DNA from: a virus
Taxonomy: Duplodnaviria > Caudoviricetes
Length of the DNA stretch: 24,680 bases
Virus record (IMG/VR): IMGVR_UViG_3300038675_000256
Coordinates: 1 to 24,680 of that record
Reading direction: 5' to 3' (one strand)
Positions 1-24,680 of the stretch are shown here, one piece after another (positions within the stretch are counted from its first letter, which is position 1; each line of letters begins with the position of its first letter). The notes beneath the pieces were generated by a model. The model was not told the origin of the DNA. It did not search any database and saw only the letters and a list, made by a program, of their open reading frames with translations. The position numbers were made by a program, and so were the translations under genes.

Positions 1-2
1 GA

Positions 3-569
3 TGTGATGGCACAAAGGATCCCTGTCAGTTCAACCCGAAAGTCAAGCCGGCCCAACCCAAAGAGCCGGCACCCAAGAAAGACCCCCCCGCAAGACACGA
101 GCCGGAAGGGTCGCCATCGAGTTCTGTTGGCGAAAAGCCAGCCATCCAGACAAATCCCGAAGAGACAATGAAAATCGAACAGGGACGCGAGATGCTGGAA
201 AGTATCCTCAATGCAGATCCGAGAGTGATTGACCACATCGCGGAACACGATCCGGAACTCTGGGATGCCTTCCGGGAAAAGATGCTTGGAGTGATCCCCG
301 ATAAGAAAACACCCGATCTGAAACTCCCCTCTGAAAGCGAACTTGTCACCATGACAGTGAACTATGATTCATACTGGAAGGCAAAGACGCTGGCGGATAT
401 TGTCGTTCGTCATGATATCCGCAAACAGGTGGAGTTCAAGAACCGGCTGGAATGTGTTAGTCTGGCCCTCTCGACCAAACCTGCAAACCGTGAGGATTGT
501 TACCGGCAGGCATGGGACATCTATGACACGATCACGCAGAAGATCAATGAGGTGACAAAGGATGCCTGA
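3..569 (+). CDS. Hypothetical protein, 5'-truncated by the window edge
   Basis: The frame of ORF 168..569 stays open back to position 3 (CDGTKDPCQFNPKVKPAQPKEPAP...), with a Pro/Lys-rich linker followed by a helical region. Confidence 0.7.
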   Translation, partial: CDGTKDPCQFNPKVKPAQPKEPAPKKDPPARHEPEGSPSSSVGEKPAIQTNPEETMKIEQGREMLESILNADPRVIDHIAEHDPELWDAFREKMLGVIPDKKTPDLKLPSESELVTMTVNYDSYWKAKTLADIVVRHDIRKQVEFKNRLECVSLALSTKPANREDCYRQAWDIYDTITQKINEVTKDA

Positions 570-831
570 CGATTCTTCGCAGGATGATCGTCCCGATCTT
601 CGTGGAGCACCATGCGGATTCTGCTGGCAGATGCTTTTCGCATATTCTCCTACTTGTGCAACATGCCGGCTGCGCCCGTTCGGATCGGCCCCATGTCTTG
701 ATGATCTCCCAGACTCGCAGGAATGCCCCGGATCTGGTTGTTGTCCGAATGGACAAGAGTGCATCGAAATTCTTAAAAGAGAATGGCCGCTTGCTGAAGT
801 TGCTCTCAAAATGGCTGGGGTAATTCCATGA
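562..831 (+). CDS. Small Cys-rich hypothetical protein
   Basis: GAGGTGA RBS upstream; CxxC pairs (CGFC, CATC); overlaps both neighbours as in an operon. Confidence 0.6.
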   Translation: MPDDSSQDDRPDLRGAPCGFCWQMLFAYSPTCATCRLRPFGSAPCLDDLPDSQECPGSGCCPNGQECIEILKREWPLAEVALKMAGVIP

Positions 832-1274
832 AGCTCAAGATCTTCACGATCGCCCGTCCGGAATTCGGTGAGGAAGCGTTCGATAACTGGCACCGGCAGA
901 ACCCCGGCATCAAGATCAATTCCAAGCATATCTGCGCTCATGGGAAACCCGAACGGCTGGAAGGCCATGATGAGTTTACCAGTTTCGACCGGCTGTATGT
1001 GTTCTACGAGACTGCCGAGGATGTCCAGTATTCCAGTAACCGCGACACGATCTCTGAGAACGCTCAGCTGGAAATGTGTAAGGATATCGCTAAGGCGATT
1101 TACCTGAATCTTGGTGAAATGGAGACATACAAAGGCTTGAAGAACGCCATACAGCGCCGGGCGTATATGATGGACGTACACAACATCCCCGCCAAGGATG
1201 CCGATCTGGTGCATGAAGTAATCACCATGATGCAGGCCGGCACGATCAAAGGGCACCTCCCGGAAAAGGAGTGA
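828..1274 (+). CDS. Hypothetical protein
   Basis: 148-aa ORF with ATGA overlap to the previous gene; no motif recognised. Confidence 0.65.
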   Translation: MKLKIFTIARPEFGEEAFDNWHRQNPGIKINSKHICAHGKPERLEGHDEFTSFDRLYVFYETAEDVQYSSNRDTISENAQLEMCKDIAKAIYLNLGEMETYKGLKNAIQRRAYMMDVHNIPAKDADLVHEVITMMQAGTIKGHLPEKE

Positions 1275-1279
1275 TAATC

Positions 1280-1858
1280 ATGCGGATCAATCCGCTGCAT
1301 GAAAGTACCTGTCATAACCGGATCGGAATGTACCGAGGAGAACAATGCATTGCCGGCCCGCACCCCTGCACATTTCTGGGAGAATGTGATCAGCATTATG
1401 ATCCGGAGACGGGCGATTGGGATTATCCCGATCCGCTTGCCCCATATGTTTCTCCGGCAAAACCAAAGTTTGATCCCGAGAAAGAACTAACTTCTCACGA
1501 ACGATCAGCTCTGACAGCCGCCCGTAATGGCAATCGAGAAGCCGTCAGGGGAAAAACCCGGTTGATTCTTGATCGGGATGAGATAATCCGGAAAGCGGTA
1601 ATGCAGCATACCGACAAGTGCGGTGCAGTCTATACGGACGATCTCATCAAGGCGACGGGACTTGACAAACGAGTGATCACGGATTACCTGAAACGAACCG
1701 GATTTGAGAAACGAGCCGGAAGTACATCCCGCCGGTGGGTTAAGGATTGGGCGCCGAACCCGTTAGATCATTTCGTCACGCCTGAAGACCCGCCGGCTGA
1801 TCCGGATGAAGAACAAGAGCGCGATCCTCCGCTTGATGAAGGGGATCAAGGAGAGTGA
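1280..1858 (+). CDS. Hypothetical protein, possible winged-helix DNA-binding region
   Basis: GGAGTGA RBS 5 nt before ATG 1280; the segment VYTDDLIKATGLDKRVITDYLKRTGF looks HTH-like; acidic tail. Confidence 0.55.
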   Translation: MRINPLHESTCHNRIGMYRGEQCIAGPHPCTFLGECDQHYDPETGDWDYPDPLAPYVSPAKPKFDPEKELTSHERSALTAARNGNREAVRGKTRLILDRDEIIRKAVMQHTDKCGAVYTDDLIKATGLDKRVITDYLKRTGFEKRAGSTSRRWVKDWAPNPLDHFVTPEDPPADPDEEQERDPPLDEGDQGE

Positions 1859-1860
1859 AA

Positions 1861-2622
1861 ATGTCCGATAAAAGTGGAATTCAATGGTGCGATGCAAGTC
1901 TCAATTTCGCCACAGGGTGTACTCGTGTCAGTGCAGGTTGTGCGAATTGTTACAGCCTTGACCGCACGATCCCGCGCCTTCAGGCAATGGGGCAGGAGAA
2001 GTACCGGAACGGCACGAAGTTCACCGTGCATCCCGAAGTCATGTACGAGCCGCTGAAGTGGAAGAAACCCCGGCGGATCTTTGTCAATTCTGTGAGTGAT
2101 ACGTTCCATGAAGAGATGCCGGCTCAGACACTATTCGGATTCTTTCAGGAAGTCGTATCAAAATGTCCACAGCACCAATTCCTACTGCTAACAAAACGTG
2201 CACAACGGATGAACGACTTTTTCACAGCATGGCCGAACTATCTTCTTTCAAATGTCTGGATCGGAGTTACGGCTGAGAATCAGAAGATGGCGGACGAACG
2301 ATTACTCCTCCTGAAAGACATTCCCGCAAAGATCCGGTTCGTCTCGGTGGAACCCATGCTCGGCCCCGTGGATCTCTCCGCGTATGCTGAATGGCTGGAC
2401 TGGATTATCATTGGAGGAGAGTCCGGCCCAAAGCAGCGCGTGATCCCATTCAAGTACGTGCAGGATCTCGTTTATCAGGGAAAACAGAGGGGTATTCCGG
2501 TCTTCCTGAAACAAATGCATGATGGGGAACGGCTTGTCAAGGAACCTTATATCTGGATCCCGGGCGAGACGGAGCACAAGCAGTACCTTGAATATCCGAG
2601 TGATGCCTATGCAGGACGCTGA
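1861..2622 (+). CDS. DUF5131 / phage Gp37-Gp68 family protein (radical-SAM-like)
   Basis: Family-typical motifs SGIQW, GCTRVSAGCANCY, IFVNSVSDTFH, LLTKR, NVWIGVTAENQ, RFVSVEPMLG, WIIIGGESG, FLKQ. Confidence 0.92.
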   Translation: MSDKSGIQWCDASLNFATGCTRVSAGCANCYSLDRTIPRLQAMGQEKYRNGTKFTVHPEVMYEPLKWKKPRRIFVNSVSDTFHEEMPAQTLFGFFQEVVSKCPQHQFLLLTKRAQRMNDFFTAWPNYLLSNVWIGVTAENQKMADERLLLLKDIPAKIRFVSVEPMLGPVDLSAYAEWLDWIIIGGESGPKQRVIPFKYVQDLVYQGKQRGIPVFLKQMHDGERLVKEPYIWIPGETEHKQYLEYPSDAYAGR

Positions 2623-3310
2623 AATCCTTTTTGTTACAGAGGTTGGAAGTCGCATGTGGGGCATGGAAAAGTTCGCCAGCGACTATGACTTGTTCCACTG
2701 TTACCAGCAGCCGGCTGGGGAATATCTCCGGACAAGCACGTTCGAGAAAAGCCGGCCGGCCAAGACATTTACGGCAGATGCAGAGTATCTGACGATCCCC
2801 GTTGGTGCAGAGATTGACGCTCAGTACATGGAGATCGGCCACCTTGTAAATCTACTCAAGAAAGGGAACATCAATATGATATGGGCTGTCTGTTCAGGAG
2901 TGATCCGGCAGGACAACCCGGTACTCAAGGAATTGAGAAGCATTACGCTCAATAACCTCTCAAAAGCCACATATCAATCCATTAAGGGCATGGCATTATC
3001 GGCATATGCTGATGCAGATATCCGGAAGGCTGTGCGGGATCCAGAAAAGAGCCTTTGGACATGCCGGAGAACGCTCGAAATGGGGGATTCTCTTCTTCTC
3101 GGGGGCGGTGTTGATTTCTTCGTTGTCACTCGAATGTCTCACGGCAGTATAACGAAAGAGTATTGCCAAGAGGCATTCGCGAAACTTGAAAGGTCATATG
3201 CCCTCTCGAAGTTGCCAGACCTCCCCGATCCTGTGCCGTTTAATGATTTCCTCTTCCGGATCCGGATGAAAGAGATCCTTGACAATCACATTTCCGTCAA
3301 GGTGAAATGA
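2609..3310 (+). CDS. Pol-beta-superfamily nucleotidyltransferase, RlaP/YcgL (T4 NrdC.11-like) family
   Basis: GSRMWG...SDYD (GS-x-DxD signature), later LLKKGNIN and C-terminal SKLPDLPD...NDFL; GAGTGA RBS before ATG 2609. Confidence 0.82.
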   Translation: MQDAEILFVTEVGSRMWGMEKFASDYDLFHCYQQPAGEYLRTSTFEKSRPAKTFTADAEYLTIPVGAEIDAQYMEIGHLVNLLKKGNINMIWAVCSGVIRQDNPVLKELRSITLNNLSKATYQSIKGMALSAYADADIRKAVRDPEKSLWTCRRTLEMGDSLLLGGGVDFFVVTRMSHGSITKEYCQEAFAKLERSYALSKLPDLPDPVPFNDFLFRIRMKEILDNHISVKVK

Positions 3311-3819
3311 TGGGCGGCTTTGAGGATGGTGAACGCTACCGGGGCCAGCAGACCCAGCTTTCTTTTATAGAAGATGCCGATTTATCTATTCGAGATCAGC
3401 CGGAAGTGAAAATTCCAGCAGTCCCGCCACAGACGAAAAAGCCATCAAAACCCGCGCTGCCGGTCAGGATTCATTTCATGGCAGGGCATTATGTCAATGA
3501 GCACCATTACTTCTACTGTCAGGGGTACCGGCCATATGGTGGCGATCCGGATTATCACGAAAAGCACAGCAAGTATCATAACAATTCAGATACCTGCGCA
3601 CGATGTTTCAAGGTAATTGACGGCGTACCGTATCGAGCGTCTTTCACCTGCCGGAAAGAGGGCGGGGGTCATACGGTTTATCATTCACTATTCAATCAGA
3701 ATCCCCTTGACCATGTTGACCCACGGGAACGCAAGATGATTACTGCCGGATTGAAATGGCTCTGGCAGGAAGAAGGAGGCAAGCATGTCAGAAGAACCAA
3801 AACCAAAGAATCGAAGTGA
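3307..3819 (+). CDS. Hypothetical Cys/His-rich protein
   Basis: AGGTGA RBS, ATGA overlap, 170 aa with CARC and several His. Confidence 0.6.
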   Translation: MMGGFEDGERYRGQQTQLSFIEDADLSIRDQPEVKIPAVPPQTKKPSKPALPVRIHFMAGHYVNEHHYFYCQGYRPYGGDPDYHEKHSKYHNNSDTCARCFKVIDGVPYRASFTCRKEGGGHTVYHSLFNQNPLDHVDPRERKMITAGLKWLWQEEGGKHVRRTKTKESK

Positions 3820-3895
3820 ACGCCGGGCCGCTGCTCGTAAGCCGAAAGGCGGAGGCGTCAAGATCCCGAAGAAACGATGGAAGTGGTCTGGGTGA
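3785..3895 (+). CDS. Small basic peptide (36 aa, MSEEPKPKNRSERRAAARKPKGGGVKIPKKRWKWSG)
   Basis: GGAGG RBS; fills the gap between genes; stop overlaps a GTG start (GTGA). Below the ORF-track length cutoff. Confidence 0.45.
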   Translation: MSEEPKPKNRSERRAAARKPKGGGVKIPKKRWKWSG

Positions 3896-4374
3896 ATGAT
3901 AACCCATTCGATGAATTGATTCCGCTGCCTGAAGTTGTCTACGATAAAAGGGCTTGGGATGGGACATGGTGTAAATCGCCATATCCGGGGCACCCTCATG
4001 GATGTCCGAATTTTCCGAACTGTCCGGCTCAACATGAATGGTTCACGGAATACGGACATAAATACCGGTGGTTTGCCGTGGTTGAAGTGTTCGACATGGC
4101 CGCCCATGTTACCGCAATGAAGGCGAAGCATCCCGGTTGGTCTCTCCGTCAGTGTATGAACCCTCTCTACTGGCAAGGTGGGGTGAGAAAACGCCTCCGA
4201 GAAAAGGCGCATCGTCTCGATCCAAAACTGAATGAATGGGGACACTTCTTCCATCCCATCCCAGAAGCGGCGGGTGTAAATGTCTTCGAGACAATGGCAA
4301 AAGTCGGGATCATCTTGGATCGTGACATCTCAAAAACTGTGCATAAAATTGTACTGGTGGGGATTCGACAATGA
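3892..4374 (+). CDS. DUF2284-like predicted metal-binding protein (start GTG 3892 or ATG 3877)
   Basis: WCKSPYPGHPHGCPNFPNCP and PEAAGVNVFETM motifs. Confidence 0.7.
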   Translation: MNDNPFDELIPLPEVVYDKRAWDGTWCKSPYPGHPHGCPNFPNCPAQHEWFTEYGHKYRWFAVVEVFDMAAHVTAMKAKHPGWSLRQCMNPLYWQGGVRKRLREKAHRLDPKLNEWGHFFHPIPEAAGVNVFETMAKVGIILDRDISKTVHKIVLVGIRQ

Positions 4375-4931
4375 TCAAGGGCGCAGCTGACTTTTCCAAA
4401 TCATCCAAGACCGAGGAGCAATACACTCCGCGGGAATGGTGGCAGCGGGTCATTATGGTGATGGGCCGGATTGACGTTGACCCTTCAGCGGATCTTGAAA
4501 AACGGATCCCCGCCGGCACGCATTACACCAAGATTGATAATGGCCTGACGAAACCGTGGATCGGCACCGTCTACAACAACCCGCCGTTCGGTCATGGTGT
4601 TGGCCGGTGGTTCACGAAGCTGAGAGATGAGATCGCTAAGGGGAATTGCACGGAAGCGATCATCCTGTGGAAATGTGCACTTGAGACAAATGCGACTCGG
4701 ACGCTGATCAACATTCCTGCATACCGGCTGTCTGCCGTCCCGAATGGTCGTATATCGTTCCTATCGGGCGATCCGCTGAATCACAACTCAGTCGGAGACG
4801 TTGCAACATTCACCCCGGTATTCCATTACTTCGGCCCCCACGAACAGAAATTCGCACGGATATTTGGGCCACACGCCACACTCTGGAAACCAGTCAAAAC
4901 TACGGACAATTACACCCTAAAGGAGGACTAA
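4371..4931 (+). CDS. Phage-type DNA N6-adenine methyltransferase (Dam family)
   Basis: YTP...IDVDP...DNGLTKPW..VYNNPPFG catalytic motif and GRISF. Confidence 0.85.
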   Translation: MIKGAADFSKSSKTEEQYTPREWWQRVIMVMGRIDVDPSADLEKRIPAGTHYTKIDNGLTKPWIGTVYNNPPFGHGVGRWFTKLRDEIAKGNCTEAIILWKCALETNATRTLINIPAYRLSAVPNGRISFLSGDPLNHNSVGDVATFTPVFHYFGPHEQKFARIFGPHATLWKPVKTTDNYTLKED

Positions 4932-4935
4932 TCGA

Positions 4936-5139
4936 ATGTCACTACTTATCTTAATCGGATTGCATTCCGGAATTGCCGGCCTGATCCTGATCGCCGCTTG
5001 CGTGGGGATCCTGTTCCTGACGATCAAGAAAAAGGAAACCCGCCGCGACCATATCCTTGTCCGGCTGATGGTACTGGGCTTCATGATCCTTGCGGTGGCG
5101 ATTGTCGTGGGGATTACGGGAGTGATTCTCGGATGGTAA
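4936..5139 (+). CDS. Small two-TM membrane protein
   Basis: AGGAGG RBS; two hydrophobic stretches separated by KKKETRR. Confidence 0.65.
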   Translation: MSLLILIGLHSGIAGLILIAACVGILFLTIKKKETRRDHILVRLMVLGFMILAVAIVVGITGVILGW

Positions 5140-5336
5140 AGATCAAAGTAAAGTGTGCATTCTGCGGTGAAGATGTTGAACGCAAGGAGAGCCAGATCGC
5201 CAAAAGCAAAACTAAGAAGGTCTTCTGTAACAACGGCTGCCGGATCGCACACGAAAGGATGTTCGGGAACTGCAATAGAGGACGCCACATTCAGCGTGGA
5301 TGGAGAAGACCGGAGACATTAAGTGCCTCTGGGTAA
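5133..5336 (+). CDS. Small Zn-binding protein (TRASH/treble-clef-like)
   Basis: CAFCG...FCNNGC; the true start is probably ATG 5133 within track ORF 4998..5336. Confidence 0.65.
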   Translation: MVKIKVKCAFCGEDVERKESQIAKSKTKKVFCNNGCRIAHERMFGNCNRGRHIQRGWRRPETLSASG

Positions 5337-6027
5337 AGGTATTGTTACAGGAGTGAAAATGGACAACGGTCACGTAAACTGTCCTCAAGGCCGGCGGGTA
5401 ATCACTCGCAGATCCGAACAGAACAAATGGCGAAGAGGTCCGCGCTGGAAGAAGATGCTGGCGGATCACGCTCACATCCCCGAAGCCGAATGTGCAGTCT
5501 GTTACCGGAAACACGGGCAGGTCATGACATACCGGAATGGGAACATCAAGTACGACAAGAAAGGGAATGAAAAACGCATTATCCTGACGATCAATCATAC
5601 TGACCGGATCTGTTACCTCGATGAAGAGTTGTACCTGACGTGGAATCCGGCCCGCATGAGAGTGGAATGCACGACATGCAACTGGATGTACGAACAGGGA
5701 AAGATCCCGTGTCCGGACTGCCTGAAGAAAGGGATTGTCGTATACATCAAATGGGATCAGGAATGTTGTGATGCCTGCTTTTACGAGAAACACCCCGATA
5801 TCCTTCAACGGATCATCCAGAAACGGGCAGACCAGAAGAAAGCCGATAAGGAGTTCAAGGAGAAACGGAACGCCAAGAACCGCGCATCCAAGAGAAAGCA
5901 TCCCTGCCGGTTCCGGATGGTTTCCGGGAAATGTCAGTGTGACGGGCATCACTGTGAACATGCACCCACGAAGGCAGAGAAGAATTGCGGGAAATTTGAG
6001 AGAAAGAAAACGTTGGTGAAAAAATGA
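5323..6027 (+). CDS. Multi-Zn-finger protein with a possible HNH-like nuclease core
   Basis: CAVC...LTINHTD...RVECTTCN followed by further CxxC pairs and a basic coiled region. Confidence 0.55.
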   Translation: MPLGKGIVTGVKMDNGHVNCPQGRRVITRRSEQNKWRRGPRWKKMLADHAHIPEAECAVCYRKHGQVMTYRNGNIKYDKKGNEKRIILTINHTDRICYLDEELYLTWNPARMRVECTTCNWMYEQGKIPCPDCLKKGIVVYIKWDQECCDACFYEKHPDILQRIIQKRADQKKADKEFKEKRNAKNRASKRKHPCRFRMVSGKCQCDGHHCEHAPTKAEKNCGKFERKKTLVKK

Positions 6028-6179
6028 CGGAAATAAAGCGCCCATGGTGTTTCGGACAATGGAATAAATGTCCTAATTATGGGATGGCTGGGGATCCTCA
6101 AGGGGTTCCTCCCGATTGGGTGAAATGCGATTTTGAAGATACGTGCCGGCAGCATGAAGACCGGCCAAGGAGGAAATGA
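6024..6179 (+). CDS. Small Cys-containing protein (51 aa)
   Basis: GGTGA RBS, ATGA overlaps at both ends; MTEIKRPWCFGQWNKCPNY... Confidence 0.55.
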   Translation: MTEIKRPWCFGQWNKCPNYGMAGDPQGVPPDWVKCDFEDTCRQHEDRPRRK

Positions 6180-6376
6180 TGACAGAAAACAAACCGGAGT
6201 ATATCCCCATCGGCGGATATCAGATCACGAAAGTTCGATCTTTCAGTTCAGAAAAACCAGATTGCGAATACACGCTCATTACGCTGAACATCAAAACATA
6301 CAGGGCAATATTGCTTTTGCTATTCGTGATGGGCGTGATGTTTGGAATTACGGTATTCCGGATGTTACAACTATGA
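6176..6376 (+). CDS. Small membrane protein
   Basis: AGGAGG RBS; C-terminal hydrophobic helix. Confidence 0.6.
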   Translation: MMTENKPEYIPIGGYQITKVRSFSSEKPDCEYTLITLNIKTYRAILLLLFVMGVMFGITVFRMLQL

Positions 6377-6579
6377 CTGACGCCCAACAGCAGATCGTGC
6401 TGGTACCCCCGATCCAGTATGCCCTGATCAAACGGTGCGGAGGTTCCGCGGAAGCCGTCAGCATGGCCTTCCAGAACCGGAAAACCCATCCGGACGAAGC
6501 CGTGGAGATCTGGCCGGTACCGGAATCAGAAGAACGAATTGTCGTAAGAGAACTCATGGAGGAAAAAGATGGAAAATGA
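6373..6579 (+). CDS. Hypothetical protein (68 aa)
   Basis: ATGA-coupled start at 6373 inside track ORF 6133..6579. Confidence 0.55.
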   Translation: MTDAQQQIVLVPPIQYALIKRCGGSAEAVSMAFQNRKTHPDEAVEIWPVPESEERIVVRELMEEKDGK

Positions 6580-6820
6580 AAAAGATGATCAGTATGATCG
6601 TTTTTGCAATGTCGCTCAAATATCAAACCGTCATTTAAGTGAGATTGAATCGTATAAACATGCGATATCAGTAAGGGACGCCGAAATAAAGCAATTGTAT
6701 GACGCTCTAAACAATCGAAAGTTCGGTATACTCACATCAAGAAAAGACATAATTTGGGCGTTTATTCTGGGTATGATTGTAGGTGGAGGAATTGTTATCG
6801 TAAGAATGATTTTGCCTTGA
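6569..6820 (+). CDS. Coiled-coil protein with a C-terminal TM helix
   Basis: GGAGG RBS; IIWAFILGMIVGGGIVIV. Confidence 0.65.
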   Translation: MENEKDDQYDRFCNVAQISNRHLSEIESYKHAISVRDAEIKQLYDALNNRKFGILTSRKDIIWAFILGMIVGGGIVIVRMILP

Positions 6821-6833
6821 GGTGAAAAAAAGG

Positions 6834-6941
6834 ATGAATACTTTTGAGACAGGTAGAGATGTCATAATATTTCACGTTTTTTGCCTCACAATCCAGCTTA
6901 TGTTTGGATTAATGATTGCATTAATCTATAGCCGTAGGTGA
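6834..6941 (+). CDS. Small membrane peptide (35 aa)
   Basis: GAGGTGA RBS; hydrophobic core VIIFHVFCLTIQLMFGLMIALIY. Confidence 0.5.
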   Translation: MNTFETGRDVIIFHVFCLTIQLMFGLMIALIYSRR

Positions 6942-6947
6942 TAAAAG

Positions 6948-7193
6948 ATGAGCATCAACAGTAATTTCGGGATTCCCGATGATCGGGCGAAAGAGATTAC
7001 GAAGGAGTATGCAGGGATTATCAAACCGATCTTTGAGTCAGGCAAGATGTCCGGCTCTGCTACCCTTAAGATTATCATGGGTATGCAGCTGACAGATCAG
7101 GAACGCACATGGCTGGCCTATCATGTCGGCGGCATCAATGCCATGATCCTCTACGGGAAGACCAAGGGGAAGAAGATTATCATTAACTGGTGA
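6948..7193 (+). CDS. Hypothetical protein
   Basis: AGGTGA RBS, 81 aa. Confidence 0.65.
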   Translation: MSINSNFGIPDDRAKEITKEYAGIIKPIFESGKMSGSATLKIIMGMQLTDQERTWLAYHVGGINAMILYGKTKGKKIIINW

Positions 7194-7196
7194 GCC

Positions 7197-7352
7197 ATGA
7201 ACGAGTACCACTCCAAAGCCGCTGGGTGTATCTATCGCGGTAAAGAGGGAATGGTAATCAGGGGCGTCCGGCTCTGTGCGATCGCTGATTCTATCGGGGA
7301 TTGTGAAGAACTACGCAGGAAAGGACTATGCAAGCGAGGTTTTAACCGATGA
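7197..7352 (+). CDS. Small Cys-containing protein (51 aa)
   Basis: GGTGA RBS; four Cys; translated by hand. Confidence 0.5.
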   Translation: MNEYHSKAAGCIYRGKEGMVIRGVRLCAIADSIGDCEELRRKGLCKRGFNR

Positions 7353-7495
7353 AACGATGCGGCAATTGTGCCAGATCGGCATTCATATGGAAATGCTGGC
7401 CGCCTTTCTGGTGGTGCGGCAAAGAGGGTAAAATAACGATCTGGAAACGGATATTGGTTATTATGGATGGGTGCAATTATTGGTGGAAACGCTGA
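7349..7495 (+). CDS. Small Cys/Trp-rich protein (48 aa)
   Basis: ATGA overlap; MKRCGNC...WWC...DGCNYWWKR. Confidence 0.5.
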   Translation: MKRCGNCARSAFIWKCWPPFWWCGKEGKITIWKRILVIMDGCNYWWKR

Positions 7496-7510
7496 CTGTA
7501 ACAATCCCCA

Positions 7511-7536
7511 TACCTTTAAGCAATACCTTTAAGCAA
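7511..7536 (+). promoter_or_regulatory. Tandem 13-bp repeat (TACCTTTAAGCAA)x2 with two TATA-like TTTAAG boxes; probable promoter of the tRNA cluster
   Basis: Exact duplication at 7511-7523 and 7524-7536 in an AT-rich gap 35 nt upstream of tRNA-Thr. Confidence 0.55.
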
Positions 7537-7571
7537 TAGCATGAATGAATTAATTTAATCAATGAAGCTAA

Positions 7572-7705
7572 GCCGGTGAAGCACCTGTTGGTTCGGTGCG
7601 TCCAGCCTGTAGAATCCCACGATGCGGTGATCACGTAAACCTCCGGGCGACGGGTCGGGGATTCGGGAAACTGGAAGGGCGCAGGTTCGATTCCTGCCGT
7701 CGGCT
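7572..7705 (+). tRNA. tRNA-Thr(UGU) with a 58-nt intron (7612-7669) at canonical position 37/38
   Basis: Acceptor GCCGGTG/CGTCGGC plus U73; D stem GCAC/GTGC; anticodon stem TCCAG/CTGGA; T arm GCAGG-TTCGATT-CCTGC. Perfect BHB: CCTG/CGGG helix, TAG and AAA bulges, AATCCC/GGGATT outer helix. Spliced loop is CC-UGU-AA. Confidence 0.88.
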
Positions 7706-7706
7706 C

Positions 7707-7728
7707 TTACCCGGTGCACCCCGGGTAA
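7707..7728 (+). repeat. Inverted repeat / hairpin in the tRNA trailer
   Basis: TTACCCGG (7707-7714) pairs with CCGGGTAA (7721-7728). Confidence 0.6.
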
Positions 7729-7825
7729 AAAAAGCCGTGAGTTATCCAGCTATCACGTTAATCACCGCGCTGGCGTGATGGAAATGACCATCTATGCCGG
7801 ATACGCTCAAAGCCGGCAATTCAGA

Positions 7826-7915
7826 GCAACCGTGGAGTAGTGGTTAATCTCGCCCTCGCTTGAGAGGGAGGAGGGTCGCGCCCTCATTTCGTTGGTTCAA
7901 ATCCAACCGGTTGCA
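7826..7915 (+). tRNA. Class II tRNA-like RNA, Ser(UGA)-like, with an aberrant anticodon arm
   Basis: Acceptor GCAACCG/CGGTTGC plus A; D arm GAG-TAGTGGTTAAT-CTC; long variable arm GAGGG-TCGCG-CCCTC; T arm GTTGG-TTCAAAT-CCAAC. The CT-TGA-GA loop sequence is present but its stem pairs poorly. Confidence 0.75.
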
Positions 7916-7916
7916 T

Positions 7917-7969
7917 GAGGCTCTGCTTGGGTTCGGTACCGCTTTACCGGATCAGCATCCTCTTATTTT
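7917..7969 (+). terminator. Long hairpin followed by a T-rich tract; possible end of the first RNA transcript
   Basis: GAGG/CCTC, TGCT/AGCA and GGTTCGGTA/TACCGGATC pairings, then TTATTTT. Confidence 0.45.
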
Positions 7970-7977
7970 CGACTGTA

Positions 7978-7994
7978 ACAAAGTTATTTATACT
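7978..7994 (+). promoter_or_regulatory. Archaeal BRE/TATA promoter for the Y-RNA/Ro unit
   Basis: Purine-rich ACAAAG followed by TTTATA (7987-7992), about 26 nt upstream of the 5' end of the RNA at 8018. Confidence 0.6.
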
Positions 7995-8017
7995 TTAATG
8001 ATAAAGATAATTATCAC

Positions 8018-8084
8018 AGGGTTGCGTTGAGAACGGTTACTTCTACTTGCTTAAGAAAAATTACCGTTCTCGCTTGATCTCCCT
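8018..8084 (+). ncRNA. Minimal Y-RNA-like (Yrl-like) RNA, putative Ro-binding domain only
   Basis: AGGG/CCCT terminal stem, internal loop TTGCGTT/GCTTGATCT, 8-bp stem GAGAACGG/CCGTTCTC, then TTACTTC and a short hairpin. A paralogous domain sits at 8133-8188 and the Ro gene is adjacent. Confidence 0.7.
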
Positions 8085-8105
8085 TACCATCTTAAGATTA
8101 TCATT

Positions 8106-8230
8106 GTGGCTGTGGGGTAGCGGTTATCCTGATAAATTTCCGCCGTCGCCTAATCTCCCTCACGGGCTGCGAAGACAGCGGTTACTTCGCTCTGGACGAA
8201 TCGACCCGGGTTCAAATCCCGGCGGCCACA
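8106..8230 (+). ncRNA. tRNA-Gln(CUG) body with a ~53-nt Y-RNA-like domain inserted in the 5' anticodon-stem strand (tRNA/Y-RNA chimera)
   Basis: Acceptor GTGGCTG/CGGCCAC plus A; D arm GGG-TAGCGGTTAT-CCT; anticodon hairpin TTCG-CTCTGGA-CGAA; variable loop CGAC; T arm CCGGG-TTCAAAT-CCCGG. The insert 8133-8185 folds as CCGCCGTC/GACAGCGG and CCC/GGG. Confidence 0.8.
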
Positions 8231-8300
8231 TCCAGTAGAGCAAGTAGAATTCCGGTTGCCGATCTCCGGGATCCGGTTATTTTCAAATGAGACCCCAAGT

Positions 8301-9818
8301 ATGGGAAAACTTAACAAGAAAACCAGCATCGGAGAGAAGATCCTTTCACGTTCCGATGTGGCCCTCAATGAAGAGGGCGGTATTGCATTCCGACCAACTG
8401 CCAAGACTGAGCTGATGCTCCGGACAGTCAGTTCGTTGATTTCAGAGGACGGCTTCTATAAATCCGGCAAGGATCTGGATCAGGATCTTCAGAACCTCAT
8501 CTCAGGGATTGCATTTACGGAACCCGAGTTCATCCTGAAACTTGCCCTGTATGCTCGTACGCAGATGTACCTCCGGACGGCCCCCGTGGTGCTTATGGCA
8601 GAGTTCGCGCTTAGTGCTGGCCGCGGGAAGGTACCGAATGCCCGAAAGTATCTGGCCGCGACAATCCAGCGGGCAGACGAGATCACGGAACTGATCGCAT
8701 ACGTGATGGCGCAGAACAAAACCCGGAACGCCTACAAGGGCAAGATCCCGCAGATTGTCAAACATGCCGTAGCGGATGCCTTTGAGAAGTTCGATGCCTA
8801 TCAGCTGGCCAAGTACAACCGAGAAGGCGAAGTGACCCTCCGCGATGCCTTGTTCATGTCACACGCCAAGGCAACCGATAAGAACGCCGAGGCGCTGGAT
8901 GCACTCGTAAAGGGCACGCTTGCCCCGCCTGAGACATGGGAAGTTATGATCTCCACGAAGGGAAGCACGAAGGAGAACTGGGAGAGCGTAGCTCCAAAAA
9001 TGGGGTATATGGCTTTGCTCAGAAATCTCCGGAACTTCCTTGACAAAGGCGTTGAAATGAAACCAATCCTCACGCGGATCGCGGATCCCAAAGAGGTTGC
9101 CAAGTCCAAGCAGTTCCCGTACCGGTTCGTGAGCGCCTACAAGGAACTGGAAAACCGCAGCGATGCCAGCAAGACCCTTGATGCCCTTTCGGATGCCGTT
9201 GAGCTGAGCGTGCAGAACATCCCCGAGTTCACCGGCAAGACGTTCGTTACCTGCGACATCAGCGGATCCATGTCCTCAACGGTATCTGGGAAGTCCAAGA
9301 TGGAGATGCGAGAGATCGGGTGCCTGTTCGGTGCGATCATGCACAAAAAGAGCGAAGATTCGATTGTATCGGTATTCGCTACGGATCACGTTCCGGTCAG
9401 TCTCAGCTCCCGGGATTCGATCTTCACCAACATGAACAAAATGCTCCGGCAGAACACGCACGGATGTAACACGGATGCCTACAAGGTGATGAACTGGCTG
9501 AATGACAATAAGGTCTTTGTCGACCGGATCGTGCTGTTCAGCGACATGCAGTGCTATTCCAGCGATGCAAAATCATCATACCGGTACAATTCCACAGACA
9601 ACATTTACGCTGGTCTCGTGAAGTACCGGCAGACCGTCAACCCCAACGTGTTTGTCTACTCGTTTGATCTTGCCAACTACGGAACCACGCAGTTCCCGCA
9701 GGACGATTCCCGCGTATGCCTTGCAGGAGGATTCAGCGATAAGATCCTGTCGTTCATCCCAATGTTCGAGCGCAGCCGGGCGGATATGCTGGCTGAGATC
9801 GAATCAATCTCAATCTAA
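8301..9818 (+). CDS. rsr: Ro60/Rsr ribonucleoprotein (TROVE domain plus vWA domain)
   Basis: NEEGGIAF, PEFILKLALYAR..LRTAP, IQRADE, FDAYQLAKY, TLRDALFMSH, PETWE, MGYMALLRNLRN, SKQFPYRF; vWA MIDAS DISGSM, VLFSDMQ, GGFSDK. ATG 8301 preferred over TTG 8256. Confidence 0.95.
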   Translation: MGKLNKKTSIGEKILSRSDVALNEEGGIAFRPTAKTELMLRTVSSLISEDGFYKSGKDLDQDLQNLISGIAFTEPEFILKLALYARTQMYLRTAPVVLMAEFALSAGRGKVPNARKYLAATIQRADEITELIAYVMAQNKTRNAYKGKIPQIVKHAVADAFEKFDAYQLAKYNREGEVTLRDALFMSHAKATDKNAEALDALVKGTLAPPETWEVMISTKGSTKENWESVAPKMGYMALLRNLRNFLDKGVEMKPILTRIADPKEVAKSKQFPYRFVSAYKELENRSDASKTLDALSDAVELSVQNIPEFTGKTFVTCDISGSMSSTVSGKSKMEMREIGCLFGAIMHKKSEDSIVSVFATDHVPVSLSSRDSIFTNMNKMLRQNTHGCNTDAYKVMNWLNDNKVFVDRIVLFSDMQCYSSDAKSSYRYNSTDNIYAGLVKYRQTVNPNVFVYSFDLANYGTTQFPQDDSRVCLAGGFSDKILSFIPMFERSRADMLAEIESISI

Positions 9819-9823
9819 TTTTT

Positions 9824-9896
9824 GTTGCGGTAGGGTAGTGGCCTATCCTCGGGCGCTTGGGACGCTCGGACGCCGGTTCGACTCCGGCCCGTGACA
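9824..9896 (+). tRNA. tRNA-Pro(UGG)
   Basis: Acceptor GTTGCGG/CCGTGAC plus A; D arm GGG-TAGTGGCCTAT-CCT; anticodon arm GGGCG-CTTGGGA-CGCTC; T arm GCCGG-TTCGACT-CCGGC; starts 6 nt after the Ro stop codon. Confidence 0.9.
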
Positions 9897-9945
9897 TCCA
9901 TTTAACCGATATCTATATGTTACAGGCAGTTACAAACAATAATCC

Positions 9946-10194
9946 ATGCGAGAAATCGGAAAGGAGGGCCGTGTTGCTCGGCTCTCAAAAGCATCATGGA
10001 ATATTACCATTCCGTACGACTCTGATCCAAATCAGGCCATCCTGAAAATGCAGGCGCGGATCGCTGAGCTGGAGAACCAGAAGGCACCGGCGCCCGTGCA
10101 GCAAGCCGCGCACGGCTGTAACTTCGATGAGAAGAAACTAAAGGAAACGATCAAGGATGCTGTGGAGGAGGCCATAGCCCCATTCACCAGCTGA
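9946..10194 (+). CDS. Small coiled-coil hypothetical protein
   Basis: 82 aa; AILKMQARIAELEN heptads. Confidence 0.6.
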   Translation: MREIGKEGRVARLSKASWNITIPYDSDPNQAILKMQARIAELENQKAPAPVQQAAHGCNFDEKKLKETIKDAVEEAIAPFTS

Positions 10195-10360
10195 CGATCG
10201 ATCATGGAAATAAAAATCAGGAAACCCGGACGTATGCCCTCATCTCCATTATCTCTTGAGCCGTATCTTGAGATCCTGCGTGAGCATGTGACCGGGAGTA
10301 AGAAAGGCAGCATCAGAAAATATACCAAGATGAAAATCAAGAAACTCACGGAAGATCCAC

Positions 10361-11115
10361 ATGCCACGGAAACCCAAAGCCGTAAGAAAAGAGGAGCCGG
10401 TATCCCCGGCAAACCCTCCCCAGCCTGAATATTTAAATCTCCCTCCGATTGTTCCAAGAATATGTGAATACTGTGGAACAACGTTTGAAGTACCGCGACA
10501 ACAAGTGATAAAAGGAAGGGGGAAATTTTGCTCAGGGTGTTGTAGGGCTAAAGCACAATCGGCCACCATTATAAATTATAACAAATCGGAAATATGCCGT
10601 GAGAGAACAGCATTGCGTAATAAAGACCCAGCATTCAGAAAGAAAGTATCGGCTGGGTTAAAAAAGAGAAAAGAACGGCTTGGTGATGATTATCATTCAG
10701 TTTCGGCAAAAGCAAAGATCGGCAATGCTACAAAGGCTCGTTGGAATGACGTTCGTTCAAAGATTCTGCCCGTTTTAATTTGGAATGGCCAATCTTTACG
10801 AAAGAAAGATAACTTCCCATACGGCCATCAATGGAGATTCGTGAGCAAAAAAGCAAGAGAATTATCAAAATATTGTTTCAGATGTCTATCAAGTAAAAAT
10901 CTAGTTGTACATCATATTATCCCGGCTAGATTTGGGGGCAAAGCGGAATTAAACAATGCACTAGTTTTGTGTTCTCATTGTCACCCGACAGTTGATCGGC
11001 AAGCTCTTATTTTGTATGATATATTTAAAGACTGGGAGAAAACACGGGCGCTCCTCAAGGAACGGATTGCGCCAGTTGCTACTATAGCAATCGCAAAAAC
11101 AGTTTATGGGAGTAC

Positions 11116-11119
<4 letters not shown>
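10361..11119 (+). CDS. HNH endonuclease with an N-terminal Zn finger and basic DNA-binding repeats (homing-endonuclease-like)
   Basis: CEYCG..FCSGCC; CFRC...LVVHHIIPARFGGKAELNNALVLCSHCH; visibly more AT-rich than its flanks. Confidence 0.85.
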
Positions 11120-12380
<1,261 letters not shown>

Positions 12381-12384
<4 letters not shown>

Positions 12385-12551
12385 CACAGGGTCCGACTCT
12401 TGCAGACACGACCGGTACCCGCCGGCTCCGTAAACTCCAAGAACGCAGCAAGCATATAGACGAGCAGATGCGGGAACTGGCGGATAAGAAAGAGATCATT
12501 GAGCACGAGATCCGGCAGATCAGGAAGGAAATATTACAGGTGAAAGAATGA
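12381..12551 (+). CDS. Small coiled-coil protein (56 aa)
   Basis: GGTGA RBS, ATGA overlaps at both ends; RKLQERSKHIDEQMRELADKKEIIEHEIRQIRKE. Confidence 0.6.
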
Positions 12552-13024
12552 CAAAAAACGATGCTAATCTAATGCAACCGGGACGTGCGTTTGTCCCGCA
12601 AGGAATGAAAGACGAACAAGTAAAGAACGGTGGGGAGGGTTCGGGAAACTTCGGTCATTCCGGACGGCCCGGGGAAGTTGGGGGATCTGGTGACGGCGGA
12701 ATATCAAAAGAGACAAAAACCATCGGAAAAGGTATCAAACAAGAGATATATTCAATTGATACTGTAAAGGGATCAGAATTACAGATTGTAACTAACGATT
12801 TGGGACAGAGATCCGTTGCCACCTTTTTAATCCCAAAATCTGAACAGGGTAAAGGATACGGGCAGTCTTTATTACTCCATGCCCTTAAAGAGGGGGATAT
12901 TCGTGCATCGTCAACTGGTGGGGTCAGTGATGCTTATCAGCGTGTTCAGGACAAACTCGTAACAAAAGGACTTGCTCATATTGTAAAAGATGAATATGAT
13001 GTAAAGTTCCTTAAAGCGAAATAA
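12548..13024 (+). CDS. Tagged GNAT-like acetyltransferase (NDANLMQPG leader plus GGEGSGNFGH.GRPGEVGGSG motif)
   Basis: GNAT motif A IPKSEQGKGYGQSLL; N-terminal region shared with ORF 17096. Confidence 0.7.
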   Translation: MTKNDANLMQPGRAFVPQGMKDEQVKNGGEGSGNFGHSGRPGEVGGSGDGGISKETKTIGKGIKQEIYSIDTVKGSELQIVTNDLGQRSVATFLIPKSEQGKGYGQSLLLHALKEGDIRASSTGGVSDAYQRVQDKLVTKGLAHIVKDEYDVKFLKAK

Positions 13025-13041
13025 ATTGTTACAGGTGAGAA

Positions 13042-13128
13042 ATGCCCGAAAATACTAAATATTGCGATCCCTGTGAGAGAACAGAACCGGAATGCGGAGA
13101 ATGTCAAGGAAGGGAGTGCCTGCGATGA
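13042..13128 (+). CDS. Tiny Cys-rich peptide (28 aa)
   Basis: AGGTGA RBS; MPENTKYCDPCERTEPECGECQGRECLR; ATGA overlap with the next gene. Confidence 0.45.
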   Translation: MPENTKYCDPCERTEPECGECQGRECLR

Positions 13129-13412
13129 GCAACCGTGAATTATCATTAGCCAACGCAATAGCACACGGGGAAGAGATCGGATATACAATCTTTTTCCGGT
13201 GCGAGAACTGCGGGCACGGTCTTTTTCAGGTTATTGGGGCAACCGAGAAAAAGAGCAATCATCATGAAGATATTATCATTGAACGCAATTATTACCTGAA
13301 ATGTACCCGATGTGGATCAGAAGAAGCGGATCGCGTAATGACAATTATACCTTCATGGTCAGCGCCGCTTATCGACAGGGATACGTTACCCGTATTGAAC
13401 CCCAATGAGTGA
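13125..13412 (+). CDS. Zn-ribbon protein
   Basis: CENCG...CTRCG; GGGAGTG RBS before ATG 13125. Confidence 0.65.
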   Translation: MSNRELSLANAIAHGEEIGYTIFFRCENCGHGLFQVIGATEKKSNHHEDIIIERNYYLKCTRCGSEEADRVMTIIPSWSAPLIDRDTLPVLNPNE

Positions 13413-13428
13413 ATGTTACAGGTGAGAA

Positions 13429-14040
13429 ATGCCCGAACCGTGGGAACGCCAATCCGCAGAAACAAACAAGGCATGGAACGCCTTTCGCATTTACCGCGAT
13501 ATGGATCCGGCTGAACGGTCAACGGAGAAAGTGCGGAAAGTTATCGGCTGTAACACTGCCCGGCATCTTGAAACGTGGTCATCACAATACGATTGGGTAT
13601 CCCGGGCCGGTGCCTACGACGCCCATATGGACGAACTCAAGCGGAACCAGCGGGAGCGGGAGCGGCTGGCGGCATCCGAGCGGCGGATCCAGTTAGCCAA
13701 GAACATGCAGCTGGTGGGCGGTGCCAAGATACAGGAGATCGGCAAGAAGATCCAAGACGCTCTCTCGAAGGGCGAGGCGTTACCGGCGATATCATTGAAG
13801 GACGCTGCGGCCCTGATCGACGCCGGGGTCAAGTTGGAGAGGTTGGAGGCGGGCCTGACCACGGGGAATACCGGTCTGATGGGTGCGGATGGCGGGCCCG
13901 TGAAGGTCGTACATACCTACGTGCTGGTGGATGGCGTGAAGCCTCCGATGAAAGAAATTCCGGCCCCACAGGAAGCCGCAATTACCAAAAGTCCCGAGAG
14001 AATTTTGAGCATTAAGCGAAAGGAGCCTGAAACGGAGTGA
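13429..14040 (+). CDS. terS: Terminase small subunit (probable)
   Basis: PWERQ..E...AWNAF..YRD and WS..YDW..RA.AYD HTH-type N-terminus, coiled coil, GADGGP tail; directly upstream of terL. Confidence 0.72.
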   Translation: MPEPWERQSAETNKAWNAFRIYRDMDPAERSTEKVRKVIGCNTARHLETWSSQYDWVSRAGAYDAHMDELKRNQRERERLAASERRIQLAKNMQLVGGAKIQEIGKKIQDALSKGEALPAISLKDAAALIDAGVKLERLEAGLTTGNTGLMGADGGPVKVVHTYVLVDGVKPPMKEIPAPQEAAITKSPERILSIKRKEPETE

Positions 14041-14046
14041 TCTGAA

Positions 14047-15324
14047 CTGCAAGAGTTACTACCGGGAGCCGGCCCCAATCCCCGCGTTCGGAAGTTCTGG
14101 GATTTCTTCCGGGATAATCAGGATGTCGAAGAGTATATCCTGTATGGCGGATCCGGGGGGAGTAAAAGCCATTCAACCTGCCAGTATCTTGTAGAACTGC
14201 TGTTTACGGTTCCTGACATTACCATCCTCGTTACCCGCAAGACCCGCCCGGCGCTGAAGGCAACCACATGGCTGATGGTCTTAGATATACTGGATGCTGA
14301 TGGGTATGAGGTCGATAAGGATTACACGCTGAATAAAACTGATCTGGAAGTTCATGCCGGTAATAACGTCATGCGGTTTACCGGACTGGACGATCCGCAG
14401 AAACTCAAATCATCCAGTTACAATTACGCTTACATCGAAGAGATCACCGAATTCTCATCCGATGACCTGTTCTTTATCACTAACACGCTCCGCCGGCCCC
14501 GGACGGATGGGAAGAAAAACCAGTTGTTCATGACCTTCAACCCCGTTGCCGAATCTCATTGGGTATGGCAGGAAAAGGTCTTGGCGCGTGATCCGGTAAA
14601 GTCTGCGTTAGTCCACAGCACACATTGGGACAATCCCTTTTTGCCGGATAGTTACCGTCAGAATCTTGAAGGGTTGGTCTCAAAGAACGTGAACCTGTAC
14701 CGTGTCTATACGCTCGGTGAGCCCGGAGTGCTGGAAGAGTTAATCTACAGCAACTACGATATCGTCCGGAACTATGACGAGATCGAACCGGAATCATTAA
14801 GTTACGGGCTGGATTTCGGGTTTAACCATCCGACGGCGCTGGTAGAGTGTAAGATGCGGGACGGAGAGCCGTATATCCGGGAACTCATTTACCAATCGCA
14901 CCTGACGAATACGCAACTGATCGATCTCATTAAGCAGCGGGTGCCGGATACGAAGAAACGGTTCTATTGTGATTCCGCCGAACCGGCCCGCATCCAAGAG
15001 CTGAGGATGGCGGGGATTAATGCAATGCCGGCTGAGAAGAACGTGATTGATGGGATCAACCATCTCAAGACGCTGAAACTCCACATTGATTATCACTCCC
15101 CGAACCTTCAGAAAGAGATCCGGCAGTATTCTTACGTCAAGAAAGGGGATATCGTGCTGGAAGAGCCGGTTAAGTTCTATGACGATGCGCTGGACGCCAG
15201 CCGGTACGTTATCTTCTCGCAGCGCATGACAGGACGGCAGCCGTTCCGGTCAGCGGAGATTAAACGGGCGCTGAACCCCAGTGTTACAGCCCTGAAATTC
15301 AAGTTCGGTCAGGTTGGCCGATAG
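14047..15324 (+). CDS. terL: Terminase large subunit (PBSX-like); start probably non-canonical (CTG 14047)
   Basis: Walker A LYGGSGGSKS lies upstream of the track ATG (14275); Walker B YAYIEE, TFNP, STHWDNPFL; nuclease motifs GLDFGF, DSAEP, DDALDASRY. Confidence 0.92.
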   Translation: MQELLPGAGPNPRVRKFWDFFRDNQDVEEYILYGGSGGSKSHSTCQYLVELLFTVPDITILVTRKTRPALKATTWLMVLDILDADGYEVDKDYTLNKTDLEVHAGNNVMRFTGLDDPQKLKSSSYNYAYIEEITEFSSDDLFFITNTLRRPRTDGKKNQLFMTFNPVAESHWVWQEKVLARDPVKSALVHSTHWDNPFLPDSYRQNLEGLVSKNVNLYRVYTLGEPGVLEELIYSNYDIVRNYDEIEPESLSYGLDFGFNHPTALVECKMRDGEPYIRELIYQSHLTNTQLIDLIKQRVPDTKKRFYCDSAEPARIQELRMAGINAMPAEKNVIDGINHLKTLKLHIDYHSPNLQKEIRQYSYVKKGDIVLEEPVKFYDDALDASRYVIFSQRMTGRQPFRSAEIKRALNPSVTALKFKFGQVGR

Positions 15325-15355
15325 CATTAAGTCACAATGCACAAAAGGAGAAACA

Positions 15356-16060
15356 ATGCAGGCAGGATCAATTCTCGGATTAAACAGCAAAGAAGGCATA
15401 GAGACGTGTGACGGCGAATCCTTCCGGTTTCATATCCCGTGGAAAGGTACATTGAGGATGGCGCTCAAGCTGGTCAAGATTCCGCAGGAGTGGACGACCG
15501 GCCTAACGGGCAATGCAAAGATCCTCTGGGAGATCTGCGTGGAGGATTACAAGCGGTGCGAAGGCAAGACGCAGGCCGGCGATCAGCTCGGTGCCAGTGA
15601 CGCACCCGCCGCCCAGCATCGCTTTGATATTCTCAGTAAAGTCATTCCAGCCGGCATCCTGATCTATTTCCAAGATTCCGCGTACCGGGAAGTCGGGGAT
15701 CGGATGCTCTACCTGATCATCCAAAATGCACATCGGTTCAAGTTCCCGCCACATCATCTTGACCCGGACTGCTGGTATAAGGACGCCTTAGAGGATCGGC
15801 CTGCTGGCCGGTTGACGCTTGGTATGGTAATCCCCGCCGACCAGATCCTTGCCGCCGACGACAAAGGGATTCTCGTCAGGGAGATCCTGCCGCCCAAGAA
15901 GTATTTCGCCGGGATTGAAGGCGTGGATCATTGGGTCGGTATCAACTCCAACCTGCCGATGTGGGTAAGCACCAAGGAAGGCGGCGGCTGGCTCTACCGG
16001 ATCCACACAGTCTATGGAACGCAAGAGGAACTTCAGAAAAAGACATTATTAGGAGAGTAA
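15356..16060 (+). CDS. Hypothetical protein
   Basis: AGGAGA RBS before ATG 15356; no motif recognised. Confidence 0.65.
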   Translation: MQAGSILGLNSKEGIETCDGESFRFHIPWKGTLRMALKLVKIPQEWTTGLTGNAKILWEICVEDYKRCEGKTQAGDQLGASDAPAAQHRFDILSKVIPAGILIYFQDSAYREVGDRMLYLIIQNAHRFKFPPHHLDPDCWYKDALEDRPAGRLTLGMVIPADQILAADDKGILVREILPPKKYFAGIEGVDHWVGINSNLPMWVSTKEGGGWLYRIHTVYGTQEELQKKTLLGE

Positions 16061-16476
16061 TGATGAAACGCATTGAAATTATTGGGAATAAGCAAAATGC
16101 TTACAGTGAATTTGACGGAAGGGAAATTCTTAATGTTACCATTTCAAACGATGAGACTCTGGGGCAGATTACGAGGTGGAAACTCACCTTTGATGAGCTA
16201 TGGTCATTGCTTGAACTGGGAGTCCTCCCGAAAGATGCTGACGCGAAGATCGAGAACAAAGATCCGTGGAAGCACCGGTCATGCGGAATGAAGTGCCGGA
16301 CATGCATGTTCTGTGTCATAAAAGAAAAGCAATGCCTTTCAAGTGATCCAGAACGACCCGATGTAAAAGTTGGCCGGTGCCGCCGCCATGCTCCCACAAT
16401 GAACGGCTATCCTGTCGTCTTTGAAGACGACTGGTGCGGGGATCACAAACTCGATGAGAACAAGGTGCAGCTATGA
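16060..16476 (+). CDS. Protein with a C-terminal Cys cluster (HiPIP-like Fe-S or Zn site)
   Basis: CRTCMFC...GRCRRHAP...YPVVFEDDWCGDH; AGGAGAG RBS. Confidence 0.6.
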   Translation: MMKRIEIIGNKQNAYSEFDGREILNVTISNDETLGQITRWKLTFDELWSLLELGVLPKDADAKIENKDPWKHRSCGMKCRTCMFCVIKEKQCLSSDPERPDVKVGRCRRHAPTMNGYPVVFEDDWCGDHKLDENKVQL

Positions 16477-16757
16477 CCGGCCACTTCGATAAGGGCAAGT
16501 GGATTCAGGATTCCCCCGATCCCTTCCACCCATTCCTCCGGATTGAATTCTATGCGGGCGTGCAGGAAGGCAAACAGGTCATTGTCACGCAGGGCCAGAT
16601 CCGGGATCTCGGGCCGTATGGGAAACCCGGGACGCCTATTCACCGCTATACGGTACGCAGCATTGCGGCCATCCAAGCAGAGGCGGGGCGGCAGCCGGCT
16701 GATGAGACCAAGGCGCTCGAACAGGAGATCACGGCGATGCTGAAGGAGATCGGATGA
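16473..16757 (+). CDS. Hypothetical protein
   Basis: AGGTG RBS; ATGA overlaps. Confidence 0.6.
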   Translation: MTGHFDKGKWIQDSPDPFHPFLRIEFYAGVQEGKQVIVTQGQIRDLGPYGKPGTPIHRYTVRSIAAIQAEAGRQPADETKALEQEITAMLKEIG

Positions 16758-16960
16758 ATCTATCGACAATTCCCACAACAGAATTACAAGAGGAGCTTGA
16801 GCGGCGCGAGGGCGTGTTCATGCGAGGCGGATATAAGCACCGTCTGGGTTGCGATTCATCATCTGTAAATCCGGTTACAGAGTGGGCCGGTGGATCTGAA
16901 GTGATAATAACGGCATATAAATGCCCAAAATGTGGGATGGTAACGAAGGTGCGGCAATGA
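16754..16960 (+). CDS. Small Zn-ribbon-like protein
   Basis: AGGAGA RBS; HRLGC...YKCPKCG. Confidence 0.6.
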   Translation: MNLSTIPTTELQEELERREGVFMRGGYKHRLGCDSSSVNPVTEWAGGSEVIITAYKCPKCGMVTKVRQ

Positions 16961-17103
16961 TCTCGCAGGGTTCGATCGCGGAGATCACCGTACCGGTCAG
17001 CATCAAACCCACGGTCGAACATCGGCGGGAACGCATACGGGTTGATGTTCAGCCCGGGAACAGAAGTCTGATTGTTGAAAAGGATGGTAGTATCCATGAG
17101 TGA
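16957..17103 (+). CDS. Small hypothetical protein (48 aa)
   Basis: AGGTG RBS; ATGA overlap. Confidence 0.5.
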   Translation: MISQGSIAEITVPVSIKPTVEHRRERIRVDVQPGNRSLIVEKDGSIHE

Positions 17104-17746
17104 TAATGATGCTAACCTAATGCAGCCCGGTAAAGCATACGTTCCGGTATGTCAAGGCGGCGAAGGCTCGGGGAATTTCGGGCATGAAGGAAGGCCCGGA
17201 GAGGTCGGCGGATCCGGTGAAGGGGGCGGATCAATCACCGGTAGAGACACAATCGGCCATAATAAAATCAAACAAATCGAATCACAAATCCACTCTAGAT
17301 CCTCTGAACATGCAGCGATCTATTCAAAAGATGGAAAACAAATCTCTGTAAAAGGCGGCAGTTCTAGTTCAGTATCGTTCACTAATGCAGAACTTTCCGA
17401 AATGAAAGGTTGTATCCTCACTCATAACCATCCATCAACCGAATTCTCACGGACATTATCCCCGGCGGACTATGGCGTGGCATCCAAAGGCAACCTGAGT
17501 GAATTAAGAGCCGTTTCAGGGGATAAAGTGTATTTATTCATTCGTGGAGAGAACGGGTGGCCGGCTCCGAGCAAAGTAGCTGATTCTCTGGCCACCCATC
17601 TTGAGAAGAACGCAAAAAGAGTGTATCCCCTTATTAAAAGCGGGCAGATCACAAAATCTGAAGGTGAAACAAAAGTATGGAGTGCTGCATGGAGAGCGAC
17701 AGCACAAGAACTCGGATTTGGGTATACAGTGGAGGCAAGAAAATGA
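17096..17746 (+). CDS. Tagged JAB/MPN-like metalloenzyme domain protein
   Basis: E(HAAIY)...LTHNHPS...LSPAD matches the JAB E..HxH..S..D signature; same NDANLMQPG and GGEGSGNFGHEGRPGEVGGSG N-terminus as ORF 12548. Confidence 0.75.
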   Translation: MSDNDANLMQPGKAYVPVCQGGEGSGNFGHEGRPGEVGGSGEGGGSITGRDTIGHNKIKQIESQIHSRSSEHAAIYSKDGKQISVKGGSSSSVSFTNAELSEMKGCILTHNHPSTEFSRTLSPADYGVASKGNLSELRAVSGDKVYLFIRGENGWPAPSKVADSLATHLEKNAKRVYPLIKSGQITKSEGETKVWSAAWRATAQELGFGYTVEARK

Positions 17747-17874
17747 AAGGAGACGACATTTTTGATATCCCGATGTTTACTGACACCGGCGAGATTAATC
17801 CGGCGCTTATCCAGAGGATGCGGCAGGATTTTGGGAGTGACGATGAACACGAACCGACAAAGGATGAATCATGA
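17743..17874 (+). CDS. Small acidic protein (43 aa)
   Basis: GGAGG RBS, ATGA-coupled to the JAB gene; MKGDDIFDIPMFTDTGEINP... Confidence 0.55.
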   Translation: MKGDDIFDIPMFTDTGEINPALIQRMRQDFGSDDEHEPTKDES

Positions 17875-18164
17875 ATGAAGATGCCAACACAATGAGACCA
17901 GACGCGACATTCACATCTGTAACAAACGCAAAGACCGCAGAACGCCCGAAATTATCCCTGTCCGGCCCCGACCCCCGGCCTGACAGTGATTACGATCCCG
18001 AGCAGCTGAAGGCTGGCGTTGCGGTTGAGAAGGAGCATACGGATGATGAAGCGGTTGCCAAGAAGATCGCTAAGGATCATCTGGAGGAAATCTCGACGTA
18101 TTATACGCATCTCAAAGAGATGGAAGATGAGCATAAGAATGATGAAGTGAAGGGCAGGCTGTAA
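17871..18164 (+). CDS. DUF5661-like protein with a diverged NEDANTMRP leader
   Basis: QLKAGVAVEKEHTDD...AKKIAKDHLEE..YYTHLKEME. Confidence 0.75.
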   Translation: MNEDANTMRPDATFTSVTNAKTAERPKLSLSGPDPRPDSDYDPEQLKAGVAVEKEHTDDEAVAKKIAKDHLEEISTYYTHLKEMEDEHKNDEVKGRL

Positions 18165-18175
18165 GGACTGTAACA

Positions 18176-18334
18176 ATGGCAGATTGTGAATATGAACGAA
18201 TGCATGAAACTTGGCATCCGGTATCTAATACCACCGACGCCACACAGAGAGCTTTCCTTCACCGTTCATATTCCTGTGCGATGTTCTATTGTCCGTATCC
18301 GGATCGGAAATGTAAGGTGAAAGAGGGACCATGA
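18176..18334 (+). CDS. Small hypothetical protein (52 aa)
   Basis: Open frame filling the gap and ending in an ATGA overlap with 18331; translated by hand. Confidence 0.4.
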   Translation: MADCEYERMHETWHPVSNTTDATQRAFLHRSYSCAMFYCPYPDRKCKVKEGP

Positions 18335-19116
18335 GTTCGTTTTACGTGGGTATCGAACCCGCAGGCAATCCGGGCGAGAGCACAACAATTTCAGTTACTG
18401 AATTCACTTTAGACCCTACGCTGCTCTATAAAGTCCGGTACCTTCAGCGGTTCCCCGAGGGTGCGCCGTACCCGATGATCATCGAGACCGTCAACCAGAT
18501 CCGAGAGGAACTGAGGGGCGGGCTGGTCGTATTAAATTCTACCTTCATTGGTGATCCCGTGCGGGACATGTTCAAGACCGGCGGCATCTCGCCTGTCAGC
18601 ATCTACGTGGCGAACGTCAAGGCCGCTATTAAACCGCATATCGAGAATGCCGTGGATCCCCTCAGGCGCTATGATCACCTTTTTTGGGAAGTCCCGTATC
18701 TGGATATCGTGAGTGTCTTGCAGGTAGCCTTCCAGAAAGGCCAGCTCATGATCGCCCCTGATATGGATCTCGCGCAAAGCCTGATTGACGAGATCATGAC
18801 GTTCCGGCTGGACGTATCGCCGTCCGGCAAGATCGAGAAGCTGAGGATCGACCAGAACGCCGATCTCCTATTGAGCGTTGCAATTGCAATATATGTTGCT
18901 CAGAGGTTTGGAGGAAATCCAATCCCTATTGAGAACCTGACCACGGAGAATGTCGGAACGCCTGAAATTCTGGACGATGATGCGAGGAAACTCCCTGAGA
19001 TCTGGAATGAAAAGGAACATATGAACACCCAGCCGGGCGGAGGTATCAAGTACCGATGGCACCAGCCGGGTAAGAAGACCCCGCAAGGCGGCAGGGAACT
19101 GCCGGGACTGTTTTAA
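18331..19116 (+). CDS. Stand-alone terminase-nuclease-like (RNase H fold) protein with degenerate catalytic motifs
   Basis: FYVGIEPA, LQRFPEGAPYPMII, VVLNSTFIGDPVRD, LIDEIMTF, ADLLLSVAIA resemble the G.D.G / DATGVG / HDD motifs of TerL C-terminal domains. Confidence 0.55.
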   Translation: MSSFYVGIEPAGNPGESTTISVTEFTLDPTLLYKVRYLQRFPEGAPYPMIIETVNQIREELRGGLVVLNSTFIGDPVRDMFKTGGISPVSIYVANVKAAIKPHIENAVDPLRRYDHLFWEVPYLDIVSVLQVAFQKGQLMIAPDMDLAQSLIDEIMTFRLDVSPSGKIEKLRIDQNADLLLSVAIAIYVAQRFGGNPIPIENLTTENVGTPEILDDDARKLPEIWNEKEHMNTQPGGGIKYRWHQPGKKTPQGGRELPGLF

Positions 19117-19117
19117 C

Positions 19118-22100
19118 ATGAGACAAATACGCAACAAAGCACCGAGACCGGGCCAGAGTGACCTTTCGGGGTCAATGGCAGTACCGTATCCGGCCCAGAA
19201 TCCGCCGGGCGCACAGCAGGATCCCAATCTGGGAAACATTGCCGGGCCGCCCGGATCAGAACGGACATCCGCATTGACGGTGAACAATCCAGCCGGAGCG
19301 ATTCAAGCCCATCCCCCGCAGGGATTCGGGGCACCTGAACGGATCGACCGGGGGGATGAACAAGGTGTCATCTTCCTGAGCAACTTCGGGAACTATTACC
19401 GCGTACCCAAGTACACGACGTCTATTATCAGGAAATATCAAGACAATGTTTATGCAGCAGGGATCTACCACAAGCAGCGCCATATGCTGTTCCGCGAGAA
19501 GTATGAGATCATCGTTCATGATCCGGACGGCGAGACTGACACGGACGAATGCACGGCAATTGTCAACGATATGGTCAAGATGCTGGATGCCGTGATGGTG
19601 CAGCCGCATACCTACGGGTTACAGGCCGCTATCGAGATGTCATGGGCTGACTGTTTCTGGTTCGGGATCTCGCTCTATAATCCTGTCTGGGCATGGATCG
19701 ATCAAAACGGTGCAGAAATCCGGATACGACCGATAACTCAAAAGGCTGACGGAACTGGTGCAACATCGTACTGGGTGTGGCTGGATTCAACAGGCAAAGT
19801 CACAAAAGCCGAAAAAGCAGGCGAGTTATCACCTGTAACAAATATGTGGGATAACGATGTATGGGATCCGACACTCCGGGAAGAGAATATCCATTGGGTT
19901 GATGAAGATGACCCTGTGGCTATCACAAATGCGCTTTCCGGTGCGGAATATCATCTGATAAAACTCCGACACCTCCCCGCCGAATCCTTCGGCACGCAAC
20001 CCTATGGCCGCCCGTTCCTGTATTCGGATATCATGCAGGGGATTGTCATCAGTCCCTATGATGGATCCGTGGAATACTTCCAGACGCTCTACATGCCGCA
20101 GAACAACGCTCCGCCGGGCCCGGTAGTCAGTACCCAGTTCCTGCAAACCAAATTGACCAACATTGTGACGATCAAGGATCCCGCCTTCCCTGATCTCGCG
20201 GGCAAACCTGTGATGTTACCGATCTTCCCGCTGATCGCCATGCTGGATTTCACATGGCAGGCACAGGTTCAGCGGGTCAATCGTATCGGTGCACCTATCC
20301 TGTTCCTCAAGATCATCAACCCGCAGGGGAACGATATTGAATACGGCCAGCTGCTCCTACAGAACTGGGGCAAAAACTCAGGGTTCCAGCTGAGAGCGAA
20401 CTTCGAGATCATTGAGCCGGGCATACAGGATTCCGGATCAGCACTTGAAACGATCGATGCCCTGAACAAACTCATCACCCAGTACTTCAACCCGGCCAAC
20501 CAAGTCCAGCGGAGCGAGAACGCGCCGTTAAGCGGGGCGTCCGGTAGTGAAAAAGAGATGGTGGACGATTACACCCGGAACGTGCATTCATGGCTTGAAA
20601 CTCAGTGGTCACACATCCTACAGGAATACCTTGATGTGAACGGCTATGAGGGGTATACGGTTGAGGTAGACATCCCTGATCCGAGCATCGATCGCAGTAC
20701 CATTGAACTCCAACAGGCTGACAAACTGTTTACCACCAAGACCGGCCTGCCGAACGAGATCCGGAAGAAACTCGGTGTTGATGAACTGGATGAAGCGGGT
20801 CTTGCGGAACTCAAGGAGTACTATGCGTCCTTACCGCAACCGTCACCCTTCGGGGCATTCGGGGGAGCCGAGCCGGCCCAACCCGGCGCAGAACCGGGTA
20901 AGGAGCCAGTACCGCCCGGCCCGGAAGAAGGAGCCGAGCCGGCTAAGGGTGAAACACCGCTTATGCAGAAAGCCCGGTTGGCCCTTGAAGCCGTGCGGGC
21001 GGATGAACTGAACCCCGACCGGTACGTGGAGGACGACAAGGTCAAGAAGATCGTGAATGCCGCGCTGGATGAAGGATCGGCGTTCCCGCAGGATCCCACT
21101 GATACCACGGAGAATATCGGAGGGAGCGGGATCACACAGGCGGCATTCTGGCCGTCAGCCGGGGAAGTCCCGCAGGACGTGATCAAGATCCTGACGGAAT
21201 CCTACCAGTATGCCAGCAGTGCGTCCAAGTTCCCCCCGGATTCCGCTGATCGGGACAGGGAAGCTCGGGAATACGCATGGCAGGCGGTTGCGAAGGCCGG
21301 ATGGAAGAAAACAGAGGCGGGTTGGGTACAGACTGCCGGAATCAATGCCGCCGGGGGAATTGAATCAGTAAAGAATGCTGAAGAAAATGGCGACTGGATC
21401 ACTATCCGGGGAACTCATGTGTTTGTAGGGGAAGGCGAATCGAAATCCGAAGCTTTCAAGGACACTACGGGAAAATCTCTGAAAGGCGGGTCATCAAAAC
21501 CAGCACCGAAAAAAGAAGCAGCACCTACTAAAGCAAAACCGGCTGAAAAACCATCGGCAAAACCCGCCGCCCCATCAGGATCTCTGGATACTGATAAAGC
21601 GTTGGTCAAATCAATGGCAAAATCCAACAATAAAACCGTTGGTGAAAAGGCGGCAGCAGAGACGGAAAAGAATCTCTCCGATCATCAGGCATATGGGAAA
21701 TCCGATCTTGTCCAGAATAGCGACGCCTTGGCAGATTATACCTCAAGTGGTTACACTAAGACAAACGCCGATCTCCGATCTGGTAAGGTAGGGAAAGGCG
21801 TCACGGAGATCGATAAAATCATTGCTGGTGCTCCCGCTCTTCCAGAAGGCACAACGTTATACCGCGGGATTGGCGGGAACAGCGTGGCAACCATGATGAA
21901 CATGCAACCCGGTGATACCTGTAACGATAAAGCGTTCCAATCTTTCTCAACCAGCCCATTTACGGCAAGTTCATTCTCGGCGATGGGAGGAAGTGATGGG
22001 AAAGACAAGGTGATTTTCAGGGCTGTAACTTCCGGAAAGGAGAAGGGACTTGTTATTGGAGGCGGGGAGCACGAAGTTATCATGCCTCGCGGGCAAGGCT

Positions 22101-22186
22101 GGAAAGTCGTATCGAATAACGCGGTAACAACTGGCGTACATGCAGGGAGAGTTACAACGCATGTCATTACGGTGGTGCCGGCATGA
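19118..22186 (+). CDS. Probable portal protein fused to ChaB-like, WITIRG-motif and C-terminal ADP-ribosyltransferase (VIP2/Alt-like, R-S-E) domains
   Basis: The first ~570 aa are portal-like by position and pattern (this part is inferred). ChaB-like VPQDVIKIL...AWQAVAKAGWKK..W at ~21165-21330. ART motifs DYTSSGYTKTNADLR, LYRG, FQSFST and EHEVIMPRG are clear. Confidence 0.75.
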   Translation: MRQIRNKAPRPGQSDLSGSMAVPYPAQNPPGAQQDPNLGNIAGPPGSERTSALTVNNPAGAIQAHPPQGFGAPERIDRGDEQGVIFLSNFGNYYRVPKYTTSIIRKYQDNVYAAGIYHKQRHMLFREKYEIIVHDPDGETDTDECTAIVNDMVKMLDAVMVQPHTYGLQAAIEMSWADCFWFGISLYNPVWAWIDQNGAEIRIRPITQKADGTGATSYWVWLDSTGKVTKAEKAGELSPVTNMWDNDVWDPTLREENIHWVDEDDPVAITNALSGAEYHLIKLRHLPAESFGTQPYGRPFLYSDIMQGIVISPYDGSVEYFQTLYMPQNNAPPGPVVSTQFLQTKLTNIVTIKDPAFPDLAGKPVMLPIFPLIAMLDFTWQAQVQRVNRIGAPILFLKIINPQGNDIEYGQLLLQNWGKNSGFQLRANFEIIEPGIQDSGSALETIDALNKLITQYFNPANQVQRSENAPLSGASGSEKEMVDDYTRNVHSWLETQWSHILQEYLDVNGYEGYTVEVDIPDPSIDRSTIELQQADKLFTTKTGLPNEIRKKLGVDELDEAGLAELKEYYASLPQPSPFGAFGGAEPAQPGAEPGKEPVPPGPEEGAEPAKGETPLMQKARLALEAVRADELNPDRYVEDDKVKKIVNAALDEGSAFPQDPTDTTENIGGSGITQAAFWPSAGEVPQDVIKILTESYQYASSASKFPPDSADRDREAREYAWQAVAKAGWKKTEAGWVQTAGINAAGGIESVKNAEENGDWITIRGTHVFVGEGESKSEAFKDTTGKSLKGGSSKPAPKKEAAPTKAKPAEKPSAKPAAPSGSLDTDKALVKSMAKSNNKTVGEKAAAETEKNLSDHQAYGKSDLVQNSDALADYTSSGYTKTNADLRSGKVGKGVTEIDKIIAGAPALPEGTTLYRGIGGNSVATMMNMQPGDTCNDKAFQSFSTSPFTASSFSAMGGSDGKDKVIFRAVTSGKEKGLVIGGGEHEVIMPRGQGWKVVSNNAVTTGVHAGRVTTHVITVVPA

Positions 22187-22305
22187 GCGACAAGGATCAC
22201 AAGTTCAATGGTGAGTTCGAGAAAACAGGGCATAAAGATGTCACTGATGAAGATCGCGCCCTGCTGGAAAAGGTATCGAAGGTGGAAAGCACAGAGGAGG
22301 ATTGA
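22183..22305 (+). CDS. Small acidic protein (40 aa)
   Basis: ATGA-coupled to the portal-ART stop; MSDKDHKFNGEFEKTGHKDVTDEDRALLEKVSKVESTEED. Confidence 0.55.
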   Translation: MSDKDHKFNGEFEKTGHKDVTDEDRALLEKVSKVESTEED

Positions 22306-22310
22306 AGATC

Positions 22311-22646
22311 ATGGATGACAAGGAAATCACTAATGTAAAGAAGTATGATCCGAACGTGAACACTGCCGGGTACGCTCATGTTCCGATTGGTCAGAAAGTT
22401 GAACCGTTAACCCAGAAGACCGAGATGGTGACGAACCCGCCATACCAGACGCCCGAACTTGGCGACGCTCCCAAGGAGATGCAGAAGGAAGCCGACCGGA
22501 TCTACAAGGATCTCCGCAAGAACCAATATCACGCTGAGACTGAAGAGGACCGGACAGCAGCATCCGGAACAATGTGGAAAATATTAAAGGAAAACTGGGA
22601 GAAAGACGAGAAAACCGACAAGTGGCAGCGGAAGAAGAAAGAGTAA
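22311..22646 (+). CDS. ChaB-like protein
   Basis: APKEMQKEADRIY...AASGTMWKILKENWEKDEKTDKWQRK; GAGGAGG RBS. Confidence 0.6.
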   Translation: MDDKEITNVKKYDPNVNTAGYAHVPIGQKVEPLTQKTEMVTNPPYQTPELGDAPKEMQKEADRIYKDLRKNQYHAETEEDRTAASGTMWKILKENWEKDEKTDKWQRKKKE

Positions 22647-22658
22647 TCTAAGGTCAAA

Positions 22659-23000
22659 ATGAAGGCTGTAACGACCCGATCCCTGAAACACCGGTGTAGT
22701 GTCTGCGGGATAGCGATTCAATCGCACGAGATCGCGTATGAGATTACCGGCCAGAGTATTGATTACATTGAGCACGAGCCGGGAATGATCAACCTTCTTT
22801 TGTGTGTCGGGTGCAGGGAGAAGATCCTGCACAACCTGACTTTAGACCAAGGGACGGCGATTATGTTCCGGAAAGCATTAGAGGCGGACGGTGCTGCAAA
22901 GAAACCCGAGCCGGTTGACACATCGCACGCTGAACCGGAGTTCTTAGCGGATCACCCGTTCGGCATTGACCCCCCGGACGGTACTGGAGTGGGAATATGA
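22659..23000 (+). CDS. Zn-finger protein
   Basis: CSVCG...LCVGC. Confidence 0.65.
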   Translation: MKAVTTRSLKHRCSVCGIAIQSHEIAYEITGQSIDYIEHEPGMINLLLCVGCREKILHNLTLDQGTAIMFRKALEADGAAKKPEPVDTSHAEPEFLADHPFGIDPPDGTGVGI

Positions 23001-23368
23001 TACACGTTCACAACACCCCGCCAATGCACCCTCTGTCGGGGAAACCAGTGCTGCATTATCACCAGTACCCCGCGCAGGTAGTGAGAGTAATCCCGGATGC
23101 TGACATGAAGTATATCCAAGATGAACGCTGGAAGGATGCAGACAAAGACGAGAAATCGTTTGCGTTAGCTCTGATCGGGAAACTGTGCGGGAACGAGTAT
23201 CCGGTGATCGGGACAGACGTAACGGACGGCCAGATGTTCTATAACCTGCTGTTACGTCCGAAACTGACGAACTTTGATATTTTCGGGGTGCCTCAGACGG
23301 TCGGGTATGCGTTCGTGCCGGGAGATTATGTTACAGTCGTTCGATCAGGATTCCCGGAGGCATCATGA
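22997..23368 (+). CDS. Hypothetical protein
   Basis: GGAGTG RBS; ATGA overlaps. Confidence 0.65.
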   Translation: MIHVHNTPPMHPLSGKPVLHYHQYPAQVVRVIPDADMKYIQDERWKDADKDEKSFALALIGKLCGNEYPVIGTDVTDGQMFYNLLLRPKLTNFDIFGVPQTVGYAFVPGDYVTVVRSGFPEAS

Positions 23369-23526
23369 GTGATGGGTGTTGGAATTGTGGATGTAGATTG
23401 GTAAACCTGGTCTGTAACAATCCGAACTCACCACTTTACCGGCACTATGCCGGGCATAAATGTTCTGACTGGCATAAGAATGCACACGTTCCTAAAAACT
23501 GGTTTTCAGGGAAGTATCAACAATGA
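23365..23526 (+). CDS. Small Cys-rich protein (53 aa)
   Basis: GGAGG RBS; MSDGCWNCGC...CNNPNSP...CSDW. Confidence 0.55.
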   Translation: MSDGCWNCGCRLVNLVCNNPNSPLYRHYAGHKCSDWHKNAHVPKNWFSGKYQQ

Positions 23527-23533
23527 GGACATC

Positions 23534-23893
23534 ATGGATTGCAGAATCGTTTCCCGAGATGCCGAGTACCTTGCGTGCTGGCACCCAAAGGACCGCCCGC
23601 CGATTATCACGCTTAATATTCAGAACCTCTGGGACTGGGCAGTTGAATCGTCACCTCCCCGCGCCACGCAGGATGATATGGAAGACCGGTTCGTCCGGAA
23701 ACTTGACGGGGTGTTCTTGCAGGAACTGGTTTGTATCTTCAAGACCGCCGATAGAATCCGGATCCGTGGCGGGGCGTGTAATCCGTACTGCCGGCATGAA
23801 AAGATTGTTGATTGCTTACTTGCCCCGGACGAATGGGGCGTGATCCGGGAATTTCACCGTAAAAAGAAGATCAAATACTTGGAGGACGAATGA
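23534..23893 (+). CDS. Hypothetical protein (start probably ATG 23534 within track ORF 23447..23893)
   Basis: GAGGA RBS; this start avoids overlap with the 23365 ORF. Confidence 0.55.
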   Translation: MDCRIVSRDAEYLACWHPKDRPPIITLNIQNLWDWAVESSPPRATQDDMEDRFVRKLDGVFLQELVCIFKTADRIRIRGGACNPYCRHEKIVDCLLAPDEWGVIREFHRKKKIKYLEDE

Positions 23894-24680
23894 TCATCTT
23901 ACCCTTATCTGATCTGCATGTCGGGTCAGTCTATGGTTTGTGGCCGGAAGGCCTGACTGAGAAAGATCCCCGGACGGGCGACCTTAAACCTATCCCGCAG
24001 AACAAAGTGAACTTAGCGATAATGGCGCACTGGAACAAGATGTTAGCGGCAGTCAAGAAAGACCCGCCGGATGCTATTATCATCAACGGCGATGTCATTG
24101 AAGGCGGTCAGTGGAAAGAACGCGGGCGCGGTCTGATGACCCTTTCAATTGACACCCAGTGCCGGGCGGCGATCAAACTCCTTAAGACTCTGAAGAAAGT
24201 CGCGCCGAAAGCTACATGGTATTTCACGGCGGGCACGGATTATCATCAGAAAAGCGACGGGACGAACGCCGATCTGTTCATTGCTGAAGAGTTCGGAGCT
24301 GAGTATGGCGATGAGCTTGTTATTGAGGAATGCGGGATTCGGTTGTTCTGCCGGCACACTATTGGCGTATCCAATTCAGCATGGCAGTACATGGGGACGG
24401 CTCCTGGAAGGGATCATATGTTGCTATACCTGAACAAAGGCGAGGATAAGTATGGCAAGATCGATATCGCGCTGTTCTCGCACCGGCATCAGTTTGTAGC
24501 GGTACAGTTCCCGTCCGGTTTCGCTATCGTAACTCCGTGCTGGCAATCTAAGACGCCGTTCGCAGTCAAGAAAGGAATTATCGGCGTTCCGGATATTGGG
24601 TGGATCATGCTGAGGATTGACGGCCCGAAGAAGATCATGATCGATACGTCTGGGGTGGCAACGGTTGTGCGGCCATGCCG
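23890..24680 (+). CDS. Calcineurin-like metallophosphoesterase, 3'-truncated by the window edge (absent from the ORF track)
   Basis: Hand translation: LSDLHVG, IINGDVIEG, AGTDYH, CRH, FSHRH, VTPCWQ; GGAGG RBS; frame open to the end. Confidence 0.88.
   Translation, partial: MIILPLSDLHVGSVYGLWPEGLTEKDPRTGDLKPIPQNKVNLAIMAHWNKMLAAVKKDPPDAIIINGDVIEGGQWKERGRGLMTLSIDTQCRAAIKLLKTLKKVAPKATWYFTAGTDYHQKSDGTNADLFIAEEFGAEYGDELVIEECGIRLFCRHTIGVSNSAWQYMGTAPGRDHMLLYLNKGEDKYGKIDIALFSHRHQFVAVQFPSGFAIVTPCWQSKTPFAVKKGIIGVPDIGWIMLRIDGPKKIMIDTSGVATVVRPC

Follow-up and report, generated by a model that had tools for sequence, protein, structure and literature searches.

A viral Ro60 gene with tRNA genes and predicted Y RNAs, one of them embedded in a tRNA-shaped RNA, in a tailed virus of a probable archaeal host

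The Ro60 gene and its surrounding RNAs

The window analysed here is a 24.7-kb stretch of tailed-virus DNA, treated as a virus record by the annotation tools, in which the terminase genes mentioned in a preliminary description of the sequence were indeed found (small terminase, 13429-14040; large terminase, 14275-15324). The locus under study is a viral Ro60/Y-RNA/tRNA island, and the identity of its Ro/Y-RNA cassette is solid. The protein gene (8301-9818, + strand) starts with an ATG and encodes in an unbroken frame a Ro60 ortholog of 505 aa, made of a TROVE domain and a vWA domain with its MIDAS. Both domains are recognized by Pfam (TROVE, PF05731, E = 3.5e-36; vWA_Ro60, PF25045, 2.2e-11), the protein matches the phage family phrog_850, an "RNA-binding protein" (4.1e-59), and a phmmer comparison with PDB chains retrieves TROVE 9l5y (1e-29), Rsr 2nvo (5.5e-6) and Ro60 (7.7e-5). 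In an alignment of 27 sequences, the MIDAS residues D319, S321, T391 and D415 are invariant and S323 is nearly so, the DISGSM segment being encoded at 9255-9272. The gene is thus an intact TROVE-vWA gene, as first described, and the five structured RNAs said to flank it are all real by Rfam, ARAGORN or fold.

Upstream of the gene lies a tRNA-Thr(UGU) (7572-7705, +) interrupted by a 58-nt intron (7612-7669) at the canonical position 37/38, in an hBHBh' motif. The BHB scan resolved a 5-bp outer helix (TCCAG/CTGGA), a central helix of 4 bp (CCTG/CGGG), the 3-nt bulges TAG and AAA, and a 6-bp inner helix (AATCCC/GGGATT). Splicing in silico produces a 77-nt tRNA-Thr(tgt) for which ARAGORN draws a cloverleaf, and the 3' part of the unspliced gene reaches just 17.2 bits in Rfam. 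The motif and its position are those of archaeal tRNAs with BHB introns, from which this gene differs in being virus-encoded and in two oddities, C33 and A8. The next RNA (7826-7915, +) is an aberrant class-II tRNA-like molecule with a long variable arm, a 5-bp anticodon stem and a 6-nt loop, GCUUGA; it scores 40.2 bits with the Rfam tRNA model and is returned by ARAGORN as "tRNA-???" with a two-base anticodon. The Y module discussed below is absent from it, the 36.3 bits given by the custom model R1 being in the range of ordinary tRNAs, and only its T arm has a counterpart in related loci. On the other side of the gene, 5 nt past the Ro stop codon, a tRNA-Pro(UGG) (9824-9896, +; Rfam 44.4 bits, also detected by ARAGORN) shares 83% identity over 61 nt with the tRNA-Pro in an archaeal genome of the same phylum as locus L085.

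Between the tRNA-like RNAs and the gene stands a predicted stand-alone, YrlB-like Y RNA (8019-8083, +). This stem-loop is composed of GGG, UUGCGUUGA, a 9-bp stem (8029-8037 with 8063-8071), a UUACUUC loop, GCUUGAUCU and CCC, and its minimum free energy fold has a z-score of -2.5. It is kept in four related loci (L005, L004, L006 and L003), and the strain variants X2, X3 and X6 carry the compensatory changes 8030A>G with 8070T>C and 8031G>A with 8069C>T. An archaeal-type TATA box, TTATTTATAC (7984-7993, +), lies 26-35 nt 5' of the start of this RNA and presumably acts as its promoter; it is kept as TTATAAATAC in L005 and L004 at an equal distance from the Y RNA. It is also the sole strong TATA-like match ahead of any feature in the record, and gives partial support to the island's "own promoters" announced in the preliminary description. 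The stand-alone RNA resembles Salmonella YrlB and minimal Y RNAs, in which a Ro-site stem and a small loop are found without a tRNA-like domain, and, like YrlB, it stands in tandem with a tRNA-like Y RNA upstream of Ro, a comparison of architecture alone and not of sequence.

Closer to the gene, 31 nt ahead of the Ro ATG, a mini hairpin, CCGG-UUGCCGAUCU-CCGG (8252-8269, +), unites in its loop both strand motifs of the Y module. It is kept in the same four loci, with a compensatory stem CUGG/CCAG in L004, and its single-sequence fold is no better than that of shuffles (z = -0.3). This element may serve in Ro autoregulation, act as a terminator or be a relic. Contigs of one metatranscriptome cover 7492-7705 and 8026-8438 at a depth of 4-7 and may derive from DNA; no spliced joint was found among them.

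A Y module inside a tRNA-shaped RNA

The second predicted Y RNA (8106-8230, +) has the shape of a tRNA-Gln(CUG), with acceptor, D, anticodon-like and T arms, and an open acceptor stem in which 7 of 7 pairs are formed (8106-8112 with 8223-8229). Its Y module sits between the D and anticodon arms, and comprises a stem (8140-8147 with 8174-8181), CCC (8157-8159), a UCAC loop, GGG (8164-8166), CUGCGAA and UUAC (8182-8185). The Rfam tRNA model gives this RNA 35.9 bits with a 66-nt insert, and R1 gives it 106.5 bits. This embedded form recurs in about 25 relatives and in the haloarchaeal virus HGTV-1, whose 132-nt tRNA-with-insert is fitted by R1 from end to end (62.6 bits, E = 1e-16) and has a Gln-like CUG loop. 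Tandem canonical YrlAs in Nonomuraea also produce a false "embedded" match of 75.9 bits, so that R1 matches have to be examined one by one unless they come from the record, its close relatives or HGTV-1. Among 32 aligned sequences of the embedded form, 90.1% of the cells are paired, against 61.3% in shuffles (a level reached by 0 of 500), in an alignment that was fitted to the model and so favours the model's own structure. In helix 3, the module stem of 8 bp, pairing reaches 89%, and 7 of the 8 pairs show double changes.

The module itself reads UGCG(A/U)AG, stem and UUACUUC on one strand and GCUUGAUCU-CCC on the opposite one, and is also found in bacterial YrlA genes. The canonical YrlA beside the rsr gene of Nonomuraea (locus L144) has GGUGCGAAGGCAACGGUUACUUC ... 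CCGUCGCCGACCUUGAUCUCGGG, and the viral record has GGGCUGCGAAGACAGCGGUUACUUC ... CCGCCGUCGCCUAAUCUCCC. In a count over 163 sequences, the Ro strand has 208 occurrences of the Y motif and the other strand 27. Its density in the 1 kb upstream of Ro is 1.41 per kb, versus 0.01-0.06 elsewhere (82 metagenomic or viral loci), and within 1 kb of Ro genes the module is enriched 25-50 times on the Ro strand. A perfect 8-bp partner follows downstream in 95 of 207 instances of the motif, and the succession of UUAC, hairpin and T arm was seen in 98 instances across loci. A Y module lies no more than 1 kb from Ro in 64 of the 82 metagenomic or viral loci, on the Ro strand, and in 32 of 80 bacterial loci; the linkage of Ro with the RNA module, on whose presence in related viruses the preliminary description had made its reading depend, does exist in related contigs. 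In the record, both modules are 70-280 nt upstream of Ro and both are on the + strand.

The available part of Chen 2014 (PMC4201824) describes for YrlA a 5' Ro site, GNCGAA(N)G, and a conserved YUAY. The viral copies, CUGCGAAGA at 8167-8175 and UUGCGUUGAG at 8022-8031, were compared with this site (as GNCGAA(N0-1)G) and fit it solely in the CGAAG core, the former having a U at the position of the first G; the canonical actinobacterial YrlA of L144 also reads UGCGAAG. The YUAY element is present as UUAC at 8182-8185, followed by a hairpin and a T arm, and again at 8037-8040. Bacterial and phage YrlAs (Chen et al. 2014, RNA 20:1715, PMC4201824; preprint 10.1101/312249), in the parts of these sources consulted, are found beside Ro on the same strand, like the viral Y RNAs, and in phages they too adjoin tRNA genes. 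YrlA and the RNA at 8106-8230 share a CGAAG-type 5' motif, stem, YUAY (here UUAC), small hairpin and T arm, a D arm, and the 3' strand CUUGAUCUC. YrlA mimics a tRNA in circularly permuted form: its 5' and 3' ends pair to make the Ro stem, the D arm follows the T arm, and a loop caps the acceptor stem. This full set is present in neither viral RNA: at 8019-8083 the Ro stem does join both ends, but T and D arms are missing, whereas at 8106-8230 the order is that of a true tRNA, the acceptor is open, the Ro stem is internal with a UCAC cap, and UUAC leads into a regular anticodon arm (Gln CUG), in a virus whose host domain is probably Archaea. With its internal Ro stem, its D arm before the T arm and its open acceptor, the RNA at 8106-8230 is accordingly a variant of YrlA and not a strict member; the tRNA-embedded form is a non-permuted YrlA. 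No Rfam Y RNA family matched at the viral locus, a negative that is uninformative because the bacterial rsr loci tested gave no match either, and nowhere in the literature searched are Y RNAs described for an archaeal Ro gene.

The same region could be read as an ordinary tRNA-Gln gene with a non-canonical intron, whose excision would yield a functional tRNA-Gln and free the Y-like RNA as a second molecule, perhaps a circle. Once 8133-8185 is removed, the remainder does form a regular cloverleaf in which the anticodon loop has 7 nt (CUCUGGA) and A27 pairs with U43; the anticodon-loop features CU-NNN-RA are present in 16 of 20 rows of the relatives' alignment A3, the adjoining tRNA-Thr has a BHB intron, and the HGTV-1 copy is annotated "tRNA Asp (gtc) + Intron" rather than Y RNA. 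Neither in the record's copy nor in 21 of 25 family members, however, is the insert surrounded by a BHB whose flanking helices have 3 bp or more, and the BHB-like motifs of the other four are inconsistently placed. In addition, the strand order of Ro motif, stem, UUAC, hairpin and T arm is that of unspliced bacterial YrlA, and, more weakly, one metatranscriptome contig spans 8026-8241 unspliced. An intron is therefore an unlikely reading of the insert of 8106-8230.

The probable host

The preliminary description spoke of archaeal signals, and the BHB tRNA intron, the Methanoregula relative of TerL and the haloarchaeal-virus match of Ro make an archaeal host probable. The sole named close relative of TerL, 53% identical, comes from a Methanoregula MAG, and the best match of Ro60 in the phage database is HGTV-1. 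Among related loci, L044 and L022 also have BHB introns, and L011 and L082 encode archaeal RNase P RNA. A search for CRISPR spacer matches, proposed earlier as a check of the host, and for provirus matches found none in 401 archaeal genomes.

It is very improbable that the contig is instead a bacteriophage of a bacterial host, with a coincidental intron-like motif and RNAs of the usual phage YrlA and tRNA kinds. The named Ro protein nearest to this one, P0004 (81% identical), bears the label of an Alphaproteobacteria MAG, the best phage-database matches of TerL are Firmicutes and Helicobacter phages (35-40% identical), the Y motif also occurs in bacteria, and shuffles of the 24.7-kb record show about 2.5 chance BHB-like motifs per strand. 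The BHB of the tRNA-Thr gene, however, is placed precisely at 37/38, the anticodon stem serves as its outer helix, and splicing there restores a tRNA-Thr; the chance of its central 4 bp and 6 inner bp at a given place is about 5e-5 by our own arithmetic, and no enzyme for BHB introns is known in bacteria. The introns and RNase P RNAs of the related loci and the Methanoregula-like TerL also speak against a bacterial host, as does the absence of any sigma-70-like promoter on the + strand between 7400 and 10000. MAG bin labels of viral contigs are often wrong. The likely host of this tailed virus is a methanogen.

RNA repair, function and significance

An RlaP-family nucleotidyltransferase gene (2519-3310, +; Pfam RlaP, 4.4e-13, "RNA repair pathway") lies 5 kb upstream of Ro60 and is a possible functional partner of it. 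The RtcB, Rnl, Pnkp and Hen1 genes that the preliminary description had proposed to look for were not found by a Pfam scan of the 36 ORFs of the record, nor was RtcA next to Ro or any RNA ligase. The comparison with HGTV-1 (Halogranum tailed virus 1, KC292026.1, 62-73 kb) is instructive. This archaeal tailed virus, with a genome of 144 kb versus at least 24.7 kb here, encodes a TROVE protein (gp129, 32% identical) and, like the record, has a tRNA-with-insert and an RlaP nucleotidyltransferase (gp126, 7.2e-36), the homolog of the 2519-3310 product, encoded 650 nt from the TROVE gene; unlike the record, it encodes RtcB (gp140), and RtcB, Y-tRNA, TROVE and RlaP are all within about 9 kb. RtcB and RlaP are also found near Ro in 6-8 of 80 bacterial loci. 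The Salmonella rsr-yrlBA-rtcBA operon, as presented in the part of PMC7790460 consulted, likewise places Ro and two Y RNAs in an RNA-repair theme, and differs in that the viral record has no RtcB, RtcA or RtcR. According to the available part of a preprint (10.1101/2024.10.10.617714, PhageMaP), the Ro60-like gp130 of phage Bas63 counters the Ppl defence and lies directly upstream of tRNA genes, some of which its authors suggest to be Y RNAs; Bas63 differs as an E. coli phage, the defence countered is thought to act on DNA, and an architecture of the RNAs is not given there.

The association of Ro60 with two Y-RNA-type genes in a tailed virus of a likely methanogen makes it fairly probable that the cassette forms a Ro-Y RNA particle acting on damaged or misfolded RNA in infection; a role in counter-defence or RNA repair is more conjectural. 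The UGCG(A/U)AG strand would be the part that docks on Ro, in the way of GGUCCGA in Xenopus. RNase P and tRNase Z would release the tRNA-shaped part, which could then tether Ro to a host tRNA-handling enzyme (RtcB ligase, the exosome or the CCA-adding enzyme), and cleaved tRNAs would be repaired or removed by the particle, possibly as a counter-defence. A real cassette could also serve general RNA quality control or host takeover, for instance by steering a host exonuclease onto structured host RNAs, with the tRNAs supplementing translation. This is a possible but doubtful account, with which agree the specialization of PNPase for structured RNA decay by Ro and Y RNA in Deinococcus (available part of PMC4201824), the lack of a ligase or kinase-phosphatase in the record, and the fact that many related contigs have their Ro genes within large arrays of tRNA genes (20-22 in L011 and L031). 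RlaP in the record, RtcB and RlaP near Ro in HGTV-1 and some bacterial loci, and the defence counter of Bas63 are points against it that are all the same compatible with it.

Animals, bacteria and bacteriophages are known to have Ro60-Y RNA particles. For Archaea and archaeal viruses the protein gene alone had been noticed so far (HGTV-1, Asgard "Nidhogg" viruses, Borgs), and its partner RNAs can now be named. The idea is less new than first assumed, because Ro in archaeal viruses and Ro/Y RNA beside phage tRNAs are already on record; the new part is the RNA architecture, a Y module inside an otherwise normal tRNA. Some viral tRNAs annotated as ordinary or "intron-containing", such as HGTV-1 gene 136 and Streptomyces phage Alone3 gene 36, are probably Y RNAs. 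The tRNA-embedded module bears on the origin of Y RNAs from tRNAs, on the effector recruited by the tRNA-like part where PNPase is lacking, and on why viral Ro genes stand among tRNA genes. Tentatively, archaeal tailed viruses may use an unrecognized class of chimeric RNA, in which a tRNA body that can be processed and possibly charged (mostly Gln, also Thr and Glu) carries a Ro60-docking arm between its D and anticodon arms, and hands Ro60 to the host tRNA machinery or baits anticodon-directed nucleases; it would be a living intermediate between tRNA and permuted YrlA. If this is true, Ro-Y RNA particles would extend to the third domain of life, and since HGTV-1 is cultured, it would provide a system in which the idea is directly testable.

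The Ro gene and its neighbouring RNAs

The window corresponds to the entire 24,680-bp virus record, and nearly all of its genes are carried by the + strand. The open reading frame at 8301-9818 encodes a 505-aa protein matching Pfam TROVE (3.5e-36), vWA_Ro60 (2.2e-11) and phrog_850 (4.1e-59). This Ro protein has relatives of known structure among TROVE, Rsr and Ro60 chains, and the MIDAS residues are kept across 27 related sequences. The gene is flanked by RNA A (7572-7705), identified as a tRNA-Thr with an intron, RNA B (7826-7915), which is class-II tRNA-like, Y1 (8019-8083), a hairpin made of a Y module, RNA C (8106-8230), a tRNA containing a Y module, and tRNA-Pro(UGG) (9824-9896). The arrangement proposed in the preliminary description, a Ro gene flanked by five structured RNAs, is thus confirmed.

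The small and large terminase genes are located at 13429-14040 and 14275-15324. The reading frame of the latter is open from about 14044, and relatives of 412-419 aa align from 14074-14086, Walker A region included. Since the frame and this alignment both begin upstream of the earliest ATG, GTG or TTG, found only at 14275, the gene may have an unusual start codon, or the sequence may contain an error. A 1022-aa protein (19118-22186) weakly resembles ADP-ribosyltransferases in its C-terminal part (PF03496, 7.6e-5, under the curated cut-off; phrog_802, Alt-like, 2.2e-5).

In RNA A, a 58-nt insert is enclosed by an acceptor stem (GCCGGUG/CGUCGGC), a D arm and a T arm. A scan for the bulge-helix-bulge (BHB) motif of archaeal introns revealed an hBHBh' structure composed of the anticodon stem UCCAG/CUGGA, the central helix CCUG/CGGG and the inner helix AAUCCC/GGGAUU. 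The bulges are UA|G and AA|A, exon 1 ending at 7611 and exon 2 starting at 7670, and cutting there in silico produces a 77-nt RNA that ARAGORN recognizes as tRNA-Thr(tgt). Judged from its sequence, RNA A is a tRNA-Thr interrupted by an archaeal-type intron. Shuffling the window yields BHB-like motifs of equal strength at a rate of about 2.5 per strand, so that this assignment draws its weight from the cloverleaf restored by splicing and from the exact position at 37/38. BHB introns, the substrate of the archaeal/eukaryal splicing endonuclease, are present too in two other Ro-bearing contigs, L044 and L022.

RNA B displays a 6-nt anticodon loop, GCUUGA, with no assignable anticodon, and has no counterpart among the related loci; a 6-nt 'anticodon loop' is described for Deinococcus Yrn1 by Chen 2014 (PMC4201824). 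No convincing Y motif was found in RNA B or in the 58-nt intron of RNA A. Contigs from the public sequencing runs X2, X3 and X6 pass directly from 7611, where tRNA-Thr exon 1 ends, to 7916, immediately past RNA B, across a weak junction whose short side measures 30; other contigs diverge just beyond 7705. The tRNA cassette 7612-7915 seems, from these contigs, to vary between strains.

A Y module linked to Ro genes

In an alignment of the DNA upstream of Ro, comprising the window and six related loci (L005, L004, L006, L003, L080 and L036), the Y module is present twice in full. One strand reads GGG-(U/C)UGCG(A/U)(A/U)-stem-UUACUUC and the other stem-GC(C/U)U(A/G)AUCU-CCC. In Y1, they constitute the 5' and 3' sides of a single hairpin, which begins 26-35 nt past the TATA box TTATTTATAC; in a wider TATA-box scan of the window, the site at 7984 alone precedes a feature. 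Sigma-70 promoters and intrinsic terminators showed no excess over shuffles. Strain variants in Y1 combine 8030A>G with 8070T>C and 8031G>A with 8069C>T in the same contigs of X2, X3 and X6, and these paired changes provide independent support for the predicted stem. C has the opposite order, running from the 3'-type strand (8140-8159) through a GGG/CCC helix capped by a UCAC loop to the 5'-type strand (8164-8185). At 8252-8269, both loop motifs of the module, but not its stem, recur in a mini hairpin, CCGG-UUGCCGAUCU-CCGG, which is kept in the five closest loci. It was rejected as an alternative 3' strand for the module at 8164-8185, as only 5/8 pairs can form in the window and 4/8 in L005 (counted by eye).

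A simple pattern for the 5' strand of the module was then counted in 163 sequences totalling 1.12 Mb, giving 208 matches on the Ro strand vs 27 on the opposite strand. In the 82 metagenomic or viral loci, the Ro-strand density reaches 1.41 matches per kb in the 1 kb upstream of Ro and 0.35 in the 1 kb downstream, with 0.03-0.04 inside Ro or more than 1 kb away; opposite-strand densities in these loci are 0.01-0.06 per kb. The corresponding Ro-strand values for 80 bacterial (GTDB) loci are 0.42 upstream and 0.29 downstream, 32 of them having a match within 1 kb of Ro. The linkage of Ro with such RNAs in relatives, which had been named beforehand as a point open to refutation, was indeed found: 64 of the 82 metagenomic or viral loci have a Y motif within 1 kb of Ro. 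As judged by this pattern, the Y module is not limited to the clade of the window. The partner strand was searched for in 207 of the 208 instances, one lying too close to the start of its locus; a perfect 8-bp partner was found within 110 nt downstream in 95 cases, and an upstream partner in 12.

In two Nonomuraea loci (L144 and L155), the motif stands at the start of RNAs that have the layout of YrlA, the bacterial tRNA-mimic Y RNA, as given by Chen 2014 (PMC4201824) and in a structure preprint (10.1101/312249). In these RNAs, the Ro strand and UUAC are followed by a small hairpin and a T arm, then by a closed acceptor-like hairpin, a D arm and a 3' strand that ends in CUUGAUCUCGGG. From UGCGAAG through UUACUUC, C and L144 are identical at 19/21 positions (manual count). 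Streptomyces phage Alone3 (L177) contains five motif copies at 1807-2350, upstream of its Ro gene, and Xanthomonas phage Tenjo contains four. One of the Alone3 copies is overlapped by gene 36 (2274-2347), annotated as tRNA-Ser(gct), which may, from this overlap, be a Y RNA. No Rfam Y RNA family was detected in the window between 7000 and 10400, at gathering thresholds or at E values up to 10, nor in 18 related or bacterial loci. The Nonomuraea YrlA loci and the phages were likewise silent, and the silence of Rfam on the window is therefore uninformative.

A Y module probably retained within a tRNA

RNA C possesses all four tRNA arms, a 7-nt loop CUCUGGA giving the anticodon CUG (UUG in the closest relatives), a discriminator A, and a 53-nt Y module that separates the D arm from the anticodon arm. 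After the D arm and a linker, it continues with the 3'-type strand, a cap and the 5'-type strand, then with UUAC, a hairpin, the T arm and the acceptor. Compared with YrlA, C is circularly permuted, having a closed Ro stem and an opened acceptor hairpin.

C scores 106.5 bits with R1, a covariance model of this embedded form, ordinary tRNAs reaching at most 47.6 bits. RNAalifold, applied to an alignment of 20 examples (A3), recovered the acceptor, the T arm, the module stem and the terminal helix, with double changes at 20/22 pairs. When 32 sequences were realigned to R1, 90.1% of the cells were paired vs 61.3% in shuffles (0/500 reaching 90.1%) and 39-51% with the partners slid. Pairing reaches 89% in the module stem (double changes at 7/8 pairs) and 95.6% in the terminal helix (3/3), in an alignment which, being fitted to R1, is biased towards its structure. 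Single-sequence minimum free energy folding of 8106-8230 did not recover the covariation-supported structure (z = -1.4).

The insert of C could be an intron removed by splicing. No BHB motif flanks it in the window copy or in 21 of 25 family members, the four exceptions having theirs at inconsistent sites, and the insert is for this reason read as retained. Public runs were compared as contigs; X2-X5, X14, X19 and X20 are probably DNA, and X13 is the sole metatranscriptome. No spliced joint was seen in the run contigs, including those of X13, which cover 7492-7705, 8026-8438 and 9835-10089 at a depth of 4-7; this result bears on the covered stretches only, and the join of 7611 to 7916 is not counted as evidence of splicing. 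One X13 contig joins, at 8225, the reverse complement of 8106-8123 (the first 18 bases of the tRNA) to 8230 onward, an acceptor-stem fold-back that may be a cDNA artefact (single contig, depth 4). Alternatively, C could be an artefact of tandem YrlAs. The junction of two tandem canonical YrlAs in Nonomuraea does give an apparent embedded match (75.9 bits with R1); this explanation was rejected, as the stem of Y1 is unlike that of C and neither acceptor hairpin nor D arm is found past 8230.

A Y module embedded in a tRNA, the architecture of C, is seen again in HGTV-1, a cultured virus of haloarchaea. Gene 136 of this virus (KC292026.1, 70440-70571, - strand; 141-272 of the compared locus L180), annotated as 'tRNA Asp (gtc) + Intron', is 132 nt long, has a Gln-like CUG loop and matches R1 over its full length (62.6 bits, E 1e-16). 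Viral Ro genes with Y RNAs among tRNAs are already known in bacteriophages, and Ro genes of archaeal viruses and elements have already been noted, without RNAs. No account of Y RNAs for an archaeal Ro, or of a Y module within a tRNA, was found in searches of full-text articles.

Host and possible role

The host of this virus is quite probably an archaeon. The BHB intron of RNA A, the TATA box and the lack of sigma-70 sites on the + strand (7400-10000) argue in this direction, as do the large terminase, 53% identical to a protein from a Methanoregula MAG (the sole named close relative), and the top Ro match among 50,697 phage records, HGTV-1. In GTDB, the Ro alignment retrieved no close relative; the top match, a Methanobacteriota MAG (45%, on a partial 2.6-kb contig), also counts for an archaeal host, as do the habitats of near-identical strains, which occur in runs from groundwater, landfill, wastewater and a bioreactor. 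Against an archaeal host stand P0004, which is 81% identical to the Ro protein and is labelled as an Alphaproteobacteria MAG, and the lack of any CRISPR spacer or provirus match in 401 archaeal genomes (the phylum of locus L085). Matches to these genomes were limited to short tRNA and methylase stretches; the sole 31-nt match, in genome G345, lies outside any repeat array.

A further point for an archaeal host is the RNase P RNA of archaeal type (Rfam RF00373) detected in two related loci, L082:540-797 (174 bits) and L011:2458-2723 (172 bits), within large tRNA arrays directly upstream of Ro. The contigs measure 62 kb and 16 kb; should they prove viral, the RNase P RNA that they carry would be virus-borne.

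The neighbouring genes include RlaP, an 'RNA repair pathway' nucleotidyltransferase (2519-3310 in the window). In HGTV-1, RlaP (gp126) lies 650 nt from TROVE (gp129), and RtcB (gp140) another 4 kb on, all three in the vicinity of gene 136. RtcB is found within 4 kb of Ro in 8/80 bacterial loci and RlaP in 6/80; by tblastn of the related loci, both appeared in bacterial loci only, and DUF5131 in L009 and L069. Ro has a DUF5131 ('gp37/gp68') gene at a distance of a few kb both in the window (1855-2622) and in the closest relative with data (L009:4570-5214 / L069:7121-7807), and a 'gp37' gene is near Ro in phage Tenjo (L178:1-133); DUF5131 may be a recurrent neighbour of Ro.

In E. coli, a phage Ro60-like protein counters a defence system, according to a preprint (10.1101/2024.10.10.617714). 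By analogy with Deinococcus, the viral Ro would bind the Y stem and the tRNA-like module would bind an effector, a division of labour that is established there and proposed for YrlA. RtcB is the tRNA-splicing ligase of archaeal hosts themselves, so that the virus needs no RtcB gene of its own. Analogy and gene context suggest that the Ro-Y cassette may act in RNA repair or counter-defence, and the data fit a general role in quality control or takeover just as well.
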